A stretch of 63,983 bases of DNA, filler included. It is 14 parts of 14 records of this genome, joined end to end, with 100 filler letters (N's around TTAATTAATTAA, not from the genome) between each part and the next. Parts side by side here need not be neighbours in the genome. Positions count along the whole stretch, not along the records: positions 18,704 to 22,529 come from SRR7504441_29878; 13 more parts are not named here. One strand, written 5' to 3'. The notes under the pieces were generated by a model. That model searched no databases, had not been told where the DNA came from, and was given only the letters and a program-made list of their open reading frames with translations. Position numbers and translations under genes: made by a program. Position 1 is the first letter of the stretch. Each line of letters starts with the position of its first letter. Shown here piece by piece: positions 1 to 63,983 of the stretch.

Positions 1-992
1 ATATTACTGTACCTCGGGCGGGTTGTGGCACTGCAAGTAGCAGACGTCGCCCGGCATGTACTCCACCGCCGAGGGCAGCCCCAGCTCCAGCTGGCGCACG
101 TCCTGCGCCCGACTCATCACCGGCCGCCCTCGGCCGGACCTGGGCCCAGCCGTCGGCCGTCAGCCGCGTGTTCTGACGGACAGTCGCACAGATCACCGCG
201 GCATGCGTCACGTAGGACAGCATCAGCTCAAACCCCGGGTGCGACGCGTCACTCTCTACCGGTCCGTTGGCTTGCTCCACCCGCCACCTGCCCGAGTAAC
301 CGAGACGGCTTCCGTTGCTCACCTGGGTGGGAGGATGGTCTGGTGCGCGATCGGTTGAGTCGCGTGCGGGTTGAATTCCGTTAGGCGGCTCCAGAGCTGC
401 TCCAGCCACGGGGCCACCATCGCATCCGCCCCCAGCGGGTGCTGGTCGTCAGCCAGCCCCAGCGGGATCAGCCGCCCCGCCCCTGCCCGCGCACTGCCGC
501 CCACGGCCGGCCGGCCCGCACCGAGCTGGGCCAGCCGCCGGTCCAGCCGCTTGGCCACCACGTTGAACCCGGCGTACGCCGAGTCGCCCATTCCAAACAC
601 CTGCCTCGTCGCTCCCCCCTCCCACACCAGCCAGTCGACCGCATACTGGTTGAGCCGCAGCGTGTCGGCCGGCAGGCTCCGCCGGAGCAGGAAGCCCCTG
701 CCCCCGGGCTCGGACCCGGCAGCCCGGCACCGGCGGACCACAGGCTGCGCATGTTGTCGGGCGGCTCGCCGGCCCCGGTGGTGCTGGCCACCCAGACCAC
801 CAGCCGGGCGGCCGGCAGCTTCTCGAGCGGCAGGTAGTCCATCGCGCACACCGCCGCCTTGAACCGCCGCCGGAGGGCCGCCCAGTACACCCGCTCGGCC
901 ACCTCCTGGGCGGTGCCCGTCTGCGAGCCGTACAGGACCAAGAGCTCGACCTCCGGCTGGGGACTCATCGGCATTGACCAGACCAGCTTCAT
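1..992 (-). CDS. NDOR1: NADPH-dependent diflavin oxidoreductase 1 (flavodoxin domain plus start of FAD-binding domain); runs off the window start; 5 short introns
   Basis: Spliced translation gives VLYGSQTGTAQEVAE...STTGAGEPPDNMRSLWGFLLRRSLP...[29 protein letters not shown]...GLADDQHPLG, then NTRLTADGWAQDVRQLEL. GT-AG introns include 601-639 and 483-521. Start ATG is at 968, 974 or 992. Confidence 0.9.
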
Positions 993-1045
993 GAGCTGCA
1001 GTCCGTGAGTCGGCGGGTGCCCGACCGGCGTCACATGGCGACGCG

Positions 1046-2193
1046 ATGCCCAGCGCACCGGGTGCGGCTGCTGGGGCTGGGGCGGCGAGCCCGGGGCAGG
1101 ATTACTGGGCGGTCGGGCCGGAGCGGCTGCCGGAGAGTCTGAAGCGGGAGAAGGTGGTGAGCTTCGATACGAGCCGCTACCCGTTCAGGGAGTTGCTGGA
1201 GGCGCCGCGGGGCCCCAGGGCCGGGGGCGAGGCGCCCGGCAGGCCATGATGGACGTGGACGAGCTGGGCCAGCTGCACACCACCGAGCGCGGCCAGCGGG
1301 CCTTCTACTCTGTCAAGTACTCGTCTGGGGAGGGGTACAAGGCGCCCGCAGCCCGGCGGGTCGGCCGGCGAGTGTGGGCAGCTCCCCAAGAGCGGGCGGT
1401 CCGACTTCAACCGGCGCTGGCGGCAGCGGGTGTGCACTGAGCACGACCCGGAATTCCGGGAGCTGTATGACCGGTTCGTTAAGGAGGTGTGCGGCCCGAG
1501 CCCGGCGGGCAACGCGGGCAGGTGGTGGCCCCGGAGCTGGGGGAGGCCCGGGCGGTGTACCAGCACATCCCGACCTTCCGGGTGGCCCCGCCCGGTGTCC
1601 GGTCCGGCTGGCTGCACTCCCGTGGCGTGACAGCTGACCAGGTCTCTCGGAGTGCTCCATTGCGATAGCGAATATAGACACCAGCCTGGTGCCCCCCCCC
1701 CCTCCCAGCGGCAGCGCGAGCGGCCGGCAGCCGAGGTGAACTTCTGGCTTCCGTTGACTCCGGTCTGGGGAAGCAACACGCTATGGACCGAGTCCGAGCC
1801 GGGTAGCGACTTAAGCTCCACGGGGGGCCGTCTGTGAGCTGCCGACAGGCAAGGGCGACTACCACCCGATCACGCTCGAGTACGGCCAAATGCAGCGGTT
1901 CTACGGGAACAAGTGAGTTGCCGTTGGGCCTTGCACTCAGCCCGTGCAGGTGCAGGCACTACACGATGCCCAATGATACCGAGTCCACACGGGTCTCGCT
2001 GGATTTCAGGGTGGTGCCCGGCCGGTGCTTCGATCCGGACTACTCGGGCGGAGCTCGAGACGGCCGGGTGCCTAGTTAGTGCATATAGCTGCGGGGTGGG
2101 GCTGTGTTAGTATCTCGATTGCAGGTGAACTTTCAGCTGGGCCGGTGGTACCTGGACACGGACAATCCCGAGTACCGAACCGGGTTGGATTGA
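1046..2193 (+). CDS. StrG-like 2OG-Fe(II)-type oxygenase, 7 short introns (first two GC-AG)
   Basis: Spliced product contains YQHIPTFRV, HCDSEYRHQPAEVNFWLPLT..WGSNTLWTESEPGKGDYHPI and FYGN.CRHYTMPNDTESTRVSLDFRV (HxD...H triad). GC-AG introns at 1202-1242 and 1342-1381 restore the frame. Confidence 0.75.
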
Positions 2194-2371
2194 TAGACGC
2201 CGTGCCTCATATTCACTTACAAGCTTTATGGAGACATCACAACATGAGCACAGGAGCATAATTATACTCATACTCACGAGTATTGTATAATCGTTGTTGC
2301 TGGCCATAACCCTAGTCTAACGGTAAGAGTGCGCCCGTGGCCTGTCAAGCCGCGGGGGACCCTTCGCCGTC

Positions 2372-5300
2372 ATGGCCGGCAGGGTGCGGACGAGCGGAAG
2401 GGGGACCGGTGCACCGGCCCCCGCCGTCCGCCCGGGGGTCGGATCGGGCCTGGCCTCAGCTCAGCCGCTCGCGAATGCCCCGCCGAGCGCCAAGCGGCAC
2501 CGTCCTTCGGGCGGCTCCGGTGGGACGCCCGAGCTCGATCTGAGCTCGCTGGCCATCGACCCGAGGCGGGGCGAGGCGTACATTGGGCGCGAGGTATGGG
2601 GCGACTTTCAGGCCGGCTGGCTGCCGGGGCAGGTCCGCCCGCCCGCCGGGCCGGCTGACGAGCGGCAGATTGTCTCGCACCGGGCTGGAGTGTTCACCCT
2701 GACCGTAGCCAACCAAGGGCGGGAGCAGAGGGCGAGCGCGAATGCCGAGGAGTTGTGGCTGGCCCGGAGCAGCGCGGAGCTGGGCGGGGATGGGCACGCA
2801 GTCGGTCTGTACACCACGAGATCTGACAACGAGAAACTGGGCGAGATCGGCCGGCGGCTCGGGGCAGACCAGACCGATATGGTGCGGCTCAACAAGCGGC
2901 GGTACCCCAAGCTCACCAAGAACTCGCCTTTGCACCTGGGCACACAGTTGCTCTACGTTAATCCAGCTGCTGACAGGCCTGACCCGCCCAGGCACCGGCC
3001 GACCAGGGAGTTTGTAGTGCAGAGGGTGTCGGATCAGCGCTGGAATCCGGACCTTGGCGAGCTCGAGTATCTGGTCTTCTGGAAGGGCTACCGAGCTCCG
3101 ACTTGGGAGCCGGCCGCGCACCTGCATGACGGCAGCCGCACGTGCGCCGCTCTTGTTGAGTTCCTCCACAAGCACAGCCCGCCGGCACAGCAGCAGCAGC
3201 AGCAGCAGCAGCCGCCGGCACAGCAGCAGCAGCAGCAGCACCCGCCGGCACAGCAGCAGCAGCAGCAGCCAGTGCAGCAGCAGCAGCACCAGCAGCAGCA
3301 GCCGGCGCAGCAGCCAGTACAACGGCAGAGCGCCGACCCGGCCAAGAGCAGAGATCAAGCCCCTCGGCACGGCACAGAGCTGCCTGCGGACCGACCGGCA
3401 CTGCCTGTATCGAGTCGCCGGGGGGGGGCTGTGTGGGGTCCTGGCCAGCCCGGCCGGCCGGGTGTGCACGCGGCTGCCGTCGCCCCCAGAGGCTGCAGCT
3501 AGTTTCAAGCCGGACCGGGCGAGAGTGCCGCCGTCCGAGCAGGAGGTCAAGCAGGCGGTCCACGAGGCGCTCAAGGGCAAGGACCTGACCAAGAGCCACT
3601 TGACGGTGACCGCTTCAGGCCCGGGCTTATTATTAATAGTTTTATGCGCGCAGCCTCGCCAGATCCGGGAGCTTGTAGAGGCGAGTCTCGGGTCTAGCAT
3701 GGTTCGGTTCAAGAGCATGATCACTGCCGAAGTCAAGCGACTGGTGGCAGAGTTTGGCACGCTCAAGGCTCGAGCGGTCAAGCGGGAGGACCAGCCGCGG
3801 GTGGTGGTGGTCAGGAAGACAGGGCAGGACGGCCCGAGCCTGGCCGTGCTCCCGAGAGAGGAATACACGATTGGGCGGGGCGAGCACGCTGATATACGGA
3901 TCAAGCTCGAGACTGTGCCCGAGCTGCAGGCCAAGCTGGTGAGAGATCAGCTCGGACAGGTACCGGTGGTGGCTGCTGGCTGCTGATCCCGGGGCAGGTG
4001 TGGCTGCATCATCTGAGCCAGGCCAGTGATCGGACCAGAGTCAACGGCAGGCTGGTCGGGCACAAGCAGATGCTAGCCGATGGCGACTTCTTCTCAATCG
4101 ACAAGCGAAGATTCAGGTTCGAGGCCAAGCGCAGCCGCCCTCAAGCCCAAGAGTTGGACCGAGTTAGTGCCACTCCGGGTGGTATCCGGCACTCTGGCAC
4201 TCCGCCATCTAAGGCACAGCCAAAGTTGGCCTCCAGCTGTGGCAGGTACAACCACCGACCTGACTGCCAGTGCCACCTAGCTCACTCGTGCCAACCCAAA
4301 ACAGACCCTGCCCCAAAGCAGCCACAGCCAGTCCACGCTAACATGTGTGCTCTGCTCCCCTCTTCGCCAGTGGGCAAGCAGCAGACAAGCCGGGCAGTGA
4401 CCAGTCCCGTGATCAAGCCAGTCGAGCGCCGAGACGGCCTGACCTGTCTGGTTTGCCTGGAGCCAACGGAGAAGGGCTGCGAGTACGTTTATCCATGCCG
4501 GTGCACAATCGCCTACCACCACGAATGCTTCACTGCATTGCTCGAGAGCAGTCCACGCTGGCGGAAGGAATGCCCCTCGTGTCGCCAGTTTGTCCGGCTT
4601 CCACTCAAGCTCCGGATTCAGTGCAACAGCGCTCTAGGCCGCACTAAAGCAACACCAATAGGGCGCACTAATACGCCGGCTGCGCCAAGCAGCGCCAAGC
4701 GGCCCAGGCAGTCAGGCCAGAGCCGGCCCCCGGGCACTTTCGCATCTAGCTGCGGCCGGTTCAACCACCGACCAGACTGCCAATGCCACCTAGCCGCCCA
4801 CCAAACCCCGCGGTTGACATGCCCGAAGAAGCCCAAACGGCTAGCCCACAATGGCCCGAGCTCCGCTGAGAAGCGCGCCAGGCAAGTAGACGAGCCCGCT
4901 CAACAGTCGGAGCTAGTGCCTGACTTTTGCGGTGACTGCCATAAGCAGCTTGTGGCACTGGTAAGTCAGGTGACTGCCACTAACATATCGCGCCGTACAA
5001 TCCAGGAGATGGCGAAGATGAGCTCCGACGACTGGAACAGATGGGCGACTGGAAAGTGTTCCGCTGCGCGGAGAACCACTCTGGACAGCAGGATGGTCGG
5101 TGTGCTGTGTAAGCTCGGTGTGCGAGTAGGCTCCTGCACTCATGGGCAAAAGCAGGGCCGAACCAAGCTTGATCCTGGTGCGCAATCATACAACAGAGGG
5201 AGAGCTACGGAAGCGATGTCTGCTCTGCCTGTTTCGGCACCTAAACGTCCGAAAATAACTCCCATGGTCACCGTGCAGCCAGGCAAGGCGAGTTCAGTCA

Positions 5301-5899
5301 AGACAGACGAATCTCAGCCGGTGGACTGGCTGCAGCGGCTGGAGAACTTCCACGGAGAAGAAGTGTCCTGCAAGAACATATTCGGCTGGCTGCACATCAA
5401 TCAAGGGGACCCTGCAGGCGTGAGCAGAACGCGCTGGCAGATCCAATCAGCAGATGGTGGGCTGGAGAGTGGACTTAGCTTTGAGAAGAGGGCTGGATTT
5501 GGACACCGACGGCGCCCAGATGCCAGTATTCTTTTCACTCGTACGGGATTGAGCCTCAGAGCTACTTGTTTGCAGCCAACAGGGCCGATAATACCCAGGC
5601 CTAACAAAACAAGTGGGCGCCCAATTTTGAATGTTGTCGATGCACGCACAAAGCGCAGGCGGTCCACCAGTGACGGACATCAAAAGAACACAAATGAGAT
5701 AAGCAGCGGAAAGCGGAAGGCGCATGTAGGCGAGGATCAATATTTCGAAGAAATCAAGCACGGCATGTGTGCAACACCAGGCTGTAAGCAGCGAGATCAT
5801 CATCCAGGTTGCTGCGATTCTGAGGTTTTGCCTACTACTCGGGTCCGCAAACCATCACACCGAGTAACAGAAAGCTGCTACTTCACATCCTCATCATGA
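2372..5899 (+). CDS. Multidomain chromatin protein: Tudor-like, LysM-like, chromodomain, polyQ, DEK-C, FHA, RINGv and Cys/His motifs (~1130 aa)
   Basis: ORFs 2372, 3054 and 3998 join in frame through GT-AG introns 3462-3498 and 3960-3997, with further in-frame introns 2633-2668 and 3606-3653. Chromo motif EFVVQRV...EYLVFWKGY..PTWEP; FHA motif TIGRGEHADIRI...TRVNG; RING motif CLVC..PCRC..YHHEC..CPSC. Confidence 0.75.
3188..3313 (+). repeat. Interrupted CAG repeat encoding polyQ (PPAQn units)
   Basis: Runs of cag separated by ccgccggca, inside the coding exon. Confidence 0.95.
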
Positions 5900-6158
5900 T
5901 GACATGCGGCAACGACACACCTTTCTTCTATAATAGAGTCCTACCATGTGCACGAGCTCTGTGCACTCACCCGTTAAATCTACGTTTTAAATCAAGGTTG
6001 TCATCTAATCGTGATCGAATTATAAACGGGATCGGATCTAGCCTAGAGATTGGAATTCATAATTATAAGTACGTTAATTACACGTCGTAGACCATGGCCA
6101 GTAACTTAAAATCATCATTACAGTATACCCGAAGTAATTGTACAGCGCTCGCTGTTTT

Positions 6159-8973
6159 TCAAGAATCGTCATCGCTGCTGACTAGGTCAATCACAAGGCA
6201 GTCAGCCTTCCTCTTGGTGGAGGTATTGTGTTTAGGTTGTGCAGCATTCGGGGTGGCAGCTGATGTGGCGAGTCCCACAGCCGGGCAGCTCTGGTGCTGA
6301 ATCAGCAAAGCACCGGCCTTTACATCAGCTTGTCTGGTAGACTCGGTAGCCACGCGCAAAAATGCTTGTAGAGCAGGAATCTGGGTAGAGCATGAATCCG
6401 GGAACACATTCACCGTGCAGCCATCCTGCTCGCATACTCCAGTCTTCTGCTGGAACTCACGCGCAGAGCATGTGAATACTGGAATATCAAACTGGGCCTC
6501 CCGAACGAGGCCGGAAGGTGCCGGATTATTGACTGGCAGATCTGCCCGATCAATCCCAAACCAGAAAGATTCAGTAATTCGCCTAGTGGTAAACTCGTTT
6601 CTGGCCAGCGCAGCCTGCGTTGTTGTCGTCGTTGTCGGCAAGTTTAGATTTTTTACAATTTCAGAGCGTGTCAAGACATCTGACTGCGATACGGCGAATG
6701 CCAGCTGGCCCATGCGACCCTTCTTAGCAAACCACTGCCGCAGATCTAAAGGCAGCCAATCTTTGATTGCCTTATCGTTAACAGCACGCCGGATGTTACT
6801 CACGAGCAACACAATGTCTGCATTGCACAACCTGTCCTTCACGACCCTATCGCGAGCTGCGTTGTCGTCATTAACCCCTGGGGCATCCACCAATTTCAGC
6901 CCACCAGAAAGCAGTTCCCAAGGCCCTGCTATTGTGACGCGCTGGACAAGCGGCCAGAGAGCACCCTGTGCGAGCTTGTTTGAGCTGTCCACATACTGAG
7001 CCAGCGCTGCCTGTAGGTGAGTGCCTGATGCAGCTGAGAAGGGCATTGTGGTGCCGAGGACAGACTCGACGCGATCCAGCAGACCGTCGACACTGTTGTT
7101 TGCACAGCTATCAAAGCTAGCCCCATAAACAGACTTCAGCTTTGCTATCGCCTCTTCTGCACGCTTTGCAAGGACTAAGCTGGCCTCCAGCGCAGCAGCA
7201 TTTTCAGGGGCATCCTCACTCTCTTGCTTTGCGTGTTCGCTGATCGTGGCGAGCATCCTTGTCACCTCATCTCTCCATGACTCGACTGTCACCATCTCCA
7301 CTTCCGCTCGATAAGGAGCCCCAGGAGTAGCACACCAGTTGAACACCATCTCGATTACTGTAGCAGTACAAGCTCGCATGCAATTTGTAGGCAAAATCTG
7401 TGCCTCTCCGAGGAGAGCATTGAGCATCGTGCTCTTGCCCGCACCAGTTGCACCAAGGACGACACATGAGACAACCTCTTCATCGAGCCTCTTCATCGAG
7501 CTGAGCTCAACCGCTTGCTTGTTGCTGTGCTGAGTTGCGTTGTAAAGGCTCCTCAAAGCCGACTCAAAGCCAACAGCCCCTCCTCTAGCAAACACATCGG
7601 CTTCGCTGCCCAACGAACACAGTACATGTAGGCCAACATCGCCGGTCTGGCAGGCTGACATCGCGAGGCTCTCAGCACCACCAACACGTGTCACCCAAGC
7701 CTTGATGACCTCATCTTCATTCAGCTCTGTACTCCGCCCGAGCATCCTGCCTCCTGTCTCACTACGCGAAGCCCCACAAACCTCGAGCCAGAATCGCCTC
7801 AACAAAATCCAATGGTGGAGGTTTGAAGCAGAGCCATTGGATTCAGACCTCCATTCAAAACTCATCTCTGGCACCAGGGCCTCGCAGAAGTCACTCCATG
7901 TAGAGCTCAACTCGATGAGGAGGCTTGAATCAACATCCTCGTCCTGGATCCTTTGGAGGATTTGCTCGCCGAACTGCCCAGCTCTCTTAAGCAGGGGCGC
8001 TGCCCAACTAAACACGCCAGTGCTCGGGAGGTTTGCAACTAGTGCTGGCACTCGATGGCACTCGGACGGCTTGAAGCATTTGAGAACATCCAGAGGCGGT
8101 TGACTAAGACCAGCAAACTGCGGCAAAGCTGCCAGGCCGGGCGACGCCGTGAGCTGTGACAGTAGCTGTTGGAGCAAGGCTATAGTGGGCTGCTTTATTT
8201 TAGAGCGATTGGGTCGGGCCACAAGCTCTGAGATGGCTTTCCTCACCATAGGACTTTGGCAAGTCCAGCTCGCCCTCGCCAGTGTGAGCTCAAAGCACTG
8301 TAAAACAGAGCATACCTTGATCATCCGGTTCTGATGATCAAGGCACCTGCGGCAGTAGTTTATCCATGCTCTGTGTGCAGTGTTGCATGGCAAAGAACCT
8401 TGCGTGCTGTCCAGAATTCGGGGGATCGCAGCCTGCAGTGAGACATGTGCAATCTGGTCTGCACGCCGACAGAGCTGTTTAGCTAAAGCAGCGGCACAGT
8501 TGCCACGCAACATTGTTGCTACATCGAACAGCTGCTGCATACGCTTTGCTATGTCGCTCATCTTGGCAACAACCAATTCACTTGCCATCTGTTGTAATGC
8601 CCTGATGGTGGGCATCTGATGTGCCTGATAAGAGCTATGCCTCTCTATACCATCCAATAAGTCCACCGGCTTCTCGTGCAGTTTACAAATGTCGTTGACG
8701 ATGTCCTCCATGGCTTCCGGCCCACAAGTTGCAAGCGCTGCTTTGAGCGCTGCTTTGAGTCCCGGGCTGGCCAGTGAAGCGCTCGACGACATCTGCTCCT
8801 TGAGCCTGAGTAGGTTTAACTTCGTGAGAAGCTCTGGGTCATGCTGAGCCAAAAAGCTACTCACCTCTTGGATTGTAGCCTCTCCTACCTTGGAAACCGC
8901 TTGCCATCCAGTTGCAAGTGCTGCCTGTAAGAGCGAAATCCCTGCTTGAGCGTCATTGTGGCTAATTGCACAA
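6159..8973 (-). CDS. Dynamin-superfamily GTPase, nuclear GTPase SLIP-GC (NUGGC)-like; intronless as far as visible; probably 5'-truncated
   Basis: VVLGATGAGKSTMLNALLGEAQILPTNCMRACTA (G1/G2), WPLVQRVTI, LVDAPGVNDDNAAR (G3), SNIRRAVNDK, TQIPALQ. Confidence 0.75.
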
Positions 8974-9073
8974 NNNNNNNNNNNNNNNNNNNNNNNNNNN
9001 NNNNNNNNNNNNNNNNNTTAATTAATTAANNNNNNNNNNNNNNNNNNNNNNNNNNNNNNNNNNNNNNNNNNNN
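8974..9073. other. Artificial contig spacer (44 N + TTAATTAATTAA + 44 N), first of 13
   Basis: Identical 100-nt spacers at 8974, 12074, 18604, 22530, 26761, 33020, 38084, 42164, 45678, 49201, 52938, 57056 and 60486. The core places stops in all six frames. Confidence 0.99.
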
Positions 9074-9075
9074 CG

Positions 9076-10962
9076 ATGACCCCCTACTCGGGCGGCGGAG
9101 GCGGCCGGCAGCGGAGCTTTGGCTACGTGCGGGAGCCGGCGGCTGGGTTTTACGTCGGCGGTTCGAGGCTGGCCGGGCTGAACGGTCTGTACGCCCGAGT
9201 GGACCGGACCCCGAACCAGATCAAGCATCGGTTCCAGCTGGCGTACGTCGAGGATCGGTCCGGCTGGCTGCTCGGGCTGACCAGCGGGGAGGAGGGCGAG
9301 GCGGAGGAGTGGATCTTTGTTGACACCAAGCACAGGGTCCGGCTGGCCCACCCCGGCCGGACAATTCTGCCCGGCGCAGGCGAGAAATGGAGCCATCGCA
9401 ACCTCGGGGGGCGGCACGGGCCGCTGGCTGAGTTGCCGTGGCAGCTGGTGGGGATCATGAGCAAGGAAATGCTCGACAACCTGCGGCGGCACCGGAACTA
9501 CAGGGACCACACAGTGCATGAAGCCCTCGCCGGCAGTGGGCTGCCCCTGCTGGCCACGCCGGGCTCCCTCGAGCAGCAGCCGCCGGAGGAGCTCGAGTTA
9601 GCTGATTTGCTCTCTCCGGAACAGTTTGCTACACTCGACGCAGCAAAGGGCTGGCTCGCAAGGGCTGGCGTGCTCGGTGCGGCCGCCAAGACCGCCAGTC
9701 CGCGGTGGAACAAGGCGATGCTCCACGTGCCGCCCGTGGCTGGCTGGCCGCTGAGTCTGGGCAGCTGGCCGCGGGGCACGGGTACCGGCACGCTGCCAAT
9801 CTGGACTCTGCGAAGGATGAGCTGAGCTTGGCGCTGGCGTTGTTCCCGCGATACAAGCGGTGCCGGCCCATGAGCGGGTGTCTGTTGAGTGTGAGTGCGC
9901 AGGGCGCTGGTGCAGCAAGCTTTGTGTGACCTGGAGGAACGATCCGATTCAGGAGGCGGGCTAGCTGGGCAATACCAGGGGCTGCAGCGAAGGGCCGACG
10001 CTGCCGTCTCCAAGCTCGAGACAGTGCTTCGAATGGACCGAGGGTACGAGGCGCTGGACCGGCTGCTGGTGATGGCCAAGACCCGTGGCCAGCGCGCGGC
10101 ACTCCAGCTCAAGCCTCTAATGAAGGAGTTTGAGCTCGAGGCGGAGGCCACTCAGGACTGCCGGGCCTGGAGGCAGACCGGCGGCTGCGATCCAGACGGG
10201 CCGCGCGAACCTGAGCGAGACGAGCCGTGTGGGAAGACGATTGTGCCGGGCTCCAGGTCCGGATACTGCGACTGCAAGGGCGCAGGCAGGCGGTTCAAGC
10301 TCAGGTGCAACCGCCACTGTGAGCGGATGCGCGGGAGGGGCAACGCTGACTGCGTCGAGTTCACCTGTAGGGATGTGTGCGCGGCTGCGGCCAATGACTG
10401 CCAAAAGGAGGGCGCAAACTGTGTGGCTGAGCCTGCGAGCGGGGAGGGCACGCCGTCGGAGGACTGGGACCACTACGCGGTGCTCCAGCTGCCTCTAGAC
10501 TTCACACCGGATGAGCTTAAGAAAGCCTACCGCGCGCGCAGCCTGGCGATGCACCCGGATAAGATGGGCGGGTCCGATGCAGGGTTTCAGAGAGTGGCGC
10601 TCGCAAATCAGGTGCTTGCGGACCCGGAGCGTCGGCAGGCGTTTGATGAGGGCGATGACTTGCCGAGGGAGCGGCAGTCGGATGGGGGCGAAGGGGCGTC
10701 GTTCAAGGAGGAGCAGCACCGGAAGTACTTCCCGGAGCGGTTTGAGTTTGAGCCGTTTGAGGCTGATTACAAGGAGCGGCGGGATGAAGCGATCAAGCGG
10801 GACGAGGACGAACAGGCCGGCCGGATCGAGCACGACGAGGAGCCGGAGGAGGAGCTAGACGACGGGTATGAGGCTGATGATGATGAGAGTGGCATCGAGG
10901 ATGAAGAGCTCGAGGACGACGGAATCATGTATGAGCACGAGCACGAGCACGACGAGGTTTAG
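9076..10962 (+). CDS. DnaJ-domain protein with TPR-like helices, a Cys-rich CxxWRQTGGC module, an acidic tail and C-terminal HDEV; possibly 5'-truncated; 2 introns
   Basis: DHYAVLQL...LKKAYRARSLAMHPDKMGG..FQRVALANQVLADPERRQAFD (J domain with HPD); CRAWRQTGGCDPDGPREP...SGYCDC. Confidence 0.8.
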
Positions 10963-11268
10963 GAACCCACATCGCCTCTCAACGCCTACAACGCTTTCCT
11001 AGCACCGTGGCTAGCACCATCCATTATTCATACGTTCATACGTATACGAGTAATTATGTGCTAGATCCCAAATGAATTCACAATCATGCTGCCACTTACA
11101 CTGTAATCTTTTCTTACGGCTGATCAGCCTGAGGCCTATTATTGTAATGTTAGTCTATTTGGTTGATATTAATTTTGTTGACATTACTGCGTACATGCTG
11201 TGCGAATCGACTGACATGTGTTTCCTTCCGATCACAAGCGGTTGTAGCCGAAGCTTCCAACGGTTTTC

Positions 11269-12073
11269 ATGGGAGACAGAGAGCGGTCCGACGGAGCGTC
11301 GAGCTCGGCTATGGTGCGGAACCTGAGCCACCAGCTGCGGTGCGGCAGACCGCGGGCCCCGCCCAGCCGGTGGGGCAGCCCCGACGACATCCGGAAAGAG
11401 TTCGAAAAGTTTGGCACGGTGCTCCCGCGGCCGTCGGGCCGCTGGCGACAGCCCGGGCCAGGTCCGAGACGTGTACCTGCCCAGGGACCGGAATACGGGC
11501 GAGTCCCGCGGGTTCGGGTTCGTTGAGTTCCTCGACGCGCGCGACTGCGAGGACGCTGTGCATGAGATGGACCGGAAGGCTGGCTCGGTCTGGGCCAGGC
11601 TGAGAGTGGAGCAGATGCTCGATGGGCGTGAAATACAAGTGTCGATTGCCAAGGAGCGGCGCAAGCGCCCGGACGAGTTTGCCAGCAGGTGCCGATGCCC
11701 GATGCCTGGTGCCTGATGACCCGTGGTGCGGCGCTTTGTCGGCCCTTTCCCCCTGTTGGCCAGTCAGTCGTGCAGCCATTGAAGAGGTGACGATTGCAGG
11801 GGCGGCGACCGGGACAGGAGCCGCGACAGAGGCGACCGGAGGGACGACCGGAGGCGGCGGAGCTACTCGCGCAGTCGGAGTCCGAGGTGGCTGTGCTGGG
11901 GGCCGGGGGCGATGTTGGAGTGTCAGGCGACGTCGAGACGACCGAAGGGACGACAGGGACGACCGGAGGAGGGACGAGTATAGGGACGACCGGAGGGACG
12001 ACCGAGATTACAGGAGGGACGATCGCAGGGACGATCGCAGGGGCGACCGCAGGGACGACCGCAGGGACGACCG
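11269..12073 (+). CDS. SR-type splicing factor (SC35/SCL-like RRM plus RD/RS tail), 3'-truncated
   Basis: Spliced RRM reads MVRNLS...[66 protein letters not shown], followed by RRDD repeats. GC-AG intron at 11579-11614. Confidence 0.85.
11930..12073 (+). repeat. 12-bp-period coding repeat (RRDD)n
   Basis: gacgaccggagg / gacgatcgcagg units running into the contig end. Confidence 0.9.
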
Positions 12074-12173
12074 NNNNNNNNNNNNNNNNNNNNNNNNNNN
12101 NNNNNNNNNNNNNNNNNTTAATTAATTAANNNNNNNNNNNNNNNNNNNNNNNNNNNNNNNNNNNNNNNNNNNN

Positions 12174-15100
12174 GGTGTGGAGATAGTGCCCCTCCAAAAC
12201 CTCTTACTGGTATAGAAGCCTCGTCACTACTTACTACCCACTCCAAGCTTATCTCGTACGGCATTTACCGCCTCCATGCCATCAGCGCACAGCGCTACGC
12301 AAATTGAGAGTGCAGCTACCTCTCCTGTGCCAATAGTATTAGCCCTGAGCAGTGATCTAGGCTCATACCACGTTCAGCCATGTCCATCATTGCACTCCGA
12401 AGCTCAACAGCTTGAATGTCGAGCCCAAGATGATCATTAACGCTCCAGAATTGAGTCCAGAGTCGAGCGCTTTTCCAGACGTCTCTGAATTGCTGCCAGG
12501 CTGAGGCTCGCCACTCTGCCAATTCGGCTTCGCTCATCTCATGTAGTTGTGGCAACTGGTCTGCTTCAGATAGTAACTCGGCGAGAGGACCCGAATCTTC
12601 CAGCTGCTGGCTCATCAGCCACTCTACGCCACGCAGCTGCTCGACCACTGACCGCTGCAAGACGTCATATTACACCCACGCCAGAGCTAGGGCCGCACCT
12701 GTGTGAATGCAGCTGCCAAACTGCGATTCTGTTCTGCCAACCTGCTCTGCACAGATGCAGCCTGGTGGGCTAATTTTCCAGCTACTTCGTGTACACTCAG
12801 CGCAGCTTGCAACCCGGTCTCCCAGCTGAGTGGATACCCGGCGTAGGCTACAGGATCGACTCGCTCTGATTCGTGCGGAGGCAGCTCAATCCTCAGTCTC
12901 ACCTGCACTTGATGTGAACCCGTGTGATTCATTCTAGCGTTACCTGAGCCAGTTGCACCAAAGCATCAGTCAGGCACCGGCGAACCCGCAAATCGGCGAG
13001 TTTTGTTGACAGCACTTCCTGCAGTAAACAGCTGAGTAAATACCACACTGGAACAAGCTACCTGCTCCAAGGCCACTGCTGAGCATTGCCGTACACTCAA
13101 ATCAAATGCCATCTGAGCCCTCGTGGCGATATCTTCTTTCTGGGCAATTTCAGTGGCAATTTCTGTTGCCTGCAGACAGTATGGGCATTTGGACATGTCC
13201 GCGATCTCCTCATTCTCAGTTGCTTGGGTGGAATTTACAGAAAGCGCCTCTCCCTCATTTGTTCCGTCTACTGCCGCTCCAGCCTCTGCCACATCCGCCT
13301 CAGCTTGAAGCTTGGCCTCTTCAATCAGGTCGGCAGCCTTGAGTTTGGTGTCATCCAGCACTTTAGCACAATGGGTTAGCGCCTTGCGTGCGTTAGCCCT
13401 TTCCTCGATCAACACAACCTAAATGACACAGCGAAAGCATTTAGAAGGCTCGAATTAGAGCCATCATAATAGGGTCGAAAGACAGGGTTAGGGTTTAGAA
13501 ATTTTGAGGTGGAGCCACCTGCTGCTCTTTCAAGTGATCCAGCTCAGCTTCTACCATCGCGTCCTCCATCACTGAGGCTGGGCCCACAGCAAGCCGTTGA
13601 TCTAGCTCGAATGCACGCCAGAAGGGCTCAGTGTCAGGCCGTTCTCGCCACTGGATCTCTTGTTCCAGCTGATCTGCTAGTGCCTCCGCCTTGCTGTCAG
13701 CTTTAATCTGTCAACAACACAGCGTAAAAGCCAGATCTCGATAGAGCTCAAACAAGCAGACCCACCAGATTCTTCCGCAACGTAATTAGTTCCTGCTGCT
13801 TACTGTCAGTCTGACGATCGCTGTCTTGCAGCATCTTTGTCTTTGCTTCAAGCTCTTCCTGCAGCTTGTCTCTTTCAACCAGGGTTGCGTTCAAGTCAGA
13901 TTCAAGCTTGTCTGCCCGCTTATGTGCTGCTGCGCAGTCACTGCGGGCAGCTGCTGTATCGAGCCTCATCTTCGTGGTGTGCTCAGTGATCTCTAGCTCC
14001 AGCTCCCGGATTGTCCGCTTGAGCGGCCTTTGGATTTCAACCAACTCCATGTCGTGCTGCTTTTGTTTCTCCCTCAGGTCGGCCAATAGATCGGTCACAG
14101 CATCCTGTCACAAGACAGTTCAATACTGTCATCATACGGGGCCACCTGCGTGACTTGACCAGAGGTTTTGTGCTCCTTTGATTCTTTCTTCAGTCCATTA
14201 ATCTTCGCTTCCATCTTCGACAGCTCGTCAGCATGCTCTTGCTTCAGAGTCTCAATCATTGCATCATGCTCTTCCGCCAATGCTTCTTTGGCCAGCTCCA
14301 CTGCAGGGTCGATCTTAGCTTGTTCGTCTGCGAGCTTCTTTTCGTTCGCTTCCACTAATGCAGCCATCCTTTTTGCGCATTCGTCATTGGTTTGCGCCAC
14401 AAGTGCCATGGCATCCTTTCCGCCCATGGCTTCAATCAACTGTTTCTCAAGCATTTCACACTTGGTCTCAGCAGCTTGTAGTAGACCCATCAGCTCTCTT
14501 TTCTTGACCTGTAGCTCGTTAATCTTTCGATCCTTCTCAATCTTCAAATCGCGCTTCTGTTTCTTGGCCACCATAAGATCTATCGCAACGTTCTCCATGT
14601 TGCGTGTCTCCCTCCATTCAGATATGCACAGCGCAGTTTGTGTCATTCTCCAAGCTTTGATCACCATCATATATATTATCATGAAAGCGTGTGCCCAGTC
14701 ACGGGCTTTGAGCAACCCCGCGTTTTTGTTTGACATCCATCTATCCACAATTTTCTTACGTCCCCCATCCATCCACTCATCCATGATCTTTTTTACAATC
14801 AGAAGAGCTGCCCCATTCAGCTCCTGAGTCATTTCAGCAACATGTCCCCTCGCTAAATCGACTGCTGCCTGCGCAGGTTTCATAGCTTCAGCTACAGCCA
14901 CATCTTTGTCAAACTCGGCATCTCCAAGCTCTGTATCCAAATTCAATTTTGCATGCCACTCAATCACAGATCGCTGAAGTAAGCCCATTGTCCATGCATA
15001 CAGCATGCTTGCGAATGTCTTGACCGCAAGTCTCCTGAGCAGCTCCTTGCATTCTGTTTCAAGTTCTTCGACTTTCATTTGCATTTTACCTTGTGTCGCT

Positions 15101-18100
15101 GTCAGCCTCATTTCTGCCACACCTGATGCCATTCGCGTCAACTTTCCAGCTTGGAGAGTGTTGAAGCAGATTCTAAAGGCCTTCAGCCTGCATCTCTCCT
15201 TAAACGAGCTCAGATGGTTCGTCTTCCATACCATAAATTGCTCCATGACAAAGAACAGCTCCTCGTGGTGTTTACGATGAGATGCGATATCCCAGAAACG
15301 AAGCATCAGCATGCACATCCTCTGTCGCACTAGCATTGCTCCATCTACGACCTCTTCCTTCTCCTTCTTTTTCTTCGTTTTGACCACCTTTCTCCCTCCG
15401 ACGACTGGCCTGTCGTCGTCTCTCTTGGTCTCCATATTCAGTTGGACCGCGTCGTGCTCTAGAGCGTCTTGCCTGCTGTACCAGCGGCATGCAGGCTTCG
15501 CTAGGTCTGGCTGTGTCACCACTGCACGCTTCAGCTCCTTAGTGCCAGCGGGAGATGCAATAATAATGGACTGATCTCGGCGACTGTCGAGTTCTCGTTG
15601 CAACCGAGCAAGTTTCTTATGTAGTGCCTCAAGCTCTTGCTTGAGGGTCCGATTCTCGGACATGAATTCAGCCATCTCACTTCTCATTGCTTTCAGCCGA
15701 TCTGCAGCCTCTCTCCGAGCTGCCTCATCCAGTGCTATCTGCTCCCGAGCCCTGGATTCGTGCTTTACAAGAAGTTCCTGGATTTCCTGCCGAGCTCCAG
15801 CAAGCTCATCCCTCAGCTCCAGCCTTTCTTTGGCACTACATTGCATGTTCTCGCTCAAGTGACCTAGCTCGTCGAGCTTTGCTTGCGCCCTGTTGAGCGC
15901 GTCTCGCAGCCCAAACTGCTCTTTCTCGGCCTCGCCTAGCTGGGCAATCCGCTCCATTAGCTCATACTTAGCCCGATCGAGCTCTTGCCTGAGTTCCTCC
16001 ATCTCGCTAGTCTTGCTTTCGAGGATACACGAACCGCCTACAATGCCCGCCAGCTGAGACTGTGCATCCAGCAGCTCAGCCCGTACAGTCTGTGTGTCGG
16101 TGTGGCTCAGCTCCAATTGCAACTGCAGCGTGTGTGCCTGCTGTCGCTGATGCTCCAGGTCTGCAACAAGCGCCTGTTTATCGAGCAAATGTGCAGCAGC
16201 AGCCTGCTCTTTCTCATTCTGTGCACATCGAAGCTCGGCTTTGCTCGCTTCGAGCGATTCCTTCACCCCTTCGAGCTGTTGCTGAAGCAGTTCGAGCTCA
16301 CGCATGCTCTGATTCCCCCTTCGCATCTCCTCAATCAGTGCATCTTTCTTATGAGCTGCGCCAACTGCCTCGTCAAACTGGGCCTGGACCTGGCTGCACC
16401 GGTTTTCAGTGCTTTCAAGCACTTTCTCTGCCTGATTTCTTTCAGCCTGGACCCTCATCAGCGTGTCAGTTAGCCGCTGGCGATCCACATGCTCCATCTG
16501 GATAACACCTCTGAATTCCTTAACGAGCTTGTCGTTCTGCTGCAGCAACTGCTGTTTGCTGGCCTGCAGTCGCTGGCTCTCCTCCTGCGACCGTCTGCAC
16601 GTTTGTCGAAGCTCCTTCAACTCGGCTTCCATCACATCGAATCTAACCGCGCCGTGTTGCTGCTGCCACCGCTTCGAATCTTGCGTGCGCATGGGCCATG
16701 CCGACGCTTCAGTGACAGGGAGCTGCCCGAGCGTCTGGTTTTGCAATCGAGGTATGACATGGCCTGTGATGTGTATTACATCAATTGGAATCGCACCCGC
16801 TGTGATACCAAGCGTCAAGATGACTGATCCTGGCTGCAGATCTAGTACACATAGTCGTGACACTGGCGAAATCCCCAGAGCAGACCCAAGATCTGCCAGC
16901 ACAGCTTGCGAGTGCTTAGCGCCGAATTCTTCAAACGCTCCATCGAGCCGCAGTCGCGCTATGAAGAGGAAATCACCACGACCAGAGCCCACCAGCTTGT
17001 CAGTGCACATGCCGTTTGTTTGAGCGCCGACTCCAAGTGGTTTGCTAGTGATCTCACGCATTCGCTGGGTCTCACCAGCTTGCCAGCTCATTTTGTTCTC
17101 AAAAGTCCGCAGCGCTTCACCAATGTCATTGCCTGGATTCATTTCGTATTCCCGGACGATCATGTGGAGCTCCTCGACAGCCTCTGTCGCTTCGTCCATC
17201 AGCCGCTCGCCCTCCTCTCTCAAGACCTCATTCTCTGTGCTGAATAGGACCACCTTTTGCTCCAGCTCAGACAGAAGCACAGCCATCTGCTCAGGCCTCC
17301 GCTGCCACTCATCTAAGAGCCCTTTCTGCCTCCTTGCCGCCTCCTCTTGGTTGAATTTCTGTCCAAGTACTTGCTCTTGCAGTCTTTGGACCTCCTCTCT
17401 GCTCACTTTGAGCTGCTTGGCTAGCTGCTCTTCTCGCTTTAAATTGGCTTTCTGCTCCTTTACAGCACCGAAGTCAGCCATGCCGTTCACAGGTGCCCCT
17501 CCTGCTTGACACCGTGCGACTTCTTCCTGCAACTCCCGCAGCTGCTCCTTCATGGCACGCGATTCCTCTTCGAATGCCTCAGACCTACTGAGCAATAGCT
17601 GCTGCCAGTGCTCTGTAGCGTGTGCCTCTGACGCAGTCTCTGCAATCTGCTCTGCGTCATGGAGCATTTTCTGCGTCTTGTGCAGCTGTTCCTGCGTATC
17701 ATGCAGCTCCTGTGCTATGCGAGCTCGCTCCTTTGCGCTCGCTCCCAACTCATTCTCTGTCCGTTCAAGCCGGTACTGCATATCACTCAAGCGAGCCAGC
17801 TCAAGCTGACACCTCTCCATTTGTGCTTCCGGACAATTGCCATCCACACCAAGTTCTGCAATCATTTTGTCTAGAGCTGCGCCACAGGTTCGACTCAGCT
17901 GCAGCTCGACTTGGGTATGTGCAGACAGCTCGGTAGCGCCAGGTGGGACATACATGAAGTGCTGTTCCAGGTTGTGAACGGTTTGCATATAATCATCGTG
18001 CAGCAGCTTCTCTTTCTCGAGTTGCTGGTGGATAGTCCTCATCTGCGACTCCACAACCAGCTGCGGCTCAGACTCCTCCATTATGAGCTGTTCAAGCTGC

Positions 18101-18603
18101 CGATGGACGCCTGCCAGAGCGTTGGCACTCTCTGTATGCACCTGCTCGGCCTCACCAGCCTGCCAACTCATCTTGACTTCAAGCGATCGAAGCATGTTAA
18201 CCAGATCTAGCCCAGGGTTGGCCTCAACCTCGCGAAGAATCCCATGCAGTTCCTCGGCCCCGGCCATCTCTATGCGGACTGCTGACTTGTGTTTCTGGCT
18301 CAGCTCAGAAACTGTCCGCTGAAGCGCGGAGAGTTTGCCGACCGCTGTCTGCTGCTTGGCACCAGCGCTCAGCAGTTCCTGCATGCTGTCCATGTTGCCT
18401 TGCCTTGCCTTGCTGAGCTTGCATGCAGTGCTTGAGAGCTTGCCTTGAAGAACTCTTAAATCATCAGGATCAGGCGCTTTGGCTTCCTGGGCTGCCAATT
18501 CACTAGCCAGGGCTTCCTTCCTGGCGGCCATGACGCTGGTAGCTGCAGTCTTGATCATTTCTTCACGCAAGAAGATCATCCTCTCTGAGCGGCTTGGCTG
18601 TCT
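12174..18603 (-). CDS. Giant coiled-coil protein (>1900 aa) with an internal repeat and a SEA-like segment; 5'-truncated, 3' end uncertain
   Basis: 1494-aa ORF 14095-18579 continues through short introns into heptad-rich exons 13748-14098, 12966-13415 and 12316-12660. Confidence 0.7.
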
Positions 18604-18703
18604 NNNNNNNNNNNNNNNNNNNNNNNNNNNNNNNNNNNNNNNNNNNNTTAATTAATTAANNNNNNNNNNNNNNNNNNNNNNNNNNNNNNNNNNNNNNNNN
18701 NNN

Positions 18704-18937
18704 GTGGTGGTTGTGGTGGTGGTGGTGGTGGTGCGACCGTTGGGGCCGCGGGAGGTCCTGGTGGTGGTTGTGCTGGTCCGCGAGGAGGGCTGTCCCGAGG
18801 ACGAGCGCGATGAAGATGATCGGCGGGCCTGGTCGGTCTGGTACGGGGCTACGATCCCTCGCGCCTCCATAGACTTGGCCTGCCTGCTCACGTTCACCTG
18901 CCCTGCCGTCACCACAGGCCGCGCTCCGTCGCACCAT
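18704..18937 (-). CDS. 5' fragment of a Ser/Thr-rich protein with an intron directly after the ATG
   Basis: ATG|gtgcga...gggcag|VNVSRQAKSMEARGIVAPYQTDQARRSSSS...TTTT; truncated by the spacer. Confidence 0.5.
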
Positions 18938-18989
18938 GCTTGGCTCAGATAGTAACGGCTTTTCGTAACGGCAGTTTTCATGATTCGAG
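18938..18989. promoter_or_regulatory. 52-bp bidirectional promoter with two TAACGG (Myb/MSA-like) boxes
   Basis: Lies between divergent ATGs at 18937(-) and 18990(+). TAACGG at 18953 and 18966. Confidence 0.55.
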
Positions 18990-19727
18990 ATGCCCAAAGC
19001 CTCTGAGTACGAGGAGGCGCGCAAGGCCAAGATCAGGGCCAACCAGGCCCAGCTCAAGGCGCCCGCCCGGGCCGTAAACAGTAACGGAAAGTAACGGACA
19101 GGCGCTCGGACTCTCGCAGGCGGTCACTGAGCTGCACAAGCGCCGCGGCTCCCGGCGCCGAGCGGCCAGCCGGGCGGCAGGTGTGCGCCGCCGGTTCCAG
19201 CGGGCAAGCCCTCCAAGCGGCGGCGGCGGCGGGGCGGGGTGCGGCCCGTCTGAGAGGGCGTTGAGCAACGGATAGGGCGAGTCGGAGGGGGACTCATCGT
19301 ACTCGAGCCGGAGCTCCAGCAGCGAGGAGAGCTCCGACTCGGAGGTAACGGTAACGGACGCCCAACGGTAACGGTATAACGGACAGGCGAGCAGCGGGTC
19401 CGAGACCGAGGACGAGCTGATGGCCGCGCAGGTCAGTTGAGGGGGGGGGGGGTCCGTTACTGTTTGATCAGCGGAAGAAGACGCGGAGCAGGAGCAAGAA
19501 GCTGCAGCGCGAGCGGGAGCGCAGCGGTGCGGCGGGGCAGGCGCGCGCAGACGGCGGGGGCTAGGCCCGCGGAAGTCAGCGCGGATCGCGGAAGCGCCGG
19601 AGCCTCCTGCAATGGTGCGGCGCTGTCGGGCTGGTGTGAGTGCCTGATGCTGCAGGAGGGAAGCGCGTTTGCGCATTTGGAGCAATTCAGGCTGAAGCCG
19701 CGGGGCCGACGGAACGCCCCCTCCTGA
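18990..19727 (+). CDS. Small, probably nuclear, disordered protein with an N-terminal SEYE..R..KI..N...L..LG helix; about 6 introns
   Basis: MPKASEYEEARKAKIRANQAQLK|ALGLSQ (GC-AG intron 19059-19101), an acidic Ser block, RKSARIAE, ending AFAHLEQFRLKPRGRRNAPS. Internal exon phases are partly uncertain. Confidence 0.6.
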
Positions 19728-19930
19728 TTGGCTCGGCGTGTGTGCTCTATTTGATAGGCGAATACAACTTTAGTTATACCGAATGATATTGCTCGAATGT
19801 TACCATTGAATACAATACGCAGCGTCGATCGCCGGAAGAATCAGCCCACAAACCATTAGGGGTCGACGCAGCACTGTAAAGCACCTTTGATCAGCGCCAG
19901 CCCGGCACCGGTCAGACCCCCAGCGCCCGC

Positions 19931-20266
19931 TCAGACAAACGTCACCGGCTTCTTCGCAACCGCCTTGGCCGCCGGCGCTGTCCCCACCTCTGCCCGGCGC
20001 CCCAGCAGAGGGACCGACCCTCGGCCGGTCTGCCGCTCCGGAGCTGCTCCAGCTCGGCTAGCAGCGTCCGCCGCTCGGATTCCCATTTATCGCTGCCAGC
20101 AGGGTGAGCGGCCCAGCAGTCGGCGGCGGCACCGCTCCTGCTCGAGCAGCTCGTCCTTGGAGGAGAGCCGATACGAGAACATGAGCAGCGTGCCCCCCAG
20201 CACCACGTTCAGCAGCTGCGCCTTGGGCGCCAGCAGCGCCGAGCCCACTCGGCGCGCGGCCTGCAT
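19931..20266 (-). CDS. Small single-pass membrane protein with a coiled-coil tail (possibly mitochondrial)
   Basis: MQAARRVGSALLAPKAQLLNVVLGGTLLMFSYRL...EQER|DKWESERRTLLAELEQLR...KKPVTFV*, through 2 short introns. Confidence 0.5.
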
Positions 20267-20313
20267 CGCCCGAAGCTCCTCCAAATAACGGACATTTTGC
20301 CGGGCCACTAGAT

Positions 20314-21480
20314 ATGTCGACGTGTCGGTTGGACTGCGCCCTGCTGGTGCAGCTGCGGGCCACCCAGCTGTGCCACCTGCTCCGGGAGAGCCTGGCCAGC
20401 GCGGCCGCCACCGAGCGGGCCTGGGACGGGGAGGTCGCCCAGCTCGAGCTGCAGCTGGCCAACCGGGCCGCGGCGGCCCGATCGAAGGACAAGGCGCTCG
20501 CCCGGCTGAGACGGACCATCTACCGGCGGAAGACCCGGGAGCGGCAGCTCAAGGGGCTGGTCCGACGGCTGATCGCGGCTGTCCCCCGGGCCGACCCGGC
20601 TGGCGCTGAGGTTGAGCTTGGGAGGGTCCGAGCGCGGCAATCGCTTCTGGAGCAGGAGCTGGCCGATCGGAAGGACGGCCGGGTGGAGCGGCAGTTGCGG
20701 AGCACCACGGCCCGGCTGGAGCAGGCCGAACGCGAGCTGATCGCGGCGCGCGAGGCCCTGGAGCTCTCAAGCAAGCGGGTGGCCGGGGAAAGGGAGGCGG
20801 CGGCGCAGTGCCGTTTCGAGCGGGGTGAGATGGCGGCGGAGCTGGCGGCGGCCGGGCGGGCGGCGGACGAGTTGGCGGAGGCGGTGGAGGCGCGGGGGGA
20901 GGAGGCGGCGGCCGAGCGGGAGGGCCGCGAGGAGCTGGAGCAGCTGCTTGCAGCGAGCGAGGCGAGGGTGGAGGAGCTGGAGTTTGGGGCACGGCACAGC
21001 CGGGGGGTGGCCGACCGGAAGCTGGAGCAGGCCGAGCAGAGGCTGAGCGCGGCCCAGAGCAGGCTGGCGGAGGTGGAGGACTCAAGGGTGGCTGAGCGGG
21101 CCGAGCTCGGGAGACGACTGAGTAGGCAGCTGGAGGATCTGAGGAATCAGCACAAGCACAGAGTGGGGCTGTTGCAGGACGAGATCGGCCGGCTGCAGGC
21201 CGAGCTCCATTCTAAAAATAGCACGGGGCTCAGCGAGCGGCTGGCTAAGAGCGAGGAGAGGGTTCGGGTGCTGGAGGAGGCAGAGGCGGTGGCGGCGAGA
21301 GAGCATGCCCAACGGGAGAGCCGATTGGAGGAGGCTGTTGCTGAAGGAGGGCGGCGGGTAGCGGAGCTGGAAGCGGCGTTTGCGGATATGGAGGCGGTGA
21401 CGATGGCGCAGTGGTCGATGTTGTCGCCGATGGTGATGCAGGCAAGGCGGAGTGATGGAAAGCCCACTTCTACCCGATAA
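20314..21480 (+). CDS. Coiled-coil protein of unknown function
   Basis: 388-aa E/R/A/L-rich heptad ORF ending at the AT-rich intergenic region. Confidence 0.7.
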   Translation: MSTCRLDCALLVQLRATQLCHLLRESLASAAATERAWDGEVAQLELQLANRAAAARSKDKALARLRRTIYRRKTRERQLKGLVRRLIAAVPRADPAGAEVELGRVRARQSLLEQELADRKDGRVERQLRSTTARLEQAERELIAAREALELSSKRVAGEREAAAQCRFERGEMAAELAAAGRAADELAEAVEARGEEAAAEREGREELEQLLAASEARVEELEFGARHSRGVADRKLEQAEQRLSAAQSRLAEVEDSRVAERAELGRRLSRQLEDLRNQHKHRVGLLQDEIGRLQAELHSKNSTGLSERLAKSEERVRVLEEAEAVAAREHAQRESRLEEAVAEGGRRVAELEAAFADMEAVTMAQWSMLSPMVMQARRSDGKPTSTR

Positions 21481-21639
21481 TTAATCTAGCAATAATGCTT
21501 AAATACGCAATAATAATATTGAATCGTGTATCCAATATACGTGAAGCGACACGCTAGTTTCATGATTTATTGCTCGCAAACAAGTAATGAATCAAAAATC
21601 ATACGTACGATCGATCCAAGACACACGCTCTTGACTGAT

Positions 21640-22375
21640 TCATGTTCCGGCCCCAAAGCTAGCTACCAGCAAGTACCGGCTCCCCGAGACCACCGGGGTG
21701 CCGGCATGCCACACATGCCCATGGAAAACCATCCCAACGCCCGCGTCCGGATGCACCCTCACCGTGGGCGGCAAGTCATCAAACAGCAGCGCCTCCGGGT
21801 CACCCTCCGCCCAAAACTCGGTCCCGCCGCCCTCGAACGACCCGGGATCATTCAACAAGCAGAGCACAGTTAGCTCGCCGTCGTCCTGATGCGCCTTAAA
21901 GTCGCCGCCGCACAGGTACTTGTTCACGGTAGGCTCAGACCCCTCGTAACGGACATCATCCGGGCCGTCCGGCAGCCGCGCCCTGCTTGCCCGCGGCAGC
22001 CCCGCCCGGAGCGCGGGGACCACCTGCACCGAGGTGAGATGGCCCGCCCCTGGCGCACACCCGTTCGTGCAGCACACGATGCCACAACGCCGCTGCGGCC
22101 AGCCCTAACCCTCCGTGCAGCACTCCGTCAGGGCGACACGGCCGGCGGCCGAGCACCGACACGCGCGCCCGGGGCTGGGCTGGCCGGTCTGCTAGCTTGG
22201 CCTCTACGGCCTCGATCAGCAGTTGGCGCTCGGGCTTTGTGAGGATCTCCGGGAGCAAAAGTAGGCTGTTGTGCTCGAGTGGCCGGACCTCGTCCCCCAG
22301 CCGAAGCTCGTCGAAGTGGCTGCCCGGGAGGTACGCGAGCTGGCCGCCCTCGCACCGCGCGAGCCTTGCCTGCAT
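21640..22375 (-). CDS. 2OG-Fe(II) oxygenase (prolyl-4-hydroxylase-like)
   Basis: VNKY..GGDFKAHQD..LTVLCLLND..SFEGGGTEF...HAGTPVVSGSRYLLVASF; N-terminal exons in ORF 21956-22375. Confidence 0.85.
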
Positions 22376-22473
22376 CTGTCTGTGTCCACGTCAGTCAGTC
22401 AAGCCATGTCGTTACGATTGTAAGCGTCCGTTATTCACAATCTGAATCACGCGGCCGAGGAAAACCGCTCAGC

Positions 22474-22529
22474 ATGCAGACTTGTCCCCACGGCCGGCGG
22501 CGCAGCACATGCAAGGAGTGCGGCGGGGG
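22474..22529 (+). CDS. Start of a CxHGRxxxxCKECGG zinc-binding repeat protein, truncated
   Basis: MQTCPHGRRRSTCKECGG at the contig end. Confidence 0.6.
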
Positions 22530-22629
22530 NNNNNNNNNNNNNNNNNNNNNNNNNNNNNNNNNNNNNNNNNNNNTTAATTAATTAANNNNNNNNNNNNNNN
22601 NNNNNNNNNNNNNNNNNNNNNNNNNNNNN

Positions 22630-22850
22630 AATGATGCCGGAACAGAGGGCAGCAGCACTAGAGACAATGATGCCTGAGGAAAGGGCAGCTGTGCTAGTGG
22701 CGATGGCGCCTGCAGAGAGAGCAGCAGCTTTGCAGGTGATGGCGCCTGAGGAAAGGGCAGCAGCATTAGAGGCGATGACTCCTACGGAGAGGGCAGCATC
22801 ACTGGAGGCAATGGCACCTGAGGCGAGGGCAGCGGCACTTGAAGCGATCA
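22630..22850 (+). repeat. 36-bp tandem coding repeat, about 6 units
   Basis: atgrcgcctgaggaaagggcagcagca... units encoding MAPEERAAALEA variants. Confidence 0.9.
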
Positions 22851-24460
22851 TGATGGTGCCTCAGCGAAGACCAAAGAGGCACTCCGTCTGGTCTGTATCA
22901 CCAACAGGTGAAGCATCAGAGGAGCGCAGTCGATTGGAGAGAAGCGCCAGTGTGGATGCTTCTGACCTGCCGTCAGGCGAATCTTTCTTTGGAGCTGGGG
23001 CGCAGCAGAACAGTTCTGGGGGCATGGCCCTGAGTGTCGGCAGCCCTTCACCTGGGCTTGTCGGCAGGGCGATGAGTCCTCTCAGAAAGGTGTCCCAAAT
23101 CCTCTGGATCATGCTGTCTAAAAAGGCCAATGCTGCTATACAATCCTGGCGGCAGAACAGGCTCGCCTCGCCGGTTTCACAAAATGTACTTACTATGTCA
23201 CAGCCCTCAGCCAGTACCTCGGAATCGCCTCTCGTGGCCTTCAGACGGTCGATCGCAGCCAGCACTAGAGTTGCCCAGGGTCCTGAATTTGCAGTCGCGT
23301 CACCAGACTCGTTTTCGCATGGAACGCCAGACGCCAGCATTGTCGGAGACAGCTCAAGCGCCGTCGCAGGCCCAGAGGACTCCAAACTTAGTAAAGCTCT
23401 CAACCATGTTAATACAGAGAGCGAGGCGTTGCTGGCCGAAGCTCTCGCGGAGAGGAGGAGATTGGCCGAGCGGATAGTCGAATCTAGAAACACAAAGGTG
23501 GAAGCATTACCTGCAGTAGACCGAGCTCGAGGGGAGGAAGAGCTGACAGGACTGGGGGAGATTGATGACAGGCTAGATGGAAGTTTTGCAATTAGCAGCG
23601 TATTAAGAGCGCCTACCACAAATATTGACTCAGGGTTGCACCAGGCCAGCACAGCTGCCATATCCAGTCAGCTGGCAAGGGCCCACGATGTCGAGGGCGG
23701 TGTTGAGAGCCGGTCTGTAGCATGGAATTCGTCGACAGGAGCTGTTCCAGACTTAGGGGCACTATTCGAGAAGGCCAAGTTGGAGTATGATGGCACTGTG
23801 CACAAGCAAGACCTGGCCGCTAGGGCCCATGGAGGCGACGAGCATGGATTGCTGAATGAGATGAGTTACGTAGTTGAGAGCCCTGAGGAATGGTGCCAGT
23901 TCTTTGAACGTCTTCGGCAGACACATGGTGACCACTGTGTCGACCTGTTGCTGCATTCCATTCATGCGGAGCTCGACGCTGAGCCCACTGCACCGGAGAG
24001 TTACACTGATCTGATTGCAAGAGCCCCTCAGCTCTTTGCTCTAGCTTGTAACAAGCAGCCCAAAGAATCTCTGACCCGCAAGGCCATTGCAGAGCGTCTT
24101 CATGCCGGTGATGACTGCGGCCTGCTACGAAGATTGGGGGCTTCGGCCACAGATGTTGTCTCCGTTTATGATTTTCGTGCGCTGTTGTTTCTTCTAGAGC
24201 GCGAGCGCGGCACTGAGTTTGTGGCGCAGTTCATGCAACACCTGTGGCGACGAGCCAGGGCCACCTGCGGCAATCCTAGAGACGCAGAGGCTCTTCACCC
24301 CGGTCGTTCCCGGACAGCCCAGACAACAGCATCCCAATCTAGACCTGACAATGATGCATCAGAAATTGCTGCTCTAAGACAAAAAGCAAGGAACGCTTTG
24401 ATGAAGCGTAGACAGCAAGCCTTAGAGTTGTTGAATCAAACGAGCCCGGAGTGGCGATAA
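22630..24460 (+). CDS. Protein with N-terminal 12-aa helical repeats (MgtE-N-like) and degenerate EF-hand-like segments; 5'-truncated
   Basis: 609-aa ORF beginning (MxPEERAAALEx)6. Confidence 0.65.
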
Positions 24461-24909
24461 CTAAAATGTTCAGAGCTTTGGTAAAATTGATTATGAAGCT
24501 CATGATTGTTTTGACCCTTACATGGTTGTAGGCGACCATGGTTTCGACCTTGGAATTCAGGCACGAATCTTCATCATTAATTAATTCTAATTTATTAATC
24601 ACAACCTTTTAATATACGTACTTGTACTCTCGTACATCAATGATCTGGACCATGCACAAGTAGGTGTACGATAGGTGTACGATAACTTGACATATATGTA
24701 CAATTCACTTGACATTTTATTGACAATTGACACAATTGACACCAACAATAAACTCGTGAATGTGTATTTTACTAGATGTGTCGAGAGATGCCCATGTGTA
24801 GGCTGGGATCATCTCCTGAACGACGCATCGATTGAATGTAATCCACCAAAAAGCACCTTGCATCCCCACCCTCCTAGACTCGGGGTGCTTGATCAGCCAG
24901 CCACAGCAT

Positions 24910-26628
24910 CTACTGTGTGGCATGGCGCGACGCCTGCACCAGCTGCTTGACAGCCTTTTTGAGGTCGCCCTGGGTGGCTTGGAGCGCGCGCTTGTTCTCA
25001 GCTGCGTCCTCAAAGCCCATATCTTTGAGGTCCTCAAGCAGAGAACCCCAGCCATCTGGCAGCTTGACTTCGAAATGGCGCAGCCCAAGCTTCTTCATTG
25101 CCATCCGCTTGAGCCCGTGCGGGAGCATTTCGAGCAGTGCGTTGAGCATCTCACTCGCCTGCTGCTCATCCGACACAGGCTCGATTGAGATAGGGATCTT
25201 GGTCTCGGCCGCCACTTGGTCGACAAGCTCACACAGTTTGGCAAACACTTCCGGTGCTGAGGCAAGCGGCTGCGCAGCTTTGAGCTCGAGCGGCGCAGAT
25301 TGGCCCTCCGGGTAGAAGCTCCACAGCCCAGCCGCGCTGGCACGATCAACGGCCACGAATCGGGCACCACCAGACTCGCAGAGGATAGCCGCATCAGGAG
25401 TGCCTTCGGTTGAGATGCCCAGAAAGGCGTCGGCTGCCCGGTGGGCGTGCGAGAGCAGCCGGAAGATCGACGGCTTGTCCTCAGTCGGGAGGGGCTCGAA
25501 CTGAGCACGAGGGCCACGGCCGCCTCCCCGCTGGAGCTCGAGCTGGTCACTTACCCGAAGGTTACCGGGGTGCCGCTGCGCCTGGAAGCAGACCCGACCA
25601 CTCGGGAGCAGCACGAGCTGCCCGGGCACGCCGGAGGCCTGGTGCTCGCCGGCCCAGTTGACCAGCTTGCCCTGGATCAGCTTGGCGCCCGACTTGTCCT
25701 CAAACTCAGGCTTGGCGTCCATCTTGGACTGCGGTTGGCTCCGGCAGGAGGTCTGGTCGCAGAGGGGCTGGTCCCATCCGGCGGTCTCGTTCGATCCACA
25801 CCACTGGTTCTGGCCGTTTTTCTGTCCCCAGCCGTGGTGGGTCTCGTTCGAACCACTCCACTGGTTCTGGCCAGGGTTCTGGCCCCAGCCGTGGTGCTGC
25901 CCCCAACGGCCATCGTTCCACTCGCTGTGGCCCCAACCGTGGTGCTGCCCCCAGCCTTGGTGATCGCCCCAGCCGCAGCTGTTCTTGTTCCACTCGGCGT
26001 GGTGCTTCTTCCAGTGCTTCCACTTGTTCTTCTCCTCGTGTCCCCACTGGCCGGCCGTATTCTGCTCGTGCTTCCACGCCTTCCAGTCGTTCTTGTTCCA
26101 CGTACCCTTGCTGTCGCCCGGGGGAATTGGGCTGTCGAACGCCTCTGCCCTTTCGGCCTTCTTGTTGGCCTTGGCCGCCGCCTTCTCCGCTGCCTTGGCC
26201 GCCTTGAACGCCATCTTGAACTCGGTCTCGGCGCTCTTGGCCGCACGAGCTTCGTCCATCTTCTTGGCTGCCTCGAGCTTGGCCGCCTCGAGCAGCTGCT
26301 TGGCCTGCGCCTTGGCGCTCTTGGCCTGGTCGCCTGCGGCGGCCGCTTGCTGCTCCAGCTGTGATGCATCGGCCCTTGGGGAGGCGTTGTTGAACGGGTT
26401 CTCGTCCTCAGCCAGACGGACGGTCAGGTGGAGCGGCTTACCCTCCCGCGCCGCGGATAGGTCAGCCAGCTGGTCCACGATCACGTCGGTCTCGCCACAC
26501 GCCAAAGCGAGCGGAGCGTTGGCCGGGAGCACGAACCGCTGGCGAATGCTGGCGAGGAGCTCGGCCGGCACAGCGGTGATCTTGCGCATGTCGTCGTTGA
26601 AGCTTACCTTGAACGGAAGGGCGGCCAT
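24910..26628 (-). CDS. PB1 ... UBA protein (p62/NBR1-like architecture) with a Trp/Gly/His/Gln-rich low-complexity region; intronless
   Basis: N-terminal FKVSFNDDMRKI (PB1 basic Lys) and C-terminal LEDLKDMGFEDAAENKRALQATQGDLKKAVKQL (UBA, MGF motif). Confidence 0.7.
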   Translation of the reverse strand: MAALPFKVSFNDDMRKITAVPAELLASIRQRFVLPANAPLALACGETDVIVDQLADLSAAREGKPLHLTVRLAEDENPFNNASPRADASQLEQQAAAAGDQAKSAKAQAKQLLEAAKLEAAKKMDEARAAKSAETEFKMAFKAAKAAEKAAAKANKKAERAEAFDSPIPPGDSKGTWNKNDWKAWKHEQNTAGQWGHEEKNKWKHWKKHHAEWNKNSCGWGDHQGWGQHHGWGHSEWNDGRWGQHHGWGQNPGQNQWSGSNETHHGWGQKNGQNQWCGSNETAGWDQPLCDQTSCRSQPQSKMDAKPEFEDKSGAKLIQGKLVNWAGEHQASGVPGQLVLLPSGRVCFQAQRHPGNLRVSDQLELQRGGGRGPRAQFEPLPTEDKPSIFRLLSHAHRAADAFLGISTEGTPDAAILCESGGARFVAVDRASAAGLWSFYPEGQSAPLELKAAQPLASAPEVFAKLCELVDQVAAETKIPISIEPVSDEQQASEMLNALLEMLPHGLKRMAMKKLGLRHFEVKLPDGWGSLLEDLKDMGFEDAAENKRALQATQGDLKKAVKQLVQASRHATQ

Positions 26629-26860
26629 GCTGCTGTTACGGTGTGTGTAAGCCACCTGCGCGACCAAACCTCAGCCCGCCGCCCCGCAGTTGCATGTTCA
26701 CCTTCAGCAGTGTAGTTCAGCGCGCTGTACCAGCGCACCGATTTCCAAGTACGACTGTACNNNNNNNNNNNNNNNNNNNNNNNNNNNNNNNNNNNNNNNN
26801 NNNNTTAATTAATTAANNNNNNNNNNNNNNNNNNNNNNNNNNNNNNNNNNNNNNNNNNNN

Positions 26861-27357
26861 TGCGCTGGGCTTGGGTGCCGCAGCCTTGGGCGCGCTGGGC
26901 TTGGGTGCCGCAGCCTTGAGCGCGCTGGGCTTGGGCGCGCTGGGCTTGGCAGGCCGGGCCGCCCGACTCACAGGCTTAGGCGCGGGTTTGGTGTCAACCT
27001 TGGGTGCCGCAGCCTTGGGTGCTGGCTCGGGCGCTGGCTCGGGCGCTGGCTCGGGCGCTGGGGCCTGCTTGGCAGCGAAGGTGAGAACGAGCGGGCGCGG
27101 TTGGGTGCCGAGCAGCTCGACCACCCGCTTGAGCGGCCAGCTGGAGACGTCGGTGCTTCCTACCTTGAGTAGAGACTGGCCGGTGACTCGGGCATGCTCG
27201 GCGGTCTTGGAGGCCGACAAGAAGACCCCGCCGGCGCTCTGCTGCTCCAGAGTGAGCCCGAGCGGCCCCGGCTTGGAGAAGGTGAGCGTCGCCTGCCCCC
27301 CCCAAGCTCAGCCTAAGCTCAGGCCCAGCGAAGCCCGATGGGCCCTGCACACACCAT
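26861..27357 (-). CDS. PDZ-domain protein with a Pro/Ala/Lys repeat tail; 3'-truncated; probable intron right after the ATG
   Basis: TLTFSKPGPLGLTL...LLKVGSTDVSSWPLKRVVELLGTQPRPLVLTF, then (APEP)n and (AAAPKPSA)n. Confidence 0.7.
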
Positions 27358-27409
27358 GAATCGAGTCCAGTTGATTCAAACGGGCTGGCGACGCTTCGAC
27401 GCTCATCCA

Positions 27410-28085
27410 ATGCAACTCACACGGGCCGGCGGGGTGGGCCGGCTTTGGGCGGCCTGGCGGGCGGTGCGGCACGGGCACAACGGCCAGCCCCGGTGGCACG
27501 CGCGACGTCGGCCGTGCGCGGCGCACGGGGGCGAGCCGCCGGCGGGGCTGGACCTGGCGGAGCTCACGCTGCATTTCGATGGTGGCTCACGGGGCAACCC
27601 CGGGCGGAGCGGGGCGGGGGCGGTGCTGCTGTGCCAGCCGGCGGAGGGCCCGGCGCGGGCGGTCTGGTCCGGCTGGCGGTACCTGGGCGAGCTGCAGACG
27701 AGCAACGAAGCCGAGTACGAGGGCCTGCTGGTGGGGCTGGAACAGGCCGAGCGACTGGCAGCCCGGCGGGTGCGGGTGCGGGGCGACAGTCTGCTGGTGG
27801 TCCGGCAGCTCCAGGACGAGTGGAAGTGCCGGCGAGACCATCTGCGGCCGCTGCTGCGAGCGGCCCGCCGGTTGGTAGATCAGTTTGAGAGCTGCGAGAT
27901 CGCCCACGTGGCCCGGGAGCAGAATGGCGTGGCCGACCGGATGGCCAACAGGGTGCGCGGGCCCGGGCTGGCGGCTGGTGGACGCGGGGCAGGCGATGGA
28001 CGAGCAGGCGAGCGGCGAGTTGTTCATCGGTGCCGACGAGTTAGGCGCCTGGCTACCTGACCGATCTAAAGAGAATGCTACGTGA
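27410..28085 (+). CDS. Ribonuclease HI (archaeal/plant/actinobacterial type) with an Arg-rich, presequence-like N-terminus; 1 intron
   Basis: LHFDGGSRGNPG, TSNEAEYEGL, GDSLLVVRQ, HVAREQNGVADRMANR|AMD (D-E-D-D catalytic set). Confidence 0.9.
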
Positions 28086-28248
28086 TTGCTAGTAGTATCT
28101 AGATTAGTGTGCATGTAATAAATGTAGTATGCAACTATGCATGTAAATACATGCTCCGCTATGCTCCTCGGGATATCAGAGTCCTAGAGTCCTGAATTTG
28201 AATCTCGCGCCAAAAGATCTTTGAATCGGTGTCTCTTGGGTTACCATC

Positions 28249-29313
28249 ATGGCAACTATGACATTCCTCGCTGTCTGCTTCGTACTGGCCGCCGGCGCCT
28301 CGGCCGCCCCGGTGGGTCAAGCCGCGCAATTCGAGCAATACCAGCTCCAATTCAACAAGAGCTACGCCAGCCCGGCCGAGCACCAGCTCCGGCTGGCGGC
28401 CTTTGGGCGGTCGCTCGCCAAGATAGCCGAGCTGAACGGAATCGAGGGCGAGGAAGTCTACGGGCTGACCAAGTTTTCGGACCTGACCCCCGAGGAGTTC
28501 AAGGCCCGGTACCTCTCGGGCTTCCGCCGGCTGACCGACCCGGCGAACGTTCCGGTGCTTGAGGATCCGCCGATGCCGCTGAACGTGACAGGGTCCGTGG
28601 ACTGGCGGACCAAGCACAAGGTGACTCCGGTGAAGGATCAGGGCCAATGCGGGAGCTGCTGGGCCTTCTCGGCCACCGAGGAGATCGAATCGGCTTGGCT
28701 GATGGCTGGGAATGAGCAAGAAATCCTCGCTCCGCAGCAGATCACCAGCTGCGACAAGAAGGACCTCGGCTGCAACGGCGGGGATACCCCGACCGCGTAC
28801 AAGTACGTGATGAAGGCCGGTGGGATGGTCACTGAGAAGGCTTACCCGTACAAGTCTGGGAAGAGCGGCAAGAGCGGCAAGTGTAAGAACTCTGCCGTCA
28901 GCGGCAAGAAGGCAGTCACCATCAAGGGATTCAGCTATGCCACCACGCCCAAGCCGAATGACGCTACTGAGGCCGGCCGCTGGAAGGCGAACGAGGCCAA
29001 GATGGCTCAGGCCATGGCGACCAAGGGTCCGATGTCAATCTGCGTGGATGCGGAGGTCTGGCAGAACTACAAGTCTGGCGTAGTGACCAAGACTTGCAAG
29101 AAGCAGCTTGACCAGTGAGTGGCCCGGGCGGGGGGGCGCTGAGGGCGGGGCAGCTGCGTGCAGGCGGTTGGGTATTCTATGGCCGGCCCCAAGCCTTACT
29201 GGATTGTGCGGAACTCGTGGAATACTGACTGGGGTCTGGACGGGTACATCCATGTGGGATATGGCGGGGACTACTGCGGGATCGCGGAGGAGGCCACCTT
29301 TGTGCAAGTCTAG
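28249..29313 (+). CDS. Papain-family (C1A) cysteine protease with signal peptide and I29 prodomain; 1 intron splitting the catalytic His codon
   Basis: [41 protein letters not shown]. Confidence 0.95.
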
Positions 29314-29708
29314 AAAGCGATCTAGGCGGCACCGAGTGTGAGGCTTAGCAAGACGATGGGTGGAAGCTAGAGGCGTGTACTCATGTGTTCATCAGTGATG
29401 ATGTGTTCATGAAGCGGTGAGGGCGCATGCTACACCACTGACATGTAAATTGAGGCGAATGAAATTGAATTGACATATGCCTAGTGAATCAACTATTTCA
29501 AAAGTATTGATCAATGCAATACTTACTCGTACGAAGTCTCGGGTAGTCCGCCTGCACGCTCGTGCTCATGAGATGTATTAGAGACGTATAGAATGTTATG
29601 ATCCTTCAACTAGCATTGATTGCACGGAATAGTACCCGTGCAGGCATCCGGATCCTTGATTCACTAGGATTCGCCAGGCGGCGGCATTCAGCTTGTCCGG
29701 CTGAGCGG

Positions 29709-29972
29709 CTAGGTGAAGGCGGTGTTGTTACAGGTCGGAGTGACGCTATCCCACCACGGATAGGCTGTGTGCACCGCCCCCTGCACGGTGCAGTTGTTGA
29801 AGGTGGGCGAGCCCCAGCCATCGGTGAAGTCGATCTGCAGCATGGTGCAGTTGGTGAACACGGTTCCGTCCAGACATCCAGTGATCTTAGTTCCGGACGT
29901 GAAGACGCAGTTGGAGTATTCCTGCCCGCCGGCGTCGTCCACTTGGCCGCTGTAAGTCTCGTTGTAAGGCAT
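29709..29972 (-). CDS. Small (87 aa) pentapeptide/beta-solenoid-like protein
   Basis: Recurring YSNCVF, FTNCTM, FNNCTV and CNNTAF with coding-like codon usage. Confidence 0.5.
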   Translation of the reverse strand: MPYNETYSGQVDDAGGQEYSNCVFTSGTKITGCLDGTVFTNCTMLQIDFTDGWGSPTFNNCTVQGAVHTAYPWWDSVTPTCNNTAFT

Positions 29973-30219
29973 CGGTCTGCCCCCCGGCTCAGGCCCGGGA
30001 GAAGGCCGAGCTTCAGGAGTGATCATGAGCCCTTCTAGCTACTACGGCGTCTGCCAGCGCTGACGGAGGGGCTGATGAGTTAGTCGGCGCATTCAGCTAG
30101 AGAGAGAGAGACGCCGAGGGAGCGGCCCAGAGGGGCGGGCCGAGAAGGGGGGCGGCCAGCTACCGCGGGCAAGGAGTCGGCGGGTAGATGATGAGATCTA
30201 CGTAACTGAAACGGCAAAA

Positions 30220-30892
30220 ATGCTGTGGTGCGCGCTGTGGCTGTGCGTTCTCGGGATGGCGCTGCCCAACATGGTGCCCAGCCCGCCCGGCCCTGTTGAG
30301 CCGGGGGCAGCTCGCCTTCGGGGCCAGCATCCGGTCCGGGCTCCAGCTGATCGACTGGCTCTACCCGTGGCCGCAGAACCACAAACCGTTCCACGCCCAT
30401 CCTACCCTGATCCGGGCGCACGTTCTCCTCAGCGGGGCCGCGCTGCTGGTTGGGGCCTGGGCGCTCTCCGGCCCGGCGCCCGGCTCGGGTGAGTACTCGC
30501 GGCTGTTGGTCGGATACAGTCTTCTGGTGCTGTTCGGGGGGCTCTGTGCCGTCCGGTTCAGCTCGCACAACCTGGCGCACAAGCCGACCGGGACCGCGGC
30601 GTTCGGGTTCATGGCGGCCGGTTCGGTGGTCCCCGGCTGCTGTGCCGCGGGCTGTTGGCTGGCGGGGGATGTTGCTCGGGCGCATGCGCACCTGTGTCGG
30701 TCCTGGGCGGCGCTGCTCGGTGCTGGGGTGTTGTTCCGGGGGTTAGGGGTGCTGGCGATGCCCGCAGTGCCGGCCGAGCACAAGCGGGAGGCCTGGCTGC
30801 TGCTGGTTTGGGCGAGTTGGTGGATCCCTAGTGCGACCTGCGATGCGTTGTTTACGCCGGGACTGGGCATGTTGGAGCTTGTAAACTCGTGA
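30220..30892 (+). CDS. Multi-pass membrane protein, DUF2306-like; 1 intron
   Basis: About 6 hydrophobic helices; HVLLSGAALLVG, AFGF, GDVARAHAHLCRSWA. Confidence 0.6.
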
Positions 30893-31069
30893 CCGACTTA
30901 TTGATGCGTACTCGTACGACGCGATAAGTCAGTACGTACCGGTAGTATTAATCGAATGCTTACATGTCATCGAAACTTGTCCCATACGAGTATTGCGTAC
31001 ATGCACGGCACGACAACAGCATATTAAAAACAAAAGCTGTTTTAAGTTAGATTAAAAGACCATGTGTTG

Positions 31070-33019
31070 TTACTTGGCTTGACCATCAGCTGGAGGTGCA
31101 GCAGGCACCGGCACCTTTAGCTTGTGGATCGTACCTGGGTCGACCCCACGCTGGCAATAAAACAGCATATACCTGCCACCAAGCTCGCCGCACCCGGCGG
31201 CGGCCAGCCCTACCCCTGCGACTGCCTCACGCTCTGCTCCGACACTGCTGAGACCCAAGCGTCGTCGCATTGGAACCACTCGCGGTGCTTTCGAACAAAG
31301 GCAATGTAGTGCCCCTGCCCGCGGCTCGCGGCTCACCCGGGGGTGGGGCGTGCCGTCTCCATGCTGCCCTTGTGCTCGACCACTGCAAATAAGTCGTACA
31401 GCAGTCCGCCCTCCTGCAGAGCGGCTCGCCAGGCGCCAAACACCCTCTCACCTTAGGCTTGCTATCCGCACAGCAGTAGGGCGCAAGGTCCACTCCGCGG
31501 AGCGAGAAATCGACCTGCCTGCCAATCAGCCCGATCGGCCAGCGTCAATCGGGCCTGCTCCTCGATCTTGGAAGTGGCCGCCATTGACCTTTCAAACCGT
31601 TTCAAGTGCACGCAGAGTACAATCGGTGGCTTCTGAATCGCAAACTGCTTCGTGCAGTCCTTCCCCCCGCGGCTCACCGGCCAGCCGCACCGGCGCGGCA
31701 CCGTCTTGGCGTTGCAGGTCTGACAGAACGGCCGCTCGTCCATTTCGAGAGGCTCAGCCCTTGTAAAATGCTCCAAGCAGTATTCAATCGTGCGCTGGCC
31801 GTCCGCTCCGACACGGATGTCTAGCGAGATGTCGTGAAACGGCTCAGTCCGGTGCGACACCCCGCCACAGCTCCGGCAGACCACAGACGATTGGAGCGTT
31901 CCCCCGAATATCGGTCGGCCCAGCTGAAGTCCTCCGATCGACTGGAGAGAATTGACCGCTGCGATGAAGAACTCATGTGCATCCTGCTGGGCGTACCTGC
32001 CGGCCAGTCCAGCTGGGCAGGAGGCCTGCGGTACCCTTTGAGGCTGTCCACAGAGCGCCAAGTGGAGATCAGCATCGCGTGAGGCGAGAACGGCTCCGAC
32101 GAGCCATCGTGGAGTGAAGAGATGGCGCTGATGATTTGGGCTCCAAGTCCTAGCTCGGTACCCGGTTCGGCCTCGTCCAGCGCCGGTATGCGGGTGTCGG
32201 CGCTGAGGACGACCCTCCGGAGTACGGGGTTGGCTGCCATCGCCTGCGCAGCAGGTGGGCCGAGCGGTGGTCTGTGCGACCTCACCTGCAGGATACAACC
32301 CATGAAGCAGGTGTTGCCGAGGTTGTTGAGTCCCCGCAGCCCCCACAGCCCGTGCGCTGGGCCCCGGCCTCTGGCACTGTGTTCGAGCAGCTGCGGTATG
32401 TCGGCCTCTGACCCCCCGGGGCTCGCCGCCCGTACCCCAGAGGCCTCACCCGATACATCGGTTGAGCCTTGCAGCCGGGCCTGTAGCCGGCAGCCGGCCA
32501 GGGTGATGGCCTGCTCGATCTCAGGGTGGTAGCAGTAGTCACACAGCCCGCGCGAGTAGATGGCCCCTCTATCCAAGTCCATCTTCGGCCAGGTCGGTCA
32601 GAACAAGTCTGGCGGGGGCTAGTCGGGGTACCGCCAAGTGGAATCCTGTGGCGGCCAGGTACTCCTGCATGTGTGGCCAGCAGGCGGTCACATTCGACTC
32701 GATGCACGCGTGCTGCCGCCCGTCCCACCGCCCGCAGGTGACGCAGCCCAGCTTGGAATGCTCGCCGCCCTGGCCCCGACCGCTCGGCCGTCGCTGGACC
32801 AGCCGGGCACCGGGCACTGCCGCCGGAGAGCTACGATCATCCCGAGCGCCTTGACCACGTCCTGCCCCGCCCAGTCGGCCCCGCCGACGGCTGGGGGTGC
32901 CTTGGAGCTCTCCCGGCGCCAGAAGTCTTCGAGCATTTGGCAGCGCTTGCGCGGCTCTTGCCGCACCGGCTGACCGGCCGGCTGGCCCGCGGGCTGGGCC
33001 GGCCGGCACCTCCTCCTAC
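31070..33019 (-). CDS. USP22: Ubiquitin-specific protease USP22/Ubp8-like (zf-UBP plus catalytic domain), multi-intron, 5' end at the contig edge
   Basis: GLRGLNNLGNTCFMGCILQ, QQDAHEFF, IFGGTLQSSVVCRSCGGVS..EPFHDISLDI, PIVLCVHLKRFE; degenerate zf-UBP CDYCYH. Confidence 0.8.
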
Positions 33020-33119
33020 NNNNNNNNNNNNNNNNNNNNNNNNNNNNNNNNNNNNNNNNNNNNTTAATTAATTAANNNNNNNNNNNNNNNNNNNNNNNNN
33101 NNNNNNNNNNNNNNNNNNN

Positions 33120-33487
33120 GCTATCTCCCTGTTGATCTGATCCCGCCGCCCGGCCGCCGCGTGCCGCAGGTTGATCCCGGCCGGGGTCGGGTCGGCCGGG
33201 CCCTCGATCAGGTCCTCGAGGTCGTCCAGCACCGCCTGCCGGTCGCCCGGCCTCGAGAGCTGGCCCTCGAGCCCTGCGGCGGCCTGCTGCTCCAGGATCT
33301 GGTGCAGGGCCTGGGCCTCGGCGTGCAGCCTGGTGATCTGGTCTGTTTTCTCCTCCGGGAACATCTGGTAGGTCCGGTCGACCGCCTGGATCGCGTCGGC
33401 CAGCTTACCCACCTCCTCGGAGGCCAGCGCCTGCTTCAGGACCACAGGCAGCCGCCCGGCGGCTGCCCTGGGCATATCGCTCACCAT
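33120..33487 (-). CDS. 5' fragment of an unknown protein
   Basis: ORF MVSDMPRAAAGRLPVVLKQAL... open to the contig end, with GC3-rich codons. Confidence 0.5.
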
Positions 33488-33658
33488 CCGGCCAGCCGGC
33501 GCTGCAGCAGCCTCAGGCCCCGCTCAGCCCGAGCTCCCTGCCTATGCTCAGCGAGCTCCCTGCCCTGCTCAGGCCTCAGCAGCCTCAGCCTCCCACACAC
33601 ACGGGAGATGCTGTAACGGCAAGTTGGAAAGTTGAATCCGCGCGTCGGTGGATTCAAC

Positions 33659-36165
33659 ATGTGGGACGCGTCACCGCGGCGTCTGGAGGCGTGCCCGCGC
33701 TCGTCGGATGTGGAAACGCTGACCCCGCGTGAGGCGCTCCGCCGGATGCCCTCGCCCTTCTTGCAGTCAGCCGAGCTGCCAGCCGAGGAGCCGCGCGAGG
33801 ATCCAATGTGGCTCGGTCCGGCGGGCGAGCTAACCAAGGCCCCGCTGATCGGCCCGACAGAGCCGGTGGCCGGCCGGGGGGTGCGGGGCTGGCTGCAGCT
33901 CCGGCTGCCTGCCATCATGATCGGACTTGTGCTCAACTTGCTCGACGCCATCCCATACGGTGCGCCCGGCTGCCGCCCGGCGGGCTGACCGGCCGGGCAG
34001 GGATGGCGATCCTGCCGGCCACCTTCGGGCACAGCGGCGGGCTCGGGGTGGCCTTGTGCTTCCTGTCGACCGCCACCGGCCAGCTGGCCATAACCGTTGG
34101 CTCCCGGTTCGAGTGCGGGCTGGGCTCGATGATGGTGGAGAACCTGCCCTTCTGGCACGCGATCGCCGAGTCGGTGCGAAGCAACGGCAATTGGGAGCAC
34201 CCGGCGCACGACTGCATTCCTACGGTGCTGGTGTTCTACGCGCTCTCGTCGGTTTTGGTCGGGGTGCTCTTCCATGTTGTGGCGGCGCTCAAGCTGGGCT
34301 CAGTTGTACAGTTCTTCCCGGCCACGGTGCTGATGGGCGTCATGGGCGGGATCGGGATCTTCCTGATCCAGACCGGGCTGGAGGCCTCCACCGGGCTGGT
34401 CATGAGTGACAGCAGCTGGCATGACTGGTGGACTCGGGACAGCGCCCCGCTCTGGGCAGTCTCAGTTGTGCTCGTGGCTTTGCACCGTGGGCTGCACGCC
34501 ACCAGCCTCGGCCGGCACAGCTGGTTCGACCCGGCCTTCTTCCTGTCGATTGTGCTCGGCTTCTACGCAGTGACAATGGCGGCACGATGCTCGATTGGCT
34601 CGCTCCGGTCTCAAAACTGGCTGTACCAGACGCCCAGCTCGGCCTCAGCCAACCCGATCCAGACCTTCCAAGCGTTCAGCCCGCTGAGCTCAGTCCAGTG
34701 GTCGCTGCTCCCCGACCAAATCCCCACGCTGCTCGGGCTGGCCTTCTTCTCCCTGCTGCACGTGCCTCTGAACATTCCGTTGATGGCTCAGCTCTGCCGA
34801 TGCGACGTGGACATAGACGCCGAGTTCCGAGTGCATGGCAACGCCAACCTGCTCGCGGGCGCGACCGGCACCCTCCAAAACTATCTGGTCTACTGTAACT
34901 CGGCGCTGTACAAGAAGAGCGGCGGGGGTGGCAGACTGGCTAGCTGCATCATCATCGTCGGCACCCTAGTGATGATGTCTGTCGGCTCTTTGGCAATAGG
35001 ATATATCCCACGCTGCCTGGCCGGGTGCATGATGGCCCAGCTCGGGCTGAGCTTTGTGGAGGACGCCGTGATCGCCTCGCGCCGGGCTCTAAAATGGAGC
35101 GAGCTGCTCACAGTGCTGGCGATCATGGCCTCAATGGCGGTGCTAGGGTTCCTGCAGGGCGTGGCCGTTGGGCTCGGGCTGGCCTGCCTGCTCTTTGTGG
35201 TCCAAGGCGCCCAGGGCAAGATCGTCCGACGCACACTCAACGGCAAAGCGCTCCGATCGAGGACGCAGTGGCCGGCCCGGCAAGAGCGCCGGCTCCAGCC
35301 GTGGCGAGGTGGGATCTGTGTGCTCCAGCTGCAGGGCCATCTCTTCTTTGGCAGTTTGAACCAGATGCGCGCAGCGGTCCGCGAGCTCACCTCGAGCCAG
35401 CCGTCGGCCCCGCCAGCCTCACAGGCAAGCTTCATAGTCGCCCCGGACCTGCTGCAGTCCACAGATGCGCTCACCTATCTGATTCTGGACTTTGAGCTCA
35501 TCTTGGACGCCGACTTTTCCGGCTGCAAAGCGCTCGCCCAAGTGCAAGCCGACTGTCCTGCTGGGTGCACACTGGTGCTGTGCAACGGTTCCCCCAGGCT
35601 ATGGTCTCAGCTATCGCACGCCGACTCAGAGATGGCCTCCGTCCCGATGCTGCCCTCGCTGTCAGCGGCGCTGGAGTGGTGCGAGATGCAAATCCTGGAC
35701 GGCTCCGGCCGCGAATCGGGTCTGGTTTCGCACGCCTCACTGCTGGAGTCGCTTGAGCAGCTCGGCATGAGCCATGCAGACGCTGTTGATTTCGGGTCAC
35801 TGTGGGAGCGGCGACGGCTGGTGCGAGGCGACCTGCTATGGGAGGTGGATTCGCGCCCGAGGGCTGTGTTCGTGGAGCAAGGAGAGCTCGAGGAGCAGAC
35901 GAGCGAGGGCCGTGTGGTGGTGCGGATGATTCCAGGTAATATTGCAGGGCTACCTGCTGTGGCACTGACGGAGCACCTGCAATCGGAGCTCGTGGTGACA
36001 AGTTCAGCAGCTGCCGTCCTCACATTATCTACAGAGGCTTGGCAGCAGATGCAAGCGGATCAGCCGAAGCTGGCTGCGGCGGCGTCAGTGCTTGCACTCC
36101 AATTGGCTTCATTGTGGTGGCGGAATAATCGAGCGACGGCCGTGGACCTTAATGACAGCTTTTAA
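33659..36165 (+). CDS. SulP/SLC26 transporter with STAS and cNMP-binding domains (fungal Vsb1/YGR125W-like); 1 intron
   Basis: LLDAIPYG|MAILP, GSMMVENLPFWH, FFSLLHVPLNIP, QNYLVYCNS, LQLQGHLFFG, ALEWCE, and a C-terminal cNMP beta-roll. Confidence 0.85.
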
Positions 36166-36270
36166 TTAATTAAACTCTGAGTGACCCCGAGCGTTATAGG
36201 GTGAGCTTGACTAAATACTGACTAAAACGATTCGTCCGATAATAGTCCGATAAGTTTTTATTCATTGATT

Positions 36271-38083
36271 TCATTCCCATTGCTTCTTGGCCTTTTTCCG
36301 GCGTTGCTGCTCACCGCTCTTGGCCTTTACTGAAGCTACAAGCCGCTTGAGCGAGTCCTGTTTCTTATCAGACCCCGTGAGGGTACTCTTAGAGGCTTCT
36401 GCATCTTTGTCCCTTCCTTGCTGCGAGCCGCCCTTCTTTGCACGCTTCTTGATGAGCTCCTGCAAAGCCAAATCATAAAAGTCAGCCACTCGGAGCACAG
36501 CACCTCCTGCAGCTGCTTCATCCCAGGAGTGTTCTTGAGCTGGCCTGAGGTGGGGTCCAGATGAAATTTGCGGTCAGTGGCAAGCTTGCTAAACCTGTCA
36601 ATATCCTCAGCCGCGCCCAGGCCTACAGCCGGGACCGAGAGTCCTGTACATCCATCTCAAAGTTGCCGCCTGCAGGCAAGTCTGCGTCATCCTCGTCCTT
36701 CTTGGCGTGCCGCTTCTTCTTCTTCTTCTTGCCCTTACCCTGAACCGGCCTTAGTCGAGCACAGTTCAGAGCTATCACCTGAGCGACTAGCTGATTTACA
36801 TCAAACCCGCGCTCGGCCTCGCCCTCGTTCTCGTCCTCGTCCATCATTAGCAGTTCCATCTCCGCCTTCTCGCGCGCCGCCTCCGCCTTCTCCTCGGCGG
36901 TCAGCTTGCCTTTCCCCTGCAGCCTCCCTCACACTCAGCAGGCCAGCCTCGCGCCTTGGATTTGGTCTTCTTGGCTGGCTTGGCCTGTGGCGGCGGCTGC
37001 TCGTCTTCAGAGTCTCGGTCAAACCCGTCCATATCGAGCTCCTGCTGGAAAAACGGATCGTTAAACACTCCTCCGCTCGGCTCTGGCTCCTCCTCCTCCT
37101 CATCCTCCCGCGCGGCCGCCTTCTTGCCGGCCCGCCGCTCCTTCTTTTTAGCCTTCCTGCGCTCCTCGTATTGGTCAAACACAGTCATCCCGGCCTCGTC
37201 CTTCTTTTTTTGGACTCTCTTGAGTACGTCTTGCCCGGCCTGCTCAAGCCCCACATTCCAGGTGATCTCAAAGCCCTCATCCTCGTCCTTATCAGAGGCT
37301 TGATCGCCCCCAGATCCGCCTGCAGCCTCTCTCAGTCCGGGCCGGCTGCGTGCGAACCGAGAAGATGCTTCAATTTGTCAGCATTGGCGTCCTCGTCGCT
37401 CTCGGCCTCCTCTGAGCCTGCACAGCCTCAGCCACCCCCGGACCCAGCCGGCCACTTGAGCATGCGAGCACATCTGCCAGCGCCTCTTCGTCGTAGTCGC
37501 CCTTGGAGAAATCCTGCCCCGCCCGCTGAGTGGTCCGCTCACCCACCCGCAGCACCTGCCGGAACAGCCGCGATCGCTTTGGGTCCTCCGCCTCCCACGC
37601 AATGTCCGCCTGCATTCCCAGCTCAGCCAGGGCTGACCGCGGGCGGGACCTTGGTGTGTTCGAGCGCCTTTGTGGCAAAGTCTGGCGCCGCGTAGTTTTG
37701 GTTTACACTCTCACAGGTCGAGCTGGGCTCCTTGGCCAGCTTAGCCACAAAACTGCCATGCACGAACCTGCACAGCCGTCAGCAGCAGCAGCATGCACCG
37801 GCTGCACCGGAGGTCTAGTTTATTGGCTGAATGCTCAAACTCCAGGCCGTCGCACTGCTTGTATATGGCCGTTGCGGTCTCAATCTGACAGAGGCTCAGC
37901 TGGCTGCTCGGCAGCTCGGCACCGAGTCGCAGTATACGAGCCCCACAAAGTAGCCCATCCGCTGCCGCTGGTAACGCCGCATCTGCTCATTTGCGATCTG
38001 GGCCTGCCGCTCCTCCTTCTGCTTGAAAGCTACCCTCTGATCCAGCGACCCGCCCTCGTCCTCCTCCTCCTCCTCCTCCTCGT
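36271..38083 (-). CDS. ESF1: Pre-rRNA processing factor ESF1, C-terminal two-thirds, multi-intron
   Basis: YKQCDGLEFEHSANKLDLR, MELLMMDED..RGFDVNQL, and NUC153-type FEMDVQDSR|FSKL...FHLDPT. Confidence 0.85.
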
Positions 38084-38183
38084 NNNNNNNNNNNNNNNNN
38101 NNNNNNNNNNNNNNNNNNNNNNNNNNNTTAATTAATTAANNNNNNNNNNNNNNNNNNNNNNNNNNNNNNNNNNNNNNNNNNNN

Positions 38184-38359
38184 CGCGCGCTCTCCAGCCC
38201 GTGCTCCTCGCAAGCCTGCTCGCCCAGCTCCTCCCGCACCGCCCGCACCGCCGCGGCCATCGCGCGCCCCGTGCGGCCGGCCAACGCAAACGAGCGCGGG
38301 TGCACCGGCAGCCGCCGCACCACCAGCGGGAGCAGACTGTCCCCGACCAGCGACTCCAT
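38184..38359 (-). CDS. 5' fragment of a protein with an F-box-like N-terminus
   Basis: MESLVGDSLLPLVVRRLPVHPRSFALAGRTGRAMAAAV; truncated by the spacer. Confidence 0.4.
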
Positions 38360-38597
38360 CGCGACTACCCCAAGCAGGCTGCAGCTGGCGCCCTGCAGCC
38401 GCCCGAGAGCCAAACGCCGGCCGCGCGAAAGTCCGGAGAAAGACCGGCCAGTGCGCTGCGGGGACTGCCGGCGCACGGGAGCGGGCACGTAAGGGCGCGG
38501 AGGAGGCTTTCGGCCGGGTTGGGCAGTCGGTTCGGCTCCACGGAGACGCCCGCGGTGCGGACTTGCGTCAGAACGGCGGCTTGTTGACCGCTCCCCG

Positions 38598-39800
38598 ATG
38601 CTCGGTCGCATCTCGCTCAGCGTGGCTCGGCGCGCTGGGGCCGTCACATTGACGGCCCCAGTGGCCCGCCGCCCCTATGCGCCCTCGGCGGGCTTCTCGG
38701 CGGCACGGCCAGGGCTAGTGGTCGGGCCTGAAAGCAACGTGCCGTCCGGGGTGGCGAGTAAGGTCGGGGTGAACCTGCACCAGCAGGAGAAGCACCCGCT
38801 GAACACGATCAAGACGCTCATCGAGGCGTCTTTTCCGGCCTTTGAGAGCATCGACGATCTGCACCCGGTAGTGACGACGCAGGCCTGCTTCGAGGAGTTG
38901 CTGATCCCGCAGGACCACGTGTCCCGATCACGCAGCGACACATTTTATGTGACCGACCAGACGGTGCTCCGGCCGCATACCAGCGCCCACCAGACCCAGC
39001 TGATGCGGGCTGGCAAGCGGTCGTTCCTGGTGACCGGTGACGTCTACCGGCGCGACGAGGTGGACTCAAGTCATTACCCGGTCTTCCATCAGATGGAAGG
39101 TGTCCGCATCTTTGGCACACATGAGCTGCCCGGGGCCGCGTCGGGTGGCGCCCGCTCGGCCGAGGCGACGGCGTTCGTGGAGGGCGACCTGAAGCGGTCG
39201 CTCGAGGGCATGGTGGCTAGTGTGTTTGGGGATGTTGAGATGCGCTGGGTGGATGCATACTTCCCTTTCACCGACCCTTCATTCGAGCTGGAGATTTACT
39301 TTCACGGCGACTGGCTCGAAGTGCTAGGCTGCGGGGTGGTCCAGCACCGGATCCTGGATGAGGCTGGCCTGCGCGACTGCAACGGCTGGGCTTTCGGGCT
39401 TGGGCTCGAACGACTGGCCATGGTGCTGTTCGGTATCCCGGACATTCGGCTGTTTTGGTCGCAGGACCCCCGGTTCATTTCGCAGTTCGAGTCCGGTCGG
39501 GTTGTTGCGTTCCAGCCGTACAGCAAGTACCCGCCGTGCTACAAGGACATGACGTTCTGGCTCCCAGAGCGGTATCACCCCAACGATCTCGCTGCTGTCG
39601 TCCGCGAGGTTGCCGGAGACCTCGTGGAGCAGATAGAGGTGATAGACGAGTTCACACACCCGAAGACCCTCCGGGATAGCCACTGCTACCGGATCACGTA
39701 TCGCTCGATGGACCAGTCGTTGACCAACGAGCATGTCGACGCTCTTCAAGAGCAAGTGCGCCAGCAGGTCGCGTCGGAGCTGGGCGCGGAGCTCCGATGA
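38598..39800 (+). CDS. FARS2: Monomeric organellar (mitochondrial) phenylalanyl-tRNA synthetase, intronless
   Basis: Presequence; HTSAHQ, GDVYRRDEVDSSHYPVFHQMEG, YFPFTDPSFELE, WAFGLGLERLAM, and a C-terminal FDX-ACB domain. Confidence 0.97.
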   Translation: MLGRISLSVARRAGAVTLTAPVARRPYAPSAGFSAARPGLVVGPESNVPSGVASKVGVNLHQQEKHPLNTIKTLIEASFPAFESIDDLHPVVTTQACFEELLIPQDHVSRSRSDTFYVTDQTVLRPHTSAHQTQLMRAGKRSFLVTGDVYRRDEVDSSHYPVFHQMEGVRIFGTHELPGAASGGARSAEATAFVEGDLKRSLEGMVASVFGDVEMRWVDAYFPFTDPSFELEIYFHGDWLEVLGCGVVQHRILDEAGLRDCNGWAFGLGLERLAMVLFGIPDIRLFWSQDPRFISQFESGRVVAFQPYSKYPPCYKDMTFWLPERYHPNDLAAVVREVAGDLVEQIEVIDEFTHPKTLRDSHCYRITYRSMDQSLTNEHVDALQEQVRQQVASELGAELR

Positions 39801-40031
39801 GAACAAGGCATTAGTGCCACAAGATTGTAGGATGATGAGCTTAAACTCATGTTGATTAAACTCCTTTTTAATTAATTGACAACTTTAGTAGCTTGATGAG
39901 ACTAGACAGACATGTATATGTACTGATGGATTCAGTAGATATATATAATTCCAATCAAAATGCTAAACTTCGGATTTCCATCCATTGCAACCTATAGTCC
40001 TTGTACGCAGGCTGCTTTGAAGTCTCGGTCG

Positions 40032-40898
40032 TCACCCCAGCGTAGCGAGCATCGCCAGGCCGTCAAGCACAGCCTGCGGGTGGCTCCAGATTACCCCGTG
40101 CGGCGCTCCATCCACCGGCACCAGCCGGGCCCGGGGCAACAGCTCGATCAACCGCTGCTGCTCAGCCCGCGGGAACACGCCGTCGGCCGTCCCCCAGACC
40201 AGCACGGCAGGGCATCTGACTCCGGCCAGCTCAGCAGTGTGGTCTTCGTCCAGCATCGCCTGCCACGCTTCCTTGTACGCCCGCAGGTCCGCTTTGAGCG
40301 TTTCGGCCATCACTTGGTCGCAGAATCGTCGGCTCAGCGTGCCCTGCGCCACAAATGGCCCCAAATCGCCCAGTTGAAACTCCCTCAAGAAGTCCAGGTC
40401 CGGCTGGTCTTCCCACTCGCTGATCATCAGGCCTATCTCTCGCATGGTAGTGCCGTCCGACGGATCCACCACATACTCCGGGTCCAGCTTGGCCCCGGCC
40501 CCGCACAGCACCAGCCCGGCCACCCTGTCCGGCCATCGGGCCGCCACCAGCGTGCTGATCAGGGTTCCCATCGAGTGCCCCACCAGTACCACCGAGCTCA
40601 GCCGCAACTGATCCATCACCGCCACCACGTCCCGCGCGTACGCCTCCACTGTGTACGGCCCGGTCTTGCTCGAGTCGCCCCACCCGCGCAGCGTTAGCGC
40701 CAGCACCCGGCGGGTCTGGCTGCCGGCTAGTTGCAGCAGCTCGGTCCACGACCGCCACGAGTCGAGGAAACCGTGGATCAGCAGCAACGGCGGCTCGGCT
40801 GCCGCGCCGCCCGGCCGGTCGAAAGCCGAGATTGAGGCCCCGGAGTCCAGCTCGACCGCGGTGCGGTGGTGATGCCACGGGTCGAAGGCCTCCTCCAT
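40032..40898 (-). CDS. Alpha/beta hydrolase, intronless
   Basis: LLIHGF, LRGWGDS, nucleophile motif GHSMG, WGTADGV, APHGV. Confidence 0.92.
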   Translation of the reverse strand: MEEAFDPWHHHRTAVELDSGASISAFDRPGGAAAEPPLLLIHGFLDSWRSWTELLQLAGSQTRRVLALTLRGWGDSSKTGPYTVEAYARDVVAVMDQLRLSSVVLVGHSMGTLISTLVAARWPDRVAGLVLCGAGAKLDPEYVVDPSDGTTMREIGLMISEWEDQPDLDFLREFQLGDLGPFVAQGTLSRRFCDQVMAETLKADLRAYKEAWQAMLDEDHTAELAGVRCPAVLVWGTADGVFPRAEQQRLIELLPRARLVPVDGAPHGVIWSHPQAVLDGLAMLATLG

Positions 40899-40927
40899 TC
40901 CTCAGCTGATTTTCCGTTATTCGTTCC
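40899..40927. promoter_or_regulatory. 29-bp interval between divergent start codons containing CCGTTA (TAACGG on the minus strand)
   Basis: ATG at 40898(-) and ATG at 40928(+); motif at 40914-40919. Confidence 0.5.
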
Positions 40928-41593
40928 ATGGGTTGGCCCGCGCTCCCTCTGGTGGCCTTGAGGCGCGGTGTGTGGCAGCGGGGCACAGCGCAAAGAAGAA
41001 CGCCAAGGCCAACGCCTCGACGCTGAGCTGGCGGTTCAACGGGTTGCTGGCGGTCAACCTGCTCTTCTTGGCCTATCGGGTGGGCTGGCACTGGGCTTCG
41101 TTCGGCTGGGTGAGTTGCGGGCTGCTCGGAGCGGCCTGGCTGCTCTATCTGTTCTGCTACTCCCAGTTCAAGGCGGCCGCCGCCAGGTGCCCCGCCCGCC
41201 CGGTCCGAGCGACGGGTGGTTAGCGACCTGCATAACATCACCGAGGTGGGCGAGTACTGGAGCGACGTCTTCCTGGTGACCATCGCGGCACAGGCAGTGG
41301 CCATCCTGTCCGACCTCGGGTGCCCCGCCGGCCGGGGCCCTGGCTGAGTCGCGGGCGCAGCTGGCTGGTGATGCTGATCATCCCCGGTGACTGCCCGCCC
41401 GGCCGGCCGCCGCAGCAGGGGTCGCAGTCTACCTCGGCGTGAGCTCGGCCATCAGTTGGGCGTCGGCACCGGAGACGGTGCGCGGCCGGGCCGGGAGGCG
41501 GGGAGCGCGGGGCAGGAGCCGGCCGAGGAGGAGCAGGCTGCGAGCAAGAAGAAGAAGCCTAAAGCTAGGCTCTCAAACAACAAGGTCCGCTGA
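40928..41593 (+). CDS. TMEM208: TMEM208/SND2 (DUF788) ER membrane protein, about 5 introns
   Basis: MAGHSAKKNAKAN, DLHNITEVGEYWSDVFLVT, WLVMLIIP, and a Lys-rich tail. Confidence 0.8.
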
Positions 41594-41912
41594 TCGAGCT
41601 GTCGGTGCACGAGCTCAGCCAACGCTGCACACACGAGTCCTGTGCCGCCAGCCACTAGAGCGGGTCTTAGGGTGCGGCTTTTGATGTATGCTTGCGCAAA
41701 TCGGCCCGAGGCAAGATGCAAGGCTGGCGGAGCACGTACGGTACAGTTACGGTACAGTGGCCCGCGGCCGTAGGCAGTAAGGCCAACCTATGCCATAGTG
41801 TGCCATAGTAGTGCCATAGATCTACATACATGTCTACAGACTCCATGTAAAGTGTTAGCGCCACATGTATGCAACTCTATTACACAGCTCTGCTCCATGC
41901 GCAATTCTGTAA

Positions 41913-42163
41913 TCACTCTAATGACTTGCGCCGCTTGTCGGCCTCATTCATCACGAAGCCGAGCTCAAACGCCAGCTCGTCCCGCCGCGCCTCAGGCCCA
42001 CCCTCTCCCAGGTGCCCCCTGTCCTCAAACACCTGCAGCCATGCGCTGAACCCCGTCCCCGGGCCGGGCCGCCTGGACCAGCACCACCGGGCCCTCTTCC
42101 CCGCGGTAAGCCCCGCCCGCCCTCACTCGCTCCGCATACTTTAACACTCCCCAATACGGCACC
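41913..42163 (-). CDS. C-terminal fragment of an S9 peptidase (oligopeptidase B/PREPL-like)
   Basis: VPYWGVLKYAERVR...VVLVQ|VFEDRGHLGEGG...AFELGFV (catalytic His); GC-AG intron 42033-42072. Confidence 0.7.
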
Positions 42164-42389
42164 NNNNNNNNNNNNNNNNNNNNNNNNNNNNNNNNNNNNN
42201 NNNNNNNTTAATTAATTAANNNNNNNNNNNNNNNNNNNNNNNNNNNNNNNNNNNNNNNNNNNNCAATCCGATTAAAATCCATGTTCCGCGAGCCTTTTAA
42301 TTAGGGTGTCAAGAATAGGCTAGATTACAAGGTAGTCTACTTTAGTACAGCGTACTACGTACGGTAGTCTAATAAATCACGGATTGCAC

Positions 42390-45237
42390 ATGAACAGGCA
42401 CGCGCGAAAGGCGAGGGCAGCGGTGGTGGCCGGGCTCTTCTGGGCGGCCGGGGCGGCCACGGTGCTGCGGGCAACGGACTGGCGGGACGGGCGAGTGAGC
42501 GACGATCCGGTGCTCCCAAGCACCGCCAATCTCTCAGCTTGTGTGGCGCTCTGCCGTGCCCGACCGGACTGTGTCGCCGTCTCGTGGTCGGGCCCCGGGT
42601 CGGCTCCTTCCGACCTCAACACGTGTAGCCCCAAGTGCGCAGCAACGGCAAGGCAACGGATCCGCGTGCCCGGGCACCTCGGAGTGATTGTGCGGCCCGG
42701 GCTGACGGTGTGCCCCGGCCCGGGCTGGTTCCCGTCCAGCTGGGCGCCCGAGATCAGCCGGGGCTCGATGCTCATAGCCGGACCCAAGCAGGAAGGCGGG
42801 CACGTCGGCAATGGGTACGTTGGCGCCTGGATCAAGGGTCTGGTCGGCACCGCTGGGCCGGTCCAGAGCGGCGTGGAGCACGTGGTGGGGGTGTTCGCCG
42901 GCCGAAACACCAACCAGACCGCCCATTCCCCGCACGACCCGAGCTCGCCCAATTACGGATGTGTCAGCTGGTGCGACCGGGCGCACAAGGCCGATTTGCC
43001 TTCATTCACTAGCACGGCCACAGTCGCTTCGATTAACAACGAGACCGACCCGCACACCGCGAGTGCGATGGATCTGCAACGAGCTGCATACCGGCGGGTC
43101 AGCGCCACGCGCGACCGGCGGGTGTGGTGCGTTCAGAACACCTACGCGCATCGGGAGCGGAAACACGTGCTCGTCACCGAATTCCGGTGCTCCAACGAGG
43201 GGAACGTTCAAGCTGAGGTCGTGCTCACTGAGCCCGGGCCGCACCCAATCGCGGCGCCCACGGCCGAGCTGACCAATCAGAGCGTGCCGTCAGGGCTGGA
43301 TAGGGTGCGCTGCTCCAGGATGCAGGTCAGAAGAGGCGAGACAGACCTCTCTCCCAGGGCTATCGTGTCCGAGTGCCACAGCGTGTGTGACCAACGCCGG
43401 TTCGTAGCTCCAACCCCTCCCCCTTGAACCTAGCGCAGGTTTACGGTCGATGCGGGGCAAGAGGAGTTTGTGGCCTGTGTGTCTGCCCGGCACACAACGG
43501 TCGACGGACTGGGGGCTCCCACTTTAGAGAATGATTGGGGCTCCAAGCTGATTCCTTCTGACGCTGATCCGACCCCTCTGGCCATCGCAAGCTGGAGGGC
43601 TGCGGATAAGACGGCCGAGACTCTCTTCGGCTCACATGTAGCCGCAATGCGGCGGGTGCTGCGGCCCGGTATTGAGGTGGACGGTGACGCCAACCTGGCC
43701 AAGATCATCAACTCCTCTGTGCTCAGTCTGCTCAGCACCTTCCGTGCCTCTGAGCACTTTGGAGGGGCTGCCTCCGGCGGGCTGTGTGGCGACGCATACG
43801 CTGGCGGGACGGGCGGCGGTTGGGATTTGGAGACTTGGCAGCTGCCTTGGTTGCTGCTCTTCTACCCAGAGATGACGCACAGTCTCTTGCAGTATCGTAT
43901 AGACCGGATGGCGGCTGCGAGTGTCATTGCGCACACGGCTGTTGGGCCGCCCACGATCGACCGCAACGTCTCGTGGGACGGGCTGCGCTACCCGATTATG
44001 GCAGCTCTCACAGGCCTAGACAACGATGGCGTCTCCTCCGGAAACTCTGGGAGTCCGGCCCATGGTTACGTTACTTTCCCTTCAGAGGTGCATCGCTGCC
44101 CGATGCTCACTAACTGACACGTGGCGGTGGCAGGATCACATGACAGGCGACATCAGCCTGGCCGCGCAGCAGTACTACGCCGCGAGCCGCAACGTGACTT
44201 GGCTTCGATCCGGAGGCGGCTTTGCGATTATCGAAGGGATTGCCCGGTTCTGGGCTTCCAAGGCGCAACGGAATCCTGACGGGAGCTGGAGCATTCCACA
44301 GACACAGTCGCCGGATGAGTACCACACTAATGTCACAGACGCGGTGTTTGTGAATGCTGTGGCCAAGCAGTCATTGTATGGGGCTTATCAGCTGGCACCA
44401 GCCGCTGGACGTGTCCCCAATGCCACTTTCAAGCGAGTAGCCGACGAGTTGCGAATGCTCTACTGCCCGCCTGGGGGCGGCCCAGACTGCGGTGGCAACC
44501 AGCAGCGCGACTTTCACCCAGCGTTCGTCAACGGTGCGAGCGGCACAATCTTCAACGCCACGTGCGTACCCGAGCCGGGAACTATCAGTGGCCAGTGCCA
44601 GGTGCTGCCAGATGGCGGGAAGATCAAACAAGCCGACGTGCTGTTAATCTACTACCCTCTGACCACCGAGGCCAGCCCGAGCACCAAGAGAAACGATCTG
44701 GATCTGTACTCACGGCTCACCGACATTGTTGGGCCGGCGATGACATGGATGATCCACTCGATTGCTTACGGCGACATCGGCGACGACCAGAAGGCCGCCC
44801 AGTACTTCAGGAAGAGCTGGACTGGGCTGGTGCGCTCGCCTTTCTTTGTGTGGCACGAGGGCTTCAACGAGTTTGGAGGCGTACCGAATTTCATCAACGG
44901 CGCTGGCATGTTTCTTGTGAATGTCGCCGCTGGGTATGGGGGGGTCCGTTGGAACTTAACTGACGGGAGTCTCGGGCTGAATCGACCACGACCCCCGCCA
45001 AACTGCACTAGGCTTGTGCTCCGTCGGGTGTTTTACAGGGGTGCCTTGCTCAACATCGAGGCGACGGCGGATCGTTGGACAGTCGCGTTGGACGAGCCGG
45101 CGCCGCCGGGTGTGGCGTTGCAGCTCAGGCGGCATGGGGCGCCGGTGAGGCCTCTGACCACAGTGGCTCTGATGCAGCCGGCTGGTAGCTCAGCGACGGT
45201 CGTACAGCTCAACGATAATGAGCGTATGTATGTTTGA
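42390..45237 (+). CDS. Secreted GH65 glycosidase (PGGHG/acid-trehalase-like) with an N-terminal PAN/apple-like domain; 2 introns
   Basis: Signal peptide; ACVALCRARPDCVAVSW; WDLETW, HMTGDI, SPDEYH, IKQADV, GPAMTW, NFINGAG. Confidence 0.85.
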
Positions 45238-45389
45238 CGTATGTTTGACGATCAAACATACCTGATTAATTTACATACCGGTACAAGTTAGGTACAAGTA
45301 TACGTATAGGCGGCAAACAATTGTCCTAAGGTTTAGAACATGCGATTTATGCTTGATTTATGCCTACGTATGCCTGCCTACGTATCCTT

Positions 45390-45580
45390 TTACTCGTAGG
45401 AAGAGCATGACAACGGTGAGCTGCAGCCGCTTGCAGACTAGGGCGGTGTAAGGGCGGTGGTGGCGAAGGGCCTCGGGTGTACCGGCAGCTGAAGGACGCA
45501 CAACCCGAGCAGGCCGTCGTTCAGCCGCGCCAGGCCGTCGGCCGCAAGGCGCCGTCTCTTGGACTCAGACTGCGACATGA
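45390..45580 (-). pseudogene. Frameshifted F-box-like gene remnant
   Basis: MSQSESKRRRLAADGLARLNDGLLGLCVLQLPVHPRPFATTAL, then an 11-nt duplication shifts VCKRLQ out of frame. Confidence 0.4.
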
Positions 45581-45777
45581 TCTGCCACGGTACGTTGGTA
45601 ACAGGCCGGAGCTAGCCGTCGGTCTCTCGGCGGCGGGGGCGGGGGTCGGCGTTCATCTCGATGTAGGCGTGCGGCTANNNNNNNNNNNNNNNNNNNNNNN
45701 NNNNNNNNNNNNNNNNNNNNNTTAATTAATTAANNNNNNNNNNNNNNNNNNNNNNNNNNNNNNNNNNNNNNNNNNNN

Positions 45778-46844
45778 ACCCTGGCCGAAGCGTTCAAGGT
45801 GCTATGTCTCTCGGTCGGCGCCCAGACCCCATTCGTGGACTATATGCTGCTAGCTGCCACACTCCTCGAGCTACTGTTGCAACAGCAGCTGATGGTCCGC
45901 CGCGAGGGCTGCGGGGCAGTTGAATCGGCCGCAGATCCCGGATGACGATGGCGTGGGCGGCTGGACCGACCAGCCACTCCAGGTGGTGGTGCGCCCCTGC
46001 GTTCGGGTGTCACAGCTCACTGGACTGGCCAGCGGGGCGCCGAGAGCACGGTGGCCGAGGCGCTGGGGGGGTTTGAAATTGTGCGACGGCACTGGGGCCG
46101 CCGCCGGATGAGGGTGTGGCAGAGCCCTGCGATGACTCTATGCGAGGTGCTGCTCGAGTGCCCATTCGAAGAGCATGACGCCCAGCTGGCGGGGGCTCTA
46201 ACGGGAGGCGCTGTGCTCGGGCCTGATGGTACGGTGCACCAGATAACAGCCAATAGGCTGCGGGTCGCCCTGAGGCGAACGGTGGTGGGCGGGACTAATC
46301 CAACTAACTTCATCACCATGCTTGCGGTATGGTGCTGCAGCGTGGAGAACCACGGATGCCCGCTGATGGGCGCGTTCCTCTACGACGAGGATCGGCAGTG
46401 ATCGCCTGGGTGGGGCGTGCTTATGGCTTGGCAGGTCTGGCTCGGTGATGGCCCGGCTGGAGAAGCTGCAGGAAGTAGAGGAGATGGGTGACTGGTGGGT
46501 GGTCTCTGACCAACACGAAATCGGGGTCAAACTGGAGCCGCGCGAGTCGCCGCCCAGTGCAACTGGAGCCGTGTGCATTGATACCACAGTGGAGAACTCG
46601 CCACCTTGCGGAGGTGACGAGCAGAAACCGTGCTGCAAGATCCTTTGAAAAGTAGCGCGTGTTTGATTTTGCACGAGGTATCAATGCACACAGCTCCACT
46701 TGCACGGGGAAACACGCAAAAATGTACAATAACTGTCACGGTATGAGGTACATGACATTGAATGAGTACGACAAGACTTGGTGTGAACAAAGTTCTGAGC
46801 ACTTTCGAATCAGTAGAATTTACGAGTTCAACTCCGACTACTAA
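45778..46844 (+). CDS. Unknown multi-exon protein, 5'-truncated; weak GPP34/GOLPH3-like helix
   Basis: Chained ORFs 45920, 46051 and 46445 can be joined by short introns; YMLLAATLLELLLQQQL. The 3' end is uncertain. Confidence 0.4.
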
Positions 46845-46963
46845 ACGTGTCTCTAAAGACTTCAGTGTACTTAAAATTTACTAATACTTATTTTTGTGTA
46901 AAAAGCGCAAACGAGTACGTAAACAATTACATGAGTTCACCTTGAGCGAGCGCTACATGTAGG

Positions 46964-49150
46964 CTAGAGCTTCTCAAGATCAAGGAAACCCTCTGCATGC
47001 GTGTCTTCGCCGTGGAACTTGACGCATAACGAGCAATCAGACGGCAGGGCCACAAAGTCAGTGAGAGTAGAGCCTGTCACTGAGCTCCCTGACACATCAC
47101 AGCTCAGCACGGTGGGTACAAAGCTGTCCACACCTGGTTCATGCGCCGGCTTCACAAGAATCGGGTGGTCATCCACACACACCTGCAAGCCCGGATGACC
47201 CTACACTCATCAGCTCAGAGTCGCCTCAAAGCTGGATTGAGTCTGACGCGAGAAGAAGAAGCCCACTGCCAGCCGATATAGCCCTGGCTGCTGGACTACT
47301 ATTGCGGTGCAGCCCGGCTGCCACTCGACTAGGTTGTCATAGTTGCCCATCACACTGTGCGACCATGGCACCAAACAGCTAGTCGAGCTCACAGCTCCCG
47401 CCTTCCACACCCACCGGCCACGCAGCGGGACCCACAACCGCGCTGCCCAGGATTGCAGTTGTTTATACTTTTGGTCCATGTCATCAAGCCGTCGGTCCGC
47501 AGCCTCCGACAGCTGCAGTGTGGCTCAGCCAGCCGTGCATCGGGCTGCGGCACCTTCTGCATCGCGAGATTGACATCATCGACCGCGGCACGTTGCTCTA
47601 TCGCGGCCACCACCTGCTGGACCCTCGGGACTAGCTGGCGCATCTGCCCGCGGAGTTGTTCAGTGCCTGCATGGCACAGCTCCGCCCTGTGCTCAACCTT
47701 CTGGATGTTCCCCTGAGCCAACCAGTCAGCCCGAGCGCTAGCCACATCCAACGCGCCTGCATGTGACCAGTCTCGGCCGCCTGCACGCCCAGCTCGCTCA
47801 GGCGTTTGTCCATTTCCGCCACTTTAAGTGACACGTTGACCCAGCCGTCGCCGCTCGGCTGCTGGCGCTGATCCTCCAGGTTGAATGCTGCCTCGTGCAC
47901 CGCCTGCCGTACTTCGTGCCGCACTTCGTGGTTGACCGCCTGCCGCACTTCGTGCACTGCGTTCTTCCACTGGGTGCGCATATCGTCCACGGCGCCTGAG
48001 AGCTGGTCATGCGACACAGGATGCCCGTGCTGTCCCCCGGCCAGCTGCTGCACTTGAGCCTGCCCTGCACTCACGCCGCCTCCCGGCTGTCGGCTACCTG
48101 GAGCGCAGCAACGGTCTCCTCCAGTCTCTTGCTGCCCGTCTCGGACGTGCTGCCCAGCCGGTGAGCCTGCAGCCCAGCCAGCCAGCCACCGCTGGGCCAC
48201 CAGCTCAAACTCGGCCCTGGGCACCACCATTGCCGACAGCTCAGGTGTGGAGAGCAGCGCGGTCGAGAGCGAGGCGCGGTCCAGCTTGTTTAGCACCGCC
48301 GCTTTGACTGCGCCTAGCCCGGCCCCCTAGCCCGCTGGATTCAGTCGGCCCGCGGCAAGGCAGGCACCATCTCCTCGATCTGCTGCTCCACTCTGGCAGC
48401 CCAGCCGAGCGACAACACGCGCGGGGAGCCTTCCCGGCTAGGGCTTGCCGGGCCCTGCGCAGGCTTCCAGGTGCTGGCGACCGCGGCCGACTGGATCAGA
48501 TGCGAGACCTTCTGCTCCTGCAGCTGAAGGCTCTCCTGCATGTGTTGCTTCTGCATCTCATACGTCTGGTTGAACGAGCTGGCCACCCGATCGAGCTCAC
48601 CCCGCAGCTGCACTGCCACCGCCTCCACGTCCCGCTGCATCGCCACTCCCACCGGTAGCGTCGTCTCCACCGGGCCCACCGACCGGCCGGCCTCGCCCAT
48701 GCGCATCTCAGCCTGGCGGACCCGGGCGGCGATGTCGTGGTGCAGCTCGTTCACCCGAGTCTCCAGCAGGTCGTGCACCTGCTCAAGTTGCTTGCCCACC
48801 TCGGACCGCAGCGTGTTCATGCTCCCCGATACGCTGCTGAGCACCTCACTCATGCTCCCGCTCAGCCGCTGGACGATCTCGCTCTCAAACGCGGCCAGTT
48901 TGCGGTCGCACATGGCCTCGCATGCGCTCCGGTCGATCTTCTGCCCGAGCTGCTCGCACCAGCGGTCCACGTCCTTGTTGTCGGCCTTGCCTGCCAGTTT
49001 GACCGCCACGTCGGTGTACTGGGCCTTGGACTCGACCAGCGCCTCCAGGTTGCGGATGGCCTGCCCCTGCGCCTTGACCACATCGTGCAGCGCCCGGAAC
49101 GTCGACCGTATGTTCCCCGACATCTCCAGATCAGTCTCACCGGATGACAT
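46964..49150 (-). CDS. Coiled-coil protein with a C-terminal C1q-like beta domain, multi-intron
   Basis: NIRSTFRALHDVVKAQG at the N-terminus; GRWVWKAG..VPW..PGLYRLAVGFF...LTDFVALP...EGFLDLEKL* at the C-terminus. Confidence 0.65.
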
Positions 49151-49300
49151 CCTCGTCTTCCGTCGCCCTCCGCCCCGGAGTGTGGAAAAAAGTCGTTATC
49201 NNNNNNNNNNNNNNNNNNNNNNNNNNNNNNNNNNNNNNNNNNNNTTAATTAATTAANNNNNNNNNNNNNNNNNNNNNNNNNNNNNNNNNNNNNNNNNNNN

Positions 49301-49438
49301 GTAGTAGGTGACGCCGCTCTCCTCGTAGTGTCTGAGGATGCTGGCCTTGAGCACCCGGTCGAAACGGCCCTCGTTCAGGTGCTGGTCGGTGGTCCGCCGC
49401 GGCTCCTCCACAATGCTCAGCGACATGGGCCGGCTCAT
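49301..49438 (-). CDS. 5' fragment, possibly the start of a PX domain
   Basis: ...VLKASILRHYEESGVTYY at the contig end. Confidence 0.35.
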
Positions 49439-49527
49439 CGCTTCCGCAGCCTGCTGGTGGCAACTGCCCGCGCCGCTGCAACGAACTGAACGTTCTGGAC
49501 ACTGGCACCGCGCCGCTGCAAGAGAGG

Positions 49528-52152
49528 ATGCTCAGGCTGCTGGGGTTCACGCTGGCGGCATCCGCGGCCGCCCTCCCCACGACCAATCAATGGTTCGTGG
49601 CCCCGGGCGGCAACGACAGCTGGTCTGGCCGCCTGCCGGTTCCGGGTGGCGACGACGGGCCGGTGGCCACCATCCAGCGGGCAGCGGCGCTGGTGCGGGC
49701 CCGAGCTGACAGGAGCAGCCCGGCGGTGGTGAGCGTGGCCCCTGGCCGGTACAGTCAGCCCGGACCGCTCGTGTTCGGCGCCCGTGACGGCGGCGACGGC
49801 CCCGCGGCCTCGGTGACTTGGCGAGGAGTCAGCGGGCAACCGGCCGCGCTGTCGTTTGGAGTGGCTCTAGGGAAGGCGGGCCCTGGTGGGCCGTGGACGC
49901 CGCTGGCCGATGGCAGCAAGCTCTGGACCCGTACGCTTCCGTTGGAGGCCCGGGCCGCTAGACAACTCTGGCAGGAGGACGGCAGTCGGATGACGCGGGC
50001 CCGAGTGCCCAGCGCTGGGTCCAACTTCCGGATTCCGTTGGACGGCGCGCTGCCGGGGAACGTGGGCGGCGGGTTCGTGTACAAGGACGGTGATCTGAAC
50101 CGGCAATATGCGAATCTTTCGGAGGTTGAGGTTATTGTCTATGCCTCGTGGTCGGCCTCGAGACATTACATTAGCGAACTCAACACCTCGTCGCCGGGCA
50201 ACTTAACTGTCAGATTCACAGCCAACTGCCTGAACCCACCGGCCGGGATGTGGCCAAACTCCGGGAATAGATACTATCTCGAGGGCGACAGATCGTTCGT
50301 GGACTCGCCGGGGGAGTTTCACATAAATACAAACACAGGCCTCATCACATTATATCCGCCCGACGACGTGCCAGATCCGAACGGGATCGAGTGGATCGTA
50401 GACAGAGGTGCGGGGCTCAAGACGGCAGTGCAGCTCAAGGAGTCGTCGCTCCCTCCAGCCTCGCTGTTGCTCGATGATTTCCGAGGTGGCTCACAGCCTG
50501 TGGTCATGCCGGCCGCCACTCTGCCGCTGACGGGAGACGCTTTCAATATAAGCTTCTGGCTGCAGCTTCCGGTGGGTACTGGCGCCGGGATGGTGCTCAC
50601 TCGGGGGCCTGCGCCTTTTGAGCATGTCCCTCAAGCGATGACGGTGGCGATCACTGGAGGCAAGCTGGTGATTGACGTCGGGTGGGAGTGCACGTTGTTC
50701 GGATCGAGTCGGCTGGATGACGGCAAGCTGCGTCGGGTCGAGTTGACCCAATCCAACAAGCAGCTCCGGCTCTGGATCAACGGTTCGCTCGATGCGACTG
50801 TTGATCGCGCCCTGAGCATCGCCAGCCGCGACGCTTGGAGGCTCACTGTTGGCAGCAATCTGCCGGTCGGCTCAGTGCTCTCGCAGCTGACCTACGCACA
50901 AACCGTCTCGGCGGCTGTGCGTCATATGCAGTTTGAGAACTTGATAGTGGAGCACGTCGGGTGGAGCCTTGGCAGGGACGAGGCGGCGGACTTTCAATCC
51001 TCGAGCTTCCTGGACAGCGCGGCGGTGAATTTGCACAACGCAACGGATATTGTGCTCCGCAACGTTTCAGTCCGTCACGTGGGCGGGTACGCGGTCTGGG
51101 TAGAAAGCAGCTCGAGAGACGTCACAATTGATGGTGCCGATATCTACGATGTTTCAGGTGGTGTTCGGGTCGGCCGTGGCAACCCGCTGAGCAGTGAACC
51201 TGCCGACGCCCGAACCCAACGGATCACAATCCACAACAGCAAAATCAGAGGCGGCGCCTTGGTGTACAGGGAGGCAGCGGGGGTGCTGGTGCAACATGCG
51301 GATGCAGTCAGCCTCACTCGAAGTGAGGTCTCTTACTTCAATCACGTGGCAGTCTCGTTTGGCTGGGTGTGGGGGTTCTCGCCACAGGCGTCGCGGGACA
51401 ACAGGATCGAATTCAATCACGTGCACCACGTCGGGAACTCGGATCTGTCGGATCTGGGCGGGATCTACATGCTCGGAGTGCAGCCCAACTCGACTGTGCG
51501 AGGCAACTTGGTGCACGACTCCCATCCGTACTTCATGTACGGCCACGGGATCTACCTGGACGAGGGCGCGAGCGGGATCAACATCACACAGAACTGGGTG
51601 CGGGATGCGTACGCCGCGCTATACATGCAGCACTATGGCGTCAACAACAGCGTGACTTCGAATGTTTGGGCGAGAGCGACAGGACGCTGCGTGGACTTTG
51701 AGACTGTGGACGGGACGCGTAATCACTACTGCCCCGGCCATTTGTGGCACTGCGCCTACCGCTACCAACCGTGCTCGTTTGATTTCGCCAGCAACATCCT
51801 GCTGGCCGGCCAGCAAGACAACACGTTCTGGCACCAGCCGGCCGAAGGCTACTGCAACACCACCTCGGAGCGGAACCTATACTGGAACGCCTCAGGCACC
51901 GGCCTCTCGCACACGTTCCCCTCGAGCCACCAGCCGCCGTGCCCTGGATATGCCTGCAACCTGCACAGTTTGAACCCAAATGCGTCCCTGGCGGACTGGC
52001 AAGCACGCGGGCATGATAGTGGCTCACTGGTTCAAGATCCGTTGTTTGTGGATTCCGAACAGAATGATTTCAACCTGAGGGAGGGCTCCCCAGCATTAGG
52101 CCTAGGCTTCAAGCCGCTCGACCTGACCCACGGGGTCGGACCTGATTGGTGA
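49528..52152 (+). CDS. Secreted right-handed beta-helix (pectin-lyase fold, GH141-like) protein with an inserted LamG/ConA-like domain; intronless
   Basis: Signal peptide; WFVAPGGNDSWSG..DGPVATIQRA; DSPGEF; SDLGGIYMLG; GIYLDEGAS; DPLFVD..DFNLREGSPA. Insert reads FNISFWLQ...LDDGK.RRV...LWING. Confidence 0.85.
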   Translation: MLRLLGFTLAASAAALPTTNQWFVAPGGNDSWSGRLPVPGGDDGPVATIQRAAALVRARADRSSPAVVSVAPGRYSQPGPLVFGARDGGDGPAASVTWRGVSGQPAALSFGVALGKAGPGGPWTPLADGSKLWTRTLPLEARAARQLWQEDGSRMTRARVPSAGSNFRIPLDGALPGNVGGGFVYKDGDLNRQYANLSEVEVIVYASWSASRHYISELNTSSPGNLTVRFTANCLNPPAGMWPNSGNRYYLEGDRSFVDSPGEFHINTNTGLITLYPPDDVPDPNGIEWIVDRGAGLKTAVQLKESSLPPASLLLDDFRGGSQPVVMPAATLPLTGDAFNISFWLQLPVGTGAGMVLTRGPAPFEHVPQAMTVAITGGKLVIDVGWECTLFGSSRLDDGKLRRVELTQSNKQLRLWINGSLDATVDRALSIASRDAWRLTVGSNLPVGSVLSQLTYAQTVSAAVRHMQFENLIVEHVGWSLGRDEAADFQSSSFLDSAAVNLHNATDIVLRNVSVRHVGGYAVWVESSSRDVTIDGADIYDVSGGVRVGRGNPLSSEPADARTQRITIHNSKIRGGALVYREAAGVLVQHADAVSLTRSEVSYFNHVAVSFGWVWGFSPQASRDNRIEFNHVHHVGNSDLSDLGGIYMLGVQPNSTVRGNLVHDSHPYFMYGHGIYLDEGASGINITQNWVRDAYAALYMQHYGVNNSVTSNVWARATGRCVDFETVDGTRNHYCPGHLWHCAYRYQPCSFDFASNILLAGQQDNTFWHQPAEGYCNTTSERNLYWNASGTGLSHTFPSSHQPPCPGYACNLHSLNPNASLADWQARGHDSGSLVQDPLFVDSEQNDFNLREGSPALGLGFKPLDLTHGVGPDW

Positions 52153-52486
52153 TACGTATGCAAACTAATCGCATGATTGGTGATTAAAGCTAGCTTTATT
52201 GAGTGGGCTTAGGGCGTGACATGGCAAGGTCCGGCTCACTCGAGTCTCGAGGCAAGTCTAAACCCGTTATAGTGATACCCAGTACTTAAGTTTATGTCTC
52301 GTACACGTATGCATGTACACTCGATGTTTAATAATAATCACTCGATGTCTCAGATAATAAAGGCGAGATGAAGCCCGTAGTTTATTGAGAATGCCCTGGG
52401 TATGCCCTGGGCTACCGTATGGCATGATCTCCGTGGCCACGAAGCTCTGTCAGTGGAGACGGAAGCAGACCGGGGGGCGGATAGCG

Positions 52487-52937
52487 ATGGTGAACTGCTG
52501 CGGTCAGCGGAAGCCTGAGAGTTGGAGCGCAGAGCACCAAATCAGCTGGATGAGGAAGGTATGCAGCATTATGGAGGCCACGCTGGCGGACGAAGCTGTG
52601 GTTCGGAAGCTTCGAGTCTACGATGGAATGCGGCGGAGTATGGCGGCTTATTTGGCAATAGATCCACGTGTCAGCATAGACTGGGCTGTCAGCAACACCA
52701 GTATGCTGGGCAGATTTCTGCGAGACCGTTACGGTGACGAGCGGGGTGCTAGCGGACATGGTGTCGCTGGCAGCGTGGCGCAGGAAGGCGCTGGCGAGGC
52801 GGACCGAGGCCAGGCTGGCGGAAGTAGTATACAACCAGTCGACCGGACAGGGCAAGCGGGGCGAGGCGCTGGTCGAGGCTGGGGTGATCACACAGCTGGT
52901 GCGAGGCTACGTCGTTCACTGGTGCTCTGGAATCGGA
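52487..52937 (+). CDS. 5' fragment of an unknown protein
   Basis: Open frames 52385-52937 with probable short introns; truncated. Confidence 0.35.
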
Positions 52938-53037
52938 NNNNNNNNNNNNNNNNNNNNNNNNNNNNNNNNNNNNNNNNNNNNTTAATTAATTAANNNNNNN
53001 NNNNNNNNNNNNNNNNNNNNNNNNNNNNNNNNNNNNN

Positions 53038-53253
53038 GGCGGTCGAGTCTGGAGGCAAGGTGCTTGCAATCTACCCTGACAGTACGATGTTTTATCACGC
53101 CACCGTCGTGAAGGTGCTGGCCGCCGGTCAGGAGGTGCTGAGTCCAGGCAGGCCCCTGTGGACCAGCATGACGACTACACGCTGTTCTTCGACGGCGACA
53201 GCTCACAAGTGCGGATGGTGAATTGCCACTATGTGTTCGCTGCCAGGGATTGA
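53038..53253 (+). CDS. SGF29: C-terminal SGF29-type tudor domain (gene 5'-truncated)
   Basis: KVLAIYPDSTMFYHATVVK|APVDQHDDYTLFFDGD...VNCHYV. Confidence 0.65.
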
Positions 53254-53630
53254 TTCGACACTTTGCACCCCGACCCGACCGACGTGGCCTGGCTTGCTAG
53301 TGTACTGGTGAACGCTCTGCGCACCGTTTAGATTGTAGCCAACTGCGCTGGATGTGTGCATGTTTATTCGAGGCTAACTGGGCCTCGGCTATATAATCAT
53401 ACATTACGCGTATCTATGAACTGCGTTGCAATGCATGGTGCCACTAATGTTAACTTCACAGATTTATATATACAGTTTCATATGTACATCTATGCACAAT
53501 CGTGATAATGGTCATCACGAGGTGTACTGTGGCGCCAAGAGATGCGTAGTTGACCGAGATTTGGCCAATAAGATTTCAAGTCTTGCCCCATTCCCCATTC
53601 ATGCTCATTTAGGTCTACTTGCTAATGGCA

Positions 53631-54270
53631 TCACACAGCGATATGTTCTGGTGAGTCTGGGGACGATCCAGGAAGGCCGTGATTCATGCTGCGGCCGTGT
53701 GCCTTCGACAGCGCCACCTTCTCCTCCGCAATCGACACACACGCGGGGCAGGCGTCACCCTCTCCCTTGGCTGATCCATACACCTGGGCAGGCGGGTCAC
53801 ATGCCCTACATGCAGTGATGGGATGGACCATTCTCCAATGGGTGACCAAGTCTTGATAAATTTCGTGGTGGTTTACATGAAGTGCGCACGGATCCTCTGC
53901 AAAGCAAACGAGCAAGGCTTGCACCGCCGACACTAGCGGTGAGAGCATGGTCTGCACGTAAAAGTATGCCACGACCGCTATCACTATCCCCCAGGCGATG
54001 GCCGAATCGTCGCTCATGTCGTTGTTGTTCTTGGCCAATGAGATTGTGAACAAACTCGCAGCCTGCACCACACCATTCAGTGCATCGCAAGCTGGGAACG
54101 CGATACCAGTCCGCCAATGACGCCTCCAGCAAAAACAAACTTGTGAATCAGATCATCTGAGCAAGCAGCGTCAGATAGCACGGCACTTTTTAGTACTTGC
54201 CTTGGATCACAGCAGTGAGTCCGGCCTGCTCCAAGAAGGTGTAGGCGGACTTCGCCGCTTCACAGTAGCT
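53631..54270 (-). CDS. C-terminal part of a choline transporter-like (CTL/SLC44/PNS1) protein
   Basis: SYCEAAKSAYTFL...LTAVIQ|DDLI...SAVQALLVCFAEDPCAL..NH. Confidence 0.7.
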
Positions 54271-54296
54271 CTGGACCAGCAGTGCTGCAAAGAATA

Positions 54297-54900
54297 TCAG
54301 AGGGCTTTGAAACAGCACTCGGGCCGCAATGCCGGGTCGTCGGGCAGAGTGAGCGGGTTGATCGGCTGGATCCCCACCGGCGACATAGGCACCTGCCCGC
54401 CGCTCGGACCCACCCGGCCAGCCGGCACACCTCTTCGTGCTCGATCGGATCGCCCATCTGCGGCGGGCCGCCCCCGGGGTTGTTGTCCGGCGGGAACAAC
54501 GGCTCCGGCGTCGGCTCCGGCGCCTTGTCGGGCTCCCCGCCAGTTTCCATGCCCCCTTCCCCTTTGGTCCAGAAGTCGGTGCAACGGTCGGTATGACACT
54601 GGCAGGCGGCCGGAGGCAACTTGCACCGCGGCTCCGCTGCACCGGCCGGGCACATTGTGATGCGCTCAAGGCCCAGTTCGCCATCTTCGCCAAAGAGTAC
54701 TTTCACAAAGCTGCCCGAGATGCAAGGGTGCGCAGGGCTCCGGACACCCCATCCGGCTGCCGAGGCCCGCAATGTGAGGACTCGCCGGAAAGGAGGAGAT
54801 CCAAGCCTCTGGCTGCACCCGACCGCCAAGCCAGCATCACCGAGTTCTTCCCGCGCCGCTAATGGCGACACCGTTCGGGCAACTCCAGGCCGCCGAGCAT
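54297..54900 (-). CDS. Small Cys/Pro-rich unknown protein, gene model uncertain
   Basis: RCKLPPAACQCHTDRCTDFW...PEPTPEP...EE|VPMSPVG...CCFKAL*. Confidence 0.35.
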
Positions 54901-55248
54901 GCTGAGCTGCAGCACCCCGGCAAACCGGCGACTACTTGATAAGCGCCAGGCACGTGGGAAGTTCAAAAAGTCTAAAAAGATATAAGCTTATTTTGATTCA
55001 AACGCCTTCTTGAGTCCCTCTTGGTTGGTAATCCCCGGACATTAGAGTCCATCCCCTTCCAGTGTCAATCGCTTGTGGCTGAGTGTGGGGATGTGGCCCA
55101 TCTGGCGCTGGGGTCTGATGATGCCCGGGTTCAGCCCGTCGGGTGCTCGCCTCTGGCGCTTTGGCGCTTTCATTGGGTTGTCGCGGCATTCTTCTGTTCA
55201 ACCCAAGCGGCTCATCAGCAACAACGCCCGCGATACGCCCGCTCGAGA

Positions 55249-56844
55249 ATGGAGGTGATGCTGGAGCACTGTGGCGAGATGCGCGGGCTGGCCCGGTCAG
55301 AGCCGGCTCCGAGCTACGACCAGCGGATCGAGCGGCTCGCAGCGCTCGAGGCTGCGGTGATCCGGCACGCTGATCGGATCGTGGAGGCGGTCGATGCCGA
55401 TTTCGGCGGCCCCAACGGACGACGGGGGAGGAGCTACGCTAAGCTGGCGGACGTGTGGGCCGGGCTGAACACGGTGCGCGAGGTGCGGAACCACCTGGAG
55501 AGCTGGGTCCGCCCGACGGCCGTGGAGCTCGGCTGGAGTCGGTTCCCTTTCAATTTAATGGGCCGGGCTCGGCTGATCCCCAAACCGGTGGGCCTGGTGC
55601 TGATCCTCACGCCGTGGAACTACCCGATGCATATCCCGATCTCAGCCCTGGGAGATTGCATCGGGGCCGGCAACCGGTGCGTTTTAAAGCCGTCGGAGCA
55701 CACCCCCCGGACTAGCGCGGTGCTCCAGCAGCTGATCAGTGAGACGTTCGCGCCTGACCAAGTTTGCGTCTACCAAGGCGGGCCCGAGGTGGCTGCCGCG
55801 CTCACTAGCTTCCCGTTCGACCACATATGCTTTGTGGGCTCCGGTGCCATTGGCCGCAAAGTTCTGGCAGCCGCCGCAAGCAATCTCACGCCAGTCACGC
55901 TAGAGCTCGGGGGCAAGAACCCATGTATTGTCTGCCCGGACATGGACTTGCGACGCGCGGCCGAGATCATCGCCACCGAGAAGCTCGAGAACGGAGGGCA
56001 AGTATGCACGGGCCCCGATACGGCGTTTGTGCCTCCGGGTACGGCCGAGGCTTTCGTAGGACACATGCAGGCGCTGTATCGGAACCGTTGGGGCGACGGG
56101 CCGCTCGGGGGGCACCCGCAGTACTGCAGTTGCATCCACCCGCAGCACAAGGCCCGGTGTGAGGCGCTGCTGGCTGATGCTGTGGAGTGCGAGGCTAAAG
56201 TAGTCTCTCTCGACCCGACAGGGTGCAGCGAGTACGACCAAGCGAGCTGCGACCTGCCGCCGCACGCCATCCTCAACCCGAGCGAGCAGGCCCGGGTGTC
56301 GCAGGAGGAGATCTTCGGGCCGCTGCTGGTAGTCCGCGAGATGGGTCTTGATCAAGCTATCGAGTATGTCAACCAACGAGATGCGCCGCTCGCTTGTTAT
56401 TTATTCACAAACGATGAGCCCACTAAAGCGCGGCTGGAGGCCCGGGTGCGGTGCGGCGGAATCTGCATCAACGGCATCAACAAGCACACAGTGGTGGCGG
56501 CCTTGCCGTTTGGCGGGATGGGTCCGAGCGGGATGGGCTGCTACCATGGGAAGCACGGGTTTAACAACTTCACTCACCTTACCAGTGTGTACGATATGAA
56601 TCCGGTCGGTCTGGCCGGCTGGCTGTGGGGCAAACTCGGTCCGAACATCCACCTACCGTACTCGGAGTCGGACGTCAAGACGATTGAATCTTTCCTGGCG
56701 CCGCTGCCTCCAATTGGCGCCATCATTGTCGTGCTCAAGGCGGCGAGCGGCGCGCTCCTGCTGGCCGGCTGCCTCGCTGTCCCACGAGTGCGTCGCGCAT
56801 TGTTGCCCCTTGCTCGTGGCTTGGTCCGGGCGCTTGAGGACTGA
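55249..56844 (+). CDS. Aldehyde dehydrogenase, ALDH3/coniferyl-aldehyde-dehydrogenase-like, with a hydrophobic C-terminal anchor; intronless
   Basis: PWNYP, LKPSE, LELGGKNP, GQVC (catalytic Cys), EEIFGP, LPFGGMGPSGMGCYHG. Confidence 0.95.
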   Translation: MEVMLEHCGEMRGLARSEPAPSYDQRIERLAALEAAVIRHADRIVEAVDADFGGPNGRRGRSYAKLADVWAGLNTVREVRNHLESWVRPTAVELGWSRFPFNLMGRARLIPKPVGLVLILTPWNYPMHIPISALGDCIGAGNRCVLKPSEHTPRTSAVLQQLISETFAPDQVCVYQGGPEVAAALTSFPFDHICFVGSGAIGRKVLAAAASNLTPVTLELGGKNPCIVCPDMDLRRAAEIIATEKLENGGQVCTGPDTAFVPPGTAEAFVGHMQALYRNRWGDGPLGGHPQYCSCIHPQHKARCEALLADAVECEAKVVSLDPTGCSEYDQASCDLPPHAILNPSEQARVSQEEIFGPLLVVREMGLDQAIEYVNQRDAPLACYLFTNDEPTKARLEARVRCGGICINGINKHTVVAALPFGGMGPSGMGCYHGKHGFNNFTHLTSVYDMNPVGLAGWLWGKLGPNIHLPYSESDVKTIESFLAPLPPIGAIIVVLKAASGALLLAGCLAVPRVRRALLPLARGLVRALED

Positions 56845-57155
56845 GCGGCCTCGTGAGAGATGGATGAATTGCACATGTAGGTAATTTTAAGTCATGTAAT
56901 TATACGCTAGAGTCGCCACTCAGGACTGCCATGAGTGCCATCCCTGAGTTCTACTTATAAATAAACCAGCTGCAGATTCTATTCGTGAACGGCGACACAG
57001 GTGGTAGCAATTTGGGCGGCGTAAGGCGATGGCGGCGGTGGTGCCCGGTCTGGCGNNNNNNNNNNNNNNNNNNNNNNNNNNNNNNNNNNNNNNNNNNNNT
57101 TAATTAATTAANNNNNNNNNNNNNNNNNNNNNNNNNNNNNNNNNNNNNNNNNNNN

Positions 57156-59411
57156 CAGGCTCCAGATGCAGTCGAGCCTGAGTCTGTCGAGCCTTCAGTG
57201 GTATCATCGATTGCTCACGAGGTTGCAACAGCATCGTCGTGTGATTCGACGAAGCAAGCAGAGGCTTTGTTTGCTTCGATCGACACTAATAGCGATGGCG
57301 TAATCGATCAAGACGAGTTTATTGCAGCGTATGCCCAGGTACAGCCAACTGAATCCTCACTATTGAGGTCTCTTTCTTACAGGGTAGCCTCATACAAAAG
57401 GACAACCAAACAGAGCGCAAATCGAAGGCTAGGCCGTCAGCCATTGTGATCAATGGACCTTCTGGGGTAGGAAAAGGCACACTGATTAAAAAGGTCCGTG
57501 CCATATACGCTGAAATGAAGTAACAGTGTGTGGTCCAGCTGATGGGAGACTTCTCCTCATTCTTTGGATTCAGCGTAAGTCACACAACTCGGCCCCCTCG
57601 AGATGGAGAAGTGAACGGGGTACATTACCACTTTTCAAACCATCAGGACATGGAGGCAATGATAGCGGCCGGCGAGTTTATTGAGAGTGCTCACGTCCAT
57701 GGTAACATCTATGGCACTTCAAAGGTCTGACTCAGTGGCTGATAGAGGCCTGAGTGGCTGGTACCTGGCAGGCTAGCGTCATGAATGTGGTCAATTCAGG
57801 CAAGGTCTGCATACTTGATATCGATGTTCAAGGTGGCTGGGCTGTAATGTCCTGGGTCGAAAGTGTGACCAATAGGTGCCCGGAGCGTGAAGAATGCCAA
57901 CTTAGATGGCTGCTTCTATCTATTTGTGAAACCACCATCCATGGACGAGCTTGCTGCTCGCCTGCGTGCCAGGAGGACTGAGACGGAAGAAGAGATTGTA
58001 AAAAGGTGCAGCTCGTGTCATCTGTCTGCAGCTAAGTTGCTTATGGTAGGCTGGGTAACGCCACAGCTGAGCTCGAATTCTCAAACACTCCAGGTGCTAG
58101 ACCTTGGCTGTTCCCTCGCGTGCTCCCACCTGAATCGTGCTTGTATAGATTTCTATGATAAGGTTATGGTCAATGACAACCTGCAAAAGTGCTACGACGA
58201 CCTGTGCGACTTTATCGAGATGATATTGCCGATGAATATGACACCAGTGAGTCGAGATCAGGACTTGCAGCCTGAGGTGGTAAGTGTGCTGGAGGAGCCA
58301 GCAGAGGAGCCTGTCGACAGTGGATCTGCCAGTGTTGAAGAGAGCCAGTCAGCCAGTGAAGTGATAAATGAGGATATTATCCTTGATAACAAAGTGCCAG
58401 AGGAAGATTATACCGAGTTAAAAGAGCTGTGCAAGCGGGCATTGCAGACTGGTGAGAATGCGGACATCTCTACTGACACACTTAGGACAATCGTAGCCTA
58501 TTGTTACGGTAACGAGACGAGCAGCAAGGATCACGTGTGGGAGGATGTCTTCAGAGGTTGCGACCTGGATGCCAACACCGCAGGTGTGCGGCTTGGGCTG
58601 TTGCTTTTCCATCGACAGAAGTCGGTTGAGTTGCCCAAACTCACCCAGGAACTTAGTCGGCATGCTGCTTTGGTGAGTGCCTGCGGGCATAGTAGCTAGC
58701 TACAAGATGGATTGAGCCAGCTGCTGCAGAGTGCACAAGCCTCAAAGAGCCGACGTTTGAAGCGGGCCTTGGAGCTATTTCTCGGGCTTGCTGGCACCCA
58801 GACTCGACTAAACGAGCGCCGACTGCTTGACGCGCTACAGGTCGAACTAATGCCCGTCCTTCGGCACGCGACTCACCCTATTGCGGTCTGCAGGGACACT
58901 CTGGGAAGTCAGGTTCAGCCAAAGAAACCGTCACGTTGGCGTATCTTGACCAGGTGACGCGCCACTGCGATTCATAGCCGGCTGAACATGGACAGGTCTT
59001 GGCCAACAAGATGCCCAAAGTTCGCAACTTCCCAGAGGATATGCCCGACGCTACTGCCCTCTCTGCTGCCAAACTCGACCAGCTGGAGACTGCCCGTCGA
59101 TGGCTCGAGCAGCTGAGCATGGCTGAGCAGGCATGATGGCTTCGTACGCCTGCGCGCTAACCGTTGCGGGTGTGCTGCAGGCCCAGGCATTCCCCTGGAG
59201 TGCCCTGACAGACACAGTGGCTCTCAAGGAGCTGAGCGCGGCGACTCAAGAAGCCCGGCGCGCGGCATGCGACTGCGCTAAGAGCTTGGGCGGCGACGAC
59301 AGCTGTGACTGGGTCACCGGGGCTGTGGCGAGGTTCACTGCTGAGCTGGTCGTCGCTCAGGCGCAGAATGCCAACGCAGTGCACGTGCCGAGTGATACTG
59401 TGCTTTGCTAG
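57156..59411 (+). CDS. Guanylate kinase with an upstream EF-hand and a long C-terminal extension; multi-intron; 5'-truncated
   Basis: [66 protein letters not shown]. Confidence 0.85.
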
Positions 59412-59659
59412 TGCTCCGGCAGCCTCGGTTATACTGTGTATACAACTGTGCAGATCTTCGATAAGTGTTCGCTTACCGAATAAATGAATTTATTCGCTAT
59501 GTTGGCTTGTTAGCCCTTCTACTAGTAAAACACAGGCTGCGGGCCGTGGACGGGCCCGGCTTTACCTGCTCGACCTGCTCCCTGAGAGGAGCTGCTGCAG
59601 GCTCCCAGCGAAACCAACGGAATGTGACTCCAAGTTCTTTCCAATCCGCGCGAGCTAGG

Positions 59660-60485
<826 letters not shown>

Positions 60486-60868
60486 NNNNNNNNNNNNNNN
60501 NNNNNNNNNNNNNNNNNNNNNNNNNNNNNTTAATTAATTAANNNNNNNNNNNNNNNNNNNNNNNNNNNNNNNNNNNNNNNNNNNNACCGCCTTTTAGCCC
60601 CCCCGACCCCACCCACCGCGTCTGAAAGTAAGATATAACTTAAAAGACAAGTCTCTCGGTGCTTCAGGATGGATATGTGTTCGTGGTCGGTGGTCTCGAT
60701 TGATTGTAGATTGATTGATCAATGTTGATCAATCAACATATTGCAGATTAAATTTAATCACGCCTACTTAGTACGTATACTGCACGCAGGGTGGGTGCCA
60801 CCACAGACCCCACCCCCCGCAATAAACGTAGCTGCGCACCACCATAGGGTACATTAACCGATCACTGC

Positions 60869-63800
60869 CTACGCCGGGATCCTCTTGATCTGATTCACAA
60901 AATCCCTTGAGGTGTGCACTCCGGTCCCTCCCACATAAACATTTACCCCATGCTGGGCGCTCAGCTCGTGAGCCATCTACCACAACCATTAATATCATAT
61001 TCATCCACAGGCCAGTATTTGCCTGCAGCTCTTCATTGGTGAAGCCTCCAATCACAAACACGACCAAACTACCTTTGCTGGATTCATAGTGAACCTGCCG
61101 CTGTCGATTAATCATTAAGTGTGCTCGATTGTTATACCCGACTCCACTTGCTGGGCCCTGGCTTATTGTTTGACTCGGTCTTGCAAGCCACATCCGGTGC
61201 AATCGAGTCCAGTTTGCCAACGTCGCTCCCAGCCAGAATCTCGTCGCATACCTTCAACCAGTGATCAGGCGTTTAATGTATTATTGATTGTTATGACCCG
61301 GCGCAGCCGCGGGTGCCATGGGTGATGAGCCATCGCGGCCCGGCACTCAACCTCGTACCTGTTAACACAGCGGATCATGAATGAGACCATGTGTCATTAT
61401 CGATTCGTACTGTGTTGGGCCCTGCTCTGTTGACTCGTGCAGCTGGGCCGGCACCTGCGATTGCGATAAAAATCTGGATTAAAAGCAAACAAAAGTCCAC
61501 CGTGCAGCCCCACAGTTGGGCTAGCCCTGGATTATCCCAGTCGTTAACGGTGCGCTGGCTGGCCTGTGATAGCCCGCCCAAGTCAGGATTCGATCAAATA
61601 TCAAACACACCGGCTGCAGGTCGGCCGTCCTCACGTCGTGCTCCACATAGTCTTGCCCAGGCCTGCCATCAATAATAACTATCAGTATTATCGGTGTCCA
61701 CACCGAAGCAGCCAGCTTGCAGACTGGACCAGCTGCATGTACTGCGTGCCTAGAGAGCTGTCCAGGCCATCGATCGCCGACTGCTGGTCTGGGCTCAGCG
61801 GGCCATGACAGCAGAGCCAGAGCAGCAGCGTGGCCTCTGCAGTTACTGGTGAGTTGATTAGATTAGCCGATTGATGACCTCGGAGAGAGCGAGGGATTGT
61901 GGTGATGCCTTCACCCAGGTGCGGGTCGTTGAGATCAAGCACCTAAAGTGATGCACTTGTTAAGCTGCTACTGCTGCACTGGTGCACTCCCTTATACTAT
62001 GCTCTACATTGCTGTTCTAGGGCGGCTGCTGCTGTATTACTGCGCTCTCTTAATTTAGGACGACGGGTATATTACTAATGCTACGAAAGCATTTGTCTAG
62101 AGTCAGGTTTGGCACCTTGAACAACATGCTATGCTGGTCGGTTAGCCGGTGTCGACCCTCAACCTCGTAGCAACCCATTGGGACCCATCTGTCCCCTCTG
62201 AATCAAACTACACAAATAATATCTAGACAAAGGCTACTAAACACTCGCCTTCTGAATCAAACAAAAATAAACAGATGGACAAGGCTAAACGAGATACCTG
62301 TCGGGCGCCCGGCCATGCACTGCGCCTTCGCCTTGGTCCCAAATATGCCCGTCCCTGCAACAATCAGTCAGGAGCACGGCAAGAAGCACCGCCAGGCTTT
62401 CAGCAACAAGAACATTAATGATGGTACTAACCGCCATGCCCCGCCAGTGAGAATGCTCTGGTGCAGCAGCTGAATCCACTTAAAGCAACACATCCCACCC
62501 AGCTCGCTCGGTTTGCCTGTAATTAATCAAATCCAAAATAGATCAAAATCAAGCACCATCCAGCCCATATTGCACGTTGAGCGTGGCCACCAGCTCTGCC
62601 AGCCTCGCCACCACCGCCCGCTCCTTATGCACCAGGCTCCTCTCTCGCACGTATCTGCCAATAGCATCTGATCATCATTGTTAATACTTGCGGTGGCACC
62701 GGTCGAGCAGCACTGGCTTGGCAGAGGCCTGTCCAACCTTACATTCATTATCATTATCCCTCGCACCCTCAGCTGGTGGGGCTTCAACTTCTCGACTGGC
62801 ACGTCATCAGCCACCAGCTGCCCGACATTAACAACATGAAATCAACTCATAATCACACCTCCGCCTCGCCCAGGCCCATACCGCCCAGAGCCTCCACTCG
62901 TGTGACCGTCGGGTACCTGTCAGTTACTGTCAATCACTATTAGCCCACCCAACACCGGACCGCTGGCGCTGCGCCTCAGCGAATAGAAACTCGTGCGCCA
63001 GCCTTAGGATCCCGAATCGGGCTGGCAAAAAGCTGCCAGACCAACGTGTCATCACGAGATGATATACTAGCACATGCATGTATCAACATCACCGGAGACT
63101 CTGGAAAACTGGATTCAGGTGGTCGGCCAGCTGGAGTGGAGGGCCTTTGTTCTCCTCGGCCGGCAGCTCCGCAAACCTGTGCCAACCACTTAGCTATGGA
63201 ATGTCGCTCGTTAATTACTGGATGGGGTTGGCTAAATTAACATCGAAGTGCTCGAAAAGCAACGAGCCAAAGGATCCGGCCGTGGCCTGTCTCACATGAT
63301 GCAATCAAATCAGAATCAAAACACGGTATTACCAGTGCAGTGGGCATGTCCCAGCGCCGGTCCACAATCAAAACCTGCGGCGATTACAGAATCAATCACA
63401 TAGCCAATTAGAGCCAGTACCGTGCCCGGTCTGTCATGAGCGTTCTGCCACAGTCAACAGTCACTAGACTGCTGTGACTACAATCCACAGCGGCACTTAC
63501 CGGCGGGTCTTGGCTGGCGTGCCATTCAGTGAGCAGATCTCTGAGCCGCTCGGCAGTTAGCTTAGCCAACTGCTGTTCCCTACAAACACAAAGCCACTTA
63601 CACTAGTATAGATAATCTACTACTCAATAATATCAATAATAAATCAGGTGGCAAAGTGTGGCGTTTTTGTGTGTGGAACTTTGTAAATATTTGAGACTGG
63701 AGGTCAGTCAGCCTATCCGCAGCCTGAATCTGCAGTCTGTTCGCCGAGTCAATTATTGGGATCCATAGCACCGGCCCTTCTGGTTCATTATATTGGGTAT

Positions 63801-63983
63801 CTATAGACCGTCAGCAGCCTCGCGGCCTTGACCGCAGACCGGGGCAACAGCCTGATCCCGGCTGGCCTGCTCCCGGCCGCCCTGCTCATATCGACCCCTG
63901 AATGGACCGCCGCCGGCCCAACCCTTCTGGCAGCGCCTTCAGAAACGGCCAACGGATCAGCCAACAGACATTTCCAGCCCAAC
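60869..63983 (-). CDS. Divergent Sec1/Munc18 (SM) family protein with many small exons; 5' part uncertain
   Basis: QLAKLTAERL, VLIVDRRWDMPTAL, NPVFQSLR, LVVFVIGGFTNEELQA, VYVGGTGVHTSRDFVNQI. Confidence 0.7.

Follow-up and report, generated by a model that had tools for sequence, protein, structure and literature searches.

The hexamer YAACGG occurs eleven times in the leader and the tiny predicted introns of one small orphan gene, designated gene B, and the introns of this gene form a distinct, related set. We tentatively interpret these boxes as copied splice hardware of paralogous ultra-short introns, possibly seeded from a word in the leader; the chances of this reading are close to even. 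New here is the presence of TAACGG, in sense orientation, close to the start codons of five genes outside the cluster. TAACGG is probably a genuine cis-signal in this genome.

The window analysed here is a stretch of 63,983 nt composed of 14 separate contigs of 3.0–9.0 kb with GC contents of 0.51–0.66. The contigs are joined by linkers of the form N44-TTAATTAATTAA-N44 (for example, at 18604–18703), so that genes on either side of a linker share no genomic adjacency. The box cluster is located on the contig at 18704–22529, a 3.8-kb metagenome piece with a GC content of 0.66. A Pfam survey of 48 long ORFs of the window revealed domains of eukaryote type: cathepsin, UCH, dynamin, SulP, PheRS, and ALDH. 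Also, an open frame of about 1500 codons (14095–18603, minus strand) encodes a coiled-coil-like product without a Pfam match and runs off the end of its contig, and an ORF at 27317–28057 (plus strand) has a strong RVT_3/RNase H-like match (E 4e-25) and is possibly part of a retroelement.

The following features were distinguished in gene B and its leader:

18704–18938, minus strand: candidate divergent gene, its ATG 51 bp from the gene B ATG
18953–18958 and 18966–18971, plus strand: leader TAACGG boxes, 37 and 24 nt upstream of the gene B ATG
18952–18974, plus strand: candidate 23-nt leader mini-intron, made up of the G at 18952, the two boxes, and a CAG ending at 18974
18990–19564, plus strand: gene B, orphan, 138 codons in the five-intron frame, stop codon at 19562–19564
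18990–19073, 19102–19180, 19201–19247, 19276–19344, 19387–19431, and 19472–19564, plus strand: gene B exons in the five-intron model
19074–19101, plus strand: predicted intron 1, 28 nt, starting GTAAAC, with two GTAACGG boxes and the end TAACGGACAG
19181–19200, plus strand: 20-nt frame-correcting segment, box-free and GC-rich; the alternative 19181–19218 (38 nt) gives the same frame
19248–19275, plus strand: predicted intron 2, 28 nt, with the end CAACGGATAG and TTGAG 11 nt before the end
19345–19386, plus strand: predicted intron 3, 42 nt, starting GTAACGG, with five boxes and the end TAACGGACAG
19432–19471, plus strand: predicted intron 4, 40 nt, with a G12 run at 19441–19452 and an inverted box at 19454–19459
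18953, 18966, 19082, 19092, 19266, 19346, 19352, 19363, 19369, and 19377, plus strand: first positions of ten YAACGG boxes
19454–19459, minus strand: the eleventh, inverted YAACGG box

The gene model is based on a test of all 32 combinations of five GT..AG segments, read from the ATG at 18990. The long frame of 138 codons opened only when all five segments, 20–42 nt in length, were removed. This spliced frame has a codon log-odds score of +0.206 per codon (12 training genes of the window score 0.02–0.45) and a GC3 of 0.94, versus 0.67 and 0.64 in the other frames. GC3 along the locus tracks the predicted frame changes, which run 0, 1, 0, 1, 1, 2; a variant genetic code or read-through was therefore rejected. 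Retention of intron 3 brings an in-frame TAA into the gene B frame. The least certain intron of gene B is 19181–19200, whose sole A is that of the final AG. A 263-codon frame on the minus strand (18981–19769) is open through every box, but it scores −0.113 per codon, has a flat GC content over the codon positions (0.70, 0.65, and 0.69), and was rejected as a real gene. The G12 homopolymer of intron 4 belongs to a kind of run that can be a sequencing or assembly artefact in metagenome contigs.

The gene B product is of low complexity, with basic stretches and one Ser/Glu-rich stretch, and gave no Pfam match, single exons included. Since it matches no Pfam family, no mitotic function can be claimed for it. 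An Rfam search of the locus gave no match at gathering score. Its sub-threshold match to the C/D-box snoRNA sR10 (22 bits versus a gathering score of 45, E 0.016) is located within the coding region of the neighbouring gene C (20477–20532, plus strand) and is probably due to chance.

Six sequencing runs contained 5–9% of the words of the locus, and comparison of four of them yielded four contigs of 167–210 nt. RNA coverage is represented by a single poly(A) metatranscriptome contig (18745–18879), and none of the four contigs goes across a splice site or shows a joint. A DNA contig from another run, X1, covers 19005–19183 and continues straight through intron 1, with one changed letter elsewhere.

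An exact motif search reproduced all eleven box positions given in a preliminary description of this DNA; nine boxes are TAACGG and two are CAACGG. In the 534-bp span of the cluster there are 11 YAACGG versus 0.52 predicted from the remainder of the window (Poisson P 1.2e-11), and any other span of this length contains at most three. For TAACGG alone, the numbers are 9 and 0.10. The whole window has 72 YAACGG matches versus a mean of 45.9 in 100 shuffles, of which the largest value was 61. The boxes are oriented 10:1 in favour of the sense strand (two-sided P 0.012), and nine of the 11 are downstream of the gene B ATG. The same description had claimed that the exons are free of boxes, that one 42-nt intron holds five copies, and that three introns end in AACGGAYAG. 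All of this agrees with the five-intron model: its exons contain 0 boxes, five boxes are present in 19345–19386, and the ends concerned are those at 19101, 19275, and 19386. The "about 50 bp of promoter" attributed to gene B depends on a candidate minus-strand ATG (18938), which is 51 bp away from the one at 18990; the candidate divergent gene that it opens has two frames with similar GC3. A second trio of YAACGG boxes, at 264–383 (minus strand), was considered as a comparable cluster and rejected, with two of its three boxes being coding.

All boxes fit one longer word, approximately (AACR)GTAACGGAC, and their placement follows the ends of the candidate introns. A box stands at offset 1 of both the leader candidate and intron 3, so that both start with GTAACG; within intron 3, GTAACG is found three times. 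In four candidate introns, the second A of a box is located 6–7 nt before the intron end. The resulting fused ends read TAAC-GGA-CAG (twice), CAAC-GGA-TAG (once), and, in the leader candidate, TAAC-GG-CAG. Accordingly, the layout TAAC-N3-YAG, including the CAAC variant, occurs in three of the five coding-region introns (ends at 19101, 19275, and 19386), with N2 in the leader candidate; it is absent from the 20-nt segment and from intron 4. The inverted box of intron 4 reads GTTAC and lies 12 nt before the 3' end. Introns 1 and 3 have a further box 15–17 nt before their ends. The design of the leader, GTAACGG-N6-GTAACGG-CAG, has its counterpart in intron 1 as GTAACGG-AAA-GTAACGG-ACAG.

These introns were compared with 10 hand-picked mini-introns of 29–46 nt from other contigs of the window. 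Hand-picking followed the use of an ORF-joining finder, whose 725 candidates in 61 groups were too noisy for a blind consensus. In the 10 hand-picked introns, the A content is 0.12 and the GC content 0.71, versus 0.25 and 0.56 in gene B, which is in line with the earlier statement that the gene B introns are A-rich. A CTGAC/CTGAG-like motif is located 9–16 nt before the acceptor in nine of the 10. TAACGG was found in none of these 10 introns, and a single CAACGG was detected near the 5' end of one. The word is thus not the ordinary splice signal of this genome, and its candidacy as a general branch point was rejected. The preliminary description proposed that the last box may double as a branch point, and in three introns the last box does lead directly into the 3' splice site. 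Outside gene B, only one intronic YAACGG was met among the window introns examined. It belongs to a 35-nt intron of a flavodoxin/CPR-like gene (288–322, minus strand), in which CAACGG directly follows the initial GTGAG and GTTAC lies 9 nt from the 3' end.

The intronic boxes share more than the hexamer. Identity extends over flanks of 12–17 nt and is once inverted. Direct 12-nt families link introns 1 and 3 in the repeat comparison, and a repeat search revealed one inverted pair:

19347–19363 (intron 3) and 19448–19464 (intron 4), plus strand: inverted repeat with arms of 17 nt, 88% complementary

The flipped arm in intron 4 is identical, in 12 of 12 nt, to a part of intron 1 (19077–19088). 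The 8-mer TAACGGAC has seven copies in the window, all on the contig at 18704–22529 and none on the other 13 contigs. The position of the intronic boxes at splice-signal sites, together with these shared flanks, favours copying plus splicing over an enhancer array.

In a predicted fold of 19336–19480, the two arms pair across the 45-nt exon 5 and form a stem of about 16 bp, in the MFE and the centroid structure alike. The MFE is −56.8 kcal/mol (z −3.1), and none of 200 shuffles was as stable. The region of the leader and intron 1 folds no better than its shuffles (z −0.66). Pairing of the predicted kind across exon 5 could favour frame-preserving exon skipping.

A metagenome scan with a two-box pattern gave at least 120 loci, the pattern itself having selected for two copies. 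No relative of the gene B locus was found among the matches listed. Many of the 45 top-ranked loci are open in frame through the match, and several share one low-GC, apparently bacterial sequence. The clearest GC-rich pair among those inspected (L071 and L086) was rejected as relatives; the element is coding there and reads C-N-G-E-S-N-G-Q. Six loci on unrelated metagenome contigs (L095, L102, L075, L015, L085, and L118) consist of TAACGGACAG-like units repeated in tandem with a period of 10–16 nt, in matches to a pattern that selected two copies. An orthologue search with the 388-aa ORF of gene C against metagenome contigs gave 415 pattern hits, none of which was confirmed.

With the cluster masked, 12 other copies of TAACGG remain in the window. 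Five of these, all in sense orientation, precede the first ATG of an ORF of at least 100 aa by no more than 60 nt:

20286–20293, plus strand: TAACGGAC, 28 nt upstream of the ATG (20314) of gene C
20314–21480, plus strand: gene C, a 388-aa coiled-coil-like ORF, with GC3 of 0.98 after the ATG versus 0.42 before it
22426–22433, minus strand: TAACGGAC (TAACGG at 22428–22433), 58 nt upstream of the ATG (22375) of a 2OG-Fe(II) oxygenase-like gene
2318–2323, plus strand: TAACGG, 54 nt upstream of the ATG of a 376-codon ORF with a weak chromo-domain match; the upstream sequence is AT-rich
33614–33619, plus strand: TAACGG; the ATG, in the putative first exon of a sulfate-permease gene, follows 45 nt downstream
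40914–40919, minus strand: TAACGG; an intronless alpha/beta-hydrolase gene (40035–40898) has its ATG 21 nt downstream

All five downstream ORFs have positive codon scores, and both neighbours of gene B (gene C and gene D) are among the five cases, with the extended word TAACGGAC. The proportion of start-proximal copies, 5 of 12 versus 3.4% expected, corresponds to a P of 3e-5 and to rank 2 of 4096 hexamers, and represents five sites, counted over 63 kb of a metagenome bin that may combine contigs of more than one organism. In the same placement test, the reverse complement of TAACGG scored 0 of 12, and CAACGG 2 of 49. Across 15 settings of ORF length and distance, P varied from 3e-5 to 0.1 and was always at most 9e-4 for the 60-nt zone. 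The related hexamer ATAACG ranks 3 for start-proximal placement, and the variants TAACGA and TAACAG are found ahead of another two starts (49150, minus strand, and 26628, minus strand). A role of the upstream TAACGG as branch point of 5' UTR introns was considered and rejected, the geometry being inconsistent across the five cases. The simplest reading of TAACGG upstream of starts is a directional start-proximal word. Its presence at other genes suggests that the two leader copies of gene B may likewise be a real start-proximal signal. Such a signal would probably act in the promoter or the leader and be read by a sequence-specific factor, possibly of Myb type.

The core of the boxes does fit the c-Myb consensus YAACKG (as quoted in PMC4450334), as stated in the preliminary description: all eleven are exact YAACGG. 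The assignment to the plant MSA element and to cell-cycle regulation by MYB3R proteins fared differently. The MSA consensus is given as YCYAACGGYYA, with cores that show no strand preference (PMC5405339). One of the 11 boxes matches at least 10 of the 11 consensus positions and the other ten match 7–9, the strands are split 10:1, and nine of the 11 boxes are downstream of the ATG. Given this poor fit to the extended consensus, the MYB3R or cell-cycle reading is unsupported. What stands of the earlier interpretation is that the boxes are real and confined to the leader and the tiny introns, and that a promoter or leader word is plausible; the intronic Myb or cell-cycle array is unsupported.

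According to the reading that we prefer, the ultra-short spliceosomal introns of gene B (28, 28, and 42 nt), A-rich and related to one another, would be built from the word (AACR)GTAACGGAC, of which the 40-nt intron holds a flipped piece. GTAACG would supply the 5' splice site, TAAC the branch point, and TAAC-N3-YAG a fused branch/acceptor end. The introns would be alike because of local copying, direct and once inverted, of which the flipped piece in intron 4 may be a trace, and the boxes would be maintained as the source of splice signals for tiny introns. A possible seed is the leader pair GTAACGG-N6-GTAACGG-CAG, which already makes up a legal 23-nt intron; the leader copies themselves would belong to the wider class of sense TAACGG located 21–58 nt upstream of the starts of other genes. 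Since the leader pair is both two start-proximal words and a legal intron, and intron 1 repeats its design, the boxes can be read as copies of one unit. Box positions and counts, the coding signature, the shared flanks, and the start-proximal enrichment are observations; from them we infer splicing of the segments, use of the boxes as its signals, the direction of copying, and the kind of factor that reads the leader word. The second box at 15–17 nt in introns 1 and 3 agrees with this reading, being close to the branch spacing of 9–16 nt seen elsewhere. The long frame that opens only on removal of all five segments, the sense orientation of 10 of the 11 boxes, and the layout known from Trichomonas also speak for it. 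Several facts speak against it: none of the 10 hand-picked mini-introns carries TAACGG, branch-point pairing does not account for the conserved GG that follows TAAC, the branch-to-acceptor distance of 6–7 nt is shorter than that of other window introns, and at least two boxes of intron 3 have no obvious splicing role. Moreover, the start-proximal enrichment supports a factor acting at the DNA level, which possibly binds the intronic copies too, so that an enhancer role of these copies could coexist with a role in splicing.

A rival view is that leader and intronic boxes together form a homotypic array for a Myb-type or other TAACGG-reading factor, which would raise or gate transcription of gene B; with a promoter of no more than about 50 bp, the mini-introns would have to accommodate its sites. 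We consider this unlikely. In its favour, TAACGG fits the c-Myb core YAACKG (PMC4450334), the word is start-proximal at five other genes, TAACGGAC is present at all three genes of the contig, and some boxes of intron 3 have no evident splicing role; Trichomonas M3 and its binding protein M3BP also provide a precedent in a protist (PMC4450334). An array does not account for the 10:1 strand bias or for boxes placed exactly at intron ends. The extended MSA consensus fits one of 11 boxes, and CAACGG, an equally good Myb core, is start-proximal in just 2 of 49 cases. Shared flanks and a flipped copy point to descent by copying and not to independent selection for sites. A combination of both views, somewhat less likely again, takes TAACGG(AC) as a promoter word that is directional, lies close to starts, and is recognised by a Myb-type factor. 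Two of these words already make a legal mini-intron, and copies would therefore have seeded new introns in the gene body and stayed factor-bound. Such introns, derived from a promoter, would also serve as an enhancer within the gene, in a genome whose promoters measure about 50 bp.

Neutral growth of a slippage- or duplication-prone minisatellite of GTAACG type in pre-existing introns, with no role in splicing or transcription, is improbable. Tandem Repeats Finder (TRF) did report a 10-nt unit repeated 1.9 times in intron 1, GTAACG occurs three times in intron 3, and the TAACGGACAG-like tandem arrays in unrelated metagenome contigs (from the scan that selected two copies) are of a similar kind. 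At scores of at least 30, TRF reported no array in intron 3. The (GTAACG)n microsatellite that had been named earlier as a refutation was not seen; TRF gave no head-to-tail array beyond the unit in intron 1. Slippage does not give copies in five separate segments 100–500 bp apart, one of them inverted, and the AACGGAYAG ends coincide with three acceptor sites. We assign a still smaller chance to an RNA switch, in which pairing of the inverted copies of introns 3 and 4 would mask the 5' splice site of intron 3 and place exon 5 in a loop, leading to regulated exon skipping or to intron retention. The stability of the stem of about 16 bp (−56.8 kcal/mol, z −3.1, 0 of 200 shuffles as good) is consistent with it, as is the length of exon 5, since 45 nt is a multiple of three and skipping keeps the frame. 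This mechanism, proposed from a predicted fold, accounts for at most three of the 11 boxes; the leader and intron 1 (z −0.66) show nothing similar, and the stem may be a by-product of inverted copying. Least probable of all is a wrong gene model or an artefact, with the minus-strand frame of 263 codons being real and the boxes coding, or with the contig being chimeric at the G12 run. That frame is open through every box, the run is located in intron 4, and the contig is a 3.8-kb metagenome piece. These facts have to be set against the score of −0.113 per codon and flat GC content of the minus frame, the GC3 of 0.94 in the spliced plus-strand model, and the recovery of 19005–19183 with one changed letter from an independent run.

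If the preferred reading of copied splice hardware is true, gene B shows how one short word, bearing all three splice signals, can give rise to tiny introns and increase their number. It would also add a second case of the fused branch/acceptor design, this one outside the parabasalids, in introns of 23–42 nt. Independently of this, TAACGG near start codons would give a poorly known lineage of marine protists its first candidate for a core-promoter or leader word. The example also calls for caution, as dense hexamers in tiny introns that look like transcription-factor sites can be splice hardware and not an enhancer.

Several known systems invite comparison. The plant MSA/MYB3R regulon of the G2-M phase resembles gene B in the AACGG core and in several copies per gene (PMC5405339). 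Gene B is unlike it in flanks that deviate from the consensus, in a strong strand bias, in the location of most copies in introns downstream of the ATG, and in having no known mitotic function. Introners (PMC9860276) offer a parallel in that introns at unrelated positions share sequence beyond the splice signals, and such sharing implies copying; the same is seen in gene B, where one piece is flipped. Unlike introners, the unit in gene B is only about 10–20 nt, terminal repeats or target duplications were not seen, and the copies are confined to gene B and its contig instead of being dispersed in unrelated genes.

Two systems of Trichomonas vaginalis are closer. The core promoter motif M3 is described as resembling a Myb-recognition site, coincides with the start site, and is read by the Myb-like protein M3BP (PMC4450334). 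TAACGG is likewise a directional, Myb-recognition-like word near gene starts with very short promoters; here it is known from sequence alone, at five sites plus gene B. Also, two intron types of T. vaginalis are described in PMC13548475, where Vanacova et al. (2005) and Deng et al. (2009) are cited on the short ones. Type A introns end in ACTAACACAYAG, while the short Type B introns (about 25 nt) consist of GTATAA, 7 nt, and TCTAACAAACAG. The letters after TAAC differ, namely GGA in gene B versus AAA or ACA in Trichomonas, and in gene B, whose introns are predicted from sequence, a single intron can contain the block several times, and the other introns of the genome do not follow it as a rule. 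Both sets, as far as Type B is described in that source, are ultra-short GT..AG introns with a GTA-type start and a fixed 12-nt end block. This block is composed of TAAC, three letters, and CAG or TAG: TCTAACAAACAG in Trichomonas, and RGTAACGGACAG or GCAACGGATAG in gene B. The likeness extends to the 5' UTR, in which the short introns of Trichomonas are enriched (PMC13548475) and in which gene B has its leader candidate intron.
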